From the NCBI GenBank assembly GCA_964515335.1, contig CAZETS010000016.1, positions 5,744 through 69,743 of the forward strand: a DNA stretch of 64,000 nucleotides, read 5' to 3'. Source of the DNA: an uncultured Spirochaetaceae bacterium. GTDB taxonomy: Bacteria > Myxococcota_A > UBA9160 > UBA4427. Positions 1-64,000 of this stretch are shown here, piece after piece. The notes beneath the pieces were generated by a model, which did no database searches, was not told the DNA's origin, and worked only from the letters and a program-made list of their open reading frames with translations. The position numbers were made by a program, and so were the translations under genes. How positions within the stretch are numbered: the first letter of the stretch is position 1; every line of letters starts with the position of its first letter.

Positions 1-1046
1 CCGGGCACCTCGAAGATCTTCGAGCCGAATACGGTGTAGAGCGCCCCCACGTTGCCGCCGGTCTGGGCGAGCAGCGCGTCGACCCGGGCGCCGAGCTCGT
101 GCCCCCGGTAGGGATTGCGCTGGCTGTCGCGGGTGTCCCAGCGCAGCTCGACCCCCAGGCTGCCGAAGTTCCAGTCGTCGAAGGCGTCGAACAGCAGCGG
201 GAAGCGCGCGGCCATGTCGAAGGCGCCCTGCACGGTTCCGTTTCCGAGCAGGTGCGCCTGGGTGTCGATACTTGCCTCGAGGACGAGGTCGTCGACGGGC
301 TTCGGCAGCGAGTACGACAGGCCGGTCGAGATCTGCACCGACTCGTCCAGGTAGCTGCTCCCGTTGGACGGGAGCGAGTCGGGCCCGAAGCCGAAGAATC
401 GCCGCGTCAGCGTCTTGCTGTAGAAGACGCGCGCGAAGACCCAGCTGCGCTCCTCCTGGATGACCCCGCCGGTCGGCAGGTCGCGCGTCTTCAGCATGCG
501 CCGCCAGGCGATGCCGTATTGCTGCTGCCCCTTCGTCGTGTACGACAGAAAGATGCCGGCGAACTCGCGCCGGCGCTGACGACGGAAGTCGATGTCGGTA
601 AAGCCGACGCCGAAGCCGGTCCCGACGTCCTGGTTGTTGAAGACGAACGGCGCGATGAAGCTGCTGACGAGGAAGCGCTGGAAGATGTTGCCGGGCTTGA
701 TGCGGCCTTCGGGGATGTAGCGCCAGCGCTCGGGCTTATCGATGTCGGCCGGCAGCGGCACCTTGGGGATGCGGCCGTTCTTGTCCATGCCGTCCCAGGG
801 GTCGTAGGCGTCCTCCTCGGACTCCCCCGTCACCTCTGGCGCATCTGGCGCGTCCGGCGCGGCGGCGACCGCATCGGAGGACCCGCCCGGCGCTTCGGCG
901 CTCGCTCCCGTCCGGGTTTCGGCGGCGGCGCCCGACGCGATCGCGACCGGCAGCCAGAGCCCCAGCAGGAGCGCGACCCACGAGCGTGGAAGAGGGCCCC
1001 GTTTCGGAGCGTCCAGCCCCACGCGAACCACCTCGGCGAGCGTCAT
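1..1046 (-). CDS. Outer-membrane beta-barrel protein, Omp85/surface-antigen-like; only the N-terminal 348 aa are present and the gene runs off the window start
   Basis: Absent from the ORF track because it has no stop in the window. My own minus-strand translation starts at ATG 1046, with an in-frame TGA 8 codons upstream. It reads MTLAEVVRVGLDAPKRGPLPRSWVALLLGLWLPVAIASGAAAE (signal peptide) ... GVELRWDTRDSQRNPYRGHELG. There are no stops down to position 1, and GC3 is high. It lies 21 nt downstream of gor on the same strand. Confidence 0.55.
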   Translation of the reverse strand, partial: MTLAEVVRVGLDAPKRGPLPRSWVALLLGLWLPVAIASGAAAETRTGASAEAPGGSSDAVAAAPDAPDAPEVTGESEEDAYDPWDGMDKNGRIPKVPLPADIDKPERWRYIPEGRIKPGNIFQRFLVSSFIAPFVFNNQDVGTGFGVGFTDIDFRRQRRREFAGIFLSYTTKGQQQYGIAWRRMLKTRDLPTGGVIQEERSWVFARVFYSKTLTRRFFGFGPDSLPSNGSSYLDESVQISTGLSYSLPKPVDDLVLEASIDTQAHLLGNGTVQGAFDMAARFPLLFDAFDDWNFGSLGVELRWDTRDSQRNPYRGHELGARVDALLAQTGGNVGALYTVFGSKIFEVP

Positions 1047-1067
1047 GCCGTTCGTCGGGACTCGCGC

Positions 1068-2432
1068 TCAGCCACTCGTGACCGGCTGCCGCATGGTGAC
1101 CAGCTCTTCGGCGGCGGTCGGATGGATGCCGATCGTAGCGTCGAGCTGATCCTTGGTGAGCCCGGCCTTCACCGCGACCGCGAACCCCTGCACGATCTCG
1201 CCCGCGTCGTGTCCCACCATGTGAACGCCGAGCACGCGCCCGGTGGCGTGTTCGACGACGAGCTTCATCATGGTGCGCGAGCCCGAGCGCGTGAGCGTCT
1301 GCTTGAGGGCGCGGAACGTCGAGCGGTAGACGTCGACGCGGCCGACCTTTGCGCGCGCCTCGCTCTCGGTGAGGCCCACGGTCGCCGCCGGCGGCTGCGC
1401 GAAGACCGCCGCCGGCACGGCCTCGTGGACCGGCATCATGGGCGTACCGTTGAACAGCGTGTTGGCGAGGCAGATCCCCTCGTGGATCGCGACGGGCGTC
1501 AGGTTGATGCGGTCCGTGACGTCGCCGATGGCGTGGATGCTCGGCACGGACGAGCACGAGTACTCGTCGACGACGACCGCCCCGTTCTCGTCGAGCTCGA
1601 CACCCACCTCCTCGAGGCCGATTCCCCTGCTGTTCGGATTGCGCCCGGTGGCGCAGAGCAGGTAGTCGGCCTCGACGAGGCCCCCGTCGTCGAGGGTCGC
1701 CCGCACCCCGTCCTGCGTGGGCTCGACCTTGACCGCACGGTGGTCGAAGCGCAGGTCGATGCCCTTCTCGCGCATCTCTTCGGCGAGGTGGGTGCGGATG
1801 TCGTCGTCGAATCCGCGCAGGAAGAGCGAGCCGCGATAGAGCTGGCACACCTCGACGCCGAGCCCGTGGAAGATGCACGCGAACTCGACCGCGATGTAGC
1901 CGCCGCCCACGACGATCACCCGCTTCGGCAGATCCTTCAGGTAGAAAGCCTCGTCGGACGTGATCGCGTGCTCGACGCCCTCGATCTCGGGCGGGCGATG
2001 CGCCGTGCTACCCGTCGCCACCAGGATGTGGCGCGCCGTGAAGCGGCGATCGCCCATCGCGACGGTGTGGGGGCCCTCGGCCGTGGCCCGCCCATCGAGG
2101 CGCTCGACGTCGGCGTCGTCGAGCAGCCGGGCATAGACGCCGTTCAGCCGCTCGATCTCACGGTTCTTGTTGGCGATCAGGGTCGGCCAGTCGAAGTGCG
2201 CCTCGCCCACCGTCCACCCGTAGCCGTCGGTCGCCTCGGCCATCTCTTCCTGGAAGGCCGACGCGTAGACGAAGAGCTTCTTCGGAATGCAGCCGACGTT
2301 CACGCAGGTGCCGCCGAGAAAGCGCTCCTCGGCGATCGCCACCCGGGCGCCGAAGGAGGCCGAGAGGCGGCTGGCGCGAACGCCCCCCGAGCCCGCGCCG
2401 ATCACGAAGAGGTCGTAGTCGAATCCGGACAT
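1068..2432 (-). CDS. gor: Glutathione-disulfide reductase (class I pyridine nucleotide-disulfide oxidoreductase)
   Basis: Internal ATG at 2432 gives MSGFDYDLFVIGAGSGG (FAD GxGxxG). Also has the redox-active disulfide motif GGTCVNVGCIPKK and the C-terminal IHPTAAEELVTMR interface motif. The track ORF 1068..2669 over-extends the N-terminus. Confidence 0.88.
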   Translation of the reverse strand: MSGFDYDLFVIGAGSGGVRASRLSASFGARVAIAEERFLGGTCVNVGCIPKKLFVYASAFQEEMAEATDGYGWTVGEAHFDWPTLIANKNREIERLNGVYARLLDDADVERLDGRATAEGPHTVAMGDRRFTARHILVATGSTAHRPPEIEGVEHAITSDEAFYLKDLPKRVIVVGGGYIAVEFACIFHGLGVEVCQLYRGSLFLRGFDDDIRTHLAEEMREKGIDLRFDHRAVKVEPTQDGVRATLDDGGLVEADYLLCATGRNPNSRGIGLEEVGVELDENGAVVVDEYSCSSVPSIHAIGDVTDRINLTPVAIHEGICLANTLFNGTPMMPVHEAVPAAVFAQPPAATVGLTESEARAKVGRVDVYRSTFRALKQTLTRSGSRTMMKLVVEHATGRVLGVHMVGHDAGEIVQGFAVAVKAGLTKDQLDATIGIHPTAAEELVTMRQPVTSG

Positions 2433-2439
2433 CTCTGGG

Positions 2440-3420
2440 GTGGCTCTCCTCGGCGGACCGTACGGGCCGCACGGGTCGCTCGCGTGCGGCGGGCCGGGCG
2501 GCGATGCCCTATTGATCTCGCCCGTGGACGAGCGTACCGAAGGGTTGGCAAATCGGAAGGTACCGGCTCTCGTGGTGTCGGGCTTCCTGGGCTCGGGCAA
2601 GACCACGCTGATCCGCCATCTGCTCGCCGAGGCGACGCGGCTCGGCGTACGAGTCGCGCTCGTCTCCAACGAGCTCGGCGCGCTGGGCGTCGACCGGGCC
2701 CTACTCGGCGGCGGCGGCGAGGCCTACGTCGAACTCGAGGGCGGCTGCGTCTGCTGCGAGCTCTCCGACGACCTCATCGTCACGCTGCAGGAGCTGTACG
2801 AGAACGTCCGGCCGGATCGCATCGTGGTGGAAACCTCCGGCGTCGCCCTGCCCTGGGACACCCAGCTGAACTTCTGGCGCGACCCGGTCCGCCAGTGGAT
2901 CGGCGACGACATGGCGATCGTCGTCGTCAACGCCGAGCAGGTCGCCGAGGGCCGCGACCTCGAGGGGACGTTCACCGACCAGGTCACGTCGGCCGACCTG
3001 CTGGTGCTGAACAAGGTCGACCTCGTCGACGAGGCCGGGCTGGAGCGAGCGCGCGAGCGGCTCCGCGAGATCGAGCCCGAGGCGCCGATCGTCACCGCGG
3101 TGCAGGGAGACGTCGAGTCGGCGCTGCTGTTTCCGCCGGACGCCGATCAGGTCGACCGCGACGGGGAGGCGCCCGAGGCGCCCGACCACCACCACGAGCA
3201 CTTCTCCACCGAGATCTGGAGCCCACCTGCCGGGATCGCGCCCGACGCGCTCGAGCAGGCCCTGCAGCAGGACGACCTGCTTCGCGCCAAGGGATTCGTG
3301 CAGACGAGCGCCGGCCTCAAGCTCGTACAGGTCGTCGGGCACCGCGTCGACATCCACGACGTCGACGAGCATCCACCCGACGCGCTGCTCGGGCAGATGG
3401 TGCTGATCCGGCGCGCCTAG
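2440..3420 (+). CDS. COG0523/CobW-family G3E GTPase (metal chaperone)
   Basis: Walker A GFLGSGKTTL and the CxCC metal motif GGCVCCE. Start is uncertain: GTG 2440 is only 7 nt from the divergent gor start, so TTG 2512, GTG 2524 or TTG 2545 are more likely. Confidence 0.8.
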   Translation: MALLGGPYGPHGSLACGGPGGDALLISPVDERTEGLANRKVPALVVSGFLGSGKTTLIRHLLAEATRLGVRVALVSNELGALGVDRALLGGGGEAYVELEGGCVCCELSDDLIVTLQELYENVRPDRIVVETSGVALPWDTQLNFWRDPVRQWIGDDMAIVVVNAEQVAEGRDLEGTFTDQVTSADLLVLNKVDLVDEAGLERARERLREIEPEAPIVTAVQGDVESALLFPPDADQVDRDGEAPEAPDHHHEHFSTEIWSPPAGIAPDALEQALQQDDLLRAKGFVQTSAGLKLVQVVGHRVDIHDVDEHPPDALLGQMVLIRRA

Positions 3421-3567
3421 GAGCCCGCTGCGGCTCGCGGGGCGTGTTGGCGCCGGCCGCCAGGCTGCCCGGGCCCCGGGGCGACGTCCTGCCGCGCGCG
3501 AGGCGAGGTGGCGACACGGGCCGGTGCAGCGCGGTACGCTCGAAAGATCGCCCGGGAGCCCGCCTCG

Positions 3568-4815
3568 ATGACACAGACCTCCAACGCACCCGACTCGAGC
3601 CATGCCGACCGCGTCCCCACCGGCCTCGAGCTGACCGCCCTCGACGAGCGCTTTCGCGACGACCCGTACCCGGTCCTCCATCGCCTGCGGGCCATCGAGC
3701 CGATCCACCACGACGAGGTGCTGGGGCGCTTCGTCTTCACGCGCCACGACGACGTGCGCACCATCCTCTACGACCTGCGACTCTGGAGCGACCCACGCAA
3801 GGCCCGGCCGGACACCTTCACCTATCGCTTCCTGAGAAACGGCGACGAAGAGCCGTCCATGCTGCTGATGGACGAGCCCGAGCACAAGCGCCTGCGCGCC
3901 CTCGTGAGCGGTTCTTTCACGCCGCGCGCCGTCGAGCGCTGGCGCCCGCGCGTGCGCGAGATCGCGCGCCGGCTCGTCGGCGCGCTCGAGGAGGGCGAGC
4001 ACGACCTGATCGCCGAGGTCGCGGGGCCTCTGCCGACCGTCGTGATCGCCGAGCTGCTCGGCATCGACCCCGGCCGCCACGCCGAGTTCAAGGCGTGGTC
4101 GGACGACGTCGTGGCCGTCGGCTTCAACCCGAATCCCGGCGAGGAAGAGCTGCGCATCGGCGAGAAGGCCAACGCGGCCCTCGAGGCGTTCATCCGCGAC
4201 GAAATCGAGGCGCGGCGGAGCAACCTCGGCGACGACCTGATGAGCGACATGCTGCGCGCACAGCTCGGCGGCGACCGCCTCAGCGACCGCGAGATCGTCC
4301 AGCAGTGCAATCTCCTGCTCGTCGCCGGCAACGTCACGACGACCGACCTCATCGGCAACGGCGTGAAGGCCCTCGCCGAGAACCCCGACCAGCAGGCGAT
4401 CCTGCGCGAGCGGGCGGACCTGATGCCGAACGCCGTCGAGGAGATCCTTCGCTACGACTCGCCCGTCACCAACTCGGGCCGGATCGCCTCCCAGGACATG
4501 GAGTTCGACGGCATCCCGGTCCTGAAGGGCGACACGCTCTCGGTCTCGCTGGCCGCCGCCAACCGCGACCCGGCCGTGTACCCCGAGCCCGACCGTTTCG
4601 ACGTGACACGGAAGGACACCCACCACCACGCCTTCGGCGGCGGCCGCCACCTCTGCATGGGCGCCCACCTCGCGCGCATGGAGGCGCAGGAGACTCTGGC
4701 AGCGCTGCTCGAGCGCTTCGACGCACTCGCGCACGGTGAGCGGGGTCACCGCTACGCGGGCATCCCGAGCTTCCGCGCGCTGGAAGAGCTGTGGGTGGCG
4801 TTCGGGCGGGGTTGA
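3568..4815 (+). CDS. Cytochrome P450
   Basis: Heme-thiolate loop FGGGRHLCMGAHLA, an ExxR region and the I-helix LLLVAGNVTTT. ATG 3568 follows GGGAG. Confidence 0.9.
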   Translation: MTQTSNAPDSSHADRVPTGLELTALDERFRDDPYPVLHRLRAIEPIHHDEVLGRFVFTRHDDVRTILYDLRLWSDPRKARPDTFTYRFLRNGDEEPSMLLMDEPEHKRLRALVSGSFTPRAVERWRPRVREIARRLVGALEEGEHDLIAEVAGPLPTVVIAELLGIDPGRHAEFKAWSDDVVAVGFNPNPGEEELRIGEKANAALEAFIRDEIEARRSNLGDDLMSDMLRAQLGGDRLSDREIVQQCNLLLVAGNVTTTDLIGNGVKALAENPDQQAILRERADLMPNAVEEILRYDSPVTNSGRIASQDMEFDGIPVLKGDTLSVSLAAANRDPAVYPEPDRFDVTRKDTHHHAFGGGRHLCMGAHLARMEAQETLAALLERFDALAHGERGHRYAGIPSFRALEELWVAFGRG

Positions 4816-4884
4816 AGCGCCACCGGCCGCCCCGGCCCGTCTCCGCTCGCGAAGCGCGAACGACGGCCGGCCGGGAGCGCCGCG

Positions 4885-5613
4885 TCAACCGATCCGCCGG
4901 CGCGCCTTCTTCTTCGCGCGGGCCTTCTTCGCCACCGCCTTGCGCGACCGCGGCCCGCCCCCGCCGGCGCGCTCCTCCTCGCGCTTGCGCTTCTCGGTCG
5001 CGGCCCACGAGCAGATCGGACAAGCGCGCAGGTCGTGGCCGCGGGCAGGACAGTGCTCGCGCCCGAAGTAGATGATCGCGAGATGGACCCAGCCCCAGTC
5101 GTCCGGATCGAACAGCGCCTTCAGGTCGCGCTCGGTCTGCTCGACGCTGCGTCCGTTCGAGAGTCCCCAGCGCGCGGCCAGCCGATGGATGTGCGTGTCG
5201 ACCGGAAAGGCCGGTCGGCCGAACGCCTGCGCGACGACGACGCTCGCGGTCTTGTGCCCCACGCCCGGCAGCGCTTCGAGAGCCTCGATGTCGTCGGGCA
5301 CGCGGCCGTCGTGCCGCTCGACGAGCAGCTTCGAGAGCGCCGAGATGTTCTTCGCCTTGCCGGGCGCGAGACCGCACGTACGGATCAGCTCGAGGATTCG
5401 GGCGACGGGCAGCTTCGCCATGGCGGCCGCGTCTCCCGCCTGGGCGAAGAGCGCGGGCGTCACCAGATTGACGCGCTCGTCGGTGCACTGCGCCGACAGG
5501 AGCACCGCGATCAGCAACGTGAACGGGTCTTCGTGGTGCAGCGGGATCGGCGGCTTCGGGTAGAGGCCGTGCAGGATCCCCCGTATGCGGGCGGCCTTCT
5601 CGGCGCGGGTCAT
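4885..5613 (-). CDS. nth: Endonuclease III (HhH-GPD DNA glycosylase/AP lyase) with a Lys/Arg-rich C-terminal tail
   Basis: PFTLLIAVLLSAQCTDERVN, the HhH-GPD segment LPGVGHKTASVV and the catalytic-region FPVDTHIHR. Starts MTRAEKAA at 5613; an alternative ATG is at 5628. Confidence 0.9.
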   Translation of the reverse strand: MTRAEKAARIRGILHGLYPKPPIPLHHEDPFTLLIAVLLSAQCTDERVNLVTPALFAQAGDAAAMAKLPVARILELIRTCGLAPGKAKNISALSKLLVERHDGRVPDDIEALEALPGVGHKTASVVVAQAFGRPAFPVDTHIHRLAARWGLSNGRSVEQTERDLKALFDPDDWGWVHLAIIYFGREHCPARGHDLRACPICSWAATEKRKREEERAGGGGPRSRKAVAKKARAKKKARRRIG

Positions 5614-5850
5614 GGCGCGCCGCAGCATAGCCGAGCGGATCGACCGCCCTGATCGCATCCTCACGCCTCGCAGCGCTCGTCGAAACTCCGCAGCAGTCTC
5701 TCGACCGGGGCGCGAGCCGCTCCATTCACAGCCCGCCGCGAAGCGCCTACCATCCCGTTCGGCGGCGCGCGCGACCGCCCCGCGACCTGCCGGGATCGCC
5801 GGGACGAGCCCGGCCCGGACGACTCGGAACGCTGGAGGCAAATCGTCCCG

Positions 5851-6813
5851 ATGAACGAGCGACGAGCGCCCGGCTCGGGCGGTGCCGAAGCGACGCGTCG
5901 CAAAGCGGGCACGCGCTTCGACCTCACCGGGGTCGTCGCCGCCGGCGACACCCACGTCGGCCGGGTCCGCAGCGTCAACCAGGACGACCACGGAGAGTGG
6001 CGCGACGCGGATCGACCGGCGCAGCTCTTGTTCGTGGCCGACGGCATGGGCGGGCACCGCGGCGGCGAGGTCGCCAGCCGCGTCGCCGTCGAGCAGGTCG
6101 GCCTGGCGTTCGGCGCGGACGACCCCGATCCCGAGCGCCTGCTCGGCGATGCGTTCGAACGCGCCAATCGCGAAGTCTTCCAGATGGCCAAACGCGACTT
6201 CGAGCTGGCCGGCATGGGGACCACCGGGGTCGCCCTGCTGCTCACCGGCGAGCCGACCGCCTGGGTGGCCCACGTCGGCGACAGCCGCGCGTACCGCCTG
6301 CGCGACGGCGAGCTCGAGGCGCTGACCAGCGATCACTCGGTGGTCGGCGAGCTGGTCCGGCGCGGACAGCTCACGCCCGAGCAGGCGCGCGTCCACCCGC
6401 AGAGCAACGAGATCCTGCGCGCGATCGGCACGCAGCCCGAGGTAAACGTCGACATCGCCGCCGTGGACGTGCGGCCGGGCGACCGCTTCCTGCTCTGCTC
6501 CGACGGCCTCTGCGGCATGCTGCCCGACGACGAGATCGCTCGGGCGCTCGGCGCGGCACCGCCCCCCGAAGCCGTCGGACGGCTGATCGATCTCGCCAAC
6601 GAGGCCGGAGGCACCGACAACATCACCGTGCAGATCGCCGAGATCCCTCGCGACGCCGCCACCATCGGCACGCCGAACGGCGAGGAGACGCGCGCGCCGT
6701 CACCAGGACCCGAGTCGGCTGCGGCCGGCACGGCCATCCGCTGGGTGGTGGCCCTCGCCCTGGTGGGCGCTCTGCTGCTGCTGCTGCTCGGCGGCTCGGG
6801 CACGTCGCGCTAG
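5851..6813 (+). CDS. PP2C-family Ser/Thr protein phosphatase with a C-terminal membrane anchor
   Basis: GRVRSVNQDD, FVADGMGGHRGGEVAS, HVGDSRAY, LLCSDGL, GGTDNITV. The C-terminus has a hydrophobic WVVALALVGALLLLLLGG segment. Confidence 0.9.
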   Translation: MNERRAPGSGGAEATRRKAGTRFDLTGVVAAGDTHVGRVRSVNQDDHGEWRDADRPAQLLFVADGMGGHRGGEVASRVAVEQVGLAFGADDPDPERLLGDAFERANREVFQMAKRDFELAGMGTTGVALLLTGEPTAWVAHVGDSRAYRLRDGELEALTSDHSVVGELVRRGQLTPEQARVHPQSNEILRAIGTQPEVNVDIAAVDVRPGDRFLLCSDGLCGMLPDDEIARALGAAPPPEAVGRLIDLANEAGGTDNITVQIAEIPRDAATIGTPNGEETRAPSPGPESAAAGTAIRWVVALALVGALLLLLLGGSGTSR

Positions 6814-6817
6814 CGCG

Positions 6818-9400
6818 ATGACGTTCGACCGCGACGAGGAGCCCGGCGCCGCGCGCACGGGCTCGCCAACGCGACTGTTCGACTTCCTTCCCGAGGGCGG
6901 CATACACGACAGCGCCGTCGTCCTCGATCGCTTCCTCGCCTGGGTGCGCGAGCAGGGCCTCGAGCCCTACGCGGCCCAGGAAGAAGCGCTGCTCGAGCTG
7001 ATGACCGGGCGCCACGTGATCCTCTCCACGCCGACGGGATCGGGCAAGAGCCTGGTCGCCCTCGGGCTCCACTGGAAGGCGATGTGCGAAGAGCGCCGCT
7101 CGTTCTACACGGCGCCCATCAAGGCTCTCGTGAGCGAGAAGTTCTTCGACCTCTGCGGGCACTTCGGCGCCGAGAACGTCGGCATGCTGACGGGCGACGC
7201 GAGCCTGAACTGGAGCGCACCGATCATCTGCTGCACCGCCGAGGTGCTGTCGAACATGTCGGTAGCCCAGGGGGCGCGTGCCGACGCGCCCTACGTGGTG
7301 ATGGACGAGTTCCACTACTACGGCGACCGCGACCGGGGCAGCGCCTGGCAGATCCCGCTGCTCACGCTTCCGCACACGCGCTTCCTGCTGATGTCGGCCA
7401 CGCTCGGCGACACGCGGGAGATCGAACGGCGCATCTTCGCCCGCACCGGCGTCGAGGTCTCGCGCATCCACACCGAGGAGCGACCGGTTCCGCTCGACTT
7501 CCGCTACGTCGAGACACCGATCCACGAGACGGTCGACGATCTCCTCCTGCGCGGCGAGGCGCCGATCTACATCGTGCACTTCACCCAGCGCGAGGCCACC
7601 GAGCAGGCTCAGGCGCTGACCAGCGCGAACCTCGTCGACAAGCCGCGGCGGCGGGCCATCCAGGAGGCGATCGGCGACTTCCGCTTCGACACGCCCTTCG
7701 GCCGCGACATGCGGCGACTGCTCGGCCACGGCATCGGCCTCCACCACGCGGGCCTGCTCCCGAAGTACCGCCTGCTCTGCGAGCGCCTCGCCCAGCAGGG
7801 CCTGCTCGCCGTGATCTGCGGCACCGACACCCTCGGCGTGGGCGTGAACGTGCCGATCCGCACGGTGCTGTTCACGAAGCTCTCCAAGTTCGACGGCGAG
7901 AAGGTCTCCATCCTGCGCGTGCGCGACTTCAAGCAGATCGCCGGACGCGCCGGACGCAAGGGCTTCGACGACCGCGGCACGGTCGTCGTGCAGGCGCCGG
8001 AGCACGTGATCCTGAACAAACGTGCCGAGGATCGTGCGCGCGGGGCGGGCGGACGGCGCAAGCCCCCGCGCAAGAAGACGCCGCCCAGGGGATTCGTGGG
8101 CTGGGGGAAGGACACCTTCGACCGGCTCGTGCACAGCCCGCCCGAGACGCTGCGATCGCGATTCACGGTCACGCACGGGCTGATCGTCGCGTGCCTGCAG
8201 AGCGAGGCGGGCCACGGCGACGCAGGCCGGGGCTACCACGCCCTGTCCGACCTGATCGACCTCTGCCACGAGACGCCGGAGCGCAAGCGCCGGCTGCGGC
8301 GCCAGGCGGCGGCGCTCTTTCGGTCGCTCCGAAAAGCCGAGGTGGTCGAGCTGGTCCGCGACCGAAGCACGGGACGCGTGGGGGTGCGCGTCAGCCAGGA
8401 GCTGCAGCGCGAGTTCTCGCTGCACCAGAGCCTCTCCCTCTACCTGGTCGACGCCGCGGCCGCTCTCGACCCCGAAGCGCCCGACTACGCGCTCGACCTG
8501 CTGAGCGTCACCGAAGCGATCCTCGAAGATCCGCGCCCCATCCTCTACGCCCAGGAACGCAAGGCCAAGGGGGAGCTGATCGCGCGGCTCAAGGCCGAGC
8601 GCGTCCCCTACGAGGAGCGCATGGAGAAGGTCGATGAGGTGAGCTGGCCCAAGCCGGGCGAGGAGTTCATCCGCGCGACCTTCGCCCTGTTCGCCGACCA
8701 CCATCCGTGGGTGGGCGGAGACGACATCCATCCGAAGGGCGTCGCGCGCGAGATCTACGAGACGTACTCCGAGTGGAGCGACTACGTGAAGCGGATGGAG
8801 ATCGCCCGGGTCGAGGGGCTGCTGCTCCGCTATCTCGGCCAGGTGCACGACACGCTGGTGCGCACCGTGCCCGCCTCGCAGAAGACCGAAGAGGTGCACG
8901 ACATGACGGCTTTCTTTCGCTCGATGGTGGGCCGCGTCGACTCGAGTCTGCTGCAGGCCTGGGAGGAGATGATCCGCCCCGGCGAGCCGGCGCCCACGCC
9001 CGAGGAGCCGCGCGAGTACGACCTGGCCCAGGACGAGCGCGGCCTGCGCGCCCGCATTCGCAGCGAGCTCCAGCCGATCGTGCGCGCGCTCGCCGCGAAG
9101 CGCTACGGCGACGTCCCCGAGCTGCTCCACCCGGACAGCCGCAAGGGCTGGACGCCCCAGCGCATCGAGCAGGCCCTCGATCCGTTCTACGAGCGCTACG
9201 AGGCGATCCTCTACGACCCCCGCGCCAGACAGGCGCACCTTTGCGTGGTCGACGAGATCGAGCCGCGTCTGTGGCGAGTCCGCCAGGTGCTGCTCGACGA
9301 CGCCGACGACCGCTTCTTCGCCATCGACGGCGAGGTGGACCTGCGCGACGAGAAGAACCCGGGCGACCCGCTGCTGCGCCTGCGCGCGATCGGCGAGTAG
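6818..9400 (+). CDS. DEAD/DEAH-box (Ski2-like) helicase with a long DUF3516-type C-terminal region
   Basis: Motif I TPTGSGKS, motif II MDEFHYYGD, motif III SATLG and motif VI QIAGRAGRKG. The ATG is 4 nt after the PP2C stop. Confidence 0.88.
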   Translation: MTFDRDEEPGAARTGSPTRLFDFLPEGGIHDSAVVLDRFLAWVREQGLEPYAAQEEALLELMTGRHVILSTPTGSGKSLVALGLHWKAMCEERRSFYTAPIKALVSEKFFDLCGHFGAENVGMLTGDASLNWSAPIICCTAEVLSNMSVAQGARADAPYVVMDEFHYYGDRDRGSAWQIPLLTLPHTRFLLMSATLGDTREIERRIFARTGVEVSRIHTEERPVPLDFRYVETPIHETVDDLLLRGEAPIYIVHFTQREATEQAQALTSANLVDKPRRRAIQEAIGDFRFDTPFGRDMRRLLGHGIGLHHAGLLPKYRLLCERLAQQGLLAVICGTDTLGVGVNVPIRTVLFTKLSKFDGEKVSILRVRDFKQIAGRAGRKGFDDRGTVVVQAPEHVILNKRAEDRARGAGGRRKPPRKKTPPRGFVGWGKDTFDRLVHSPPETLRSRFTVTHGLIVACLQSEAGHGDAGRGYHALSDLIDLCHETPERKRRLRRQAAALFRSLRKAEVVELVRDRSTGRVGVRVSQELQREFSLHQSLSLYLVDAAAALDPEAPDYALDLLSVTEAILEDPRPILYAQERKAKGELIARLKAERVPYEERMEKVDEVSWPKPGEEFIRATFALFADHHPWVGGDDIHPKGVAREIYETYSEWSDYVKRMEIARVEGLLLRYLGQVHDTLVRTVPASQKTEEVHDMTAFFRSMVGRVDSSLLQAWEEMIRPGEPAPTPEEPREYDLAQDERGLRARIRSELQPIVRALAAKRYGDVPELLHPDSRKGWTPQRIEQALDPFYERYEAILYDPRARQAHLCVVDEIEPRLWRVRQVLLDDADDRFFAIDGEVDLRDEKNPGDPLLRLRAIGE

Positions 9401-9422
9401 CAGCCCGGGCCGGGCGCGGCGT

Positions 9423-10298
9423 TCACTCGACGCGGTAGCGGGCCTGCTCGGCGTCGTAGTCGGTGAAGCCGACGATCTCGCGCAGCGTCTCGAACGGCAG
9501 CAGGCCCGGCGCCGGCTCGCCGTCCCGAAGCGCGGCGAGCGCCTCGTTGATCGCGCGCGTCGCCGCGGACAGCAGCGTCAGGGGATGGGCGGCGATCGCG
9601 TAGCCGAGCTCGGCAAGCCGCTCGGGCGGCAGCACGGGCGTATCACCGCCCTCCACCATGTTGGCCATCTTCGGCCCGGGAATCTCGCGGCAGAGCCGGG
9701 CCATCTCGTCCTCGCTCTGCGGCGCTTCGAAGAAGACGATGTCCGCGCCGAGATCCGCGAAGGCCTGGCTGCGCCACAGCGCCTCGTCGAAGCCGTGGTC
9801 GAAGCGCGCGTCGGTGCGCGCCATCACGAGGATGTCGGCGCCTTCGTCGCGCGCGTCGACAGCGGCCCGCACGCGCGCGCAGGCCTCGTCGCGCGAGACG
9901 ACCTGCTTACCGCGCGTGTGGCCACAGCGCTTCGGCGCCAGCTGGTCTTCGATCATCGCGCACGCGAAGCCCGCCGCCGCGTAGCCACGCACCGTGCGCT
10001 TCGCGTTGACCGCGTTGCCGTAGCCCGTGTCGGCGTCGCCGATGATCGGAATCGAGACCGCCTCGCAGATGTTGCGGCCCTGGTCGAGCATCTCGCCGTA
10101 CGAGATGAGCCCGGTGTCCGGCAGGCCGAGTCGAGCCGCCGAAACCGCGAAGCCGCTCATGAAGCTGAGCCGAAAGCCGGCGCGCTCGATCAGCCGGGCC
10201 GAGAGCGCGTCGAAGCAGCACGGCATCACGAGCAGCTCGTCTGCGTCGAGCAGCGCGCGCAGCTTGGCGGCGGGGCTCGCGGCGGTTCGATCTCCCAT
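9423..10298 (-). CDS. Isocitrate lyase/PEP mutase superfamily enzyme (methylisocitrate lyase / carboxyvinyl-carboxyphosphonate phosphorylmutase-like)
   Basis: Internal ATG at 10298. Contains LLVMPCCFDALSARLIERAGF, IIGDADTGYGN, IEDQLAPKRCGH and ARTDA. Confidence 0.85.
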   Translation of the reverse strand: MGDRTAASPAAKLRALLDADELLVMPCCFDALSARLIERAGFRLSFMSGFAVSAARLGLPDTGLISYGEMLDQGRNICEAVSIPIIGDADTGYGNAVNAKRTVRGYAAAGFACAMIEDQLAPKRCGHTRGKQVVSRDEACARVRAAVDARDEGADILVMARTDARFDHGFDEALWRSQAFADLGADIVFFEAPQSEDEMARLCREIPGPKMANMVEGGDTPVLPPERLAELGYAIAAHPLTLLSAATRAINEALAALRDGEPAPGLLPFETLREIVGFTDYDAEQARYRVE

Positions 10299-10518
10299 GG
10301 CTCGTGCTCCTCCGGCCCGTCGTGGCGATCCAGGCGTGGCCCGAGGGTAGCGAGGGCGCCGGGGCTGCAGCTTGACAGCGCAAAACAGAAGAGGAATCCT
10401 GCCGCCGATGCCGATCCACGCTCTCGCGCACGGGCGCTCCGCACGACCCTCCTCGGGCCGGCCGGGCCGCCTTGCGCTCCGCCGTGAACGAAGCGCGGCA
10501 CGCCTCTCGGTCACGACC

Positions 10519-10569
10519 ATGTCGACGACGACCACGACCGTGACGACGACGACGGAGCTCACGCTCTAG
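10519..10569 (+). CDS. Candidate Thr-rich leader peptide (MSTTTTTVTTTTELTL) of an asd attenuator
   Basis: ATG 10519 to TAG 10567-10569, with 10 of 16 codons Thr (ACG/ACC). An in-frame ATG at 10408 preceded by GAGGA would give a 53-aa version. It sits between a TTGACA -35-like hexamer (10372-10377) and the terminator at 10609-10645. Confidence 0.6.
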   Translation: MSTTTTTVTTTTELTL

Positions 10570-10608
10570 TCGGAAGGCCGCGCCGCCCGCCCTGCTCCAC
10601 CGATCACG

Positions 10609-10645
10609 CGCCCTTCCGACCGACGGAAGGGCGTTTTCGCTTTTC
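10609..10645 (+). terminator. Intrinsic terminator of the asd leader (attenuator)
   Basis: A perfect 10-bp stem, CGCCCTTCCG (10609-10618) with CGGAAGGGCG (10624-10633), has loop ACCGA and is followed by TTTTCGCTTTTC. The competing antiterminator GTCGGAAGG (10569-10577) is exactly complementary to CCTTCCGAC (10612-10620). Confidence 0.7.
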
Positions 10646-10726
10646 GGGGCCGGGTGCGCGCCGAATCCGCTCGGGGGGTCGAGGAGACCCGCCGCGCCGC
10701 ATCGATCAGAATCGAGGAGAATCGAA

Positions 10727-11779
10727 ATGTCCCATCACAGCAATGCGCTCCGCCGCGCGGAGGCGCGAGACGAAGCCAACGGTCTTTCGGTCGCCGTGGT
10801 CGGCGCCACGGGCGTGGTCGGCGAGGTGCTGCTCGACGTGCTCGAGCAACGCGCCCTGCCGGTCGACGAGCTGCGGCTGCTGGCCAGCGAGCGCTCCGCC
10901 GGTGCGATCGTCCGCTGGCAGGGCCGCGACCACCGCGTGCTGGCCGCCGCCCCCGACGCCTTCGAGGGAGTCGACCTGGTGTTCTTCGCCGCAACCGGCG
11001 AGTTGTCCCGCGAACTCGCGCCGGCGGCCGTGCGACGGGGCGCCGTCGTGATCGACAAGTCGAGCACCTGGCGGATGGATGCGGCCGTGCCGCTCGTCGT
11101 GCCCGAGATCAACGCCGAGGCTCTCGACGACCACCGCGGCATCATCGCCTGCCCGAACTGCACCACCATCGGCGTCGCGATGGCGCTCGCCCCGCTCGAG
11201 CGCGTGGCCTCCCTTCGGAAGGTGGTCGTCACCACCCTCCAGGCCGCCTCCGGGGCCGGGCGCGACGGTGTCGAGGTGCTCGATCGCGAGCGCTCGGGAG
11301 ACGACGCGCGCGGGCAGCGGCCGCTCTTCGCCGCCCCACTGCACGACAACGTCGTCCCGCTCTGCGAGGCGTTCGCCGACGACGCCTACTCGACCGAAGA
11401 GCACAAGCTGCGCGCCGAGGTGCGCAAGATCTTGTCACGCCCGAGCCTGCCCGTGAGCGTCACCTGCGTGCGCGTGCCGGTGGCCGTGGGCCACTCGGCC
11501 AGCATCCTGATCGAGAGCGAGCCGGCCCTCGAGCCGGACCGGGCCCGCCGGGCCCTCGAGGCCTTTCCGGGCATCGAGGTGATCGACGACCCCGCCAGCC
11601 TCGCCATGCCCACACCCAGGAGCGTCGCCGGCCGCGACACGATCCAGGTGGGCCGCCTGCGGGCCGAGCACGACGCTCCCGGCCTATGGCTCTGGCAGGT
11701 GGGCGACAACCTCAGGAAGGGCGCGGCCACCAACGCCGTGCAGATCGCGGAGGCGTTGATTCAGCGCAAGCTGCTCTGA
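10727..11779 (+). CDS. asd: Aspartate-semialdehyde dehydrogenase
   Basis: VAVVGATGVVG NAD(P)-binding motif and active-site IACPNCTTI. The ATG is preceded by GAGGAG. Confidence 0.93.
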   Translation: MSHHSNALRRAEARDEANGLSVAVVGATGVVGEVLLDVLEQRALPVDELRLLASERSAGAIVRWQGRDHRVLAAAPDAFEGVDLVFFAATGELSRELAPAAVRRGAVVIDKSSTWRMDAAVPLVVPEINAEALDDHRGIIACPNCTTIGVAMALAPLERVASLRKVVVTTLQAASGAGRDGVEVLDRERSGDDARGQRPLFAAPLHDNVVPLCEAFADDAYSTEEHKLRAEVRKILSRPSLPVSVTCVRVPVAVGHSASILIESEPALEPDRARRALEAFPGIEVIDDPASLAMPTPRSVAGRDTIQVGRLRAEHDAPGLWLWQVGDNLRKGAATNAVQIAEALIQRKLL

Positions 11780-11831
11780 TGCGCAAGCTGCTCTGATGGG
11801 CAGGCTGCTCTGATGGGCAAGCTGCTCTGAA
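11764..11831. repeat. Four copies of a 17-bp tandem repeat that reiterates the last codons and stop of asd
   Basis: GCGCAAGCTGCTCTGAT (11764-11780), GCGCAAGCTGCTCTGAT (11781-11797), GGGCAGGCTGCTCTGAT (11798-11814), GGGCAAGCTGCTCTGAA (11815-11831). Followed by a purine-rich tract to about 11862. Confidence 0.9.
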
Positions 11832-11873
11832 GGGGGAGGGAGAGGAAGACGGAGACGGGGAACGAGCCGGCCC

Positions 11874-12143
11874 TCAGATCCCCAGGTCGCTCAGCGCATC
11901 CGCGATCTTCCCGACCAGGCTCGTCAGCTGCGGATGCGCGACCTCGAACCGCTCGAGCGCCGCCGACAGCTGCTCGCCCAACGATCCCGCGTCGCCCTCA
12001 CCGGGCTGCTCGAGCGCCTCGCGGATGTCCGCCGCGGCGCGGCGCAGCGCCTCGCGGCCCTCTTCACCGACCTCCGGCGCCTCCTCGAGGGCGGCGTGAA
12101 GCTCATCGAGGATCTCTGCGAGCGACCGAGCGGCTTCCGACAT
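11874..12143 (-). CDS. Small acidic helical protein, DUF4404-like
   Basis: 89 aa: MSEAARSLAEILDELHAALEE...RFEVAHPQLTSLVGKIADALSDLGI. High GC3. The family assignment is from memory of the DUF4404 pattern. Confidence 0.65.
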   Translation of the reverse strand: MSEAARSLAEILDELHAALEEAPEVGEEGREALRRAAADIREALEQPGEGDAGSLGEQLSAALERFEVAHPQLTSLVGKIADALSDLGI

Positions 12144-12214
12144 CTTTCTCTACTCCGTGCGTGCGGGTTCGCGTCGTGATCTCTGCGCGCCACGTGAGCG
12201 GGCGCACCGCCTCG

Positions 12215-13132
12215 TCAGGCCGCGTCGAACAACGCGAACAACTCCTCGAAGGCCTTCATCTGATTGCCCTCCGCCGACGAGGGCACGATGATCGGCGTCC
12301 GGATGCCCGCCTCGTACCAGGCTGCCAGGCCCTCGCGAACCGCCTCGGCCGGGCCGTACAGCGTGCAGTCCGAGAGCCAGGCGTCGCTCATCAGCGCGGG
12401 CAGGCGATCGCGCTCGCCGGCGGAAAGCGCCTTTTCGATGGCCTCCATCTCCTCGACGTACCCCGCCTCCTTCCAGTAGTTGCGGTAGTTGGGCAGCGTC
12501 ACGTAGAAGGAGAGCGTGCGCCGGTTCACCGCGGCGGCAGCGGCGACGTCGTCCGAGATCACCGTGGGGATCATGCAGCCGACGAAGAAGTCGTCGCGCG
12601 AGGCCGCCGCGGCGGGCAGTGCGGCGAGGGAATCGGGCATGTGGGAGCGCGCGCCGTTCGCCCACACGATGCCGTCCCCCGCCTCGCCACCGAGCGCGAC
12701 CATCTTCTTGCGTAGCGCGGCGACCACGATCGGCGGCTGCTCGCCGGTGCGGGGCGTGCCGCGCCAGGTCTCGATGAAGCGGCGCATGTCGCCGAGGGGC
12801 TTGCCGGCGGTGACGCCCATGCGCTCGAGCATCGGGGTGTGGCTCACGCCCACGCCGAAGCGGAAGCGCCCGCCCGACAGCTCGTGGATCAGCGCCGTGG
12901 CGGCCGCATAGTCGAACGGTGTGCGGGTGTAGAGGTTGGCGATCGCCGTGCCGAAGGGGATGCGCTCGGTCTCGAGCGCGAGCGCGAGGCACAGCCCCAG
13001 GTTGTCACCGACGCTCGCACAGTAGATGCCGCCGAACCCCCGGCGCTCCACCTCCTTCGCCAGCTCGAGGGCGGCCCGCCGCTTCTTGGGCACGGCCGCC
13101 ACGGCGACGGCCGGCAGAGGCATCTCGACCAT
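12215..13132 (-). CDS. LLM-class (luciferase-like) flavin/F420-dependent oxidoreductase
   Basis: Internal ATG at 13132 (MVEMPLP...). Shows a TIM-barrel LLM pattern: ELAKEVERRGFGGIY, RFRFGVGVSH, GDGIVWANG. Confidence 0.8.
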   Translation of the reverse strand: MVEMPLPAVAVAAVPKKRRAALELAKEVERRGFGGIYCASVGDNLGLCLALALETERIPFGTAIANLYTRTPFDYAAATALIHELSGGRFRFGVGVSHTPMLERMGVTAGKPLGDMRRFIETWRGTPRTGEQPPIVVAALRKKMVALGGEAGDGIVWANGARSHMPDSLAALPAAAASRDDFFVGCMIPTVISDDVAAAAAVNRRTLSFYVTLPNYRNYWKEAGYVEEMEAIEKALSAGERDRLPALMSDAWLSDCTLYGPAEAVREGLAAWYEAGIRTPIIVPSSAEGNQMKAFEELFALFDAA

Positions 13133-13440
13133 CGAAAGCGCTCTCCTACAAAAGGGGGCGAGCGGAGACCGGGGACGCACCCGCGTCCGCGCCCGACCGC
13201 TGCGCGGATCGGATGAGGAGGGCCAGCCTAGCAGCCCCGCCGGGGCGGCCCGGCACCGGGAGCCCGGGCGGGTCCGGTGGGGACGACCCGCCCCGGCGAC
13301 GCTCGGCGCTGCCCTCGCCCGCATCACCCCTGCCCACGGCTCGTGCAGCGAACCGCCCAGATCGGTTCCCCGTGGCCCTGGGCCTGTTCCGGCCCATGCA
13401 CACTCGGGCGCGAGCGCGCACTCAGACGGGTATCGGCCCT

Positions 13441-13456
13441 TGGCACGGCCGTTGCT
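13441..13456 (+). promoter_or_regulatory. Sigma-54 (-24/-12) promoter upstream of amtB-glnK
   Basis: TGGCACGGCCGTTGCT matches TGGCAC-N5-TTGCW exactly. It lies 146 nt upstream of the amtB ATG. Confidence 0.75.
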
Positions 13457-13601
13457 TAATGCCCATCCAACGGACCCCGGCGAAGCCTGCCGGCGTCCGG
13501 AGATTCATGACCCGGCGCTCGCGCAATCGCGGGGATGCGCGGCACCGGGACGAGGCGCACGACGCGCACCCATCATGACCCCCGGACCCTGGAGACGATC
13601 A

Positions 13602-14987
13602 ATGATTCGGAAGCTCGCCACCCCGGCCCTGCTCGCGGCGCTCGCACTGCCGGGCGTCGCCTTCGCTGAGGACGGCGTGAGCCCCGGCCTCTTCACGGCC
13701 AACAACGTATGGATGATGCTCGCGGCCGCCCTGGTCTTCATCATGCACCTCGGCTTCGCGATGGTCGAGACCGGCCTCACGCGCGCCAAGAACTCGGTCA
13801 ACATCCTCTTCAAGAACACGTTCATCATCTGCGCCGGCATCCTCACCTACTACCTCTGCGGCTTCAACCTGATGTACCCGGGCTTCGCGGAGGGCAGCAC
13901 CGGCATCATCGGCTTTGCGGGCTTCGGCCTCGGCGCCGGCTTCGACGCCGCCGCTAGCACACCCGCCTACGCGGACGGCGGCTACACGTACTGGACCGAC
14001 TTCCTCTTCCAGGCGATGTTCGCCGCCACCGCTGCCACGATCGTCTCGGGCGCCGTCGCCGAGCGCATCAAGCTGACCTCGTTCATGGTCTTCTCGGCGA
14101 TCTTCGTGGCGATCGTCTACACCATCGCCGGCTCGTGGAAGTGGGGCGGCGGCTGGCTCGACGGCCTCGGTTTCTACGACTTCGCGGGCTCGACCCTGGT
14201 CCACTCGGTGGGCGGCTGGGGGGCGCTGATGGGCATCCTCTTCCTCGGCCCGCGCATGGGCAAGTACGCCAAGGACGGCCGCATGACGCCGATTCCGGGC
14301 AGCAGCATGCCGTCCGCGACGATCGGCGTGTTCCTGCTGTGGCTCGGCTGGTTCGGGTTCAACGGCGGCTCGGTGCTGTCCGCCGACCCGGCGCTGACCT
14401 CGTTCGTGCTGGTCACCACGTGCCTGGCAGCGGCCGCGGGCGGGCTCGGCGCGATGATCGCCTACTCGTTCGTCTCGTCGAAGCCCGACCTCTCGATGGC
14501 GCTGAACGGCATCCTCGCCGGCCTGGTCGGCATCACGGCCGGTGCAGACGTCATCAACCCGATGGCGGCGATCCTGGTCGGCGGCATCGCGGGCGGGCTG
14601 GTGGTGTTCTCGGTGATCACCTTCGACAAGCTCAAGCTCGACGATCCGGTCGGCGCCACCTCGGTGCACCTCACCTGCGGGATCTGGGGCACGCTGGCGG
14701 TCGGCATCTTCTCGACGAACCCCGAGCACAGCTTCGGCATCCAGCTGCTCGGCGTCGCGGCCTACGGGGTCTTCACGGCGGCCTGCGCGGCGATGCTCTT
14801 CGGCGTCATCAAGGCCACGATGGGCCTGCGCGTCAGCGAAGAGGAGGAGCTCGAGGGCCTCGACCTCGGCGAGCACGGCATGCACGCCTACGACGTCGCG
14901 GCCAGCACGGGTCCGTTCGAGGACGCCCACCTGCGCGGCGCCCCGGCGCCGGTGGCGACCACCCAGCTCGCCACCAACGAGGGCTGA
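13602..14987 (+). CDS. amtB: Ammonium transporter (Amt family)
   Basis: Signal peptide MIRKLATPALLAALALPGVAFA, multiple TM segments and FAGSTLVHSVGGW/GFNGGS motifs. GGAG lies 7 nt upstream of ATG 13602; an alternative ATG is at 13575. Confidence 0.92.
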   Translation: MIRKLATPALLAALALPGVAFAEDGVSPGLFTANNVWMMLAAALVFIMHLGFAMVETGLTRAKNSVNILFKNTFIICAGILTYYLCGFNLMYPGFAEGSTGIIGFAGFGLGAGFDAAASTPAYADGGYTYWTDFLFQAMFAATAATIVSGAVAERIKLTSFMVFSAIFVAIVYTIAGSWKWGGGWLDGLGFYDFAGSTLVHSVGGWGALMGILFLGPRMGKYAKDGRMTPIPGSSMPSATIGVFLLWLGWFGFNGGSVLSADPALTSFVLVTTCLAAAAGGLGAMIAYSFVSSKPDLSMALNGILAGLVGITAGADVINPMAAILVGGIAGGLVVFSVITFDKLKLDDPVGATSVHLTCGIWGTLAVGIFSTNPEHSFGIQLLGVAAYGVFTAACAAMLFGVIKATMGLRVSEEEELEGLDLGEHGMHAYDVAASTGPFEDAHLRGAPAPVATTQLATNEG

Positions 14988-15434
<447 letters not shown>

Positions 15435-15456
15435 GCGACGAGGAAATTTCCCGAAC

Positions 15457-15520
15457 CGCCCTTCGCCACTCGCGCGAAGGGCGCCAGGCGGCCGGCCGGG
15501 TCTCGCACCCGGTCGGCCGC
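15457..15520. terminator. Two GC-rich hairpins between convergent glnK and the quinone oxidoreductase gene (probable bidirectional terminator)
   Basis: Hairpin 1 is a 10-bp perfect stem pairing 15457-15466 with 15474-15483. Hairpin 2 is a 13-bp stem with one G.T pair, pairing 15488-15500 with 15508-15520. There is no U-run. Confidence 0.5.
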
Positions 15521-15551
15521 GCGACGTTCGGCTCCGGGCGGCAACCGGGCG

Positions 15552-16526
15552 TCAGGGAACGACGACGACCTTGCCGACGGTGCGCCGCTCGGCCAGGTCG
15601 GCGAGTGCGCGGCCGACGTCGTCGAGCGCAACGGCGGCGTGGATGAGCGGCGTGATGCCGCCCGAGATGTACAGCCGCATCAGGTCGTCGAAGATGGCGC
15701 GCACGGTTTCGGGCTCCTTCTCGCCGTACACCGGCCAGTGAAGCCCGACGACTGCCACGTTCTTCAGCATGATGCGGTTGGCCCGGATCTCGGGAATACG
15801 CCCGCCCGCGAAGCCCACCACGAGCAGCCGCCCCTTCCAGGCGATGCACTCGAGCGACCGGTCGGTGGTGTCGCCGCCGACGGAGTCGTAGATGACGTCG
15901 GCGCCGCGTCCGTCGGTGGCCTCGAGGACGACCGGCACGAAGTCCTCCTCGCGATAGTCGACCACGATGTCCGCCCCGGCGTCGCGCGCGACCGCCAACT
16001 TGTCGGCGCCGCCCGCCGTGGCGATCACGCGGGCCCCGAGCGCCTTGCCGATCTGCACGGCGGCAAGGCCCACGCCCCCGGCCGCCGCGTGAACGAGCAG
16101 AGTCTCGCCCGCCTGCAGCGCGCCCCGGTCGACGAGCGCGGCGTGGGAGGTCGGGTAGACGACGGGGATGGCGGCGCCGTGATCGAACGGCATGGCGTCG
16201 GGCATGGCGTGCACGTCCGCGGCGTCGGCCACCACCTGCTCCGCGAAGGCGCCGAGATGCGTGTACGCCAGCACGCGATCGCCGACGCCGAAGCTCGACA
16301 CGCCAGCGCCCACGGCCGCGACCACGCCCGCGGCCTCGCGCCCCGGAACGAACGGAAGTGCAGGCTTCACCTGGTACTCGCCGCGCAGCATCAGCACGTC
16401 CGAGAAGTTGCAGCCGGCCGCACGAACGTCGATCAGCACCTGGCCTTCTCCAGCGACCGGCGCAGGCAGCTCGCCCACACCGAGCGCGCTCGGCTCCATC
16501 AGACGATCGACGACGGCGGCTCGCAT
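15552..16526 (-). CDS. NADPH:quinone oxidoreductase / zinc-type MDR alcohol dehydrogenase family
   Basis: Internal ATG at 16526. Contains MRAAVVDRL..., GREAAGVVAAVG and the Rossmann motif AAAGGVGLAAVQIGK. Confidence 0.88.
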   Translation of the reverse strand: MRAAVVDRLMEPSALGVGELPAPVAGEGQVLIDVRAAGCNFSDVLMLRGEYQVKPALPFVPGREAAGVVAAVGAGVSSFGVGDRVLAYTHLGAFAEQVVADAADVHAMPDAMPFDHGAAIPVVYPTSHAALVDRGALQAGETLLVHAAAGGVGLAAVQIGKALGARVIATAGGADKLAVARDAGADIVVDYREEDFVPVVLEATDGRGADVIYDSVGGDTTDRSLECIAWKGRLLVVGFAGGRIPEIRANRIMLKNVAVVGLHWPVYGEKEPETVRAIFDDLMRLYISGGITPLIHAAVALDDVGRALADLAERRTVGKVVVVP

Positions 16527-16661
16527 GGTTTGGGCTCGCTCACGGTGTGGCTCGGGGAGTCGAGACGAGTAGCACCGGGGGGCGGCACGTCGGATCGCCG
16601 TTAAACTCGCCGGTCTCGCCGGCGCCCGCGCGTGCCGGCCGCGGGGGGAGACGACGCCATC

Positions 16662-17654
16662 ATGGCGACACCGACTCGAGGTCGACGGTGGGGATCGGTG
16701 CTGCTGTCCCTCGCCCTGCTCCTGACGGGCACCCTCGGCTGCGCGACCCGCGGCGGCGCGCTCGCCACCCTGGGAGAGCTGCGCGCCGACGAGACGATGC
16801 CGCTCTTCTGGCGCGTCGGGTCCGAGCGCGGGGCCACGCTGTACGTGCTGAGCTCGGTCCACATCGGGCCGCCGGGCGGCTGGGCGTACCCGCCCGCCAT
16901 CGAGCGGGCCTTCGAGCGGTCGAGCGCACTGTGGGTCGAGGCCGAGCCCGAGGAGATCTCGGGCGAGCACATGCAGCTGCTGGTCGCCCGCTACGGCATG
17001 CTGCCCCTGGGCATGCGGCTGCGCGACCGGGTCTCACCCGAAACCTGGCACCTGCTGCAGCGCGAGCTGGCCCGGTCCACCCTGCCCGTCGAAGCGGCCG
17101 ACCGCATGCAGCCCTGGCTCGTCAGCAACCTGCTGGTCGCCGAAGCGACGAGGCGGCTCGGGCTCTCGCCGCGCGGCGGCGTCGACATCGGATTCGCCGA
17201 GCGGGCCGGCAAGCGCAGCGTGATGGCGCTCGAGAGCGCCGAGTACCAGCTGTCGCTGCTCGCCAGCCTGCCGGAAGACCTGCAGGAATTCACGCTGCGC
17301 GACGCGCTGGTCCGCTACGACGAGATCGAGCTCTACGTGTCCCAGCTCGTCGACACCTGGCGCGTGGGAGACGAGGCCGGGCTCGACGCGCTCTTCTTCG
17401 GCGGGTACGGCGACGAGCCGGACGTCGAGGCCTTCTACGAGGTGTTCATCTATCGGCGCAATCGCGAGATGGCCGAGCAACTCGGGGTGCTGCTCGAGGC
17501 CGAGCAGCACCGGGGCGAGGCCGTCTTCGTGGTCGTCGGCACCGGGCATCTGATCGGACCCAGGGGCATCCCGGCCCTGCTCGCCGATCGCGGCTACGAG
17601 GTGTCGCAGAGCGATCGCCACGACCTGCTCCACGGGATGCAGGACGGAGACTGA
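16662..17654 (+). CDS. TraB/GumN-family lipoprotein
   Basis: Lipobox LLLTGTLGC, LFWRVGSERGATLYVLSSVHIG and VVVGTGHLIGPRGIPALL. An alternative GTG start is at 16632. Confidence 0.8.
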   Translation: MATPTRGRRWGSVLLSLALLLTGTLGCATRGGALATLGELRADETMPLFWRVGSERGATLYVLSSVHIGPPGGWAYPPAIERAFERSSALWVEAEPEEISGEHMQLLVARYGMLPLGMRLRDRVSPETWHLLQRELARSTLPVEAADRMQPWLVSNLLVAEATRRLGLSPRGGVDIGFAERAGKRSVMALESAEYQLSLLASLPEDLQEFTLRDALVRYDEIELYVSQLVDTWRVGDEAGLDALFFGGYGDEPDVEAFYEVFIYRRNREMAEQLGVLLEAEQHRGEAVFVVVGTGHLIGPRGIPALLADRGYEVSQSDRHDLLHGMQDGD

Positions 17655-17655
17655 C

Positions 17656-18231
17656 GTGCAAGCCATCCACGAAGACGTGTTCGTCGCGCCGGGCGTCCAG
17701 CTCTACGGCCGGGTCAGCGTGGGCGAGGGCTCGTCGATCTGGCCGAACGCGGTGCTCCGGGCCGAGACGCAGGAGATCCGCATCGGCCGCTACACGAACA
17801 TCCAGGACTTCGTGATGGTGCACGTCGGTTTCGACGCGCCGACGATCGTCGGCGACCTCTGCTCGATCACCCACCACGTCACCATCCACGGCTGCACGAT
17901 CGGCGACCAGTGCCTGATCGGCATCAACGCCACCATCATGGACGGCGCGGTGATCGGCGCCGGATCGATCGTCGCGGGCGGCGCGTTCGTCACCGAGGGC
18001 AGCGAGTTCCCCGAGCACTCGATCATCGCCGGCGTGCCGGCGAAGCTCGTCAAGCAGCGGGACAGCCGTCGCGCCAACCGGCTGAACGCCTGGCAGTACC
18101 ACCGCAACGCCCAGGCCTACCTGCGCGGCGAGCATCGCGCCTGGGAGGGCAACGTCTACACGCGCTGGCTCGAGGAGACGCGCGCCGACGTCGAGGCCGA
18201 CCGGGATCTGGCGCGGCTCGGCGAGGGTTGA
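17656..18231 (+). CDS. Gamma-carbonic-anhydrase-like / left-handed beta-helix (hexapeptide) protein
   Basis: IWPNAVLRAETQEIRIGRYTNIQDFVMVH and hexapeptide repeats. The GTG start follows GGAGA and lies 1 nt after the upstream stop. Confidence 0.85.
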   Translation: MQAIHEDVFVAPGVQLYGRVSVGEGSSIWPNAVLRAETQEIRIGRYTNIQDFVMVHVGFDAPTIVGDLCSITHHVTIHGCTIGDQCLIGINATIMDGAVIGAGSIVAGGAFVTEGSEFPEHSIIAGVPAKLVKQRDSRRANRLNAWQYHRNAQAYLRGEHRAWEGNVYTRWLEETRADVEADRDLARLGEG

Positions 18232-18236
18232 GCGCG

Positions 18237-18995
18237 CTACCGGGTGCCGACGGGCCTCGTGTCCGCGTTGCGCGAAGCAGACGGGGCGGCGCCACGCCGG
18301 CTCGACAGGCCGCGGAACAGCAGGTCGACGCCGGTCTGGATGTTCGTGCGACAGGCGTCGGAGTCGACGAGCCCGTTCGCCCAGGCGACGCGCGCCCCCT
18401 GCGTGACGTGGAAGATGACCCGCGCGGCCTCGAGGACGTCGACGTCGCGGGCGAGGTCCTTGCGCATCCGTCCCATCTGCAGGATCTCGAGCAGCAGGCC
18501 CACCGTGCGGTCGTTCAGCGCCAGCACCTGGCGCGCGACCCTGGCCTCGGGCTTGGTGGTCGAGCGCAGCGCGATCATCGTCAGGTCGCGGTCGGCCACG
18601 AGCAGCGTGTGCTGATGATCGAGGAAGGCGCGGACCCGCTCACTCGTCGGCCCGCGCCGGTCGTCGCCTTCGCGGAAGCGGCGCCAGGCCTCGTCCTGCA
18701 GCAGGGCGAGCTCGTCGATCAGCAGCTCCTCCTTGCTGCGGACGTGGCGGTAGATGGAGCTCGCCCCCATCCCGGCACGCTCCGCGATAGCGCGGAGCGT
18801 GGCGTTGTCGAAGCCCTTCTCGTCGAAGAGCGCACGAGCAGCCTCGCGGATGCGGGCGCGGCTGCGCCGTCCGCGTACGAGTCGGCCGTCGTCGGGCCGC
18901 AATGCGTCCCGATTCGACGAGGACCTCCGGGCGCCCTTGCGGACGTCCGGCCGACTCACGAGGCCCCCCGCCCTCGCGTCGCCCATGCTCGCCAT
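18237..18995 (-). CDS. TetR/AcrR-family transcriptional regulator
   Basis: HTH segment IREAARALFDEKGFDNATLRAIAERAGMGASSIYRHVRSKEEL. Confidence 0.9.
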   Translation of the reverse strand: MASMGDARAGGLVSRPDVRKGARRSSSNRDALRPDDGRLVRGRRSRARIREAARALFDEKGFDNATLRAIAERAGMGASSIYRHVRSKEELLIDELALLQDEAWRRFREGDDRRGPTSERVRAFLDHQHTLLVADRDLTMIALRSTTKPEARVARQVLALNDRTVGLLLEILQMGRMRKDLARDVDVLEAARVIFHVTQGARVAWANGLVDSDACRTNIQTGVDLLFRGLSSRRGAAPSASRNADTRPVGTR

Positions 18996-19217
18996 TTCGC
19001 CGCTCTAGGATCGCATACACGACCCGGATTGCCATGGGGCGGCTCGAAGGGGACTTTTCACCCCGGAATCCGGCCGGCACCCCGGAAACTGCCAGCCCGG
19101 GGCAGAACGAGAAGGGCCGGACCGGGTGATGACCCGGCCCGGCCCTCTCAGCCTCAGCGCGCTGAAACCCTTCCCAGACGTTTGAAGCGCGCACTCGATC
19201 GGATCGTGGCGACCGGA

Positions 19218-19235
19218 CGCGACGTCGACGTCGCG
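19218..19235. repeat. Perfect 18-bp palindrome CGCGACGTCGACGTCGCG (candidate operator)
   Basis: Read directly from the sequence. It lies in the 362-bp lower-GC spacer upstream of the TetR gene. Confidence 0.6.
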
Positions 19236-19357
19236 GGGCCTACCAGAATCCACGCGGCATTGTAGACGTTCGGCGCGACACATTTGTGAGTTATCAGCAC
19301 CGAAACCGACAGAATTCCCCACAGGGGCATCACCCATCGGCAAGTGCTGCGCAGTAC

Positions 19358-20164
19358 TCAGAGCAGCCTGGTCGGATCCTCGAGCCGCTCCTTGATGCCG
19401 GCCATCGTGATGGCCGCATACAGGCCGTCGGCCACCCGCTCGTCGTAGCTGTACTTCACCTCGACGACCCGCGTGCCGTCGCCCCGCTCGCGCACGCGTC
19501 CCAGGGTCGCGAAGATCGAGCACGTCCCGTACTCCCAGAGGTGGTGGTAGCCGGCGTCGAGCCCCACCGAGCCGAGGTTGGCGACGAAGATCGAAGCGAA
19601 CATCGGATCGTCCTCCGTCATCCCGCGAGTGAGCAGCCCCAGCCGATCTGCCAGCCGGAGCATCCGGAGCCCCGCCCGCACGAAGGGGACGGGCAGGCGC
19701 AGCAGCAGGTTCACCTCCTTGTCGGCCGTGCTCTGCTTGCCGCGGCGCCGCTCGAGCAGCTCGTCGCGCAGCGCGTCCACCATCTCGAGCAGGCCCTCGC
19801 CGTGCTCGAAGGCGCGCTTGACCGTGAGCACCGGCGCACCGTCGATCAGCTCCTGCTTGGCGCTGAAGGTGATCCACACGCCATTGCGCTGATAGACGCG
19901 ACCGCCCGAGACGAAGCGGTTGACGCCCGGCCGCTCGTGGAAGGCGATCGAGACGCTGCGCAGATACAGGTGGAAGAGCGTGATCCGGCGATCCGGGGGG
20001 CGATTCGCGTTCTGCTCGTCGATGAAGCGCAGCGCGGTGTCGATCTCGATCTCGGTCGAGTAGTAGACGAGCGAAGCGTTGCGCCCGGGTGAGAGGAACG
20101 GCAGGAAACGCTGGGTGGTGGAGAGGTCCGCCACCTCGATTCCGTCTGCCCTGCGCCCGAACAT
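19358..20164 (-). CDS. Stand-alone 2-oxoacid-dehydrogenase E2 / CAT-fold acyltransferase-like protein
   Basis: Internal ATG at 20164 (MFGRRADG...). The C-terminal SYDERVADGLYAAITMAGIKERLEDP aligns with the E2 catalytic motif DHRxxDG...LEDP, but with Glu in place of His. Confidence 0.7.
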   Translation of the reverse strand: MFGRRADGIEVADLSTTQRFLPFLSPGRNASLVYYSTEIEIDTALRFIDEQNANRPPDRRITLFHLYLRSVSIAFHERPGVNRFVSGGRVYQRNGVWITFSAKQELIDGAPVLTVKRAFEHGEGLLEMVDALRDELLERRRGKQSTADKEVNLLLRLPVPFVRAGLRMLRLADRLGLLTRGMTEDDPMFASIFVANLGSVGLDAGYHHLWEYGTCSIFATLGRVRERGDGTRVVEVKYSYDERVADGLYAAITMAGIKERLEDPTRLL

Positions 20165-20247
20165 CGCCCGCACCGCCCCCCGCCCCGCGCCGGGGCCTCC
20201 CCCATAGGGTGACCGATTCGTGGCGCGGCGAAAGCGTCTTGCTCCGC

Positions 20248-20829
20248 TCAGGCCGCGGGGCGCCAGAGCAGGCGCACCTCGACACCGAAGAGCCGCTGCG
20301 AGCCGATCGGAGCGAAGCCGAAGCGGCCGTAGAAGTGGACGAGCTCGGCCCGGTCGGTTTCCAGATAGGCGGGCAGCGATGCCGCGTCCACCTCCTCGAG
20401 CCAGTCGGCCACCAGCCCGGCGCCACGTCCGGCTCCCTGCTCTTCGGGCGCGACACCGAGCAGTGCGAGGTAGCAGTGCGGCTCTGCGGGATGCACGGTC
20501 TGGAGGGCGTCGAAGACCTGCCCCCAACGCCGCGCCGTCGACGGCCCCTGGCCGAGCAGCACGCGCAACTGCTCGAAGACCGGTGGCGGCGGCAGCGGCC
20601 AGCTGCCCGGCGCCATGGCGATCAGTCCGCCGGCCGGCCGGCCTCCGGCGTCGCCCGCCACCAGCACCCGGCAGCCGCCGCTCGCCGCGGCCAGCGTCGC
20701 CCGCATGCCGGCGCGATTCGAGCGGACGCGGAGGCGAGCGCTTCCGCCGATCACGGCCCTGTTCAGCGGATTGTCGCGGAACGCCCGCGCGAGCACGTCG
20801 GCAAGGGCGGACCGCTCGCCGCGCGCCAT
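20248..20829 (-). CDS. GNAT-family N-acetyltransferase
   Basis: Internal ATG at 20829. Motif A is LLGVAPEEQGAGRGAGL, and the C-terminus has HFYGRFGF. Confidence 0.85.
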   Translation of the reverse strand: MARGERSALADVLARAFRDNPLNRAVIGGSARLRVRSNRAGMRATLAAASGGCRVLVAGDAGGRPAGGLIAMAPGSWPLPPPPVFEQLRVLLGQGPSTARRWGQVFDALQTVHPAEPHCYLALLGVAPEEQGAGRGAGLVADWLEEVDAASLPAYLETDRAELVHFYGRFGFAPIGSQRLFGVEVRLLWRPAA

Positions 20830-21126
20830 CGGTCGGGTCGTCGTCACCTGCGTCAATCTACCCCTTCCCCTGGGTCCCCTGGCCCTGGATCCCCTGGCCC
20901 TCGCCCCCGACTCCGACGGGCTCGCGCCCCGCCCCTGCGCGGCCGAGCGGAAAACCGACGACAGTATGCCCTGCATCCATTTTGGGGGTTAAAGACCCCA
21001 TATGTGAACCGCGGCAGGCTGCGGCGTGGCGTGTGACCCGGCGCTTCGGGGGCCTGACGGCCGCCCGGCGCACCTCGTTACACTCGGGCCCCGACCCGGC
21101 CGAAACATCGGCAGGGAGACCCCGCG

Positions 21127-22821
21127 TTGCGCGACTCGAACCGAATCGTCTGCCGGCTGCGCTACGAGGCGGAGCGACCCGAGGACGACTGCATCTTCGT
21201 CATCGAAGATCGCACCATGACCCTCGGCCGCGCCGCCGAATGCGACCTGGTGCTCAACCACGAGAGCGTCTCGCGCGCCCACGCTCGCCTCAGCCGTGAC
21301 GGTGGCGCCTGGCGGATCGAGGATCTCGGCAGCAAGAACGGCATCCGGGTGAACACGTTCCGGGTGGACGCCCAGCAGCTTCGGGACGGGGACCGGATCG
21401 ACCTCGGCACCGCGCGCCTGTACGTCGAGATCGGCCCGCTCGGCGGCGTGGCGAGCCCGGCCAACGTAGTGATCTCCGAGCAAGAACAGCCCTCGCTTCA
21501 CACCGAGGTGCTCGAGCTCTCCGAGCTGTCGTCGCTGTTGGCGGCGCCCGAGGCGGGCGACCGGGCAGCCACCGGCCGGGGCGCGGTCGAACGGGCGGCG
21601 GCCGAGAGCTCGGATCTTTCGCAGAGCCTCGCCCGGGTCGGCGAGGTCCAGGCCGGGGAAGCCGCCGCCAAGCTGCTGCGCATCGTGGGCGAGGCCGCCG
21701 AGGCGCTGATCAGCTGCGACAGCCTCGACGAGACCCTCGACCGCATCCTGTCGCTGGTCTTCGGCAACCTGCCGGCGGAGCGCGGTGTGATCTGCCTCTA
21801 CGACGAGGCCAGCCGCCGCACCGAGCCGAAGGTGATGCGCACCCTCGACGGCATTCCCGACCAGCCGATCCACATCAGCAGCAACATCGTGCGCCACGTG
21901 CTCGACAAGAAGCAGGCGTTGATCGTCAGCGACACCCAGACGGACGAGCGCTTCGGCACCGCAGAGAGCGTGATCACGATGCAGATCCACTCGGTGATGT
22001 GCGCGCCGCTGTACCGCGACGGGCGCGCCGCGGGCTTCATCTACACAGATCGCCAGACGAGCAGCGCGCCCTTCGACCTGCCCGACCTGCACGTGCTGAG
22101 CGCGCTCGCCATGCTGTCGGCGGTGGCGATCGAGACGGCCGCGCTGCGCGACAGCATCCGCCACGAGCAGGAACTGCGGGCCCGGCTCGCGCGCTACAGC
22201 TCGCCGGCCGTGGTCGAGCAGATCCTGCGGGCGTCGTCGCCCACCGGGCATGACATGTCGGCGGACGAGCGTGACGTGACGGTGCTCTTCGCCGACCTGA
22301 AGGGCTTCACCTCGATGGCCGAGAACATGCGCTCGGCCGAGGTGATCCGCATCCTCAACCGTGTCTTCGAGCGGCTCACCGCGGTGGTCTTCGATCTCGA
22401 GGGCACGCTGGACAAGTTCCGCGGCGACGGCATGATGGCGTTCTTCGGCGCGCCGCTGACCATGCCGGACCACGCCGCCCGCGCCGTGGAGGCGGCGCTT
22501 CGCATGCAGGAATCGCTCGCCGAGCTGAACGAGCGGCACAAGAGCCTGCGCGATCTGCGCATGCGCATCGGCATCAACTCGGGGCCGGTGGTCGTGGGCG
22601 ACATCGGGTCGCCCCAGCGCAAGGACTACACGGTGATCGGCGACGTGGTCAACATCGCCAGCCGACTCGAGTCTTTCGTGGCGGGGCCTGGCGAGGTCGT
22701 GGTCGGGCGTGACACCTGGGAGCGCATCGAGGATCGGTTCGCGGGCGAGCCGCTCGAGGCGGTCCAGGTGAAGGGGAAGCAGCAGAGCGTGCATCCCTGG
22801 CGGGTGGTGGGGCGGCGCTAG
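21127..22821 (+). CDS. FHA - GAF - class III adenylate/guanylate cyclase
   Basis: FHA domain: LGRAAECDLVLNHESVSRAHARL...GSKNGIRVN. The central GAF-like region contains SDTQTDERF. Cyclase domain: VTVLFADLKGFTS...FRGDGMMAFFGAP...VIGDVVNIASRLE. The start is TTG. Confidence 0.88.
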   Translation: MRDSNRIVCRLRYEAERPEDDCIFVIEDRTMTLGRAAECDLVLNHESVSRAHARLSRDGGAWRIEDLGSKNGIRVNTFRVDAQQLRDGDRIDLGTARLYVEIGPLGGVASPANVVISEQEQPSLHTEVLELSELSSLLAAPEAGDRAATGRGAVERAAAESSDLSQSLARVGEVQAGEAAAKLLRIVGEAAEALISCDSLDETLDRILSLVFGNLPAERGVICLYDEASRRTEPKVMRTLDGIPDQPIHISSNIVRHVLDKKQALIVSDTQTDERFGTAESVITMQIHSVMCAPLYRDGRAAGFIYTDRQTSSAPFDLPDLHVLSALAMLSAVAIETAALRDSIRHEQELRARLARYSSPAVVEQILRASSPTGHDMSADERDVTVLFADLKGFTSMAENMRSAEVIRILNRVFERLTAVVFDLEGTLDKFRGDGMMAFFGAPLTMPDHAARAVEAALRMQESLAELNERHKSLRDLRMRIGINSGPVVVGDIGSPQRKDYTVIGDVVNIASRLESFVAGPGEVVVGRDTWERIEDRFAGEPLEAVQVKGKQQSVHPWRVVGRR

Positions 22822-23504
22822 GCGTCGGTCAGCCAGGCGAGGGCGCGTTGCAGCGACCGCTGGGCATCGTCCTCGAGAACGTCGCCGTGGGAGACGATGA
22901 TGCGGTCGAACTCCCAGCCCAGCACGCGCTCGGCAGAGCTGCGGGCGGCGGCGCGGTCGCGGACGAGCAGGCGCATCAGGCGCGAGGTCGAGAAGCCGCC
23001 GTGGACGCCGGTCAGCCGGAAGAACAGCCGGGTGCGAAGGGACGCGGGACGGGCGACGTTGAAGGCGAGGTCGGTCAGGATCAGCGTGCGGCTCGGCCGG
23101 TGCAGGAAGGCGACCTCGTTCAGCCGCGGCGCGCCGGCCACGAGGCACTGATCGAGATCGGCCGACCACGCCGGCGGCGGCTCGTCGCCGAGCTCGGCGG
23201 TGAACGAGAGCTGCTGCTTGGCGGCCAGACCGGGCGCCAGGTGGATCTCGGCGCTCTGCCACGCCTTCGCGTTCTCGGCGACGAAGAGATGGTGGTAGGC
23301 GTTCGGCGCCACGATGAAGCGCACGGGCCCGATCTCTTCGATCTGCTCGGCGAGCGAGACCGAGAGCGGCCCCGGCGAGTGCATGAAGACGCCGCCGTCC
23401 GAGAGCCGCACGAGCGTCGTGCGGGTCCCGATCGCGATGCCGCCGGGCATCGTGAAGTCGGGGTGGTCGACCACCCAGATCGCATCGTCGAGCTGTCGTA
23501 GCAA
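22818..23504 (-). CDS. DUF4336-family protein (metallo-beta-lactamase-like fold)
   Basis: IWVVDHPDFTMPGGIAIGTRTTLVRLSDGGVFMHSP...IVAPNAYHHLF. TTG 23504 follows GGAGAA and gives the family-typical length of about 228 aa. The track start at 23651 is probably too long. Confidence 0.7.
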   Translation of the reverse strand: MLRQLDDAIWVVDHPDFTMPGGIAIGTRTTLVRLSDGGVFMHSPGPLSVSLAEQIEEIGPVRFIVAPNAYHHLFVAENAKAWQSAEIHLAPGLAAKQQLSFTAELGDEPPPAWSADLDQCLVAGAPRLNEVAFLHRPSRTLILTDLAFNVARPASLRTRLFFRLTGVHGGFSTSRLMRLLVRDRAAARSSAERVLGWEFDRIIVSHGDVLEDDAQRSLQRALAWLTDA

Positions 23505-23684
23505 GGCTTCTCCGTCCTCGAGCAGGCGTCGCCACCGGGCGGACCCAGTGTAGGAGCCCGTCGCGCCGGCGAACAGCCACGCACGCAGGGCGGGATTCGT
23601 GGGATAGGCTCTCCGTGCTTCGCGCTGCGCGCCCCCCGGCTCGCCGCGCACGTCTCACGACCGAATCGCGAGGAGGCCGACCCG

Positions 23685-24881
23685 ATGACCCACAACGCCG
23701 AGATCGCCGCGCGCTTCGCCGACGTGCTGACGCCGAACTACCGCCCGCAGCCGATCGCGCTGGTGCGGGGCGAAGGCTGCCACCTCTTCGATGCCGACGA
23801 CCGCCGCTACCTCGACATGATGGGCGGCATCGCGACCGCGGTGCTGGGCCACTGTCATCCGAGGGTCGTGGCCGCCCTCGAGCAGCAAGCGCACCGCCTC
23901 TGGCACGTCTCCAACCTCTACGCGACGGAGCCCCAGGTGGAGCTGGCCGAACGGCTCGTCCGGCACTGCTTCGCCGATCGCGTCTTCTTCTCGAACTCCG
24001 GCGCCGAGGCCAATGAGGCCGCCCTCAAGCTGGCGCGGCGGTACCACCGCGAGCGGGGCGAAGACCGCTTCGAGATCGTCGCGTTCGAGGGCGGCTTTCA
24101 CGGGCGCACGCTCTTCACCGTCAGCGCCACCGGCACACCGGCCTACTGGAAGGGCTTCGAGCCGATGGTGCCCGGCATCCACCACGCCCCCTACGGCGAC
24201 GTCGAGGCGACCCGCGCGCTGCTCTCCGAACGCACCGCGGCGGTGATCGTCGAGCCCGTGCAGGGCGAGGCCGGCGTCCGGCCGGCGCCGGAAGGGTTCC
24301 TCGCGGCGCTGCGCTCGCTCTGCGACGAGAACGGCTGCCTGCTGATCTTCGACGAGGTGCAGACCGGCGTCGGGCGCACGGGACCGCTCTTCGCCCACGA
24401 GCGTGACGCTGTCGAGCCCGACGTGATGACCCTCGCCAAGGCGCTCGGCAACGGGATCCCGATCGGCGCCATGCTGACCCGGGCCGAGGTGGCCGAAGCG
24501 CTGGTGCCCGGCACCCACGCCTCCACGTTCGGCGGCAATCCGCTGGCCGCCGCCTGCGCGTGCGCGGTGATCGACGAGTTGACCCGGGGCGGCGTGCTCG
24601 AGCGCGCCCGCAAGGTCGGCGAGCACCTGGGGGCGCGGCTCTCGGCGCTCGCGCAGCGGCTGGGCGCCGAGCGTGTCACGGAGGTCCGCGGCCTCGGACA
24701 CCTGCGCGCCGTCGAGCTGCCGGGGCCGGCGGCGCCGGTGATCGATCGCTGTCGCGAGGCCGGCGTGCTCGTGATCGCCGCCGGCGAGCGCAACGTCCGG
24801 ATCGCTCCGCCGCTGATCATCACCGCCGAGCAGGTCGACGAGGGCGTCGATGCCCTCGAGCAGGCGATCGCAGCCGGCTGA
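23685..24881 (+). CDS. argD: Acetylornithine aminotransferase (class III PLP aminotransferase)
   Basis: FFSNSGAEANEAALKLAR, DEVQTGVGRTG and the PLP-lysine context DVMTLAKALGNG. Confidence 0.9.
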   Translation: MTHNAEIAARFADVLTPNYRPQPIALVRGEGCHLFDADDRRYLDMMGGIATAVLGHCHPRVVAALEQQAHRLWHVSNLYATEPQVELAERLVRHCFADRVFFSNSGAEANEAALKLARRYHRERGEDRFEIVAFEGGFHGRTLFTVSATGTPAYWKGFEPMVPGIHHAPYGDVEATRALLSERTAAVIVEPVQGEAGVRPAPEGFLAALRSLCDENGCLLIFDEVQTGVGRTGPLFAHERDAVEPDVMTLAKALGNGIPIGAMLTRAEVAEALVPGTHASTFGGNPLAAACACAVIDELTRGGVLERARKVGEHLGARLSALAQRLGAERVTEVRGLGHLRAVELPGPAAPVIDRCREAGVLVIAAGERNVRIAPPLIITAEQVDEGVDALEQAIAAG

Positions 24882-24893
24882 GCGCGCCGGCCG

Positions 24894-25673
24894 CTACTTC
24901 CCGGACCATTTCGGCGGCCGCTTCTCGGCGAACGCGCGCGGTCCCTCGACGAAGTCGTCGCTGCGCACCATCGCCGAGAGCTGGTCGTAGCGTCCCTCCA
25001 TCGCAGCCTCGAGGCCGCCGGTCTCGAGGCCCTGCATGGCGGCCTGCTTGCTGCCGCGCACGGAGAGCGGCGCGCACTCGACGATCTGATCAGCCCAGCC
25101 GCGCGCCGCGGCCATCAGGTCGGCCTGCGGGACGACCTCGTTCACGAAGCCGAGTTCGAGGCCCTCTGCGGCGCTCACCCGCCGGCCGGTCAGCAACATC
25201 CCCATCGCGCGCTTGAGCCCGATCTGCCGCGGCAGGCGGTGGACGCCGCCGGCGAGCGCTGCCAGGCCCACGCGCGGCTCCGGCAGCGCGAACACCGCGT
25301 TGTCCGAGGCGACGATCAGATCGCAGGCCAGCGCGATCTCGAAGCCGCCGCCCATGGCGACGCCGTTGACGGCGGCGATCACGGGCTTCCAGTTGTCGAA
25401 ACGCGAGGTCAGGCCGGCGAAGCCCGTGGCGGGCTGCTGGACCGCCGAGCCGCCCTCCTCGGCCTGGAACTTGAGGTCGTTGCCGGCCGAGAAAGCGCGA
25501 TCGCCCGCTCCCGTGATGATCGCCACCCACAGCTCGTCGTCGGCGACGAACCCGTCGAACACTTCCGCCAGCTCGGCGTTCGCCGCCGGGTGCAGCGCGT
25601 TCATGCGCTCGGGTCGATTCATCGTGACGGTGAGGACGCGGCCGTCGCGGGCCGTCTCGCAGAACTCGGGCAT
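24894..25673 (-). CDS. Enoyl-CoA hydratase/isomerase (crotonase) family
   Basis: LTVTMNRPERMNALHP, ITGAGDRAFSAGNDLK and GGGFEIALACD. ATG 25673 is preceded by AGGAAGGAAG. Confidence 0.9.
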   Translation of the reverse strand: MPEFCETARDGRVLTVTMNRPERMNALHPAANAELAEVFDGFVADDELWVAIITGAGDRAFSAGNDLKFQAEEGGSAVQQPATGFAGLTSRFDNWKPVIAAVNGVAMGGGFEIALACDLIVASDNAVFALPEPRVGLAALAGGVHRLPRQIGLKRAMGMLLTGRRVSAAEGLELGFVNEVVPQADLMAAARGWADQIVECAPLSVRGSKQAAMQGLETGGLEAAMEGRYDQLSAMVRSDDFVEGPRAFAEKRPPKWSGK

Positions 25674-25760
25674 CGGGGGGCTTCCTTCCTTGCGCGCCTC
25701 GCGCATCGAGGAGTGGGGCGCAGGAGTCTAGCCCCCGATCACCGCAAGCGATCGTGGAAG

Positions 25761-26915
25761 TCAGGGCGGCGACTGGGAAGCGGCGGAGCTGTCCGCCACG
25801 GCCGCGATCTGCTCGGCGATCTCGCGGTAGCCGCGGCCGTTCGGGTGGTCGTCGGCCGAGCGCAGGAAGATCCGCTCGCGGCGAGCGAGGCGCCACATCG
25901 CCTCGGAGACGTCCACGTACGGAATGCCCTGCTCCTCCAGGAAGGCGTGCACTCGCGCCCGAATCACGTCCTCGGCGTCGATGATCGACTTCGCGAACTG
26001 CTCGCATTCCGAAAACGGCCCCTCCATGGGCCGGAGCAGGATCGACTCCTTGGTGGGAATCACCACGACGTGGAACTCGATGCCGCGGCTCGCCGCCATC
26101 GCGTGCATCTGCTCGATGAAGGTGAACGTCAGATCGATGCCGCCGGTCACCGCCGGATCGTCGAGGTTCATGCCCTGGAACCGGCTCTGCGGCTGGAAGA
26201 TCGTCTTGAAAGGCTCGGACGTGCGGAGCGAGCAGCCGACACCGCTGAAGAAGGCGCGCTGGTCGCCGAAGGCGTTCACCAGCTCTCCGACCGGGCCGGC
26301 CTCGATCGAGCGGAACACCATGCTGTTGACTCGCAGCCAGTCGCGCACTGCCTTGACGGGATTGTCGCGCCGCTTCGATTCCATGACGATCACTGGATGC
26401 ACCCAGTCCGGCCCGCGCTCGACGTGCTCCATGGAAGGCAGTCGCAGATCGCCCCAATAGTCGGTGTACGACACGGTGTTGTAGGAGTCGTAGAAGTCGT
26501 TGCCGAGATAGAGGCCCACAACGATCCGTTTCGGCGAGAGCGAGAGCGCGCGGTGCTCGAGCAGGTAGCGGTACTGGGCGGGCCCGTAGCCGCCGACGCC
26601 CATGTTGTAGACCTCGAGCCCGGTGATCCGGGCGTACCACGCGGGCCAGTTCTCGCTCGCGACGGCTGCGATGCCCCAGGTCTGCGAGTCGCCGATCGTG
26701 ACGACGTCGACCCGCTCGGGGACGCGCTCGTTCCGGAACCCCCACTCGTCGTGTCCGCCGCTGCCGGGCGCCACCTGCCACCCGAGCACCGGATGGGCCA
26801 CGAGATCGGGGCGCAGCAGGTCCATAGGATGGGAGACGGTGCGGAGCGCCAGCTCCATCACGACGACCGCGATGGCCACGGAGGCGACGGCGAGCAGCGG
26901 CTTCGCGAGCGACAC
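25761..26915 (-). CDS. SGNH/GDSL-family hydrolase with an N-terminal membrane anchor
   Basis: Block I is VVTIGDSQTWG and block V is DDHPNGRGYREIA. Has an N-terminal TM segment and a GTG start. Confidence 0.8.
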   Translation of the reverse strand: MSLAKPLLAVASVAIAVVVMELALRTVSHPMDLLRPDLVAHPVLGWQVAPGSGGHDEWGFRNERVPERVDVVTIGDSQTWGIAAVASENWPAWYARITGLEVYNMGVGGYGPAQYRYLLEHRALSLSPKRIVVGLYLGNDFYDSYNTVSYTDYWGDLRLPSMEHVERGPDWVHPVIVMESKRRDNPVKAVRDWLRVNSMVFRSIEAGPVGELVNAFGDQRAFFSGVGCSLRTSEPFKTIFQPQSRFQGMNLDDPAVTGGIDLTFTFIEQMHAMAASRGIEFHVVVIPTKESILLRPMEGPFSECEQFAKSIIDAEDVIRARVHAFLEEQGIPYVDVSEAMWRLARRERIFLRSADDHPNGRGYREIAEQIAAVADSSAASQSPP

Positions 26916-26998
26916 GCCGGCAAGCGTGACATCGATCGACCGTCGCGCAAGGCAGACCGCGAGGAGCAGCTACGGGACGGGCGGCGGCCCGCCCCCCG

Positions 26999-27271
26999 TC
27001 AGCCGAATCGCTGTACCAGGTAGGCGACGATGTCCGCCGACTCGGGCAGCCAGCTCACCGAGCCGTCGGGCTCCTCGATGCGCAGGACCGGCACCGTGGG
27101 CCGCCCGTTCGCAGCGATCAGCTCCCGGCTGTGTCCCTCGTCGTGCAGCACGTTCCGCAGCTCGAGGTCGAGGCCGAGCTGATCCAGCACGGCCCGCACG
27201 CGCAGGCAGTAGGGGCAGGTGTCGAAGTGATAGAGGGCCAGGCCCTCCACGGACCCGGGCGCGGCGGACAT
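26999..27271 (-). CDS. Glutaredoxin-family protein
   Basis: 90 aa starting at the internal ATG 27271. Has the CPYC active site (LYHFDTCPYCLRVR) and the TVPVL motif. Confidence 0.85.
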   Translation of the reverse strand: MSAAPGSVEGLALYHFDTCPYCLRVRAVLDQLGLDLELRNVLHDEGHSRELIAANGRPTVPVLRIEEPDGSVSWLPESADIVAYLVQRFG

Positions 27272-27521
27272 GGTGTTGCTCCGTGCAGATTGGATGGCCC
27301 TCGCGGGCGCGAACCTTAGCCCCGATTCGGAGCTCCCGTCGTCGGGGATCCGCCGCTGGTGTCGGGATACCGTCGCGACGGTGACGGCGACACGACCCTC
27401 GGGGCGCGGCCGGGCAATGTGGAAGCGGCCGGAATAGAAGCGAAATCCTGATTCGAAACACGACCCCGCCGCCCTCCACCCGGACGGCACACAGCCTGCA
27501 TCGGGTGATTCCGGGGGGAAC

Positions 27522-27701
27522 ATGATGGACGCCGTAGAGATCGAGGCACCCGAGCTCGCACAGGCCGACGAGGCCGGCACGGGCTCGCTCGTCGAGCTGA
27601 TCGTCGCCGCCTGCGACGAGAGCGAGGACCTCTGGGAGATCGGCGACCGGGTCGACGCGCTCGTCGAATCCGGGCGGTTGCAGCCCGGCGCCTTCGCCTG
27701 A
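27522..27701 (+). CDS. Small acidic hypothetical protein (59 aa), below the ORF-track size cut-off
   Basis: MMDAVEIEAPELAQADEAGTGSLVELIVAACDESEDLWEIGDRVDALVESGRLQPGAFA. GC3 is very high, and a GGGGGG tract lies 3 nt upstream of the ATG. No recognisable family. Confidence 0.45.
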   Translation: MMDAVEIEAPELAQADEAGTGSLVELIVAACDESEDLWEIGDRVDALVESGRLQPGAFA

Positions 27702-27819
27702 TCGCGTCGCGGCCGGTGCACGCCGGATCCCGCCCGGAGCGCCTCAAGCCGGGCGGACGGGCGGCCGATTCCGCGGGTCCAACGCGCGCTCGCGCTCGAA
27801 AGGAGCGTGCGGTTGGCGG

Positions 27820-28728
27820 ATGGCCATGAGCAATCCCCGCATCGTGCTTCCGATCGTCACGCTCGTCGTCGGCTTCGTGGCCGGCGGCGGCATGATCGCC
27901 ACCCGGCGCGCGCCGCTCACCGAGCGGCCCGAGCGAGAGCTGCCGCTCGTGCACGTGCAACGCGCGCAGCTCGAATCGGTGCGGCTCTCGGTCCGGACCC
28001 GCGGCACGGTGGTGCGAGCGCCCTCCCCCGGACGGGCGCGCGACGAATACGTCGGCCGCGGCCAGCTCGCCGGGCGGGGCGCAGCGATCGCGCGCCTCGA
28101 CCCGGCCGACTACGCGGAGGTGCGGCTGCCGATTCCGGACGCCGAGGCCGCGTACGTGGACCTGCCCACCGCGCAGCACGACGTCGCCCGCGACGGCGGC
28201 GACGAAGCCATGCCCGAGCTGATCCTGCGCGCGCGGCTCGCCGGCCGCGGCTACGAGTGGCGCGGGCGCATCGTGCGCACCGAGCCAGCACCCGACCCGC
28301 TCACGGGCACGATCCACGCGGTGGCGCGGGTCGAGGACCCGTACGGGCGCGGCGACGCCCCCGACCGGCCTCCGCTGGCCGTCGGGCTCTCCGTCGAGGC
28401 CGAGATCCCCGGCCGCCGCGTCGACGACGTCGCCGTGCTGCCGCGCCGCGCGCTGCGCGGCCACGCCCGCGTGGCGATCGTCGACCGCGACGGGCTGCTC
28501 AGGCTACGAGCCGTCGAAGTGCTCGAGCGCAATCCCGACACGGTGCTCGTCTCGCGCGGCGTCCTGGACGGCGACCGGATCTGCACCTCTCCGCTGCCGA
28601 TCTCGGTGGACGCCATGGCGGTGCGCGTGGTCGAGGCCGACGCACTCGCGAGCGACGAGCGCGGCTCGCTGCGCCGCGACGGCGAGGGGGTGTTCGTCGC
28701 AGGCGAGACGGCCCGGGGTGCGCTCTAG
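27820..28728 (+). CDS. HlyD/RND periplasmic-adaptor-like protein, apparently lacking the alpha-hairpin
   Basis: N-terminal TM segment IVLPIVTLVVGFVAGGGMI. Adaptor-like blocks include IARLDPADY and TIHAVARVEDPYG...PLAVGLSVEAEIPG...VAVLPRRAL. No coiled-coil segment is visible. Confidence 0.6.
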   Translation: MAMSNPRIVLPIVTLVVGFVAGGGMIATRRAPLTERPERELPLVHVQRAQLESVRLSVRTRGTVVRAPSPGRARDEYVGRGQLAGRGAAIARLDPADYAEVRLPIPDAEAAYVDLPTAQHDVARDGGDEAMPELILRARLAGRGYEWRGRIVRTEPAPDPLTGTIHAVARVEDPYGRGDAPDRPPLAVGLSVEAEIPGRRVDDVAVLPRRALRGHARVAIVDRDGLLRLRAVEVLERNPDTVLVSRGVLDGDRICTSPLPISVDAMAVRVVEADALASDERGSLRRDGEGVFVAGETARGAL

Positions 28729-28753
28729 AGGCCCACGGCTTCCAGGTCCGCGA

Positions 28754-29902
28754 TCAGGAGAGCCCCATCCTGCGCGCGATGATGACCTTCATGATCTCGT
28801 TGGTGCCCGCGTAGATGGACTGCACGGCGGCGTCGCGGTAGTCCTGCGAGATCGGATACTCGTCCATGAACCCGTAGCCGCCGAAGAGCTGCAGGCACTC
28901 GGCGGCGACCTTCTTCTGCAGGTCGCTCGCCCACCACTTCGCCATGCTGACCTCCTTGACGATCTCCTCGCCGCGCACGTGGGCGGCGAGGAGCTTGTCG
29001 ACGAAGGCCTGTCCGATCTCGATCTCGCTGGCCAGCTCGGCGAGCTTGAACTGCGTGTTCTGGAACCCCGCGATCGGCCGCCCGAAGGCCTTGCGCTCGC
29101 GCACGTAGTCGACGGTGTCGTCGAGCGACCGCCTCGCCGAGGCGATCGAGCCCACGCCGATGACGAGACGCTCCTGCTGGAGCTTCTCCATCAGCATCTT
29201 GAAGCCCTGCCCCTCCTGGCCGAGCAGGCTCTCGGCGGGCACGCGGCAGTCGTGGAAGAACAGCTCGCTGGTGTCCTGCCCCTTCAGGCCGAGCTTCGAG
29301 AGGTTGCGGCCGCGCTCGAAGCCGGGTGCGCCGGCCTCGACGAGGAGCAGGCTGATGCCCTTGTGGGGCGGCTCGGCGTCGGGCTCGGTCTTCGCCACCA
29401 CGATCACGAGGTCGCAGTTCTGGCCATTCGAGATGAACGTCTTTGCGCCGTCGATCACGTACTCGTCGCCGTCCCGGATCGCCCGGGTCTGCACGTTGGC
29501 GAGGTCCGAACCGGTGCCGGGCTCGGTCATCGCGATGGCGAGCAGACACTCGCCGGTGATGGCGCGCGTCAGGTACTTCTGCTTCTGCGCCTCGGTCCCG
29601 TAGGCGGTGAGGTACGGCATGCAGATGTCGGAGTGCAGCGAGGTCTGCAGCGCGTGGGCCCGCAGATAGGCGAGCTCTTCGATCACGATCGCGTCGAAGA
29701 GGAAGTCGGCGCCGGCGCCGCCGTACTCCTCGGGCGCGTTGGCGCCGAGGTAGCCGGCCTCGCCCAGCTTGCGCCAGGCCGCCTTGTCGCTGAGGCCGCG
29801 CGCGTTCCACTCGTCGAGGTGCGGAGCGATCTCGGCCTCGGCGAAGCGGCGGAACTCGGCGCGGAAGTGGTCGTGCTCGTCGCTGAAGATGTCTCGTCTC
29901 AT
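28754..29902 (-). CDS. Acyl-CoA dehydrogenase
   Basis: 382 aa covering the full ACAD fold (LAIAMTEPGTGSD, GGYGFMDEYPI, YAGTNEI). GGGAGA precedes the ATG. Confidence 0.93.
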   Translation of the reverse strand: MRRDIFSDEHDHFRAEFRRFAEAEIAPHLDEWNARGLSDKAAWRKLGEAGYLGANAPEEYGGAGADFLFDAIVIEELAYLRAHALQTSLHSDICMPYLTAYGTEAQKQKYLTRAITGECLLAIAMTEPGTGSDLANVQTRAIRDGDEYVIDGAKTFISNGQNCDLVIVVAKTEPDAEPPHKGISLLLVEAGAPGFERGRNLSKLGLKGQDTSELFFHDCRVPAESLLGQEGQGFKMLMEKLQQERLVIGVGSIASARRSLDDTVDYVRERKAFGRPIAGFQNTQFKLAELASEIEIGQAFVDKLLAAHVRGEEIVKEVSMAKWWASDLQKKVAAECLQLFGGYGFMDEYPISQDYRDAAVQSIYAGTNEIMKVIIARRMGLS

Positions 29903-30024
29903 GGGGTCTCCCGGGCGGCCGGCGGGCGCGGCGGCAGAGGGGGGGAGGAGCGGCAGAAGGGGAATCTAGCGGCCGGGCGCCGGCGGCGACCACCGGACGC
30001 GGGCGCCTTGCTAGCGTCCCGCGC

Positions 30025-30846
30025 ATGACGCTGCGGATCGGCCGGGCCGAGGTGGGGGACGGCGCGCCGCTCGTCCTGATCGCGGGTCTCAACGTGATCG
30101 AGGACGAGGCGCGGGCGATCGCCTGCGCGGAGACCGTGGCCGAGCTGGGCGCCCGACACGGCCTCGGCACGGTCTTCAAGGCGTCCTTCGACAAGGCGAA
30201 TCGGACGCGGGCGAACGCGTTTCGGGGGCCGGGCATCGACGAGGGCCTGCGCGTGCTCTCGGCCGTCAAGCGGACGACCGGGCTCCCGCTGCTGACCGAC
30301 GTCCACGAGCCCGACCAGGCCAAGCGCGCCGCCGACGTGGTCGACTGCCTGCAGGTGCCCGCGATGCTCTGTCGTCAGACCGACCTGCTCGAAGCCTGTG
30401 CGCGAACCGGACTGCCCGTGAACCTGAAGAAGGGGCAGTTCGTCGCCCCCGCCGACATGGCCCACGCCGTCACGAAGATCGCGGACTTCGGCGGCTCCGG
30501 AGCGATGGTGACCGAGCGCGGCACCTCGTTCGGTCACCGCGACCTGGTGGTCGACATGCGCGGGTTGGTCGAGATGCGGTCGTTCGCGCCGGTCTGCTTC
30601 GATGCCACCCACGCCGTCCAGCACCCGGGCGCCGCCGACGGTGCCTCGGGAGGCGACCGCCGGATGGTCGCTCCGCTCGCCCGGGCTGCGGCTGCCATCG
30701 GGATCGACGCGCTCTTCGTCGAGGTGCACGCCGAGCCCGACCGCGCGCCCGTCGACGGGCCGAGTCAGATCACGCCCGATGCCCTCGACGCGCTGCTGCG
30801 CGACGTGAGGGCGATCGATGCCGCGCTGCGCGACACTCGGACCTGA
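30025..30846 (+). CDS. kdsA: 3-deoxy-8-phosphooctulonate (KDO-8-P) synthase
   Basis: VFKASFDKANR, LQVPAMLCRQTDL, NLKKGQF and FDATHAVQ. Confidence 0.92.
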   Translation: MTLRIGRAEVGDGAPLVLIAGLNVIEDEARAIACAETVAELGARHGLGTVFKASFDKANRTRANAFRGPGIDEGLRVLSAVKRTTGLPLLTDVHEPDQAKRAADVVDCLQVPAMLCRQTDLLEACARTGLPVNLKKGQFVAPADMAHAVTKIADFGGSGAMVTERGTSFGHRDLVVDMRGLVEMRSFAPVCFDATHAVQHPGAADGASGGDRRMVAPLARAAAAIGIDALFVEVHAEPDRAPVDGPSQITPDALDALLRDVRAIDAALRDTRT

Positions 30847-30876
30847 TTCGAATCGATCCCGAGGGAGAAGCAAGTC

Positions 30877-31644
30877 ATGGATCTGAAGGGCAAGGCCGCG
30901 ATCGTGACCGGCGGCGGCACCGGCGTCGGCCGGCAGACGGCGTTGATGCTCGCCGACGCGGGCTGCTCGGTGCTGGTCAACTACAGCCGCTCGAAGGACG
31001 GCGCCGAGGAAACCGCCAAGCAGGCCCGCGAGGCGGGCGTCGACGCGCTGGCCTTCCAGGCCGACGTGGCCGAAGACGATGCCTGCCGGGCGATGGTGGC
31101 CGAGGCCGAGCGGGCCTTCGGGCGGTTGGACGTGCTCGTCAACAACGCGGGCACCACGAAGTTCGTCCCGCACCAGAACCTCGACGGCCTCGACTTCGAC
31201 GACTGGATGCGCATCCTGGCCGTCAACACCGTCGGTCCGTTTCAGTGCACCCGCGCCGCGCTGCCCCTGCTGTCGGCCGACGGCGGCGGCGAGGTCGTGA
31301 TGACGTCGAGCGTCGCCGGGCTGATCGCCACCGGCAGCTCGATCGCGTACTGCGCGTCGAAGGCGGGACTCAACAACCTCACCGTCTCGCTCGCGCGCGT
31401 CTGCGGACCGAACGTGCGCGTCAACGCTGTGGCGCCGGGCTTCATCGACGGCGAGTGGCTCCAGCAGGGGCTCGGCGACGCCTACGAGGCCGTGAAATCC
31501 GCCATGGAGGCGCGCTCGCCGATCGGCCGTGTCGCCACGCCGCGCACCGTCGCCGAGGCGATCCTGTCGCTCCTGACCGGCTCGGACGTGGTCACCGGCC
31601 ACGTCCTGCCCGTCGAAGGCGGCATGATCATCGGCATGGGATGA
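30877..31644 (+). CDS. SDR-family oxidoreductase (FabG-like)
   Basis: TGGGTGVGR, NNAG, and S...YCASK catalytic residues. Confidence 0.88.
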   Translation: MDLKGKAAIVTGGGTGVGRQTALMLADAGCSVLVNYSRSKDGAEETAKQAREAGVDALAFQADVAEDDACRAMVAEAERAFGRLDVLVNNAGTTKFVPHQNLDGLDFDDWMRILAVNTVGPFQCTRAALPLLSADGGGEVVMTSSVAGLIATGSSIAYCASKAGLNNLTVSLARVCGPNVRVNAVAPGFIDGEWLQQGLGDAYEAVKSAMEARSPIGRVATPRTVAEAILSLLTGSDVVTGHVLPVEGGMIIGMG

Positions 31645-32456
31645 GCAAAGCCGCGGCACAGCGCGTGCTCATAACGGGCGCGTCTTCGGGCATCGGCGCG
31701 GCGACGGCGGCTCACCTCGTCGCCCGCGGCCACCACGTGTACGGCACGAGCCGGCGGCCGCGCGAGGAGCCGGGCGACGGCGTGCGCTGGCTGCGCATGG
31801 ACGTGTGCGAGGACGAGTCCGTGCGCAAGGGCGTCGAGACGATGCTCGGCGAGGCCGGCGCGATCGACGCGGTCGTCTGCAACGCCGGCATCGGCATCTT
31901 CGGATCCGTCGAGGAGGTCACGATCGACGACGCGCGCCGGCAGCTCGAGACGAACTTCTTCGGCGTGCTGCGGGTGCTGCGCGCAGTGCTGCCCGGCATG
32001 CGGGCCGCGCGGTCGGGGCGCGTGATCGTGGTCGGCTCGCTCGCCGGACGCGCTCCGATCCCCTTCCAGGCCCACTACTCGGCCAGCAAGGCGGCGCTCG
32101 ACGCGCTCACGGCGAGCCTCGCGAACGAGGTCCGGGAGTTCGGCGTGCACGCCAGCCTCGTCGAGCCGGGCGACATCCGCACACCGTTCAACGACGCCAT
32201 GGACTGGACCACCAGCCCGACCGACAGCGCCTACGGCGAGCGGATCCGCAGTGCGGCTGACGTCATCCGCAAGTCGCTCCCCGAGGCGCCGCCGCCGGAG
32301 GTCGTCGCCCGGTCGATCACGCGCGCCCTCGAGGCGCGGCACCCCCGCGCCCGCTACGCGGTCGGCGCAGAGGCGCGCATCGTTCCCTTCGGCCGAAGGC
32401 TGCTGCCCGACCGGATCAACCTGGCGCTGATCCGCCGACACTTTGGTCTCCGATGA
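31641..32456 (+). CDS. SDR-family oxidoreductase
   Basis: The ATG overlaps the upstream stop (ATGA). Contains ITGASSGIG, NAG and YSASK. Confidence 0.88.
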   Translation: MSKAAAQRVLITGASSGIGAATAAHLVARGHHVYGTSRRPREEPGDGVRWLRMDVCEDESVRKGVETMLGEAGAIDAVVCNAGIGIFGSVEEVTIDDARRQLETNFFGVLRVLRAVLPGMRAARSGRVIVVGSLAGRAPIPFQAHYSASKAALDALTASLANEVREFGVHASLVEPGDIRTPFNDAMDWTTSPTDSAYGERIRSAADVIRKSLPEAPPPEVVARSITRALEARHPRARYAVGAEARIVPFGRRLLPDRINLALIRRHFGLR

Positions 32457-32490
32457 AGCGGGGGCTTCGGCGAGGAAGAACGGAGTTCTG

Positions 32491-33207
32491 ATGGGCGGCG
32501 GCATGTCGATGACGCACGAGCGAGGTCCTTTCTTCGGTCTGCTGATCGCGCAGCTCTTCTTCATCGGCGTCTCTCCGTTCGTGAGCGACACCGGCGCGGG
32601 ACGCACGTTCCTGTTCGCGGCCATCTTCGCCATCATGGGCGCGAGCGCCTACGCGTCGGCTTCCAGCCGGAACCTGCTGATCGTCTCGATCGCGGTGCTG
32701 CTGACCGCGGGAATGGCGTGGCTCGGGCCCGACGTGATGCCCGGCAACAGCGACGAATTCCTGCGGCTCGGGGTCGTCGGCTTCGGAACCGCCTTCACCG
32801 CAGTAACCGTGCTCGTGACAGTGGCCCACCACCATCGCGTCACCACCGACACGATCCTCGGCGGCATCAACGCGTACCTGCTGATCGCCATCGCGTTCAC
32901 CTTCTTCCACGCCATCGTGATAGTCGTCGAGACGGACGCGTACACGTTGGGCGGTGTCCCGATCCGCGACATCCTCGACAGCCACCAGGACACGCACGGC
33001 TACGCGACGCTTTTGTACTTCAGCTTCACGACGCTCACGACCCTGGGCTACGGAGACATGGTGCCCGTGCACCCGGTCGCCCGGCTCCTGGCCAGCGGCG
33101 AGGCGGTGCTCGGGCAGCTCTTCGTGGCAATCTTCATCGCGCGCCTCGTCAGCCTGGAGGTCAGCCAGCGGACCTCGCCGTCCGGAGAGGACGCGAACGA
33201 CCGATGA
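32491..33207 (+). CDS. Potassium channel family protein (pore-loop TLGYGD)
   Basis: Selectivity filter FTTLTTLGYGDM with several TM helices. ATG 32491 follows GGAG; the track's TTG 32443 is less likely. Confidence 0.85.
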   Translation: MGGGMSMTHERGPFFGLLIAQLFFIGVSPFVSDTGAGRTFLFAAIFAIMGASAYASASSRNLLIVSIAVLLTAGMAWLGPDVMPGNSDEFLRLGVVGFGTAFTAVTVLVTVAHHHRVTTDTILGGINAYLLIAIAFTFFHAIVIVVETDAYTLGGVPIRDILDSHQDTHGYATLLYFSFTTLTTLGYGDMVPVHPVARLLASGEAVLGQLFVAIFIARLVSLEVSQRTSPSGEDANDR

Positions 33208-34601
33208 CGCGCGACGCCGCGAGGGTGCTTCGCTGCATCTCGCCCGCGGATGGGCGCGTCTACGTGGAGCGCCCGCTGCTCGACGATCGCGAGGTCGCGG
33301 CCGCGCTCGAGCGCGCGCGGATCGCGCAGCGAGGCTGGGCCGCCACGCCGCTCGGCGAGCGCGAGGCGATCGTCGGGCGCGCCGTCGACGCGATGCTGAG
33401 CCGACGCGAGGCCGTCGCCGAGGAGATCACGCTGCAGATGGGGCGGCCGATCGCGCAGTCACCCGGCGAGATCGGCGGCTTCGAGGAGCGCGCACGCCAC
33501 ATGGCGTCGATCGCGGCCGGGTGCCTGGCGGAGGTGGCGCCCGAGCCGAAGCCGGGCTTCACGCGGTTCATCCGCCGCGAGCCCCTCGGCGTGGTCTTCG
33601 TCGTCGCGCCGTGGAACTACCCCTACCTGACGGCCGTGAACGCGGTGGTGCCCGCCCTGCTCGCCGGCAACGCGGTGCTCCTCAAGCACTCGTCGCAGAC
33701 GCCGCTCTGCGCCGAGCGCTTCGCCGAGGTGTTCGACGAGGCCGGCCTGCCCGCCGGCGCCCTGCAGGCCCTCCACCTCTCGCACGAGAGCACCCTCGGC
33801 CTGGTCGGTCGCGATGGCGTCGACTTCGTGGCCTTCACCGGCTCGGTGGAAGGCGGCCACGCGATCTCGCGCGCCGCCGCCGACCGCTTCATCGCCACCG
33901 GCCTCGAGCTCGGCGGCAAGGATCCCGCCTACGTGGCAGCGGACGCCGACGTCGAGGAGGCGGCCGCGGGTCTCGTCGACGGCGCGTTCTTCAACTCGGG
34001 GCAGTCGTGCTGCGGGATCGAGCGCATCTACGCCCACCGCGATCTCTACGATCGGTTCGTCGACGCCGCCGTCGGCGCCGCGCTCGACTACCGCCTCGGC
34101 GACCCGCGCGACGAGCACACCACGCTCGGCCCGATGGTGCGCAGCGCCGCCGCGGACTTCGTTCGCGAGCAGACCGCCGAGGCCATCGCCGCGGGCGGCC
34201 GCGCGCTGATCGATCCGTCGCGCTTTCCCGCCGACGCGGCCGGCACCGCCTACCTGGCGCCGCAGATCCTCGTCGACGTCCACCACGGAATGCGCGTGAT
34301 GACGGAGGAGAGCTTTGGCCCGGTGGTCGGCATCATGCCCGTCTCGTCCGACGACGAGGCCGTCGCCCTGATGAACGACAGCCGCTACGGCCTCACTGCC
34401 TCGATCTGGACCGGCGACGAAGCGCGCGCCATCGACATCGGCGGTCGCCTCGAGACCGGCACGGTCTTCATGAACCGCTGCGACTACCTCGACCCGGCCC
34501 TCGCCTGGACGGGCGTCAAGGACTCGGGGCGGGGCGTGACGCTCTCGAAGCTGGGCTACGAGGTGCTGACGCGGGCGAAGTCGTTCCACCTGCGCGCCTA
34601 G
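33204..34601 (+). CDS. NAD(P)-dependent aldehyde dehydrogenase
   Basis: The ATG overlaps the channel gene stop (ATGA). Contains APWNYP, ELGGKDP and FNSGQSCCGIER. Confidence 0.9.
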   Translation: MTRDAARVLRCISPADGRVYVERPLLDDREVAAALERARIAQRGWAATPLGEREAIVGRAVDAMLSRREAVAEEITLQMGRPIAQSPGEIGGFEERARHMASIAAGCLAEVAPEPKPGFTRFIRREPLGVVFVVAPWNYPYLTAVNAVVPALLAGNAVLLKHSSQTPLCAERFAEVFDEAGLPAGALQALHLSHESTLGLVGRDGVDFVAFTGSVEGGHAISRAAADRFIATGLELGGKDPAYVAADADVEEAAAGLVDGAFFNSGQSCCGIERIYAHRDLYDRFVDAAVGAALDYRLGDPRDEHTTLGPMVRSAAADFVREQTAEAIAAGGRALIDPSRFPADAAGTAYLAPQILVDVHHGMRVMTEESFGPVVGIMPVSSDDEAVALMNDSRYGLTASIWTGDEARAIDIGGRLETGTVFMNRCDYLDPALAWTGVKDSGRGVTLSKLGYEVLTRAKSFHLRA

Positions 34602-34619
34602 CTCCGGGATACGCGGGGC

Positions 34620-35453
34620 TCAGATTCCCTCGTCGGCCAGCCGCAGCGCCGCCTCGACGCTGCCGTCGCTCTCGCGCAGCAGCCTTCGCGCCTCGAGCTT
34701 CTCGACGTTTGCGAGCGACATCACGATGCGCACGGCGCGCCCACGGAGCTTGCTCGACACCGGGTCGACGTGGGTCATCAGATTGCCGCGCACCTTGCCC
34801 AGTCTCACCATCACAGCGGTCGACAGGAGCGACAGCACCATCTTCTGCGCCAGGCCGCCCTTCATGCGCGTCGAGCCAGCGACGACTTCGGGACCCACCA
34901 CCGGAGCGATGCTGATCTCCGCGGCCTCGGCCAGCGGCGAGTGGGGGTCGCAGGTGATCGCGATCGTGCGCGCGCCCACCTCGTGGGCGGCGTCGAGCCC
35001 GCCGAGCGCAAAGGGCGTGCGACCGCTCGCCGAGATGGCCACCACTGCGTCGCCGAGGGTCAGGCCGCGCTCCTGCAGCTCGAAGACGGCCGACTTGGGA
35101 TCGTCCTCGGCGCCCTCCACCGCGTGGCGCAGCGCACGGTCGCCGCCGGCGATCAGGCCCTGCACGGTGCGCGGCGGGATACCGTAGGTGGGCGGCATCT
35201 CCGAGGCGTCGAGCACACCGAGCCGCCCGCTCGTGCCGGCACCCACGTTGAACCAGCGCCCGCCGCCACCGATCACGGTGGCGAGCACCTCCACCGCCTC
35301 GGCGATGCAGGGCAGCACGCGGCCGACGGCGGCGTGCGCGTTGGCGTCCTCGTCGTGGATCAGGCGGAGCACGTCGGCGACCGGGCGGCGATCGAGATCG
35401 CGCGCCGCGTCGAGCAGAGCCTCGGTGGGGAAGTCCGTGCCGTTGCCAGCCAT
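34620..35453 (-). CDS. murQ: N-acetylmuramic acid 6-phosphate etherase
   Basis: Internal ATG at 35453. SIS-domain motifs GAGTSGRLG, AISASGRTP and AGSTRMKGG. Confidence 0.9.
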   Translation of the reverse strand: MAGNGTDFPTEALLDAARDLDRRPVADVLRLIHDEDANAHAAVGRVLPCIAEAVEVLATVIGGGGRWFNVGAGTSGRLGVLDASEMPPTYGIPPRTVQGLIAGGDRALRHAVEGAEDDPKSAVFELQERGLTLGDAVVAISASGRTPFALGGLDAAHEVGARTIAITCDPHSPLAEAAEISIAPVVGPEVVAGSTRMKGGLAQKMVLSLLSTAVMVRLGKVRGNLMTHVDPVSSKLRGRAVRIVMSLANVEKLEARRLLRESDGSVEAALRLADEGI

Positions 35454-35516
35454 CGACAGAGGCTTTCGGCCGATCGCCCGCCAGTCATGAGGGCCGGAAG
35501 CTACAGTTCGTCCGTG

Positions 35517-37970
35517 ATGTTCCGCGTCGACCAGCAGACCCTCGAAGCGCTCGAGTGGCCCGAGGTGATGGCGCGCCTCGCCGACGCCTGCCGGACCGAG
35601 CGCGCGCGCCGACAGCTTCTCGAACAGGCCGCTACACCCACGTCGGAAGAGTCCGCCGAGGTGGCAGACTGCGTGTTCCCTGCCGATCGGGCGGAAACCC
35701 TCGCACGGCTTCGCGAGACCGACGAGGCGCGAGCCCTGCTCGACGCCGACGAGGCGCCGCCGATCGGCGCCACGGCCGACGTCGCCCGCCTGCTCGATCG
35801 CGCCGAGCGGGGCGCCGTGCTCGATGCGGGCGAGCTGCTCGACGTACGCGCCTGCGCGGAGACGCTGCGCGGGGTGTCGCGCTTTCTCTGCGCGCCGGGC
35901 CGCTCCGAGCGCGCACCGGCGCTCGCCGAAACCGCGTGGGTCATCGAGGCGCCCGAGGGCATCGATCACGAGATCGCTCGCTGCATCGATCCCGGCGGAG
36001 AGCTGCGCGACGCGGCGTCGCCCGCGCTCGCCGAGGCGCGCCGCGCGAGCCTCCGGCTCGGCGGCGAGCTCAAGCGTCGCCTCGAGCGCTACCTGCAGGA
36101 CACGGACGTCACCGGTCACCTGTCCGACCGCTACTTCACGGTGCGCAACGACCGCTACGTGCTGCCCGTCAAGGCCGACGCCAAGGGCCACGTGCGCGGC
36201 ATCGTGCACGACGCCTCGCGCTCGGGCACGACGCTCTTCATCGAGCCCGAGGGCGCCGTCGAGCTGAACAACCAGCTGAAGCGCGCCGAGCTCGACGTCG
36301 AGCGCGAGACCGAGCGCGTGCTGCGCGCGCTGTCGGCCGCCGTCGCCGGGGTGGCGCCGGCCCTGCGCGCCGGACTCGACGCGCTCACCCGCATCGACCA
36401 CGCGTTCGCGCGCGGGCGACTCTCGCAGCAGATGGACGCCACCTCGCCGAGCACCGCTGAGGACGGCGTCTTCGAGCTGCCCGCCCTGCGCCACCCGCTG
36501 ATCCACCCCGACGAGTGCGTGCCCAACGACGTGCGCCTCGGCGCGGACTTCCAGGTGCTCGTGCTGTCCGGGCCGAACGCCGGCGGCAAGACGGTCACCC
36601 TCAAGGCGACGGCCCTCGCCGCCTTGCTGGTGCGCGCGGGGCTGCACGTCCCGTGCGGCACGGGTGCGCGCGTGGATCTCGTCGAGGACGTGATCGCCGA
36701 CATCGGCGACGGACAGGACATCGGCGAGAGCCTCTCGACCTTCTCGGCCCACATGGCCAAGCAGGCGCGCATCGTCGAGCGCGCCGGACCGCACACCCTC
36801 GTCGTGCTCGACGAGATCGGCGTCGGCACCGACCCGAGCGAGGGCGCGGCTCTCGCCCAGGCGATCCTCGAGCGCCTTTCGGACGCGGGCGCTCGTGTCG
36901 TCACCACGACCCACTACGGGCTGCTCAAGGAGATGGCCAACGTCGATCCGCGCTTCGAGAACGCCAGCGTCGAGTTCGATGCGGAGACGCTCGCGCCGAC
37001 CTACCGCCTGCGCGTCGGCGAGCCGGGCTCCTCGTCGGCTGCCGCGGTGGCTTCGCGCATGGGCATGCCGAGCGACGTGCTCGAGCGCGCCGATGCGCTG
37101 CAGCGTCGCGAGGACCGCCAGCTCGACCGCATGCTCGCCGAGCTGTCCGCCAGCCGCGCGACACTCGAAAGCGAGCGCCGCCAGATGGCCGAGCTGCGGG
37201 CCGAGAGCGAGGCGGTGCGCGACGACTACCGGGCCCGGCTCGAGCGGCTGCAGGAGCGGCGCGACGACCTGTACCGCAGCATGCGTGACGACCTCGACGC
37301 CGCGTTCAAGGAAGCGCACCAGGAGGTCGCCGGCGTGATCCGCGAGCTGCAGGGCGGCCCCACCTCGCAGAAGGCCGCGGCGGCCCGCGAGCGCCTCGTC
37401 GAGCTCGAAGCCAGGGCCCGCGCCGACGAGGCCGCAGCGGGCGTGCCGCGGGCACCGGTCCGTCCTCCGGACGCCGCTCCCGTCGACTGGCGCCGGGCAC
37501 GAGCCGGCGACACCGTGCGCGTGTCGGGCGGGCGCGAGGGCGTGCTGCTGAGCCTCCCCGATCGCCGGGGGCGGGCGACGGTTCGCGTGGGCGCCGCCAA
37601 GCTCGTGCTGCCCGCCGAGCAGATCGGGCAGGCCGCGCCGGGCAGCGCGCAGACGCGCGCCGGAGCCGGCGATCGCGTGCGTGTGGAGCGGGCCCGGGCG
37701 ACCGGCGACGACGCCTCGCTGGCGGGCGGGACGAGCGAGTGCGACCTGCGTGGTCTGCGCGTAGACGAGGCGCTCGACCGCCTGGGCGAGCTGATCGACC
37801 GCGCGGCCGCCGACGGACGGGACACCGTGCGCGTCGTCCACGGCCACGGGTCCGGCGCTTTGCGGCGTGCGGTGCGCGACCAGCTCGCCGCGTCGCCCCT
37901 GGTGGCGGATCTCCGCGCCGGCGGCAACGACGAAGGCGGAGAAGGCGCGACCATCGCGACACTTCGCTGA
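35517..37970 (+). CDS. mutS2: Endonuclease MutS2 (MutS domain V plus C-terminal Smr)
   Basis: Walker A LSGPNAGGKTVTLK, LDEIGVGTDP and the Smr tail DLRGLRVDEAL...VVHGHGSGALR. Alternative ATG at 35487. Confidence 0.9.
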   Translation: MFRVDQQTLEALEWPEVMARLADACRTERARRQLLEQAATPTSEESAEVADCVFPADRAETLARLRETDEARALLDADEAPPIGATADVARLLDRAERGAVLDAGELLDVRACAETLRGVSRFLCAPGRSERAPALAETAWVIEAPEGIDHEIARCIDPGGELRDAASPALAEARRASLRLGGELKRRLERYLQDTDVTGHLSDRYFTVRNDRYVLPVKADAKGHVRGIVHDASRSGTTLFIEPEGAVELNNQLKRAELDVERETERVLRALSAAVAGVAPALRAGLDALTRIDHAFARGRLSQQMDATSPSTAEDGVFELPALRHPLIHPDECVPNDVRLGADFQVLVLSGPNAGGKTVTLKATALAALLVRAGLHVPCGTGARVDLVEDVIADIGDGQDIGESLSTFSAHMAKQARIVERAGPHTLVVLDEIGVGTDPSEGAALAQAILERLSDAGARVVTTTHYGLLKEMANVDPRFENASVEFDAETLAPTYRLRVGEPGSSSAAAVASRMGMPSDVLERADALQRREDRQLDRMLAELSASRATLESERRQMAELRAESEAVRDDYRARLERLQERRDDLYRSMRDDLDAAFKEAHQEVAGVIRELQGGPTSQKAAAARERLVELEARARADEAAAGVPRAPVRPPDAAPVDWRRARAGDTVRVSGGREGVLLSLPDRRGRATVRVGAAKLVLPAEQIGQAAPGSAQTRAGAGDRVRVERARATGDDASLAGGTSECDLRGLRVDEALDRLGELIDRAAADGRDTVRVVHGHGSGALRRAVRDQLAASPLVADLRAGGNDEGGEGATIATLR

Positions 37971-38030
37971 CCGGCCGTGCGGCCGGCGCACGAGTTCGCT
38001 GTGATACGATCGACGTCAAGGTGATCCGAG

Positions 38031-38930
38031 TTGGCGCTTGACGACCCCGAGCTGCTGGGCGACCTGGTTCGAGGTGCATTGGCGCTCGGCATCATGATGC
38101 TCGCCTCGGGGGTGGCGGCCCGCCTCTGCAGCGATCGCAGGAGCTGGCTCGTCGCGTCGGCCTCGCTGCTGCTGGTCTTCGTGTGGCTGCTGGTCGGCGT
38201 CGTGCCCCACCCCCACCAGGCGGGGCTGCTCTACGCCATGCAGTGGGGCTTCTTCGGCGCAGGGCTGTACGCGGCGGCCCGCGCCTACCGCAGCGAGGCC
38301 GCGGGGGGCGCCGAGGCGCCGGACTTCGAGGCGCTGCTCGGGTTCTGGTTCGGCGACGACCTGTCCACACCCGAAGCCGTGGCCGAGCGCTCCAGGCGCT
38401 GGTTCCAGGCCGACGACGCCTTCGACGCCGAGCTGCGCCAGCGCTTCGGCGACTGGCCGGGGCCGGCCCTGGCCGGCGAGTTCTCGGCCTGGACCCGATC
38501 GCCCCGCGGCTCGCTGGCCCTGGTGATCACCCTCGACCAGCTGCCCCGCAATCTGCATCGCGGCAGTGCGGCCGCGTTCTCGGCCGACGAGCGCGCCCTC
38601 GAGGAGGCGCTCGCCGCGATCGAGCGCGGCGCCGACGAGGCGCTGCACCCCCTCGAGGCCGCCTTCCTGTATCTGCCGCTCGAGCACGCCGAGGACGCCG
38701 CCATGCAGGCGCGCTGCGTCGAGCTGTTCGATGCTCTGCGCGCCCGGGCCCCCGAGGCCTTCGGGACGCAGCTCGCCGGGTACCGCGACCACGCGGTGCG
38801 GCATCGCGACGTGATCGAGCGCTTCGGACGCTTCCCCCACCGCAACGAGCTGCTCGGGCGCGAGACGACCGAAGAAGAATCACTCTGGCTCGCCGAAGGC
38901 GGCGACCGTTTCGGAGGCAAGGCATCGTGA
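38031..38930 (+). CDS. DUF924-family protein with an N-terminal membrane-spanning extension
   Basis: DUF924 core: FWFGDD...RWFQADDAFD...LDQLPRNLHRG...YLPLEHAED. About 95 N-terminal residues are hydrophobic with high GC3. The TTG start is uncertain. Confidence 0.75.
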   Translation: MALDDPELLGDLVRGALALGIMMLASGVAARLCSDRRSWLVASASLLLVFVWLLVGVVPHPHQAGLLYAMQWGFFGAGLYAAARAYRSEAAGGAEAPDFEALLGFWFGDDLSTPEAVAERSRRWFQADDAFDAELRQRFGDWPGPALAGEFSAWTRSPRGSLALVITLDQLPRNLHRGSAAAFSADERALEEALAAIERGADEALHPLEAAFLYLPLEHAEDAAMQARCVELFDALRARAPEAFGTQLAGYRDHAVRHRDVIERFGRFPHRNELLGRETTEEESLWLAEGGDRFGGKAS

Positions 38931-39691
38931 CCGACCCGACCGATCTCTTCTCGCTCTCGGACCGCGTCGCGGTCGTGACGGGCGGCAGCCGCGGGCTCGG
39001 CCGCGAGATGGTGCTGGCCTTCGCGCGCCAGGGGGCGGACGTCGCGATCGCGAGCCGCAAGCAGGAAGCCTGCGACGCCCTCGCCAAGGAGGTTCGCGAG
39101 GAGACCGGCCGCGAGGCGATCGGCATCGGCTGCCACGTCGGGCGCTGGGACGAGTGCGACAAGCTCGTGGAGACGCTGTACGAACGCTTCGGACGCATCG
39201 ACGTGCTCGTCAACAACGCCGGCATGTCGCCCCTCTACGACGGCCTCGACCAGATCTCCGAGGAGCTCTTCGACAAGGTGCTCGCCGTCAACCTGAAGGG
39301 CCCCTTCCGGCTCTCGTCGGTCGTGGGCGCCCGCATGGCGGCGGGCGACGGCGGCTCGATCATCAACGTGAGCAGCACGGCGGCCGTCAACCCCTCGCCC
39401 GTCGAGGCGCCGTATGGCACCGCGAAGGCGGGCCTCAACAACATGACGGTCTCGATGGCCCGCGCCTTCGGACCCGCGGTCCGCGTCAACTGCATCATGC
39501 CCGGCCCCTTCGGCACCGACATCAGCAAGGCCTGGTCGCCGGAGATGGTCGCCGCCGTGGAGAGGCAGGCGCCCCTGCGCCGCGTAGGCCGGCCCGACGA
39601 GATCGTCGGCGTCGCGCTCTATCTCGCGAGCGAAGCCAGCAGCTACACGAGCGGCGCCGTCATCAAGGTCGACGGCGGCATCACGGCCTGA
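38927..39691 (+). CDS. SDR-family oxidoreductase
   Basis: The GTG start overlaps the upstream stop (GTGA), with GGAGG 10 nt upstream. Contains VTGGSRGLG, NNAG and YGTAK. Confidence 0.88.
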   Translation: MTDPTDLFSLSDRVAVVTGGSRGLGREMVLAFARQGADVAIASRKQEACDALAKEVREETGREAIGIGCHVGRWDECDKLVETLYERFGRIDVLVNNAGMSPLYDGLDQISEELFDKVLAVNLKGPFRLSSVVGARMAAGDGGSIINVSSTAAVNPSPVEAPYGTAKAGLNNMTVSMARAFGPAVRVNCIMPGPFGTDISKAWSPEMVAAVERQAPLRRVGRPDEIVGVALYLASEASSYTSGAVIKVDGGITA

Positions 39692-39702
39692 GGTCACCGC
39701 GA

Positions 39703-40479
39703 ATGCGCATCGCTACCTGGAACGTCAACGGGCTGCGCGCCCGCCTCGACTTCGTGCTCGCGTGGCTCGACGAGCGGCAGCCCGACGTAGTGGGCCTGCA
39801 GGAGCTCAAGCTGACCGACGAGCAGCTGCCCGCCGACGTCTTCGAGTCGGCCGGCTATCACGCCGCCAGCCACGGCCAGAAGGCCTGGAACGGCGTGGCG
39901 ATCCTGACCCGCGAGCCCGCCGAGGTGCTGCAGAGCGGCCTGCCCGGCCAGGAGGACTTCGGGGCTCGGCTGATCACGGCTCGCGTGGCCGGCGGGCTCG
40001 TGTTCACGACCGTGTACTGCCCGAACGGCAAGTCGGTGTCGCACGACGACTACCCGCGCAAGCTCGCCTGGTTCGACGCCCTGCTCGCGCACCTCTCGGC
40101 AGCGCGCAGCGCCGACGACGCCGCGGTGATCTGCGGCGACTTCAACATCTGTCCGACGGGGCTCGACTCCTGGGACGAGGAGGCCCACGCCGGCGGGATC
40201 TTCCACACCGAGGCCGAGCGCGATCGCATGAAGGCCCTCTACGCGTGGGGGCTCGACGATCTCTACCGCCGGCTGCACCCCGACGAGCGCGCCTTCTCGT
40301 GGTGGGACTATCGCGGCGGGGCCTTTCATCGCGGCCACGGCCTGCGCATCGACTTCCTGCTCGCCACGACGCCGGTGGTCGAGCGCCTCGAGTCCGTCAC
40401 GATCGACCGCGACTGGAGGAAGAAGCGCGGAGACCTCAAGGCCTCCGACCACTGTCCGGTCTTCGCCGACCTGCGATAG
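39703..40479 (+). CDS. xthA: Exodeoxyribonuclease III (AP endonuclease)
   Basis: MRIATWNVNGLRAR, GLQELK, GDFNI and SDHCPV. Confidence 0.93.
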   Translation: MRIATWNVNGLRARLDFVLAWLDERQPDVVGLQELKLTDEQLPADVFESAGYHAASHGQKAWNGVAILTREPAEVLQSGLPGQEDFGARLITARVAGGLVFTTVYCPNGKSVSHDDYPRKLAWFDALLAHLSAARSADDAAVICGDFNICPTGLDSWDEEAHAGGIFHTEAERDRMKALYAWGLDDLYRRLHPDERAFSWWDYRGGAFHRGHGLRIDFLLATTPVVERLESVTIDRDWRKKRGDLKASDHCPVFADLR

Positions 40480-40508
40480 CCGGTCACCACGGGTGACCGG
40501 GCCCCCGC

Positions 40509-41864
40509 TCAGGCCCCGGAGGCGTCCGCGAGCAGGTCCGCCGCGGCGCGCAGGCCCGACACGATGCCGTCCTCGGCAGCGGGCCCGACCAGGTGGTCTC
40601 CCGCGAAGTAGAGCCGGCGGCCGAGCGCCCGCCGGTCGGCCTGCACCCGCCGAAAGCGGTCGAGGGATCGGTAGGCGCCGACGTCGAAGCGCGGTCGCGA
40701 GTCACCCCGGCGATGCAACACGGCGTGCTCGATGCTGGCGGCCGCCTCGGGGAGCAGCCGCTCGAGGCCGGCGAGAAGGCCCTTCTCGACCACGTCGTCC
40801 GCGGTCGCGGCGTTGGCCCGGGCGAAGCGATCGGTCGCGCGCAGCACGGCGAGCCCCCGGCCCTGTGGCGCGCGGCCTCCCGGACCGCCCGGCTCGACGA
40901 GCAGGCTCTCGATCGGCTGATCCTCGCCGCGCGGTACGCGGACGCGCATCGGCAGCCCACAGGGGGGCGCATCCAGCGCGAGCGACAGCCCGATCTCCGG
41001 GTCGACGCGTACCCGGGCGAGGTGATCGCGCTCGGGCGGTGTGGTGATCGATCCGGCCAGGCGCTGGGCGGTCGCCGCGGACGTCGCCAGCACCACCGCA
41101 TCGGCGTCGAGCTCGCCCCGCCCGCCGGCCCGCGCCTCGCACGCCACCTCGAAGCCGCCCGAAGCGCGCACCTCGACGCGCGCCGCCTCGACCCCGTAAC
41201 GCACGTCGAGCCCCTCGGCGGCCCGCTCGACGAGTTCGTGCAGCGGCTGGCGGGGCACGCCGTGCACCGCCGAGGGCGTGCGGCCGGTCGAGCGGGACCG
41301 CCACAGCAGCAGCGCGGCCACGCGCGAGAGCGATTCGCCGTCGGCCCCGAAGGCGTCGCCCACCTCGGGTGCGACCCAGCGCGCGTACATGCTCTCGCCG
41401 AAGTAGAGCCGCGCAAAGTCGGCTGCGCTGCGGAAGTCGAGCGATGCGGCGCGCTCGGGCGCGGTCGGATCGAGCAGCGGCGCGTAGCGGGCCATCAGCC
41501 GTGACCAACGCAGCAGCCGCGCCGCGTCGCGCCGGCGCACACCGGCAATGCCCGCGACACCGCGGAGACTCTGCGGATCGATCGGCGCCGAGCGGCCGGC
41601 GTACACCTGCGCGATCTGCAGCGGGCGCAGCGGCAGCATTTCGTCGGCCAGCCCGAGCGTACGAATCCAGGCGAGCAGGTGACGATCGCCGCTGTGAAGC
41701 GTCTCGACGCTGCGGGGCAGCCGGAACGAGCCGTGCACGTCGGCCCCGACCCGGCCACCGGCGCGGTCGCTGCGCTCGAGCAGGCCGACCTCGTGGCCCG
41801 CCGCCCGAAGGCGCCAGCCCGCGGCGAGTCCGGCCAGACCCGCGCCGATCACGATCACGTTCAT
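40509..41864 (-). CDS. FAD-dependent oxidoreductase (amine oxidase / protoporphyrinogen oxidase-like)
   Basis: Internal ATG at 41864. Contains MNVIVIGAGLAGLAAGWRL...LLERSDRAGGR and the C-terminal FAGDHL. Confidence 0.8.
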   Translation of the reverse strand: MNVIVIGAGLAGLAAGWRLRAAGHEVGLLERSDRAGGRVGADVHGSFRLPRSVETLHSGDRHLLAWIRTLGLADEMLPLRPLQIAQVYAGRSAPIDPQSLRGVAGIAGVRRRDAARLLRWSRLMARYAPLLDPTAPERAASLDFRSAADFARLYFGESMYARWVAPEVGDAFGADGESLSRVAALLLWRSRSTGRTPSAVHGVPRQPLHELVERAAEGLDVRYGVEAARVEVRASGGFEVACEARAGGRGELDADAVVLATSAATAQRLAGSITTPPERDHLARVRVDPEIGLSLALDAPPCGLPMRVRVPRGEDQPIESLLVEPGGPGGRAPQGRGLAVLRATDRFARANAATADDVVEKGLLAGLERLLPEAAASIEHAVLHRRGDSRPRFDVGAYRSLDRFRRVQADRRALGRRLYFAGDHLVGPAAEDGIVSGLRAAADLLADASGA

Positions 41865-41901
41865 CGATGTGCTCCACCCGGCGCCGGCCGGGCGGAGGAC
41901 G

Positions 41902-44586
41902 TTAGCAGCCGGCCGGGGGCGGTGTGTACGCCGCGCCTCTTCCCCGTTCGCCCGATTTCCCCCGTTCGCCCCATTCGGCCTCCAGGGCGGCGACCACGTC
42001 GAGCAGGGTCTCGAAGCGCGTGTAGACGACGCCGCGGTCGTCGAGATCGTCGGCCAGCGTGTCCTTGGCGAACGCGAGGTCCGCCGCCTCGGCCCCGCAG
42101 CGGTCGGACACGCGGCCGTTGCCGATGTGCACGATGCAGTGCCCGGGGCGGCTCGCCCGGTAGGCCTCGATGACGGCGCGCTTGCAGGCGCCGGTCCCGC
42201 AGTCGCAGGCCGGGTTGCGGCCAGCCGGTGAGATGCGCCAGCGCTCGCCCTCGAAGCGCAGGTGGTTGGCGGTGAACGCGAAGCGCAGGTCGTGGATGTC
42301 CTGCAACCGATCGATGTTGTAGTCGAAGCCGTCGGAGAGGATGCGCAGCGGCACGTCGCGGGCCGCGCACCAGTCGACCAGCTTCCGGGCGCCGGGATCG
42401 AGGTCGATCGTCCGGAGAAACGCCTCGAGCCGCTCGCGACCGAACGCGAATCCGTCGAAGAGCAGCTCGGCGTACCGCCAGGCGTCGATCTCGCCCTGCA
42501 CGTAGCGGCCCCACAGCGAGGTGCGCTCCTCGGAAAGGTGCTGGAGAGCGATCGTGCTGCCGACGTCGCGGATGGAGAACGTGCCGTCGAAGTCGCTGAA
42601 GACCGCGAGCGGCCGGCACCCGGCGTGACGCGTCGCGCGCGACGCGTGAGGCGCGAGCAGGTCGCCGCCCTGCCCCGCGCCGGGCGCGCTGATCTCGGCG
42701 AGCGCGACTCCGTCGCCCGCCCAATCGACCTCCGGGGCGGCAGCCTGCGCGGAGGGCGAGTCCCCCAGATTGATCGCAGCCCGGTACACGTCCGCACCGA
42801 CGCGGGCTTCGAGCCGCTGCAGCGTGCCGGGCGCCAACGGATCGAGCAGGCGCGCGGCGCCGACCGCCGCCCGGTCGATCTCGGCGCCGTTGCCCAGCAC
42901 CTGCGACACCATGCTGCGTTCGCCCGCGTCGAGCAGCGCGAGATCGTCGGAGAGCACCATCATGCCGCCCGAGACCGCGATCGCTGCGGCGAGGCTGCGC
43001 GCCTCCTCGGGCCGCAGCGCCGTCTCGCGGCGCCGGGCCATCAGGCAGTCGGGATCGTTCAGCCAGAGGCGCCGGTGCATGAAGAGCCGCGCCGCGATGC
43101 TGCGCAGCGCGCTCGCCGTCGAAGGCAGCACCGGCTCGAGGCCGGGGATCACCACCGGCTGGTCGACGCCCCAGGTCGGCGCCACATCGGGCCCGATCCG
43201 CATGCCGTCCACCACGCCCACCGCCGGGCCGAGCGGACAGCCGCAGCCCAGCAGGAAGGCCTCGTCGCCCGCGCCGCGTCGCACCGCGGACAGACCCGCC
43301 CGCAGCCGCGCGGCGCGGGTGAGCGACGGATCCGACGCCCGGCCCTGCATGGCCGCCATGTAGAGGAAGTCGAGCTTCTGATACGTGAACCCCAGCGCGG
43401 CGAGCGCACGGAACGTCTCCTCGAGGTGCGCGAGCAGCCCCGGCTGGCTGGCGTCGAGCGCGTACACCCAGCCGTCGGCGCTCCACTCCGGGTTCAGCGT
43501 GCCACGCAGCCAGTCTCCCCGGTCTCCCGACTCGTCACCCAGCGCCCATTCGGGATGGGCGCGCAGCAGCTCGCTCTCGGCCGAGGCCGCAAACGGCGCC
43601 GTCCAGATGCCCGCCGCGAAGCCCGCGTCGCGGATCGCGCCGGCGACGCGCGCGAGTCCGCCGGGGAGCTGCTCGTTGGTGTGGAGCCAGTCGCCGATCG
43701 CGCGCTGGTAGCCGTCGTCGAGCTGGACGACGGCCACCGGGATCTCGTCGCGCACGCCCGCGAGGGCGTCGAGGTTGCGCAACAGGTCGTCCTCGGTGAC
43801 GCGGTGGAAGAAGTGGTACCAGCTGCACCAACCCACCTGGTAGGGCGCGCCGGTGCGCGCGCGGCCGCGCCTTCCCCAGAGCGCGGCGAAGCGTTCGAGC
43901 AGCTCGCTCGGGTCGGGTCCGACCGCCACGCGCACGGCCTCGAGGGCGCGCCGCTCACCCGGTGCCAGCGGCGCCTCGACGCGCAGCTCGACCTCGATGT
44001 CGACCGGGCGCTCGAGCTCGCCGGGCGTCGCCCCGGCGGCGCGCAGGTGCACCACGCCGAAAGCAAGCCCCGTCTCGAGCACCCCCGCCAGACAAGCGGG
44101 CCCCTCGCCGGCGCCTGCTCCGATCACGGCGAACGTCGCCGACTCGTGCCAACCGTCCCACTCGCCGGACGGGGCGCCCACGCAGTGGTGCATGCCACGC
44201 AGCCACGGCCCGGACGGAAACGGCGGCTCGCCGGCGTCGTCGAGATCCCGCGAGCCGGTGAACGACCACGATTGCCAGCCGTGGCGCAGGAAGCGGTGCG
44301 ACGCCGCACCGTGGCCGCACCAGCGAAGGCCGAGCGAGAGCGACTCGACGAAGACCGGCGCGTCGGCGTGGCTCACGAGCGCGACCTCGAGGGTCGCCGC
44401 GGCGCCGTGGTCGGTGCGGGTGAGCACGACCTCTAGGTCGGAGAGCCGCCTCGACCCCTCGCAGAGGTCGTCGGAGACCTCGAGGGTGGTGGACGACTCG
44501 TGCTCGCCGAGCCGCAACACGACCGATCGCGGCTCGACGCGGGGGGCGCGCCGTTCCGGTACCGTGCGCGCGAGGGGCGTCGCCAT
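41902..44586 (-). CDS. Fusion protein: GH36 alpha-galactosidase-like domain (N-terminal) plus MtnX/PHOSPHO-type HAD phosphatase domain (C-terminal)
   Basis: ATG at 44586. GH36 blocks: VGWCSWYHFF, VVQLDDGYQRAIGDW, YQKLDFLY and LNDPDCLM. The HAD region from about 42610 downward has FSDFDGT, ILSDGFDYNI, CDCGTGACK and IGNGRVSD. The frame is continuous, with no ATG/GTG/TTG in the 60 codons before the DxDGT motif. Confidence 0.8.
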   Translation of the reverse strand: MATPLARTVPERRAPRVEPRSVVLRLGEHESSTTLEVSDDLCEGSRRLSDLEVVLTRTDHGAAATLEVALVSHADAPVFVESLSLGLRWCGHGAASHRFLRHGWQSWSFTGSRDLDDAGEPPFPSGPWLRGMHHCVGAPSGEWDGWHESATFAVIGAGAGEGPACLAGVLETGLAFGVVHLRAAGATPGELERPVDIEVELRVEAPLAPGERRALEAVRVAVGPDPSELLERFAALWGRRGRARTGAPYQVGWCSWYHFFHRVTEDDLLRNLDALAGVRDEIPVAVVQLDDGYQRAIGDWLHTNEQLPGGLARVAGAIRDAGFAAGIWTAPFAASAESELLRAHPEWALGDESGDRGDWLRGTLNPEWSADGWVYALDASQPGLLAHLEETFRALAALGFTYQKLDFLYMAAMQGRASDPSLTRAARLRAGLSAVRRGAGDEAFLLGCGCPLGPAVGVVDGMRIGPDVAPTWGVDQPVVIPGLEPVLPSTASALRSIAARLFMHRRLWLNDPDCLMARRRETALRPEEARSLAAAIAVSGGMMVLSDDLALLDAGERSMVSQVLGNGAEIDRAAVGAARLLDPLAPGTLQRLEARVGADVYRAAINLGDSPSAQAAAPEVDWAGDGVALAEISAPGAGQGGDLLAPHASRATRHAGCRPLAVFSDFDGTFSIRDVGSTIALQHLSEERTSLWGRYVQGEIDAWRYAELLFDGFAFGRERLEAFLRTIDLDPGARKLVDWCAARDVPLRILSDGFDYNIDRLQDIHDLRFAFTANHLRFEGERWRISPAGRNPACDCGTGACKRAVIEAYRASRPGHCIVHIGNGRVSDRCGAEAADLAFAKDTLADDLDDRGVVYTRFETLLDVVAALEAEWGERGKSGERGRGAAYTPPPAGC

Positions 44587-44628
44587 CGGCAGAGGTATAG
44601 CGGCGCCGCGCGCCACCGGGGAGGCGGA

Positions 44629-45540
44629 TTGGAGGGGCCGGACGCAGGCCAGGCGCTTCGTCGACGACTCGAGTCGGGACCGGTCGTCGTGCTCGACGGC
44701 GCGACGGGCACCGAGCTCGAGCGGCGCGGCGTGCCGACGGGCCTGCCGCTCTGGTCGACCCATGCGCTGCTCGACGCGCCCGAGGTGGTGTCGTCGATCC
44801 ACGCCGACTACGTACGGGCCGGCGCCGAGGTGCTGATCGCGAACACCTTCCGCACCCAGCGCCGGACGCTGGCCCGCGCCGGCCGGGGCGGCCAACTCAC
44901 CCAGCGCGACGCCGAGCTCACGGCGCTGGCCGTCGAGCTGGCGCGTGGCGCCGCCCGCAGCGCCGATCGACGTGTGTGGGTGGCGGGCTCGGCGCCACCC
45001 CTCGAGGACTGCTACCGGCCCGACCTCGTGCCCGACGACGCCGCGCTCCGCGACGAGCACGCTCGCCATGCCAACTGCGTGGCCGGGTCCGGCGTCGACT
45101 TCGCGATGGTGGAGACCATGAACACGCTTCGGGAGGCCCACGCAGCCGCCGTGGCCGCCCGCGAGGCCGGGCTGGAGGTGGTCGTGAGCTTCGTGTGCTG
45201 GAACGGCGCGCAGCTGCTCTCGGGCGAGCCCCTCGCCGAGGCCTGCGCCCGGATCGCCGCACTCGAGCCGTTGGCGATCGGGGTGAACTGCCTGCCGCCG
45301 TCGAACGTGTCCGCCTGTCTCGAGGTGCTGGCCGACTGCGGGGCGCCATTCGGCGTCTACGCGAATCTCGGCGAGCCCGAGGACGAACGCGGCTTTCGCC
45401 GCAGCGAGGACACCCGCCCGGCCGACTTCGCCGAGCACGCGAGCGAGTGGGTGGCGGCGGGCGCGAGCTACGTCGGAGGCTGCTGCGGAACCGGACCCGG
45501 GCACGTCCACACCCTGGCGGAGCGCTGCGCACGAACCTGA
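44629..45540 (+). CDS. Homocysteine S-methyltransferase family protein
   Basis: VLDGATGTELERRG, GVNCLPP and the zinc-site GGCCGTGPGHV. There is no ATG. TTG 44629 follows GGGGAGG; GTG 44689 is an alternative. The track start at 44500 would overlap the divergent gene. Confidence 0.85.
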   Translation: MEGPDAGQALRRRLESGPVVVLDGATGTELERRGVPTGLPLWSTHALLDAPEVVSSIHADYVRAGAEVLIANTFRTQRRTLARAGRGGQLTQRDAELTALAVELARGAARSADRRVWVAGSAPPLEDCYRPDLVPDDAALRDEHARHANCVAGSGVDFAMVETMNTLREAHAAAVAAREAGLEVVVSFVCWNGAQLLSGEPLAEACARIAALEPLAIGVNCLPPSNVSACLEVLADCGAPFGVYANLGEPEDERGFRRSEDTRPADFAEHASEWVAAGASYVGGCCGTGPGHVHTLAERCART

Positions 45541-45783
45541 CGGTCGAAGGCCGCCGTGGCCGCAATTTGCGTCACTGACTGCCTCGATCTGCGACGCGCG
45601 AAAATCGCGCTGCGTGTTCGCCTCACGAGGCCTTCCGCCTCTTCAGGCAGTGGTTGCGCGTAGTTGCCGCTGAGCTGCGCGTGGTTTTACGGTGCGGGGT
45701 CCGGCACACGCCTTGCTTTGTGTACGCCCTGCGGCGACGCGGGAATCACATCGAGGAGCGGGTCCGCATCGCTCAGGGGTCTG

Positions 45784-45841
45784 GCGCCCGGACCTGCTAC
45801 CCCTCCCTTCGCACTCCGGTGCGAGGTGCAGGTCCGGGCGC
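45784..45841 (+). promoter_or_regulatory. Large stem-loop in the 354-nt non-coding leader upstream of the GH20 gene
   Basis: A perfect 14-bp stem, GCGCCCGGACCTGC (45784-45797) with GCAGGTCCGGGCGC (45828-45841), encloses an inner CGCAC-TCCG-GTGCG hairpin. It is followed by TTTCGG and lies 53 nt before ATG 45895. Confidence 0.5.
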
Positions 45842-45894
45842 TTTCGGCTCCAGGGCTCGCCGGAAGGCAACCAACGCCGCGTATCATCCGGCTG

Positions 45895-47889
45895 ATGTGT
45901 GCCGCCCGGGCGAAGCCCCGACCCACCGACCTGCCGCCGCTGCTGCCCGAGCCCCTGTCCACCACCCGGCGACGCGGCGCGTTCCGGCTCGCGGCCGGGA
46001 TGCCGATCGTGCTGCCACCGGAGGGTGACGGCGCCGCCGACGCCACGGCCCGCCGCCTGCGCGACGGCCTGGCGGCGATCTGCGGCGCGACGCTTTCGAT
46101 CGAGGGCCACCGGCGCAGCGACGCACTCGGACCGCACGTCGCGCTGGTGATCGACCCCGCCGTCGGCGTGGTCTCGCGGCCGGACGTGCGCGAGCAGGCC
46201 TACCGTCTCGACGTCGCCGAACCGGGCGTGTGCATCACCGGGGGGGGCGCTCCCGGCTTGCGCCACGGCGTGGAGACCCTGCTGCAGCTCGTCGACTCGC
46301 GCGGCCGGCTGCCCGCCTGCCGCATCGACGACGCGCCCGCGCTCGCGCGAAGGGGCATCATGCTCGACGTCTCGCGCGGGAAGGTGCCCACCGAGCAGAG
46401 CCTCGTCGAGCTGATCGAGCTCTGCGCGGTGCTCCGCCTGAACGTGCTGATGCTGTACACCGAGCACACGTTCCGCTTTCGGCGCCACCCCGAGATCGGC
46501 CGCGAAGCGGGCTCGCTCGACGCCGACACGATGCGGCGCCTCGACCGCACCGCGGCCGAGCACGCCGTCGAACTCGTCCCGTGCCTGCAGTCGCTCGGCC
46601 ACATGGAGCACGTGCTCTCGCTGCCCGCGTATCGCGACCTCGCCGAGACCGACATGGGCTGGACGATCGCGCCCACCGCCGACGGCACCTACCCCCTGCT
46701 CGCCGACCTCTACGACGAGTATCTGCCGAACTTCCGCTCGCCCCTCTTCAATGCCAACTGCGACGAGCCGTGGGACCTCGGACGCGGGCGCTCGGCCGAG
46801 CGGAGCGAGCGGCTCGGCCCCGGCGGCCTGTATCTCGAACACGTCCGCCGCATCCGCGAACTCGCCGCGCGCAACGGCAAGCGTACGATGATCTGGGCGG
46901 ACGTCGTCCACGCCCACCCCGAGCGCGTCGAGGATCTCCACCGCGACCTCGTGCTGCTCGACTGGTGGTACGAGGCCAGCTTCGACTACGACCGGGTCTC
47001 GGTCTTCGCGAAGCACGACCTCGAGTTCATGGTGTGCCCGGGCACGTCCACCTGGAACGCGCTCTTTCCGCGCATCGACAACTCGGCGCAGAACATCTCG
47101 GCCTGGGCCGAGGCGGGCCGGCGCCACGGCGCACTGGGCCTGTTGAACACCGACTGGGGCGACTTCGGTCACTACAACCTGCAGGGCAACTCGCTCTTCG
47201 CCTACGCGTGGGGGGCCCAGGAGGCCTGGTCGGGGCCGGCCGACCGCACACGCTTCGACCGCGCCTTCTCGCGGGTGCTCTTCGGGGACGCGAGCGGGGG
47301 GATCGCGCGGCTGGTTCGCGCCCTGGGCGCGATCCACGACCCCGGCTTCACGATGTTCAACGGCTCCGCGCTGCAGTACCTGTTCTTCGAAGACGTCGAG
47401 CGCGGCTACTTCGTCGACGCGACACGCCCTGCCCGGCTGCGGGCCTGCCGGGGACGACTCGAGCGCCTGCGGCCGCGCATCGAGCGCGCGACCCGGCAGA
47501 CCCCGCGCGAACACCGGGCGCTTCGCGAAATGCTCTACGCCTGCGACGCGTCGGCGTTCGCGGTGCGCAAGGCCGAGGCCGGGCGCGAGGTGCTGGCGTG
47601 GCGCCGCGGCGAGCAACGACTCGACGCGCCGGGCCGCCGCCGGCTGGCGAAGCGCCTGTCGACCCTGGCCGACGAGCAGGCCGCCCTGGGGCGGCGGCTG
47701 CGCGGGCTCTGGCTCGATCGCGCAAGGCCGTCGAACCTCGAGTTCACGCTGCGGCGCATCCGCCGCGCGACCCGCATGCTGCGGCGATCCGCGAAGCGGC
47801 TGACCGCGAATCAGCCCGGCCGAGCCCCGCAGCGGACCGCGTTCAGCCACGAGGGCGCGATCCGGGCGATGCGCGACACGGCGCCCTGA
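45895..47889 (+). CDS. GH20-family beta-N-acetylhexosaminidase-like glycoside hydrolase
   Basis: Internal ATG at 45895. Contains IDDAPALARRGIMLDVSRGKV...LNVLMLYTEHTF and WADV/NTDWGDFGH blocks. Confidence 0.8.
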   Translation: MCAARAKPRPTDLPPLLPEPLSTTRRRGAFRLAAGMPIVLPPEGDGAADATARRLRDGLAAICGATLSIEGHRRSDALGPHVALVIDPAVGVVSRPDVREQAYRLDVAEPGVCITGGGAPGLRHGVETLLQLVDSRGRLPACRIDDAPALARRGIMLDVSRGKVPTEQSLVELIELCAVLRLNVLMLYTEHTFRFRRHPEIGREAGSLDADTMRRLDRTAAEHAVELVPCLQSLGHMEHVLSLPAYRDLAETDMGWTIAPTADGTYPLLADLYDEYLPNFRSPLFNANCDEPWDLGRGRSAERSERLGPGGLYLEHVRRIRELAARNGKRTMIWADVVHAHPERVEDLHRDLVLLDWWYEASFDYDRVSVFAKHDLEFMVCPGTSTWNALFPRIDNSAQNISAWAEAGRRHGALGLLNTDWGDFGHYNLQGNSLFAYAWGAQEAWSGPADRTRFDRAFSRVLFGDASGGIARLVRALGAIHDPGFTMFNGSALQYLFFEDVERGYFVDATRPARLRACRGRLERLRPRIERATRQTPREHRALREMLYACDASAFAVRKAEAGREVLAWRRGEQRLDAPGRRRLAKRLSTLADEQAALGRRLRGLWLDRARPSNLEFTLRRIRRATRMLRRSAKRLTANQPGRAPQRTAFSHEGAIRAMRDTAP

Positions 47890-47911
47890 CGGGCGCAGCG
47901 AGTCCGCGCGC

Positions 47912-49309
47912 TCAGTCCGTAAACGATGGCCGTGTGCCGGCGAGGCGCTCGACGAGCACGCCGCGGGCCGCGCCCGCGAGGTAGACCGAGCCCGTGCAGC
48001 AGAGCAGGTCGTCGGCGCCGAGCGCGGCGGCGGCCGCGCGCGTGGCGTCTCGCGGGTCTTCGATGCAGTGGCGCCGGGCGCGGGGCATGCACTCGGCGGC
48101 GCGCGCCTCGAGGAAATCGAGCTGGCACGAGCGAATCGGGTCGGCGCGGGTCAGCCAGACCTCGTCGCTGACGGGTGCGAGGGCCGAGAGGATTGCGTCG
48201 GGCGGCTTGTCGCTCGAGATCGAGACGACCAGGTGACGGCGTGCGGCGCCGATCGCAGCGAGCACTTCGGCGAGCGAGCGAGCCGATGCCGAGGTGTGCG
48301 CCGAGTCGACGATGATGGTCGGACGCACGCCGAGCACCTCGAGCCGGCCGGGAAGGACCGCCTCCCGAAGCCCGCGTTCGACGGCCGCCGCAAGCGCCTG
48401 AGCGTCGTGGGCGCCCAGCCGCCGAACCGCCGCGATGGCGAGAGCCGCGTTGAGCGGCTGGTGGCGACCGAGCAGGGGCAGCACGAGATCGTCTAGCTCG
48501 AAGCCGGACTCGCGGTACGCGAAGTGTCGCCCCGTCGCGGGAGGAAGCGCCGGGGTCTCGGCAGGGGCGGTGGCGTACTCGATGTCGAAGTCGGACCCGA
48601 GCGCGCTGACGGCCGACCCGACCCGGCCTGCGGTCTCCCTCACGACCTGCTCCGCCTCGGGCGCGAGCGCACCGATCACGCAGGGCGCGCCCGGCTTGAT
48701 GATGCCGGCCTTCTCGGCCGCGATCGCGGCGAGGGTGTCGCCGAGCTTGTCGGTGTGCTCGAGCTCGATGTGGGTCACCACCGTCACCGCCGGCACGATG
48801 GCGTTCGTCGAGTCGAGGCGGCCGCCCAGCCCCACCTCGATCAGGGCCCGATCCACGCCCGCCCGCGCGAACAGCACCAGTGCGATGGCGGTGGTGGCGT
48901 CGAAGAACGTGGGCGACGCCACCTCCTCGTCGCGCCGCAACGCCTCGACGTGGGGGCGCACGATCTCCGCGGCGGCGGCCAGGTCTGCATCGGCCACCTC
49001 GCGCCCCGCGATGCGAAAGCGCTCGGTCCAGCGCTCGAGATGAGGCGACGTGAACGTGCCCACGCGCTCGCCGGCGGCGCCCAGGATCGACTCCGCGAGC
49101 AGACACACCGATCCCTTGCCCTTCGAGCCGGCGACGTGAACCACCGAGAGGTCGCGCTCGGGGTGACCGAGCCGCTCGAGCAGCGCGACGATCGCCTCGA
49201 GGTCGAGCCGCGCGTAGCGGAAGCCCGGCGCGCGCTCGTGGTTGATCAGACCCTCGAGCCAGGCGCCGGCGTCCGCCGCCGTCCTGATCGCCCCGCCTGC
49301 GACCGTCAC
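47912..49309 (-). CDS. folC: Bifunctional folylpolyglutamate synthase / dihydrofolate synthase
   Basis: P-loop HVAGSKGKGS, FTSPHL, EVGLGGRLDSTN and HTDKLG. GTG start. Confidence 0.9.
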   Translation of the reverse strand: MTVAGGAIRTAADAGAWLEGLINHERAPGFRYARLDLEAIVALLERLGHPERDLSVVHVAGSKGKGSVCLLAESILGAAGERVGTFTSPHLERWTERFRIAGREVADADLAAAAEIVRPHVEALRRDEEVASPTFFDATTAIALVLFARAGVDRALIEVGLGGRLDSTNAIVPAVTVVTHIELEHTDKLGDTLAAIAAEKAGIIKPGAPCVIGALAPEAEQVVRETAGRVGSAVSALGSDFDIEYATAPAETPALPPATGRHFAYRESGFELDDLVLPLLGRHQPLNAALAIAAVRRLGAHDAQALAAAVERGLREAVLPGRLEVLGVRPTIIVDSAHTSASARSLAEVLAAIGAARRHLVVSISSDKPPDAILSALAPVSDEVWLTRADPIRSCQLDFLEARAAECMPRARRHCIEDPRDATRAAAAALGADDLLCCTGSVYLAGAARGVLVERLAGTRPSFTD

Positions 49310-49454
49310 GACCCGCCCCCCGATCCTCGCTGCGCCCCGTCGTAGCGTGCCGCCGCCGTGCCCCGAAACGCAACCAGGGCGGCCCGTGAGGGACCGCCCT
49401 GGCGCGAATGGGTCGCTTCGCCCACCGGCTCTCCGGCCGATGGTGGCGCGAGGC

Positions 49455-49781
49455 CTACTGGAGCAGGTACCGCTGGCTGTCGCGGTACTTGCGGACGGCC
49501 TCGCTCGTCGACTCGATGGCGGGGAAGAAGTACTTCACCGCGTGACCGCACTCCTGGCAGACCCTGTAACAGAACTTGAAGCCCTCGACCTCGCGCACGC
49601 TGCCGACGCTGATGCGGTTCTTGTCCGTGCAACAGCCGCTCGGGCGAGGCGGGGAGACGATGCGCCGCGGGTAGTCGTTCTTCGGCGCCTCGCTCGTCGA
49701 GTACTCGATGATGTTCTGGGTCAGCCGGTGCGACCGCTCTTCGGAGTTCTTCTTCCGGATGTTGCTGCCGATTCTTCTCAA
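49455..49781 (-). CDS. Cys-rich zinc-ribbon-like hypothetical protein
   Basis: ...SGCCTDKNRISVGSVREVEGFKFCYRVCQECGHAVKYFF... TTG 49781 overlaps the NRDE gene stop (TTGA), with GAGGA upstream. The track's GTG 49877 lies inside the NRDE gene. GC is lower than in neighbouring genes. Confidence 0.6.
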   Translation of the reverse strand: MRRIGSNIRKKNSEERSHRLTQNIIEYSTSEAPKNDYPRRIVSPPRPSGCCTDKNRISVGSVREVEGFKFCYRVCQECGHAVKYFFPAIESTSEAVRKYRDSQRYLLQ

Positions 49782-50674
49782 CTGGTCGTCCTCGTGGGTG
49801 CCTCCGCCGATCCGTAGCCTGGCGACTGCCTCAGCTCGGTCAGCAGAGATGAAAAATCGTCGTACGGAGCGCTGCACGGTGCGCCCTCCGCGTACAGCAG
49901 GCGGCTGTTCTCGGGCGCGTGCGCAATCTCGAGCAGGATCGAGCTGCGCGTCCCGTAGGTGTCCGCCATGTGGACGCAGGTGTCGTCGAGAGGCGTCTGG
50001 CCGGTGCCGTGCTCGCGGCAGACGTCGGCGAGGGAGGACAGCACCTCTTCGGGAGGCAACTCGGCGGTAGTGCGGGCGCGGTCGTGCACGCGATCGACCT
50101 TTGCCTGGCGCACGTCTGCCTGGAGCACATCCGCTCTAAGCGAGTCCGCCCCAAGAACATCCGCCGCCCCTGCGTCGCCGCCGGCCGCGGGAGCAGTGGA
50201 GGCGGATCCGTTGCGGATCGCCGCGGCCGCGTCGGCGTTGCCCACGACGTGGACGCCCGGCGCAAGCGAGTGGACCTCGGGGCGGTCGCGATAGGTGATC
50301 AGGTAGGCGGCGGCGGGGTCGGCCACGAAACAGTTGAAGGAGTTGTAGGTGTCGCGCGGCAGCCGGGCCAGGGCGCCCGCCGTGGCGTCGGCCGAGCCGA
50401 ACGCGAGCGCATCCATCACGACGGCCCCACGCGACTTCAAGGTGGGGTTCGGCTCACCGGTGCGCAGATTCGTGAGCGCCACGAAGACGCCGTGCGCATT
50501 GAGGCCGAGCCAGGTGCCGCCGGCCTGGGCGTCGAGCGGAGCGACCACTGCGCCACCCGGTCCACGCCGGAGAGCGGGCCCCTCGGCGGGCCGGTCCAGG
50601 TACTCGTCGCGGTTCGCCGCAACGACGAGCCAACGTCCGGGGACCTTGCGATGGATGGCGATCAGGGTGCACAT
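49778..50674 (-). CDS. NRDE-family protein (TANGO2/DUF833 homologue)
   Basis: Internal ATG at 50674. Has the N-terminal MCT and the signature VVAANRDEYLDRP, plus GGTWLG. Confidence 0.85.
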   Translation of the reverse strand: MCTLIAIHRKVPGRWLVVAANRDEYLDRPAEGPALRRGPGGAVVAPLDAQAGGTWLGLNAHGVFVALTNLRTGEPNPTLKSRGAVVMDALAFGSADATAGALARLPRDTYNSFNCFVADPAAAYLITYRDRPEVHSLAPGVHVVGNADAAAAIRNGSASTAPAAGGDAGAADVLGADSLRADVLQADVRQAKVDRVHDRARTTAELPPEEVLSSLADVCREHGTGQTPLDDTCVHMADTYGTRSSILLEIAHAPENSRLLYAEGAPCSAPYDDFSSLLTELRQSPGYGSAEAPTRTTS

Positions 50675-50958
50675 CGACGGGGTCGAAGGTGCCTCTCGTC
50701 TTTCGCGTCTTACGCGCCTTGCGTTTTGCGCGTCTCGCGTTTCGGGTTTCGCGCGTTCCCGGCTTCGTCGCGCGTCGTCGCACCGCCGCTGGACGATCCG
50801 CTCGCAAACGCCTGCTCGGCTGGCTGGCGAAGTGGCGAGCGGCAGCGCGACGGCAGCCATTCTCGCGGGGCCCGGGCGGCCCACGAAACCGACGCTCCGC
50901 GGCCAGCGGGCGCCGGATACACCTCGGGGCACACTGCCCCCACTGGTGTTGACGGCAA

Positions 50959-50987
50959 AATATAACGCCACTGTAACCAGTTGGCAA
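50959..50987 (-). promoter_or_regulatory. Sigma-70-type promoter: TTGCCA, 17-nt spacer, TATATT
   Basis: On the minus strand the -35 is at 50987-50982 and the -10 at 50964-50959. It sits in an AT-rich island within a roughly 70% GC region. It would give a leader of about 275 nt before the NRDE ATG. Confidence 0.5.
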
Positions 50988-51008
50988 CGGCTGCGACCCG
51001 ATTCGGCC

Positions 51009-52358
51009 TCAGGCGCCGACCAGTCGCAGCGGGCGGCTCGCCTCGCCGCCCTCGAGGTCCGGATCGACCTCCCAGCCGCGTTCGTCGCGAATCGCCTCGG
51101 CGCGCTCGGCGGCGTTGTCCCGGCTCATCTCGAGGCCGTACTGGCCGAACACCTCGCTGAGCTGGTCGAAGTTGCGCTCGATGGTGTCGTGCACCGACTC
51201 GAATCCGTGCTGCACGGCCTCCGCCCGCTTCCAGAACGCGATCGGATTCACATCGAAGAACTGGCGGTCGTGCTCGCGCGGCTCGATCAGCACGATGTCG
51301 CCGCGGAAGCGGTCGTCGGCGAGGTAGCGCTGCAGACCCAGCTTCAGGCGCGAATGGAGCAGCGTGCGGAAGACCTGGTTGAGCACGAGTTTGAGGCCGC
51401 GGTCGGACAGGTAGCGACCGTCCGCGAAGTACTGGGGGTCGAAGTTCTCGTCGTCGGTGCGGTTCAGGAAAGGGCGGAACGGGTTGTAACAGATGATCAA
51501 GTCGGCGCCCTTCTCGATCGCGACGTCGATGTTCGCGGTGTTGCGCACGCCGCCGTCCACGTAGTCGATGCCGTTCAGACGCGCGGGCCGGTAGAAGATA
51601 GGCAGCGCGGTCGACGCCTGGATGCTCTGCGCGATCGTCACCGCACTGTTCTCGTCGGCGCCGAAGATCACGCGCTCGGCCGTGTCGAGATCACAGGCCG
51701 ACAGGTACAGCCGCACGTTGCGCTTGCGCTGAAAGGCCCGGAAGTCGTTGGGCAGGCCGCTGCGCTCGAGACCGCGCCTCATCCAGCGCTCGAGCGAGCT
51801 GTTGTCGAAGAAGCCGGAGGGGAAGTGGTTGGTCAGGCCGGGCTGCTCGCGGCTCGGCGACGTGTGGTCGATGAGCGCCATCACGAGATTCTCGACGTGC
51901 GCCCAGCTCGGCTCCCGGGTGAGGCGCCGCGCGTGGTCGCCGACCGCGTCCGGCAGGCCCGGCAGGCCGCGCAGGAACTCGACCGTGATGCCCGGCAGGT
52001 ACGAGGCGAGGTCGTAACCGAACATGGCCGGGCGGCTCACGAACTCGCGCCAGTTCGGGTTGTAGAAGTCCAGGGGCCGCAGCTGCTCGAAGCGATCGCT
52101 CGTACCCTCGAGCACGCGGATCATCTCGTCGGGACCGATGCCACCGGCGAGCGGCACCGCGAGCATCGCGCCCGCCGACAACCCCACGTAGGTGTCGAGC
52201 TCGGTCACGTCGCGGCCGACCAGGTAGTCGTTCAGCGCCTTCAGGCCGCCCACCTTGAAGGCGCCTCCCGACACGGCGCCACCGGCGAGAACCAGCGCCA
52301 CCTTGGGGTTGCGCTTGGGCGGCTGCCCGATGCTCTTGCGAATGAGCGTGAGTCCCAC
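51009..52358 (-). CDS. Patatin-like phospholipase
   Basis: Oxyanion motif LAGGAVSGG, nucleophile elbow GLSAGA and catalytic Asp in DGGVRN. GTG 52358 follows GGGAGG; the track's GTG 52409 is an alternative. Confidence 0.88.
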   Translation of the reverse strand: MGLTLIRKSIGQPPKRNPKVALVLAGGAVSGGAFKVGGLKALNDYLVGRDVTELDTYVGLSAGAMLAVPLAGGIGPDEMIRVLEGTSDRFEQLRPLDFYNPNWREFVSRPAMFGYDLASYLPGITVEFLRGLPGLPDAVGDHARRLTREPSWAHVENLVMALIDHTSPSREQPGLTNHFPSGFFDNSSLERWMRRGLERSGLPNDFRAFQRKRNVRLYLSACDLDTAERVIFGADENSAVTIAQSIQASTALPIFYRPARLNGIDYVDGGVRNTANIDVAIEKGADLIICYNPFRPFLNRTDDENFDPQYFADGRYLSDRGLKLVLNQVFRTLLHSRLKLGLQRYLADDRFRGDIVLIEPREHDRQFFDVNPIAFWKRAEAVQHGFESVHDTIERNFDQLSEVFGQYGLEMSRDNAAERAEAIRDERGWEVDPDLEGGEASRPLRLVGA

Positions 52359-52805
52359 GACCGACCTCCCCGTGCGCCGGTGATCGGACCGCCGGCGCCA
52401 CCCCCCCACGGGATGCTGTGTAGCGCTCGACCCGCCGAGGTCGCTGTTGCCCCCCCGGCCGGGTCGATCGGCCCCTGGGTTTCGCCGCAGTGCGTCAGCA
52501 GGGACGACTACGAGCGGCCCATCAGGGCGCCTCTTGCCACGACATCAATCTATACCAGCCGTCCTCCAAAGTGAATCCGGCGAAACACTCGCCACTTACC
52601 CGGGCTTCCCGACCCTCCCCGCCGGCTCGGCGCTGTGCGGCAGCTGTACGCAGTATCGCGATACGCGTGCTGCGCTGCGTCGTCCAGCCGCTTTTCCGGG
52701 CCGACCGGCTGTGGAACCCTCGTCGGTGGTCGGCCCGCGGCACGCACGGGCTCGCGGCCGATCGGAAACGAGCTCGAGAGAGCCGAGCGAGGCGTAGCCG
52801 GAGAA

Positions 52806-53972
52806 GTGGACCGCAGGACGACGACGAGTGGCGCCTCGCGGTGGCGCGCCGCTGCGCTGGCACTGCTGGTGGTAGCGCCCGGCGTCGCGGGCGCCGAGCC
52901 CGAGACCGCCGATCCCGCAGGGATGGACGCCGGGCTGCTGCGCCAGCTCGAGGAGGCCGCGCGGCTCGATCGCGAGACGCGGGCCCAGCGCGAGGCACGG
53001 GAGGCCGCCTTGCGGGCGAGCCGCGAGGCCGAGCGGAGCGCCGAGGAGGCCCGCCTCCGCGAGGCGGAGCGCGCCGAGCGGGCGCCGCTCGAGCAGGCGA
53101 TCGCCGACCAGCAGGCCCACCAGGTGGATCTGCTCGACGCGGTCGACGGGGGCGGCGATGCGCGCGGCCTCGTCCCGGCGCCCGCCCCGCTCGACCCCGG
53201 CGTCGCCGACCCACGCGTCGCCGCGCCGAGTCCGACCCTTCGCCCCCTGCCCGACGAGATCTTCGACCGCAGCGACGAGGTGATCCGCGCCGGGACCTGG
53301 GGCAACCGCGAGGACCTCCGCGTGACGCGCCTCGTCCTCGATGCCGACGGTGACGGACGCCCCGAGCTGATCCGCATCGTCGACCGCCGCTCCGGCGAGC
53401 TGGTCCGTCAGGAGGAGGACCGCAACTACGACGGCGTGCTCGACGCCTGGACGCGCTTCCGTTCCGGCCAGCCCAGTAGCCGCGCCCTCGACGGCAACGA
53501 CGACGGCAACCCGGACGCCTTCGAGAGCTATCGCGACGGCCGTGTCGCGTTGCGCGAGCTCGACCGCGACGACGACGGCGTGCGCGACGTCTTCTACCGC
53601 TACCGCGGCGACTCGCTGGTCGAGGAGCGCCACGACGCCGACAACGACGGCCTCGTCGACCTGGTGATCGTCTACGAAGAGCGTCTTCGCGTGCGCGCCG
53701 AAGAAGACGTGGACCGGGACGGCCGCATGGACCTCTGGACGAGCTACGTGAGCGACGCCGGCCTCGAGCGCGTCGCGCGCGTCGAACGCGACCGGCGGGG
53801 CCTCGGGTTCGCCGACACCATCGAGGTCTTCGAGACCCGAGGCGGCGCCTCGGTGCTGCTGCGGCGCGAGGAAGACCTGAACGGCGACGGCGAGATCGAC
53901 GTGGTGTCGTTCTACGTGGGCGGCAAGCTGAAGCGACGCCAGATCCGCGATCCCGACGGGACGCCGATGTAG
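52806..53972 (+). CDS. Secreted protein: signal peptide, Arg/Glu coiled coil, then about 8 DxDxDG calcium-loop-like repeats
   Basis: Signal peptide RWRAAALALLVVAPGVAGA. Repeats: DADGDGRPE, DRNYDGVLD, DGNDDGNPD, DRDDDGVRD, DADNDGLVD, DVDRDGRMD and DLNGDGEID, spaced roughly 25-30 aa apart. The GTG start was inferred from the signal peptide. Confidence 0.7.
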   Translation: MDRRTTTSGASRWRAAALALLVVAPGVAGAEPETADPAGMDAGLLRQLEEAARLDRETRAQREAREAALRASREAERSAEEARLREAERAERAPLEQAIADQQAHQVDLLDAVDGGGDARGLVPAPAPLDPGVADPRVAAPSPTLRPLPDEIFDRSDEVIRAGTWGNREDLRVTRLVLDADGDGRPELIRIVDRRSGELVRQEEDRNYDGVLDAWTRFRSGQPSSRALDGNDDGNPDAFESYRDGRVALRELDRDDDGVRDVFYRYRGDSLVEERHDADNDGLVDLVIVYEERLRVRAEEDVDRDGRMDLWTSYVSDAGLERVARVERDRRGLGFADTIEVFETRGGASVLLRREEDLNGDGEIDVVSFYVGGKLKRRQIRDPDGTPM

Positions 53973-53997
53973 CCCCGGGCGCCGGCCGCGGCCGCCC

Positions 53998-55335
53998 TCA
54001 ACGCTCCTCCGCCTCGACCTCCACGCGCCTGCGCTGCCGCTCGCGGAACGCCTCGATGCGCCTCTGCTCGATGAGCCGCATCAGCGCCTGGTTGCGCTTC
54101 TTGATGCGCTCGAGCTCCACCGCCAGCTCACGTGGCGTCATCCCCGACTTCTCGAAATCGAGGTCGAGCTGCACGCGCTGCTCGCCCCCGTCCGACGCGA
54201 GCGCGGCGACCTCCACGCGATTGAGGCCCTCGCGCACCGGAACGAACGCCGAGAAGCTGCCGTCGGGTGCGAGCTGGACGTCGTAGGAGATCTCGCCGGT
54301 CGTGAGGTTGGTGACGATCACGTCGTCGACGTTCGCGAACGAGACGCCGGAGAGGAAGCCGACGATGTCGCCCGGATTGCGGACCGGCGTGAACGTGCCG
54401 AGCGTGATGCGCGAGATCTCGGACAATGCCAGCGGCGACATCAGGGCCTGCTGGCCGAGCGCGAAGGTGTTGATCGTGATGCCCGCGCGGTGGGCGAGCC
54501 GCGAGGCGCTGATCGCCGCCTCGGTGTCCTCGGGATCGGGCGAGGTCGCCTTGCCGAACGGAAAGGTCGGCACACCGTCGGTCAGCAACAGCACGACCTT
54601 GCGCGCACCGGGCCGCGGCTCGCTGTACGACCGCGTCAGCCCCGCCAGCTCGACGACACCGAGCTGGATCGCCGCCGCGAAGTTGGTCGCGCCGTAGGAT
54701 CCCTCCTCGAGGATCTCGTCGAGCACCGACGACACGGCCTCGAAGTCGTGGGTGAGCGGGATCTTCAAGAGCGCGTCCCGCTGCTCGGCGCTGACCCGCT
54801 CGCCGGTGGCGGGGTCGACCGCGCCCGAGAAGACGAGCACGCCGACCCGCGTCTGCTCCGCATCGAGCACCTCGAGCAGATGCCGCGCCGCCAGGATCTC
54901 GGCGGCCAGGATGGTGTCGTCCGCATCGCTGCAGACCGTGCCGTCGGGATAGGTGCCGGGCGGCACCAGCTCCTGCTCGGGATTGATGGCGACCTCGCCG
55001 TCGCGGTCGACATCGATGCCGCTCGGGTACCGGGTCGAGTGCGAGACGTCGATCGCCAGCATCACGTCGAAGTCGGTCGGCGCCCCGCTGCCCGAGCGCG
55101 CCCGGCCGCGCACCGGCGCCATCGTGACCTTGTTGCGCACCACCTCGCCGTCGCCCGGAGACGAGATGGTGATCTGCACCGGCGCGGCGCCGTCGGTGGC
55201 GGCCTGCGCGGGCCGCGAACCGCCGGGCCAGGGGGCCAGGGCGAGCCATCCCGCACACGCGAGCGCGCCGGCTGCGCGGCGGACTGTCTGGGGCGATCGC
55301 TCCGGCAAGCCAATCTCCTCGCAAGCAGGCGCCAT
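53998..55335 (-). CDS. Secreted von Willebrand factor A (VWA) domain protein with a C-terminal coiled coil
   Basis: MIDAS motif LAIDVSHST...LLLTDGVPT, a signal-like N-terminus and the C-terminal ELERIKKRNQALMRLIEQRRIEAFRERQ. An alternative TTG start at 55308 follows GAGGAG. Confidence 0.85.
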   Translation of the reverse strand: MAPACEEIGLPERSPQTVRRAAGALACAGWLALAPWPGGSRPAQAATDGAAPVQITISSPGDGEVVRNKVTMAPVRGRARSGSGAPTDFDVMLAIDVSHSTRYPSGIDVDRDGEVAINPEQELVPPGTYPDGTVCSDADDTILAAEILAARHLLEVLDAEQTRVGVLVFSGAVDPATGERVSAEQRDALLKIPLTHDFEAVSSVLDEILEEGSYGATNFAAAIQLGVVELAGLTRSYSEPRPGARKVVLLLTDGVPTFPFGKATSPDPEDTEAAISASRLAHRAGITINTFALGQQALMSPLALSEISRITLGTFTPVRNPGDIVGFLSGVSFANVDDVIVTNLTTGEISYDVQLAPDGSFSAFVPVREGLNRVEVAALASDGGEQRVQLDLDFEKSGMTPRELAVELERIKKRNQALMRLIEQRRIEAFRERQRRRVEVEAEER

Positions 55336-55483
55336 CGGACGGACACCCCGAGGCGGGTGTTTCGGGTGCTGCGGCCGAGCGCCGAGCATAGTCGAGCGCT
55401 TCGACGCCCCTCCAGCGCGTCCGCCGGCGCGCTCGCGGCCGGCTCGCCGCTCTCTCGATTTCTCTCGCTCTCTCTACGGGGCT

Positions 55484-56512
55484 CTACGGCGGCGGCGCGC
55501 TCGCGAAGGAGTCGATGCGGCTCAAGCGGTTCGCGATGCCTTCGAGCGCATCGAGCACCACTGCGCCGAACTCGTCGAGCCGGGTCGCCGTCGCGGCCGC
55601 GAACGCCTCGCCGCCGCGTCCCGCCTCGGGCGCCCCGCCCTCGCCCACCAGCGCGACGACGGCGCGGAAGTCGTGCGCGAGTAGCAGGCGATGCGCCGCG
55701 GCCGGCGAACCGAACGGCGAGTCGGGAACGAACACCGCCTCGAGGCCGAGGGCGCGAGCGCTGCTCCAGAACGACTCGCGATGCACGCGATGCGATCGCA
55801 GATCGCGCACCACCCGAAGATCGGGAAGCGCGAGCGACTCGAAGAACACCGCCAGCCGCACGCGATCGAGCCACAAGGCCTCGACGGTCGGGGGCGGGCC
55901 GGAAGGGCTCGAGTCGTCGCCGGCGGGCGCCTCCTCGACCCGGGGAACGAACGCGAGCCACACCGTGTAGGGACGGGGCCGGGCCGCCAGCGCTCGCCCC
56001 AGTTCGAGCAGCACCGCGCCCCCCGATGCGGCAGTGATCGCGGCCGGGTCGTCGGCCGCCGTGTGCCGCGGACCCGGTCCGTAGCTCGCCCCGAGCAGGA
56101 TCACGTCGGTCGAGCGGCCGGGCAGCACACCAACGAGCACGCCCGACGCGGCTTCGTCGCCTGCCTCGCCGGAGACCTCGTCCGCTGCCTGTCGATCTAC
56201 GGCGCCGGAAGTGTCAGCGGCGCGGGCGCGGCGACCGGTGTCCGCGCCCATCCGGTGAAGCTCGTCGGCGAGCCACGCGCGAAGGCGTCGGGCATCGTCG
56301 TCCGCGCCGTGCTCGAGGCGCGCGAGTCGGCGCGCGTCCTCGAGGGCGGTCGAACCGCTGAAGCCACGCGTCGAAACGTCGGGGGCGATGTCGATGCCGG
56401 GCAACCAGGCGGGCTCGACGGCGTCCGGCCCCCCTCGACAGGCCAATGCCATCAGAGCACACGCCAGAACACGAGCCACCAGCAACACCGCCGGACGGCC
56501 GCTATGCGTCAT
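55484..56512 (-). CDS. Lipoprotein, distantly M28-peptidase-like (possibly non-catalytic)
   Basis: Lipobox LMALAC. VLVGVLPGRSTDVILLGASYGPG...AADD...ASGGAVLLELGRAL...WLAFVPRVEE resembles M28 blocks, but Ser sits where the first metal-ligand His is expected. Confidence 0.5.
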   Translation of the reverse strand: MTHSGRPAVLLVARVLACALMALACRGGPDAVEPAWLPGIDIAPDVSTRGFSGSTALEDARRLARLEHGADDDARRLRAWLADELHRMGADTGRRARAADTSGAVDRQAADEVSGEAGDEAASGVLVGVLPGRSTDVILLGASYGPGPRHTAADDPAAITAASGGAVLLELGRALAARPRPYTVWLAFVPRVEEAPAGDDSSPSGPPPTVEALWLDRVRLAVFFESLALPDLRVVRDLRSHRVHRESFWSSARALGLEAVFVPDSPFGSPAAAHRLLLAHDFRAVVALVGEGGAPEAGRGGEAFAAATATRLDEFGAVVLDALEGIANRLSRIDSFASAPPP

Positions 56513-56718
56513 CCGGCGCCAAACGGACCCACCCATCTCGCTCGCCCACCCCGGCGGTGAAGGCTAACGCCCCCGAACAGCCAACGCCCACGTGCGCAAA
56601 TATCGGCGATAGGCCTTTGATTTCGCACCAATTCAATTTTTATTTGCGATTCTTCGCCACATCGAACGGAAACAATCCACTTTATGTTCGATAGGCCCGC
56701 TCCTCGCGGGGCTTTTCA

Positions 56719-56767
56719 GAAGTTGGAGGGCAGGGTTCCGCCCTGAGAACCCTGTCCTCCCAACTTC
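56719..56767. repeat. Near-perfect 20-bp inverted repeat (hairpin) upstream of comM
   Basis: GAAGTTGGAGGGCAGGGTTC (56719-56738), then an 8-nt loop, then GAACCCTGTCCTCCCAACTTC (56747-56767). It has one bulge and one G.T pair. Confidence 0.8.
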
Positions 56768-56847
56768 CGGAACCGCCTCCCCGAGCGACCGCCTCCCACC
56801 CCCTCGATCCCACGCCCGACATCTGCGGTCCCGCGGAGCCAGGACCC

Positions 56848-58359
56848 GTGTCACGCGTGATGAGCGCCGCGCTGCTCGGCGTAGACGGACACCCCGTCGA
56901 AGTCGAAGTTCGCATCAGCTCGCAGCTGCCGCGCATCGACATCGTCGGACTCGCCGAGGCGTCGGTTCGCGAGAGCGCGGCGCGCGTGCGGGCGGCCATC
57001 TCGGCCTCGAACGAGCGGTTCCCCCAGAGCCGCGTCACCGTCAATCTCGCGCCCGCGTCGCTGCGCAAGTCGGGCGCGGCGCTCGATCTCGCGATCGCGG
57101 CGGGGGTGTTGCTCGCGAGCGACGCGATCGCGCCCGAGGCGGCCGACGGCACCGCGTTCGTCGGCGAACTCGCCCTCGACGGCCGCCTGCGTCCGGTCCG
57201 CGGCATGCTCGCGATGGCGCTCGCCGCCCGCCACGCAGGCTGCAAGCGCCTCGTGGCGCCGGCGGCGTGCGCCGAACAGGCGGCCCTCGCCCCCGACATC
57301 GAGGTGCTCGCCGCGGAGAGCCTCTGCGCGGTGATCGAGCATCTGCGCGGCGGCGAGCCACTGCAGCGGGCCGTGCCCCTGCCACGCGCGGCCATCGCTT
57401 TGGAGGGCGCGTGCCTGAGCGAGGTGCGGGGCCAGGCGATCGCCAAACGCGGCCTGCTCATCGCGGCCGCCGGCGGCCACGGACTGCTGCTGATCGGGCC
57501 TCCCGGGGCCGGCAAGACGATGCTGGCCCGGCGCCTGCCCGGCCTGCTGCCGCCCCTCGACGAGGCCGAAATGCTCGAGGCCACCCGGGTCCACGGTGCG
57601 GCGGGCCTGCTGCCCGAGCAGGGCGGCGCCGTGCGGACGCGTCCCTTCCGCGCCCCGCACCACAGCGCGAGCGCAGCGGGCGTGTTCGGCGGCGGACAGC
57701 CGCTGCGACCCGGCGAGGTGTCGCTCGCACATACCGGCGTGCTCTTCCTCGACGAGCTGCCCGAGTTCGAACGGCGCGTCCGCGAGTCGCTGCGTCAGGT
57801 GGTCGAGGAACGCGACATCGTGCTGTCGAGAGCCGGCCACGCCTGTCGCTTTCCGGCAGACTTCATGCTGGTCTGTGCCGCCAACCCGTGTCCGTGCGGC
57901 TGGTACGGCAGCGATCGGCAGGACTGCCGCTGCGACGAGCAGACCGTCGAGCGCTATCGGCGACGCATCTCGGGGCCGCTGCTCGATCGCATCGATCTCC
58001 ACGTGAGCGTGCCCGCGCAGCCCTGGGCCGAGATCGCGGGCGAGGTCGACGGCGAGACGAGCGCCGCCCTGGCCGAGCGCGTGCGCGACGTGCGCGACCG
58101 GCAGCGCGCGCGCGGCGCTCCGTGCAGCGCACGCATCGCCGACCGACACCTCGACGACCACGTGCGCGCCGACACCGGGGCCCGGGCGCTGCTCGGGCAC
58201 GCGGTGGACCGGCTGGCGCTCTCGGCGCGTGCGGCCCGGCGCGTGCTGCGGGTGGCGCGCACCATCGAGGATCTCGAGGGCGGCGAGCGGGTCGGCGCCG
58301 ACGCGATCGCCGAGGCGCTCGCCTACCGCTCCGAGCGTCCGCGGGGGCCGGCCTGGTGA
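56848..58359 (+). CDS. comM: YifB/ComM-family Mg-chelatase-like AAA+ protein
   Basis: MSRVMSAALLGVDGHPVEVEV, Lon-like N-terminal domain, Walker A LIGPPGAGKTM, FLDELPEF and a Cys-rich insert. GTG start. Confidence 0.92.
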   Translation: MSRVMSAALLGVDGHPVEVEVRISSQLPRIDIVGLAEASVRESAARVRAAISASNERFPQSRVTVNLAPASLRKSGAALDLAIAAGVLLASDAIAPEAADGTAFVGELALDGRLRPVRGMLAMALAARHAGCKRLVAPAACAEQAALAPDIEVLAAESLCAVIEHLRGGEPLQRAVPLPRAAIALEGACLSEVRGQAIAKRGLLIAAAGGHGLLLIGPPGAGKTMLARRLPGLLPPLDEAEMLEATRVHGAAGLLPEQGGAVRTRPFRAPHHSASAAGVFGGGQPLRPGEVSLAHTGVLFLDELPEFERRVRESLRQVVEERDIVLSRAGHACRFPADFMLVCAANPCPCGWYGSDRQDCRCDEQTVERYRRRISGPLLDRIDLHVSVPAQPWAEIAGEVDGETSAALAERVRDVRDRQRARGAPCSARIADRHLDDHVRADTGARALLGHAVDRLALSARAARRVLRVARTIEDLEGGERVGADAIAEALAYRSERPRGPAW

Positions 58360-58511
58360 GCCCGGGCCGGGGTGACCGTACGTATTTCGACACCCCGCGA
58401 CCGAGAATCGTCACCCCGTACGTGCCCGCGGGTTCGCGCCGCTTGCGGCGGCGCGCAGCAAACCTCCGGAATCACGAGTGTTTCCAGATCCGAGGCCGGC
58501 CCTGCAAAGAC

Positions 58512-58527
58512 TGGCACGCCTGATGCA
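58512..58527 (+). promoter_or_regulatory. Sigma-54 (-24/-12) promoter
   Basis: TGGCACGCCTGATGCA against the consensus TGGCACG-N4-TTGCW. GG and GC are correctly spaced, with one mismatch at the first T of TTGC. It lies 88 nt upstream of ATG 58615. Confidence 0.6.
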
Positions 58528-58614
58528 ACTGCAATGGCTACGCGCGCAGAGCGCGCGTGCCCGGCTGACCGACCCAGGGCTGCCGGCAGGCGCACGAGCA
58601 GGGGAAGACGAGCC

Positions 58615-58920
58615 ATGAGCGCACCGGCGACCACCGTACCGATCCAGCACAACCAGGTAGTCCACCAGGTCCGCACGAGGCGGACCGACGACGCCCGAGC
58701 GGCGTCACCGGCGCCCGCCGCGAGGGTGCCCGAAGAGCCCATCCGCGGGCACAGCGTGAGCGGGCAGTACACGCTGCTCGAGCTCGTCGAGGCCATCAGC
58801 GACGTCACCGACGACGAGCGCGAGGTCGTCGTCACGGTCGTGCACCTGCTCGCCACCGGTCGGGTCAAGCTCTGCGGCAACTTCCGCGACGAGCCGATCG
58901 AGCGCTTCCTCGCCGGCTAG
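58615..58920 (+). CDS. Small hypothetical protein (101 aa) directly upstream of top6B
   Basis: MSAPATTVPIQHNQVVHQVRTRR...GQYTLLELVEAISDVTDDEREVVVTVVHLLATGRVKLCGNFRDEPIERFLAG. GGGGAAG precedes the ATG. GC3 is high in the C-terminal half. No family recognised. Confidence 0.55.
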   Translation: MSAPATTVPIQHNQVVHQVRTRRTDDARAASPAPAARVPEEPIRGHSVSGQYTLLELVEAISDVTDDEREVVVTVVHLLATGRVKLCGNFRDEPIERFLAG

Positions 58921-59000
58921 GAGCCGGGCCCGATCCACACGGCCGCGTCCCGCCCGAACGTGATCTATGATCGCGTCGGAATCGCTGGGGGGCGAGGACG

Positions 59001-60839
59001 GTGGCCACCGCGAAACGGGGCAGCGCAAAGTCGCGCGGACGCGCCAGCAAGGCGTCGGGCAAGCGCGCGGCGAAGAAGCGCGCACGGGGCCGGGCCAAGG
59101 CAAAGGCAAAGGCGAAGGCGAAGACGAAGGCCGGGGCGAAGGCCGGGGCCAAAGCCACCACCAGGGCCAGCGCCAAGGCGGCGGGCCGGCGCGGCGCCGG
59201 GGCGACCGCCCGCAAGCGCTCCGCCGCGAAGGCCAGCGCGGCCCGCAAGCGCGCCGCCACCCCGAAGCAGCCCGTCGCGGGCGACGCCGCCGAGGAGATG
59301 GCGGCCAGGCAGCGGGACATCTCGGTCTCCGAGTTCTTCGCCAAGAACCGCCACCTGCTCGGCTTCGACAACCCCTCGAAGGCGCTGCTCACCACCGTCA
59401 AGGAAGGCGTCGACAACGCCCTCGACGCCTGCGAGGAGGCGGGCGTCCTCCCCGACATCCGCGTCGAGATCACCGCGGTGAGCGACGCCCGCTACCGCAT
59501 CGCCATCGAGGACAACGGCCCGGGCATCCTGCGCGCCCAGGTGCCGAAGATCTTCGGGCGGCTGCTCTACGGCTCGAAGTTCCACCGGCTGCGCCAGAGC
59601 CGGGGCCAGCAGGGCATCGGCATCAGCGCGGCGGGCATGTACGGCCTGCTCACCACCGGCAAGCCGGTCGTCATCCTCACCCGCACCGGCAAGCGCCGCG
59701 ACGCCCACCACTTCGAGCTCGTGATCGACACGCAGAAGAACCGCCCGCACGTCCGCAAGGACGACGTCGTCAAGTGGAAGAAGGACCACGGCACGCGCGT
59801 CGAGATCGAGCTCGAGGGCAACTACCGCGGCGGTCAGCACTCGGTCGACAACTACATCCGGCAGATCTCGCTCGCCAACCCGCACGCCCGCATCACCTAC
59901 GTGCCGCCGGTCGCCGAGGAGCACGGCGAGGAACACGACTTTCCGCGCGTCACGAAGACGCTTCCGCCGCAGACCGACGAGATCAAGCCGCACCCCTACG
60001 GGGTCGAGCTCGGCGTGCTGATGCAGATGTTCCGCGACACCGGCTCGCGCCAGCTCGCCGCCTGCCTGAAGACCGACTTCTCCCGCGTGTCGCCGCGGGT
60101 CGCCGCCGAGATCTGCGAGAAGGCGGGCGTCTCGCCCAAGCGTCGGCCCGGCGAGATCAAGCGCGAAGAGGCTGACGCCATCTACAAAGCGATCCAGAAG
60201 ACGAAGATCATGAGCCCGCCGACGGACTGCATCGCGCCGATCGGCGAGGAGCTGATCGTCAAGGCCATGAAGGCCGAGGTCGACGCCGATTTCTACACGG
60301 CCGTGACGCGGCGGCCGACGGTCTACCGCGGCAACCCGTTCCTGGCGGAGGTGGGCATCGCCTACGGGGGCAGCATGGGGGCCGAAGACAGCGCCACCGT
60401 CTACCGCTACGCGAACCGCGTGCCGCTGCAGTACCAGCAGGGCGCCTGCGCGATCACCCGCGCGGTCTCCACCACCAACTGGAAGTCCTACGGGCTGCAG
60501 CATCCGCGCGGCGCGCTGCCGATCGGGCCGATGCTGGTGATGGTCCACATCGCGAGCGTCTGGGTGCCGTTCACCTCCGAGAGCAAGGACGCCGTCGCCC
60601 ACTACCCCGAGATCATCAAGGAGTTCCGCTTCGCCCTGCAGGAGTGCGGCCGGCGCATGGGCAACTTCGTGAGGCGGCGGCAACGCGAGGCCGACGCCGC
60701 CAAGAAGGCGGCCTACATCGAGCAGTACATCCCTCAGGTCGCGATCGGCATCCAGCACATCCTCGACCTCGGCGAGCGCGACACATCGCGACTCGTGAAC
60801 GGACTCACCGACGTGCTCGAGCGCACCCGCAAGCTCTGA
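59001..60839 (+). CDS. top6B: DNA topoisomerase VI subunit B (GHKL ATPase) with an Ala/Lys/Arg-rich N-terminal extension of about 95 aa
   Basis: Bergerat-fold motifs [17 protein letters not shown] and [11 protein letters not shown], plus [18 protein letters not shown]. The N-terminus contains [21 protein letters not shown]. The GTG start follows GAGGA. Confidence 0.9.
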
Positions 60840-60880
60840 AGCGCGGGGCGGACGACCGGATCGCGCAGAGAGGCAACGCC

Positions 60881-62167
60881 GTGGCGGCACGCAAGAAGGC
60901 AGCAGCAAAGAAGAAGCGGCGGGCCGCCGCGCCCGCGAAGCGCAAGGCCGCGGCGCGCAAGGGCGGCGCCCGCAAGAAGGCAGCGCGCGGCGCGAAGAAG
61001 CGCGCAACGAAGAAGCGCGCCGCCAAGAAGAAGGCGGCCGCTCCGAAGCGCGGCGGGCGCAAGCCGAAGGGCAAGGACTCGACGACCGTGCGCCTGATCG
61101 TCGACACCGCGAAGGAGGTGCGCGGCGAGATCCTCAAGAAGCGCAAGCCCGACCTGACGTTTCCCGTGCGCTCCCTCGGCAACGTCTCCTACTCGACGAA
61201 AAAGGGCTACTTCGAGATCGGCCGACAGCGCAAGACGCGAACCCTCACGGTCAACACCGTGCGCAGCTTCGCGCAGACGCTGCGGCTGATGGGCCTCTCG
61301 AAGGATCTGATCGAGGCCAGCGACTTCGCGACGAAGCGGGACGCCTACTACCAGAGCAAGAACTGGGAGGCCGCCAAGTTCGACGACCAGAGCGAGTCGG
61401 ACACCGTGATGGACGACATCGAGGCGCTGTTCAGCGTGCGGGGCGTCTCCCGCGAGCAGCTGCGCTTCGTGCCCGACGAGCACGGCGGTGCGGTGGCCGG
61501 CCGGCTGACCGTGCTCGACCCCGACCTCGACACCGGCCGCGTCGAGCGCATCGACTGCACGCGCTTCGGCTCGGGCGCCTACTCGATCCCCTCCAGCGTC
61601 GAGCAGCTCTCGTTCGAGACGAAGGCGAAGTTCATTCTGGCCGTCGAGACCGGCGGCGTATTCCAGCGGCTGCAGAGCCACAAGTTCTGGCAAACGGCGA
61701 ACTGCATCCTGGTCTCGCTGGCCGGCGTGCCGACGCGTTCGACGCGGCGCTTCATCCGCAAGCTGTCCGACGACTGCAAGCTGCCGGTCTACGCCTTCGT
61801 CGACTGCGACCCCTACGGCTTCTCGAACATCTACCGCACCCTCAAGGTCGGCTCGGGCAACGCGGCCCACATCTCGCAGTTCTTCTCGGTCCCCCAGGCC
61901 CGCTACCTCGGGGTGACACCGCAGGACATCATCGACTACGAGCTGCCCACGCATCCGCTGCAGGAAGTCGACATCAAGCGCGCCCGCGACGCCCTCAAGA
62001 ACGACCCGTTCTTCAAGACCCACAAGCCGTGGCAGAAGGCCATCGAGCAACTGATCGAGATGGGGGTGCGCGCCGAGCAGCAGGCACTGGCAATGTGGGG
62101 ACTGAATTACGTCATCGACGAGTACCTGCCCGCCAAGCTCCGCCGCACCGCCGATTTCCTGCCCTGA
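60881..62167 (+). CDS. top6A: DNA topoisomerase VI subunit A (Spo11 homologue) with a Lys/Arg/Ala-rich N-terminal extension of about 55 aa
   Basis: Catalytic-Tyr region ATKRDAYYQS, Toprim Glu in ILAVETGGVF and the DxD motif FVDCDPYG. The N-terminus reads AARKKAAAKKKRRAAAPAKRKAAARK... GTG 60881 follows AGAGAGG. The track ORF start at 60644 lies inside top6B. Confidence 0.9.
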   Translation: MAARKKAAAKKKRRAAAPAKRKAAARKGGARKKAARGAKKRATKKRAAKKKAAAPKRGGRKPKGKDSTTVRLIVDTAKEVRGEILKKRKPDLTFPVRSLGNVSYSTKKGYFEIGRQRKTRTLTVNTVRSFAQTLRLMGLSKDLIEASDFATKRDAYYQSKNWEAAKFDDQSESDTVMDDIEALFSVRGVSREQLRFVPDEHGGAVAGRLTVLDPDLDTGRVERIDCTRFGSGAYSIPSSVEQLSFETKAKFILAVETGGVFQRLQSHKFWQTANCILVSLAGVPTRSTRRFIRKLSDDCKLPVYAFVDCDPYGFSNIYRTLKVGSGNAAHISQFFSVPQARYLGVTPQDIIDYELPTHPLQEVDIKRARDALKNDPFFKTHKPWQKAIEQLIEMGVRAEQQALAMWGLNYVIDEYLPAKLRRTADFLP

Positions 62168-62211
62168 GCCGTGCGATCTGACGTAGGATGAGCGCCGCGG
62201 GACGAGTGCGA

Positions 62212-62262
62212 AGCTGGGGCGAGAGCAAAGCTGGGACGAGAGCAAAGCCGGGGCGAGGAGCG
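62212..62262. repeat. Three copies of a 17-nt tandem repeat immediately upstream of rfbA
   Basis: AGCTGGGGCGAGAGCAA (62212-62228), AGCTGGGACGAGAGCAA (62229-62245), AGCCGGGGCGAGGAGCG (62246-62262). The last copy contains the GAGGAG SD of rfbA. Confidence 0.85.
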
Positions 62263-62269
62263 GGAAGCA

Positions 62270-63148
62270 ATGAAGGGGATCATCCTGGCGGGCGGCTCGG
62301 GGACCCGCCTGTACCCCATCACGCTCGGCGTCAGCAAGCAGCTGCTGCCCGTGTACGACAAGCCGATGATCTACTACCCGCTGTCGATGCTGATGCTGGC
62401 GGGCATTCGCGACATCCTCGTCATCTCGACGCCCCACGATCGCCCGGCCTTCGAGCGGGTGCTGGGCGACGGCTCGCGGATCGGGCTGCGCATCGAGTAC
62501 GCCGAGCAACCCGCGCCGGAGGGCATCGCGCAGGCGTTCCTGATTGGCGAGTCGTTCCTGGACGGGCAGCCGGTCGCGCTCGCGCTCGGCGACAACATCT
62601 TCTATGGCACGGGCCTGCGCGCGAGCCTCCAGCGCGCCGCGGAACGCAGCGAAGGCGCCACGATCTTCGGCTACCGGGTGCGCGATCCCGAGCGCTACGG
62701 CGTCGTCGAGTTCGACGAGAGCGGACGCGCCGTGAGCATCGAGGAGAAGCCCGCGCACCCGAAGTCCCACCACGCGGTGACCGGCCTCTACTTCTACGAC
62801 GCCGACGTCGTCGAGATCGCGAAGTCGCTGTCGCCGTCGGCTCGCGGCGAGCTCGAGATCACCGACGTGAACGTCGCCTACCTCGAACGGGGAGCCCTGC
62901 ACGTCGAGCTGCTCGGACGCGGCGTGGCCTGGCTCGACACGGGCACCCACGAATCGCTCCAGCAGGCGTCGAGCTTCATCCAGGCCATCCAGGAGCGACA
63001 GGGTCTCGAGATCTCGTGCATCGAGGAGATCGCCTTCCGGCAGGGCTGGATCGGCGCAGCCGAGCTGGCCGAGATCGGCCGCCGCATGAGCAACAACCGC
63101 TACGGCGCGTATCTCCTCGAGCTGGCCGAGAACGCGGAGTCGCGGTGA
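62270..63148 (+). CDS. rfbA: Glucose-1-phosphate thymidylyltransferase
   Basis: [43 protein letters not shown] and EKP..PKS. Confidence 0.95.
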
Positions 63149-63231
63149 TGAAGTTCGTCCCCACCGAGATCGTAGGCGTGGTGATCGTCGAGCCCGACCC
63201 GATGGACCGGCTGCCCCGCTACGCGGGCTGA
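63148..63231 (+). pseudogene. rfbC: Truncated remnant of dTDP-4-dehydrorhamnose 3,5-epimerase (rmlC), 27 codons
   Basis: The ATG overlaps the rfbA stop (TGATG). [18 protein letters not shown] matches the RmlC N-terminus, then the frame ends after 27 codons. The remaining roughly 160 codons are absent. Confidence 0.7.
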
Positions 63232-63250
63232 TCCGTCCCGGCCGGGTCGC

Positions 63251-63409
63251 TCAGACGTCCTCTTCGGCGTCGAGGTGGTCGTCGCCGTAGTTGGCCGTGA
63301 GCACGAGCGGCGCCCCGCAGACCGAGCAGAAGATCTCTTCGCCCTTGCGCTCGTCGCCACCGAGCGGCACGTCGGCGCTGCAGATCGGGCAGCTGACCTC
63401 GTTCTTCAT
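63251..63409 (-). CDS. 52-aa zinc-ribbon protein with an acidic tail (LysW-like architecture)
   Basis: MKNEVSCPICSADVPLGGDERKGEEIFCSVCGAPLVLTANYGDDHLDAEEDV. Has CPxC...CxxC and GGGAAGG before the ATG. It lies 47 nt downstream of the alkaline-phosphatase-family gene. Confidence 0.6.
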   Translation of the reverse strand: MKNEVSCPICSADVPLGGDERKGEEIFCSVCGAPLVLTANYGDDHLDAEEDV

Positions 63410-63456
63410 GCCTTCCCGATCGGTCTCTCGCGGAAGGCCCTTGAGGGGCGACGGCG

Positions 63457-64000
63457 CTACGACGCCTCGCCGGCACCGTCGGCCGGCGGCGGCGCCTCCT
63501 CGCGCATCTCGCGAAGCGGCAGGATCCGCCCCTCGAGGCCTTCCGGCGCCGCGACGCCCAGCTCGGCGGCCAGCGTCGGTGCAATGTCGACCGGCGCGGC
63601 GCTCCCGCGCACCCGGCCCGCCTCGACGCCCGGCCCCATGAAGACCAGCGGCACGTCGCGGTCGTAGTCGTGGGGCGAGCCGTGACTGGTGCCGACGGGC
63701 CACGGCAGGAAGAGGCACCCGTAGGCGGGCTCGATGATCAGGTCGGCCCCGTCGGCCGCGATCCGCGAGGCGCGGTAGAGGCCGAGCATGGGCTCGGACC
63801 CGCGGCTCGCGTCGACGTCGCCGCCGCGCCAGGCCCGGGCCACCCCGGCCTGCTGCTCGAGCCAGGCGTCCGCGACCTCCACCACCCGCTCGAGCGGCGC
63901 ACCGCTCATCGACACCCGCTCGGGCCGCAGGAAGATCTCGTAGCCGTCGCGCAGCATCCACGGCGAGGCCTCGTCGCCTTCGAGACTCGCGGGCGCTGCT
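63457..64000 (-). CDS. Alkaline-phosphatase-superfamily enzyme (type I phosphodiesterase/nucleotide pyrophosphatase-like), C-terminal part; the gene continues beyond the window end
   Basis: TSHGSPHDYDRDVPLVFMGPG...VDIAPTLAAELGV. The frame stays open from 63957 to 64000, so the real start lies outside the window. Confidence 0.7.
   Translation of the reverse strand, partial: AAPASLEGDEASPWMLRDGYEIFLRPERVSMSGAPLERVVEVADAWLEQQAGVARAWRGGDVDASRGSEPMLGLYRASRIAADGADLIIEPAYGCLFLPWPVGTSHGSPHDYDRDVPLVFMGPGVEAGRVRGSAAPVDIAPTLAAELGVAAPEGLEGRILPLREMREEAPPPADGAGEAS

Follow-up and report, generated by a model that had tools for sequence, protein, structure and literature searches.

The window, that is, the whole 64-kb stretch of DNA analysed, carries on its forward strand an asd gene (10727..11779) that predicts a 350 aa aspartate-semialdehyde dehydrogenase, with Pfam domains PF01118 and PF02774 assigned on an identical protein (P0001). 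This enzyme is common to the threonine, methionine, lysine and diaminopimelate (DAP) branches. A Shine-Dalgarno sequence, GAGGAG (10714..10719), ends 7 nt before the asd start codon at 10727, and asd is taken to be monocistronic because the next gene is convergent. The region upstream of asd includes, all on the forward strand, a promoter, a leader ORF with a threonine-rich end, and a series of short segments, designated regions 1 to 4, that can pair in alternative ways. An ORF on the minus strand (9423-10562) runs over the leader and is an over-extended form of a gene of the PEP-mutase family, the product of which is 286-291 aa in relatives. The leader ORF itself is variously called or missed by gene callers.

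The element closest to asd is a hairpin formed by regions 3 and 4 (10608..10634), which has 11 pairs and a 5-nt loop. Positions 10608-10618 pair with 10624-10634, 8 of the 11 pairs are G-C, and the stem is followed by TTTTCGCTTTT, with the T-tract, TTTTCGCTTTTC, read from the sequence at 10634..10645. The predicted energy is about -21.5 to -22.8 kcal/mol. The first-pass annotation of this DNA had described a GC-rich hairpin with a T-tract here as an intrinsic terminator that was rare in the window, and both parts of that description stand, as 15 kb of sequence includes just one other terminator-like site. A loose scan for terminators returned no more sites than were obtained with shuffled sequence.

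Region 3 (10607..10620), CGCG-C-CCUUCCGAC, is common to this terminator and to a second helix formed with region 2, GUCGGAAGG-C-CGCG (10569..10582), the 5′ end of which coincides with the last base of the leader stop codon. The complementarity reported earlier between the stop-codon segment and the 5′ arm of the terminator is exact, GTCGGAAGG (10569-10577) being the reverse complement of CCTTCCGAC (10612-10620), and it is longer than had been stated. After a C.C mismatch, pairing resumes between CGCG at 10579-10582 and CGCG at 10607-10610. The complete 2:3 duplex has 13 pairs and a predicted energy of -22.6 kcal/mol, essentially equal to the -22.8 kcal/mol of the terminator. Its loop is a linker (10583..10606) that is rich in C and poor in G and differs in both length and sequence among the loci described below. 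A possible small hairpin between regions 1 and 2, CGACGGAGC / GCUCU-A-GUCG (10550..10572), appears in the minimum-energy fold and encloses the end of the ORF.

The leader ORF (10408..10569) comprises 53 codons plus TAG and predicts the peptide MPIHALAHGRSARPSSGRPGRLALRRERSAARLSVTTMSTTTTTVTTTTELTL. Twelve of its last 18 codons specify Thr; these putative regulatory codons (10513..10563) are all ACG or ACC, the main run stops at codon -5 before the stop, and a lone Thr codon is found at -2. When all six frames of the window were searched for the 16-codon stretch densest in Thr, the leader run ranked highest with 11 of 16, and the runner-up had 8. The short Thr-rich ORF first recognised here, which runs from the ATG at 10519 to the TAG at 10567-10569 and predicts MSTTTTTVTTTTELTL (Thr in 10 of 16 codons), is present at exactly those coordinates. 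However, the ATG at 10519 was rejected as the start of the leader, having no Shine-Dalgarno sequence and no conservation in relatives; the conserved start is the ATG at 10408. This longer alternative had also been proposed, and the in-frame ATG and the 53 aa product are as described, but the GAGGA (10391-10395) put forward as its Shine-Dalgarno sequence falls across the promoter spacer and the -10 hexamer, and the aligned relatives do not conserve it in that role.

The TTGACA noted earlier as a -35-like hexamer (10372..10377) is part of a promoter that is conserved in 12 loci. A -10 hexamer, AATCCT (10395..10400), lies exactly 17 nt past the -35 box, and the ATG at 10408 follows 7 nt past the -10 box. 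The spacer is 17 nt in all 12 loci (consensus TTGAC(A/G)-17 nt-NANNNT), and the ATG follows the -10 box after 6-8 nt in every case. TTGAC is invariant in all 11 aligned loci, with drift in the flanking sequence, and the remaining locus, L175, likewise has TTGACA. The only other invariant columns in this part of the alignment are the A and T at positions 2 and 6 of the -10 box, one C, and the ATG. This conserved signature of the sigma-70 type with an adjoining ATG suggests that the transcript starts at or next to the start codon, and because the conserved ATG is only 6-8 nt past the -10 box, the leader ORF is likely to be leaderless rather than driven by a Shine-Dalgarno sequence. Judged from promoter geometry, transcription probably starts so as to make the ORF at 10408 leaderless, although this is held with less assurance than the regulatory reading given below. 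Leaderless sigma-A transcripts have been proposed for myxobacteria (PMC12754779). In none of the 12 loci does the stretch from the terminator to asd, 45-90 nt long in most of them, contain a site conforming even to a relaxed promoter pattern.

Among reference genomes, the Asd proteins most similar to that of the window (∼60% identity) are encoded in Myxococcota metagenome-assembled genomes (MAGs); two loci, L001 and L005, came from this source. Closer relatives (65-76% identity) were recovered from a large protein collection, and their loci were fetched with flanking sequence. The element was found upstream of asd at 12 distinct loci in uncultured Myxococcota/"Deltaproteobacteria", namely the window and 11 others (L161, L162, L163, L164, L167, L168, L170, L172, L175, L001 and L005) whose Asd proteins are 62-76% identical to that of the window. 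L164 is the same as L165 and L166, and L168 is nearly the same as L169. Nine of the loci are syntenic, with the order helicase, PEP mutase (minus strand), leader, asd, DUF4404, luciferase-like gene and amt. The upstream neighbours differ in L001, L005 and L175, indicating that the element is associated with asd itself and not with its genomic surroundings. Other asd relatives of similar divergence (L002-L004, L010, L012, L171, L173, L174) have no leader, and a promoter or a neighbouring gene is found directly upstream of asd. The distribution of the element is thus patchy.

A covariance model built from the alignment scored 48-114 bits on the instances and no more than 23 bits elsewhere in ∼920 kb made up of the window and the loci. 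The covariance model and a regular expression detected no further copy of the element, and no other leader ORF abutting a promoter, in the window or in ∼160 other asd loci. Thr-rich frames seen upstream of asd in Atopobiaceae/Olsenella (L054, L068, L074 and L079) resembled a second Thr leader but were discarded, because they result from reading the 3′-end of the upstream aspartokinase gene, lysC, out of frame.

Alignment of the related asd upstream regions, suggested in the first-pass annotation as a check, revealed that the Thr enrichment, the leader ORF and the 2:3 helix are kept in the 12 loci. In all 12, the number of nucleotides between ATG and stop is divisible by 3 and no stop codon intervenes, though the ORFs are nearly all different in length (53, 59, 45, 79, 37, 43, 57, 19, 62, 64, 26 and 62 codons). 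Stop codons interrupt frame +1 in 7 loci and frame +2 in 3, but never frame 0. The third codon position has the highest GC content in all 11 ORFs tested, and pooled GC3 is 0.87 (0.81 when the Thr-rich part is removed) as against 0.70, over all three phases, in the adjacent downstream non-coding DNA. Pairwise identity of the predicted peptides is only ∼30%, so that the reading frame and the composition, and not the sequence of the peptide, are what selection maintains. The leader ORF is therefore presumed to be translated.

At every locus Thr predominates by a wide margin. It accounts for 40% of the last 20 codons across the loci, as against 8% nearer the N-terminus and 4.5% for proteins encoded nearby, and the number of Thr codons per run ranges from 6 to 13. 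All four Thr codons are used across the leader ORFs. The C-terminal layout recurs as a T-run, x, x, T, x, stop, and the Thr at codon -2 together with the string CACGC(C/T)CTAG is nearly invariant.

The segments that form the alternative helices are also retained. TAG TCGGAAGG(C/T)CGCG is identical in 10 of the 12 loci, and although L001 and L005 diverge, their sequences still pair with region 3. Region 3 across the loci is CGCGCCCTTCCGAC, within which CCCTTCC is nearly invariant in the alignment. In the 2:3 antiterminator, 94.2% of alignment cells are paired, as against at most 47% when the pairing was slid, and there are two compensatory pairs. The corresponding values for the 3:4 terminator are 87.4% and at most 56%, with one compensatory pair, and the unpaired cases are the two loci without a terminator. 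Covariation in both helices had been named earlier as something to look for; pairing is indeed kept well above the slid controls, but compensatory change is confined to these three pairs. True covariation is sparse because the helix core is nearly invariant. When the segment was folded in isolation, which was done for 11 loci, the minimum-energy structure was the 2:3 helix in each (-12.5 to -28.7 kcal/mol), and the duplex in L175 has a predicted energy of -17.1 kcal/mol. With region 3 common to both helices, and with both persisting across loci, the earlier proposal that the two structures are mutually exclusive is borne out.

The L001 locus carries insertions that are coordinated across regions 2, 3 and 4 (GCCGGGA / UCCCGGC / CCGGG, respectively), and both helices are preserved. 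The terminator is extended at its apex (UCCCGG...CCGGG), and region 2 has gained a corresponding GCCGGGA at its beginning; this is the strongest structural argument for the arrangement.

A canonical hairpin with a T-rich tail is present in 8 of the 12 loci. In L162 and L170 the hairpin has no T-tract, and L163 and L172 are without region 4. All four nevertheless keep the ORF and the 2:3 helix despite the non-canonical or absent terminator. These loci could represent decay, termination that is independent of a U-tract or dependent on Rho, or a second role of the helix.

Folding at equilibrium proved uninformative as a test of the switch and was replaced by a co-transcriptional snapshot. In most loci equilibrium folding favours the terminator at any ribosome position, even with region 2 free, and so the switch has to be kinetic. 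The terminator is likewise favoured at equilibrium in classical attenuators. In the snapshot model, region 3 has emerged, region 4 is absent, and the ribosome has a footprint of -15 to +13. With a ribosome at codon -5 or -9, or with no ribosome, the mean pair probability of the 2:3 helix was 0.68-0.99 across the 12 loci, the two stalled positions giving 0.69-0.99, and with a ribosome on the stop codon it fell to 0.00-0.14 in all 12. Folding under constraints had been proposed as a check, and in silico a stall in the Thr run leaves the antiterminator free to form while a ribosome on the stop codon leaves none possible. A modelled stall at the Thr codon at -2 would favour termination.

The snapshot also predicts read-through, not termination, as the default when no ribosome is present, pointing to an attenuator of three segments and not of four as in trp. 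A four-segment model of the trp type, in which the 1:2 hairpin would act as an anti-antiterminator, was considered and rejected: covariation in this hairpin does not exceed the controls and the hairpin does not block the 2:3 helix in the model. The 1:2 pairing occupies 76% of alignment cells, compared with at most 38% when slid, and its covariation is not above that of shuffles, values that weakly support it as a real feature.

The reading that we consider best supported by these comparisons and models, with a probability of roughly 0.78, is that the element is a ribosome-mediated (leader-peptide) transcription attenuator that would couple asd expression to the supply of charged tRNA-Thr. The cell would most likely raise asd expression when threonine is low, by means of the leader and its competing hairpins, and asd would be expected to respond to Thr or to charged tRNA-Thr. 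In the proposed course of events, transcription from the TTGACA-17-AATCCT promoter would begin at or within 1-2 nt of the ATG at 10408, and the leaderless 5′ end would allow the 53-codon ORF to be translated with the first ribosome close behind RNA polymerase. Where Thr-tRNA is ample, the ribosome would reach the TAG and its footprint would lie over region 2 (10569-10582). With region 2 masked, free region 3 would pair with region 4 and most transcripts would end near 10640-10645, the hairpin and T-tract presumably serving as the actual site of termination. Where Thr-tRNA is scarce, the ribosome would stall within the Thr run, the end of which, five codons before the stop, would be just far enough upstream to expose region 2. 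The exposed region 2 would pair with region 3 while region 4 is still untranscribed, so that no terminator could form and transcription would read through into asd. The thrL-type logic suggested by the first-pass annotation is thus supported computationally by the conserved ORF, the Thr bias, the helices and the modelled dependence on ribosome position. Control of asd by Thr alone would be physiologically odd because asd also feeds Lys, Met and DAP.

An attenuator that depends on leader translation could instead report on general translation or elongation, or on several amino acids such as Thr plus Pro, and in some lineages its output could be other than intrinsic termination, through Rho with the C-rich linker as a rut site, mRNA stability or translation. 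Pro is indeed enriched, at 15% of the last 20 codons, is the last codon in 6 of the 12 loci, and forms a (TP)n repeat in place of the Thr run in the leader of L163, but it is Thr that predominates at every locus. A different output is consistent with the 4 loci in which the ORF and the 2:3 helix persist although no canonical terminator is present; the textbook hairpin and T-tract in the other 8 speak against it. The composition of the linker in the syntenic loci (C 0.44-0.58, G 0.11-0.24) would suit Rho, but the linker is single-stranded in both conformations and the position of the ribosome would provide no obvious gate on Rho loading. We regard this broader reading as unlikely. A switch operated by a protein or ligand, such as a riboswitch, a T-box or a protein that binds the ACG repeat, is considerably less probable still. 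Any such factor could in principle switch alternative helices, and (ACG)n is a nucleotide repeat that encodes Arg or Asp in the other frames, so that the ORF might be a by-product. However, an ATG-to-stop frame anchored to the promoter and kept at all 12 loci is unexpected if it is untranslated, and the use of synonymous Thr codons with other codons interspersed does not fit recognition of an ACG repeat. The only sequence enclosed by the conserved 2:3 helix is the linker, the variability of which in length and sequence leaves no room for a ligand-binding aptamer. Searches against Rfam gave no matches at gathering scores in the window, and permissive searches of the region and 7 relatives yielded only noise (E ≥0.03; Burkholderia sRNAs and an Hsp70 IRES), arguing that the element is not a homologue of thrL (RF00506), nor a T-box, nor a known riboswitch.

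Promoter, ORF and terminator together make up a formally complete transcription unit, and gene callers annotate the ORF in L161 and L168, so the leader might be considered an independent small gene for a small protein or RiPP-like Thr-rich peptide, or an sRNA, with asd transcribed separately and the complementarity incidental. Yet peptides of 19-79 aa with so little shared identity do not amount to a conserved protein, no modifying enzymes are encoded nearby, and such a gene would have no use for a conserved 2:3 helix that overlaps the terminator. The element is moreover always directly upstream of asd, in the non-syntenic contexts included, and the lack of any promoter-like site between the terminator and asd in the 12 loci speaks against separate transcription. 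The independent-gene explanation is as improbable as external control by a protein or ligand. An origin by chance in GC-rich intergenic DNA might be entertained for a single locus, given that DNA of 70% GC readily gives rise to long ORFs and GC-rich hairpins and that the loose terminator scan showed no excess over shuffled sequence. The comparative sequence data already refute it, as the whole arrangement recurs in 12 loci that the covariance model separates from the remaining ∼920 kb, and the Thr density of the leader is unique within the window.

The closest mechanistic analogue of the asd leader is thrL. The thrL leader of E. coli and other enterobacteria (RF00506, Thr_leader) likewise combines Thr codons, a stop codon adjoining the antiterminator strand, antiterminator and terminator helices that exclude each other, and control of a gene of the aspartate-family pathway. 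However, it is a 21-codon ORF led by a Shine-Dalgarno sequence, includes Ile as well as Thr codons and controls thrABC, whereas the asd leader has 19-79 codons, is probably leaderless, carries Thr with some Pro and no Ile, and precedes a monocistronic asd. The two share no homology in sequence or structure. In the E. coli trp attenuator, as proposed here, the position of the ribosome selects 2:3 or 3:4, and segment 2 is covered once the ribosome has reached the stop codon. The strong 1:2 hairpin of trp brings about termination when the leader is untranslated, but the candidate 1:2 hairpin of the asd leader is weak, read-through is predicted when no ribosome is present, and the design would differ from trp 'superattenuation'.

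Leaderless leader peptides are documented in other phyla, with 14 predicted in Deinococcus deserti (PMC4007540) and several in Streptomyces lividans, including a weak thrL upstream of thrS (PMC8079986). The leaders of Actinobacteria and Deinococcus (trpL1, leuL, ilvL and thrL-thrS; cysS/trpE) resemble the asd leader in having a start codon at the 5′ end of the transcript and no Shine-Dalgarno sequence, both as predicted here, and in belonging to GC-rich genomes, and some of them, like some of the asd loci, have a hairpin without a U-tract (PMC8079986, PMC4007540). They differ in being 10-29 aa in length with 1-5 regulatory codons, and none is reported for asd. The S. lividans Thr leader has 2 Thr codons and is located before thrS, compared with 6-13 upstream of asd in a Myxococcota-like host. 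A survey of Actinobacteria included no Thr elements (PMC1262725). In the open literature, older surveys in subscription journals aside, no report was found that ties asd to a leader-peptide attenuator or that describes such attenuators in Myxococcota.

On present sequence evidence, the asd leader appears to be non-homologous to known attenuators, with a classical predicted mechanism and an unusual target in asd. A more far-reaching and tentative proposal, which we consider doubtful, is that it represents a Myxococcota-specific, independently evolved family that is obligatorily leaderless, has an unusually long ORF (19-79 codons) onto which the first ribosome would load at +1, and places asd under Thr-specific control. 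In this proposal the relatives that have lost the terminator (L162, L163, L170 and L172) would use the ORF, the 2:3 helix and the C-rich linker that they retain for another output, for example through Rho, and the element would be a hybrid attenuator that senses the ribosome and has interchangeable termination modules.

The practical yield of the comparison is a 12-sequence covariance-model seed that can be used in annotation, and it also flags an annotation trap, in that the PEP-mutase ORF is over-extended through the leader and the leader ORF is called inconsistently. If confirmed, the element would be a cis-regulatory RNA family in a phylum for which the literature yielded no amino-acid attenuator, and it would place Thr-specific control on asd rather than on thrA or hom. 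It would also mean that leaderless leader-peptide attenuation reaches beyond Actinobacteria and Deinococcus.

Four of the relatives, L163, L172, L162 and L170, retain the promoter, a Thr-rich ORF that is still in frame, and the 2:3 helix, the pairing of regions 2 and 3 that forms the antiterminator, without a canonical terminator (L163:1887-2000; L172:1655-1904; L162:1896-1935; L170:376-420). Region 4, the 3′ arm of the terminator hairpin, is completely gone in L163 and L172, and the T-tract is missing in L162 and L170. In L163, a (Thr-Pro)n repeat replaces the Thr run.

The end of the leader ORF was compared across the 12 loci that carry it. The penultimate codon is nearly invariantly Thr and lies within the string CACGC(C/T)CTAG, and 6 of the 12 have a Pro codon (CCC) immediately before the stop. 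Speculatively, peptide release might be slower at a Pro-stop ending, which would keep the ribosome positioned on region 2. The linker that separates regions 2 and 3 (window 10583-10606 and its equivalents in L161-L172) has a C content of 0.44-0.58 and a G content of 0.11-0.24, a C-rich, G-poor, rut-like composition that contrasts with the balanced G and C of the genome. Its role may be simply to stay unstructured or, alternatively, it may serve for Rho loading.

A GGTAGCG/TGTAGCG motif 20-110 nt 5′ of the leader -35 box is also conserved across loci (window 10344-10352, minus strand TACCCT, and the equivalent position in L161-L172, L173 and L174). The motif is kept even at asd loci that have no leader, and it probably serves as the TAnnnT -10 box for the gene that diverges on the minus strand, a PEP-mutase gene in the window. 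The PEP-mutase ORF (window 9423-10562, minus strand) is itself an annotation trap, as it can be over-extended by approximately 88 codons through the leader, the Thr run then being read as VVVVTVVVVV. Automatic calls in the relatives are inconsistent: the true leader ORF is called in L161 (L161:1638-1817), a 5′-truncated form in L168 and L169 (L168:1705-1857), and a spurious antisense ORF in L172 (L172:1391-1597).

Only one other terminator-like hairpin with a T-tract was found in the 5-20 kb portion of the window, on the minus strand at 19114-19140 (GGGCCGGGTCATCACCCGGTCCGGCCC then TTCTCGTTCT). The gene directly 5′ of asd in Olsenella, Thermophilibacter and other Atopobiaceae is lysC, and the gap between the two genes holds long perfect palindromes, e.g. 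GGGGACAGTCACTTTTGCACG...CGTGCAAAAGTGACTGTCCCC and AATTGGGGACAGTCCCCAATT, found in L050, L062, L066 and L070 (∼60-150 nt upstream of asd) and in L068, L079, L080, L026 and L071. These palindromes look like a terminator or REP-like repeat family.

Follow-up and report, generated by a model that had tools for sequence, protein, structure and literature searches.

A bacterial topoisomerase VI with translated polycationic N-terminal tails on both subunits, predicted to act as DNA tethers

The DNA analyzed here is a stretch of 64 kb (the window), in which the genes for the two subunits of DNA topoisomerase VI (topo VI) are adjacent and form one apparent operon. The top6B gene (positions 59001 to 60839, + strand; GTG start at 59001, TGA stop at 60839) encodes subunit B of 612 amino acids (aa). 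It is followed by top6A (60881 to 62167, + strand), which encodes subunit A of 428 aa. The mechanically delimited top6A ORF opens at 60644, but the real start is the GTG at 60881, 41 nucleotides (nt) past the top6B stop. The 41-nt spacer harbors a Shine-Dalgarno-like AGAGAGG (60868 to 60874, + strand), about 6 to 7 nt upstream of this GTG. When the + strand was scanned from 58300 to 62400, no terminator-like site was found between the two genes. Products of the same 612 and 428 aa were called independently on four metagenome contigs.

Directly upstream of top6B lies orf101 (58615 to 58920, + strand), a small conserved ORF of 101 aa and a candidate accessory gene. GC3 climbs to 0.85-1.0 from about position 58612, GGGGAAG precedes the ATG at 58615, and the 101-aa gene was called on four contigs. 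The conserved gene order is comM-orf101-top6B-top6A-rfbA, and the C-terminal domain of orf101 (~45 aa) recurs ahead of top6B, in the same orientation, in 42 of 50 related loci. Searches of Pfam and NCBIfam gave no family for orf101; its sole PDB match was NifU-like and nonsignificant (E = 0.7).

The catalytic core of Top6B (59289 to 60839, + strand) comprises GHKL ATPase, H2TH, and transducer domains. It matched the NCBIfam model for DNA topoisomerase VI subunit B (NF003218) with 680.9 bits (cut-off, 274) over residues 96 to 603, TIGR01052 with 555 bits (cut-off, 380.7), and the Pfam families HATPase_c and Topo-VIb_trans (PF09239, E = 3e-59). The motifs EGVDNALDA, DNGPGI, and GQQGIGIS are located at residues 135, 171, and 202, respectively. 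They contain the Bergerat/GHKL set: E135, N139, and D142 of the N-box (ExxxNxxD), DNGPG at 171-175 (G1), and GQQGIG at 202-207 (G2). These key residues have counterparts in the aligned structures from M. mazei and S. shibatae and were invariant among 58 homologues. In the transducer, the switch lysine K529 lies within SESKDA, and the WKxY motif is present as WKSY (494-497).

The Top6A core (61073 to 62167, + strand) consists of a winged-helix/5Y-CAP domain with R153 and Y157 and a Toprim domain with E256 and D308/D310. Pfam matches were TP6A_N (PF04406, E = 1.6e-14), Topo_VI_alpha, and TOP6A-Spo11_Toprim (PF21180, E = 3e-60). KRDAYYQS was located at residue 152, VETGG at 255, and FVDCDPYG at 306; the catalytic Y157 is encoded at 61349-61351. 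In alignments to M. jannaschii 1d3y and M. mazei 2q2e, R153 and Y157 correspond to R99 and Y103 of 1d3y (numbered from the start of the construct), and all catalytic residues (R153, Y157, E256, D308/D310) were invariant in 58 homologues. The NCBIfam Top6A equivalog cut-off was not reached (best model NF003337, 461.7 bits versus 675; all six models below cut-off). This shortfall does not weaken the identity of Top6A, because these models are narrow and lineage specific, and the Pfam domains and PDB alignments pass.

Judged by its sequence, the locus encodes a complete two-subunit type IIB topoisomerase (topo VI, A2B2) with every catalytic motif kept, in agreement with the initial sequence-only reading, which had described an adjacent and catalytically intact gene pair. 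The predicted function of the A2B2 complex is ATP-dependent double-strand passage, that is, relaxation and decatenation. Gadelle in 2014 and Takahashi in 2020 reportedly described topo VIII and Mini-A as divergent type IIB genes carried by plasmids or viruses and not recognized by Top6 models. An assignment to topo VIII or Mini-A was ruled out: here, the subunits are separate and chromosomal, they lie between the housekeeping genes comM and rfbA, and the Top6B equivalog was passed. Neither gyrase nor topo IV was found among ten window ORFs scanned against Pfam, the four largest included.

The architecture and the gene pair are those of archaeal topo VI (M. mazei 2Q2E and 9O0G; S. shibatae 2ZBK; M. 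jannaschii Top6A 1D3Y), with GHKL, H2TH, and transducer domains in B, WHD and Toprim domains in A, and all catalytic residues in common (E = 8e-157 for B versus M. mazei; E = 2.5e-109 for A versus M. jannaschii). Subunit A is close to Methanococcales, which agrees with a published bacterial cluster (PMC11302465). The same enzyme has been catalogued in the same phylum, in Anaeromyxobacteraceae, Vulgatibacteraceae, Polyangiaceae, and others, as well as in further phyla (Allen & Maxwell 2024, PMC11302465), where it was attributed to horizontal transfer from Euryarchaeota. Three differences from the archaeal enzymes were found. Top6B lacks the Ig-like C-terminal domain of M. mazei (612 aa including a 96-aa tail versus 621 aa). 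The crossing-sensing loop, KGRR in M. mazei, is RGGQ (276-279) in the window, and this degeneration is conserved in the clade. Finally, only 5 to 30 residues precede the first conserved motif in archaeal subunits, which are devoid of a basic tail, whereas both window subunits have one.

The Top6B tail is encoded at 59001 to 59288 (+ strand), with the boundary at residue 96 according to PDB alignment and an AlphaFold2 model, and the Top6A tail at 60881 to 61072 (+ strand), with the boundary at residue 64 in the AlphaFold2 model. Depending on the boundary used, the extensions measure about 92-96 aa (B) and 53-64 aa (A). Residue 5 of M. mazei Top6B aligns with our residue 96, and residue 6 of its Top6A with our residue 58; the ~92-96 and ~53-57 aa obtained from this alignment match the lengths estimated initially (~95 and ~55 aa). 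The long Lys/Ala/Arg-rich character reported for both extensions was also borne out. Residues 1-102 of Top6B (cut before ARQRDI) contain 19 K, 14 R, 37 A, and only 3 D+E (net charge +30, pI 12.0), and residues 1-68 of Top6A contain 21 K, 11 R, 22 A, and 1 D+E (net charge about +31, pI 12.0). AlphaFold2 modeled both as coil with pLDDT <50, through about residue 96 in Top6B and for residues 1-64 in Top6A, so both are predicted to be disordered. In six frames of the 64-kb window, these two N-termini are the only Lys-rich basic low-complexity stretches.

The tails had been called histone H1-like, and this holds for their composition only. When the tails alone were searched against Pfam with a threshold as loose as E<=10, no family was hit, the linker-histone and HC2 profiles (PF00538, PF07382) included; one homologue (P0211) has a precomputed PF07382 match. 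The likeness to H1, Hc1, and Hc2 is thus compositional, since no homology was detected.

We considered whether the tails are translated at all. In top6B, the GTG at 59001 and the ATG at 59298 (M100) are the only in-frame starts, and an in-frame stop is located 33 nt upstream of the former, at 58968. The real proteins could begin at archaeal-like N-termini, with the upstream sequence being an untranslated leader. M100 lies precisely at the archaeal protein start and is preceded by GAGGAG, and some database homologues are annotated without a tail (P0396 and P0106, 513 aa each; P0231, 364 aa). However, the GAGGAG touches the ATG with zero spacing, and GC3 in the tails (0.93 in B, 0.89 in A) is a coding signature comparable to that of the cores (0.97 and 0.95). 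The M100 position is occupied by Leu in 78 of 113 tailed homologues. At the DNA level, 35 of 56 related loci use CTC, CTG, or CTT for this Leu, so translation cannot start there in those relatives. Homologues share the first residues of each subunit (MAxAKR in B; MAARKK in A, clade-wide), and length changes keep the frame: the B tail of the cluster member P0392 is short by exactly one AK unit, and A homologues with 94-95% identity bear tails that are 25-34 aa longer. In top6A, the start at 60881 has a good ribosome binding site, while the next GTG (61088) has none, and a start at that GTG would cut away sequence with counterparts in M. mazei Top6A. Misassigned start codons are therefore highly improbable, and a start-site artefact was rejected on the basis of GC3, conserved N-termini, in-frame indels, and the Leu at the M100 position. 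As read from these sequence features, both tails are translated parts of the proteins. The refuting condition named in the initial reading, true starts downstream of the basic regions, was thus not borne out. Some database entries begin at the internal Met and conceal the tail, which is an annotation problem worth flagging.

Next to this single locus, relatives were surveyed. A metagenome scan used alignment-derived core patterns; a single-protein Top6A scan of genome contigs gave at least 12 loci among the matches listed, and the survey of named species was thin. Nearly all of approximately 240 close homologues, as well as 50 paired loci, bear basic tails. On these comparisons, tailed topo VI characterizes a very large group of uncultured bacteria of Myxococcota type, a label taken from the names of close homologues and loci; the exact window proteins were found on metagenome contigs only. 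The tails had been regarded as unusual; this stands insofar as no description of such tails on topo VI was found in a literature search, but they are not a one-off. Topo VI in Myxococcota was already known, and the apparently undescribed feature is the tails. The study by Allen & Maxwell used trimmed alignments and AlphaFold cores (PMC11302465). Its text contains neither "lysine" nor "disordered," its sole "N-terminal" refers to the GHKL domain, and tails, clamp-binding-like motif (see below), and orf101 are not described.

Across the clade, the composition of the tails is conserved while their sequence diverges, with sequence conservation far below that of the cores. Mean K+R and D+E fractions were 0.32 and 0.04 in 105 B tails and 0.46 and 0.02 in 107 A tails, which suggests selection on charge rather than on sequence. 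Another explanation would be neutral low-complexity expansion, in which a permissive N-terminus tolerates the slippage of short GC-rich repeats. Parts of both tails are indeed built on tandem repeats of hexa- and pentadeca-nucleotide units, among them a (GCN-AAG)n repeat (59093 to 59143, + strand; TRF period 6, 8.5 copies) that encodes (AK)n in the B tail and has a strain-variable length. Tail length also differs between close relatives, and the tail sequences diverge fast. Such drift sits poorly with a charge that is positive in essentially all homologues and in both subunits, at a D+E content of 0.02-0.04: only 1 of 100 tails has a net charge <=0, and that one is a 2-residue stub whose start is probably misassigned. 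It also sits poorly with the conserved N-terminal hexapeptides, with the lack of such a segment in any other gene of the window, and with the enrichment of Lys, which has AT-rich codons and uses the preferred AAG, against the bias of a genome with ~71% GC. We consider neutral expansion quite improbable. A GC-content artefact was rejected as well: Lys codons oppose the GC bias, and the tails are not a GC by-product, because the relatives that carry them range from 48 to 72% GC and include Lys-rich tails at 48-54% GC (L005, L006, and L018).

In 29 of the 50 paired related loci, the extension of exactly one subunit contains a motif resembling those that bind the beta sliding clamp. The consensus, said to stem from work by Dalrymple in 2001, is QL[SD]LF, QxxLxF, or QLxLxL in a disordered terminus. 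Examples are QESFAF, QLVLGL, QPSLF, and QGELSF, usually at residues 4-9, and shuffled tails gave 0.7 matches per 100 tails. The motif-bearing extensions, which occur in about one-half of these loci, are much less basic: the median net charge of B was +8 in motif loci versus +21 in motif-less loci. Both window tails lack the motif. The putative clamp-binding motif in many relatives implies that the extension may be a general targeting module, beyond DNA binding, and the occurrence of the less basic type in about half of the loci suggests that the ancestral role may be protein targeting.

Polycationic intrinsically disordered regions are equally able to bind RNA, polyphosphate, or acidic proteins. 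The extensions could accordingly be mainly flexible linkers that target non-DNA partners (replisome, RNA, polyphosphate, or nucleoid condensates), with charge being secondary. The frequency of the clamp-binding-like motif over shuffled tails speaks for this possibility, as does the association of the H1-like AlgP with polyphosphate granule spacing (PMC9239181). We regard it as unlikely: the window's own tails are motif-less and, at +30 (B) and +32 (A) in this comparison, fall into the most cationic class, as if a charge-based mode had taken over, and DNA is both the substrate of the enzyme and the most abundant polyanion nearby.

Based on sequence, structure models, and analogy, we favor a functional topo VI whose translated, disordered, polycationic arms probably serve as nonspecific DNA tethers that raise affinity and residence time. 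Since each extension carries a charge of about +30, an A2B2 enzyme would have four flexible arms with roughly +120 in all. The arms would bind duplex DNA electrostatically and without sequence specificity, and would hold the enzyme on the nucleoid, in keeping with the tethering to DNA or the nucleoid suggested in the initial reading. They may also assist in retaining or catching the second (T) duplex, and could lift the processivity, and with it decatenation, of a normally slow and distributive enzyme. The T-segment enters at the ATP gate, and the B tail is predicted to exit there, from the N-terminal "strap" (strap geometry, PMC13040014); the A tail would exit beside the A-B stalk, which the G-segment would follow. 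This geometry supports a DNA-binding role of the arms. Very strong nonspecific binding could, however, inhibit a strand-passage enzyme instead of aiding it. Compensation by the tail for a weak crossing sensor (the RGGQ loop) is only a lead, because the KGRR-equivalent loop varies widely across other Top6B clusters (mean of about 2 basic residues).

The best functional analogy to the predicted DNA tethers is actinobacterial TopA (Streptomyces, Mycobacterium; PMC5714199, PMC7398561), likewise a topoisomerase of high-GC bacteria with a disordered Lys/Ala-rich tail. In Streptomyces topoisomerase I, C-terminal lysine repeats stabilize the enzyme-DNA complex and confer high processivity (PMC5714199). 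TopA shows no homology and is a single polypeptide that performs type IA single-strand passage and has a C-terminal tail, whereas the window enzyme is type IIB with an N-terminal tail on each subunit. Plant and protist topo VI is also supplemented by DNA-binding modules beyond the archaeal core; plant topo VI needs the DNA-binding accessory proteins RHL1 and BIN4, both absent from bacteria (PMC11302465). There, the modules are separate proteins, while here they are fused tails. Similar Lys/Ala/Arg(/Pro) low-complexity regions occur in Chlamydia Hc2, Pseudomonas AlgP, Streptomyces DdbA, the N-terminal extension of Deinococcus HU, and the C-terminal extension of bacterial Ku (PMC2848022, PMC9239181, PMC3643593, PMC9900698, PMC4889933). 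Hc2 also shares the repeat-driven length variation. No sequence homology to the window tails was detected, and none of the regions belongs to a type II topoisomerase.

A broader view, which we put forward tentatively and hold to be doubtful, is that N-terminal targeting modules, differing between lineages, were added to bacterial topo VI and make up for the deficits of the slow, distributive archaeal core. Many lineages would have their enzyme anchored at the replisome by a beta-sliding-clamp-binding motif on one subunit; in the lineage of the window, this motif would have been replaced by paired polycationic tails that tether the enzyme directly to DNA. The orf101 product would be a third, dedicated component.

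What topo VI does in bacteria is treated as an open question in the literature (PMC11302465). In vitro, archaeal topo VI is slow, highly distributive, and a poor binder of linear DNA, too slow and distributive for replication, and missing accessory factors for rate and processivity have been proposed (PMC8837201, PMC5922973). The clade described here amounts to a natural experiment: its core enzyme is combined with about +120 charges of DNA-binding-type disordered tails per heterotetramer, while sister lineages bear a clamp-binding-like motif. It offers the testable hypothesis that topo VI owes its physiological competence to being tethered, either to DNA or to the replisome.

The interval 59001-62167 of the window, whose GC content is ~71%, is filled by two co-directional ORFs on the + strand. 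The gene top6B runs from GTG 59001 to TGA 60839 and encodes 612 aa; its product matched the NCBIfam equivalog NF003218 (topoisomerase VI [topo VI] subunit B) over residues 96-603 with 680.9 bits (cut-off 274) and contains the Pfam domains HATPase_c and Topo-VIb_trans. A mechanical ORF listing opens top6A (60881-62167, 428 aa) at 60644; we reassigned its start to GTG 60881, which lies 41 nt after the top6B stop codon and has AGAGAGG just upstream. Top6A contains TP6A_N, an all-beta domain, and the Top6A/Spo11 Toprim domain. On four metagenome contigs that encode identical proteins, genes called independently likewise have products of 612 and 428 aa. Alignment to solved structures showed that the catalytic residues are intact in Top6B (E135/N139/D142, DNGPG 171-175, and GQQGIG 202-207, with the switch lysine K529 and WKSY 494-497 also kept) and in Top6A (R153/Y157, which are R99/Y103 of M. 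jannaschii by our own count, E256, and D308/D310). The catalytic residues of both subunits are invariant across alignments of 58 homologues per subunit. The sequence-only reading of the pair as a complete, catalytically intact topo VI was thus largely right on enzyme identity and anatomy, with all motifs it quoted found in place and the domain models in agreement. The enzyme itself is a member of a known family.

Long basic N-terminal extensions had been claimed for both subunits, and their presence was confirmed. Since Top6B residue 96 aligns with residue 5 of M. mazei Top6B, and Top6A residue 58 with residue 6 of M. mazei Top6A, the extra sequence amounts to ~92-96 aa in B and ~53-57 aa in A. 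The B tail (residues 1-102) contains 19 K, 14 R, 37 A, and 3 D+E (net charge +30, pI 12), and the A tail (residues 1-68) contains 21 K, 11 R, 22 A, and 1 D+E (net charge +31, pI 12). An A2B2 holoenzyme would carry a charge of ~+120 spread over four arms. In a six-frame scan, the two tails were the sole Lys-rich basic low-complexity segments of the 64-kb window. AlphaFold2 predicted folded cores for both subunits and, with a 58-sequence alignment, coil with pLDDT values below 50 for almost all of B residues 1-106 (first helix at 97-105) and for A residues 1-64. Neither tail, when searched alone, matched a Pfam family at E<=10; the term H1-like, originally applied to the tails, is therefore valid for their composition and not for their ancestry.

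Both tails are translated. The GC3 is 0.93 in the B tail vs 0.97 in the core and 0.89 in the A tail vs 0.95 in the core, and codon choice is alike in tails and cores (e.g., AAG >> AAA). In the B reading frame, a stop codon lies 33 nt before GTG 59001, and the only other possible start is ATG 59298 (M100). At the M100 position, 78 of 113 tailed B homologues have Leu; 35 of 56 fetched loci use CTC, CTG, or CTT there, none of which can initiate. The N terminus is of the MAARKK type in most of 120 A homologues and MAxAKR in the closest B homologues, and tail length changes between relatives stay in frame. A start-site artefact, with the true starts lying downstream of the tails, was rejected on these grounds: tail GC3, noninitiating Leu codons, conserved N termini, and in-frame indels. 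The database entries of the close homologues P0396, P0106, and P0074 (513-515 aa) and P0231 (364 aa) are annotated from an internal Met with the tail omitted, and 90%-identical cluster mates of tail-less entries include it. Because start calling is inconsistent, the tails are hidden in databases.

Parts of both tails are encoded by short tandem DNA repeats with periods of 6, 12, and 15 (59093-59143 and 60941-61030, + strand). In the strain variant P0392, a (GCN-AAG)n hexanucleotide repeat is shorter by exactly one AK unit, indicating that slippage alters tail length in frame, as it does in chlamydial Hc2; among A subunits with 94-95% identical cores, tails are 25-34 aa longer. Sequence divergence is much faster in tails than in the core. 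An unlikely rival explanation is that the tails are neutral repeat expansions. Among 100 tails of related loci, the net charge was <=0 in one, a 2-residue stub with a probably misassigned start. Lys-rich tails were also found in relatives of 48-54% GC, so GC-rich codons do not explain them.

Whether the tails co-occur in related genomes was answered in the affirmative: extensions are present in 45/50 B and 49/50 A subunits of related loci with both genes complete. Nearly all of the best 120 matches per subunit have basic N-terminal tails (B: median 71 aa, K+R 0.32+/-0.07, D+E 0.04; A: median 77 aa, K+R 0.46+/-0.04, D+E 0.02). Most of these matches are metagenome proteins, and the source-labelled ones come from MAGs tagged Myxococcota or "Deltaproteobacteria". 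The tails are a clade-wide feature, not unique to the window. Clustering at 50% reduced the whole clade to one representative, P0241, itself tailed. Most other Top6B clusters begin 10-30 residues ahead of the ISVxEFF motif, and their short N termini and frequent inteins suggest an archaeal origin.

Of 50 paired related loci, 29 have a short motif resembling the bacterial beta-clamp-binding motif in the extension of one subunit only (25 in B, 4 in A, 0 in both), with 0.7 matches expected per 100 shuffled tails; the loci are not phylogenetically independent. The usual B form is M-A-[DE]-Q-E-x-F-A-F at residues 4-9; the B N terminus of locus L004 reads MGDQESFAF, and the alternatives are QLVLGL (L001 and L072), QPSLF (L035 and L051), and QADLF (KQADLFS in L005 and L006). 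Loci whose B subunit is not extended have the motif in A (QGELSF, QGELGF, and QPELAF in L008, L012, and L010). The motif also occurs among proteins P0035-P0119. It suggests that bacterial topo VI is tethered to the replisome via a putative clamp-binding site; a full-text literature search found no paper on such a motif in bacterial topo VI. A less likely explanation of the tails is that they serve non-DNA partners. In motif-less loci, the window included, tails are longer and carry more positive charge (median B +21 vs +8, A +16 vs +8).

The 101-aa orf101 (58615-58920, +), directly upstream of top6B, has a conserved C-terminal domain of ~45 aa (TLLELVxAxxEVTxDExEVVATVxHxLRSGRVRLCGNFRG), which is found at the same position and strand in 42/50 related loci. 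It gave no Pfam or NCBIfam match and no significant PDB match, and may be an accessory factor of bacterial topo VI. The order comM-orf101-top6B-top6A-rfbA is shared with Myxococcota-type loci; here, the ComM/YifB Mg-chelatase-like ATPase is encoded at 56848-58359 (+) and the glucose-1-phosphate thymidylyltransferase RfbA at 62270-63148 (+). The surroundings are ordinary chromosomal housekeeping genes, including a DEAD-box helicase with DUF3516 (6587-9400, +), MutS2/Smr (34602-37970, +), and a small LysW-like zinc-ribbon ORF (63251-63409, -). Among ten window ORFs scanned, no gyrase, topo IV, or mobile-element gene was found.

Bacterial topo VI has been published, including three Myxococcota families and one cluster adjoining Methanococcales (PMC11302465), which fits M. 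jannaschii as the best structural match of Top6A. The alignments in that study were trimmed, and its text is silent on lysine-rich or disordered N termini. Full-text searches, including N-terminal extensions, clamp-binding motif, and Myxococcota, found no description of topo VI tails, in line with the remark from the sequence that they were not known to have been characterised. As a topo VI variant, the paired polycationic tails are new; a topoisomerase with a fused basic tail has a precedent in type IA. Basic tails are common on DNA enzymes of high-GC bacteria, and for this reason the finding will not shock a specialist.

As a relaxase, archaeal topo VI works extremely slowly and in a highly distributive manner; it has poor affinity for linear DNA and a preference for DNA crossings, and accessory factors that would make it faster or more processive have been postulated (PMC5922973; PMC8837201). 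Plant topo VI requires two DNA-binding partners, RHL1 and BIN4 (PMC11302465), and in Streptomyces topoisomerase I, fused lysine repeats stabilise the enzyme-DNA complex and confer high processivity (PMC5714199). By analogy, the most likely role of the four flexible polycationic arms would be to keep the enzyme on DNA, and they could help to hold a second duplex. The B tail is a continuation of the N-terminal strap, a segment exchanged between the GHKL domains at the ATP gate, and the A tail emerges upstream of the winged-helix domain, which touches the Top6B stalk at its C-terminal end (PMC13040014). In M. mazei, strand passage requires the KGRR DNA-crossing sensor; the matching loop reads RGGQ here (59826-59837, +; Top6B residues 276-279). 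RGGQH is conserved in the clade, with two of three basic residues lost; xKGRx is mostly kept in other Top6B clusters. Since variation of the loop is seen in other lineages as well, compensation by the tail is only a lead. The finding gives a direct way into the question of how topo VI becomes physiologically competent.
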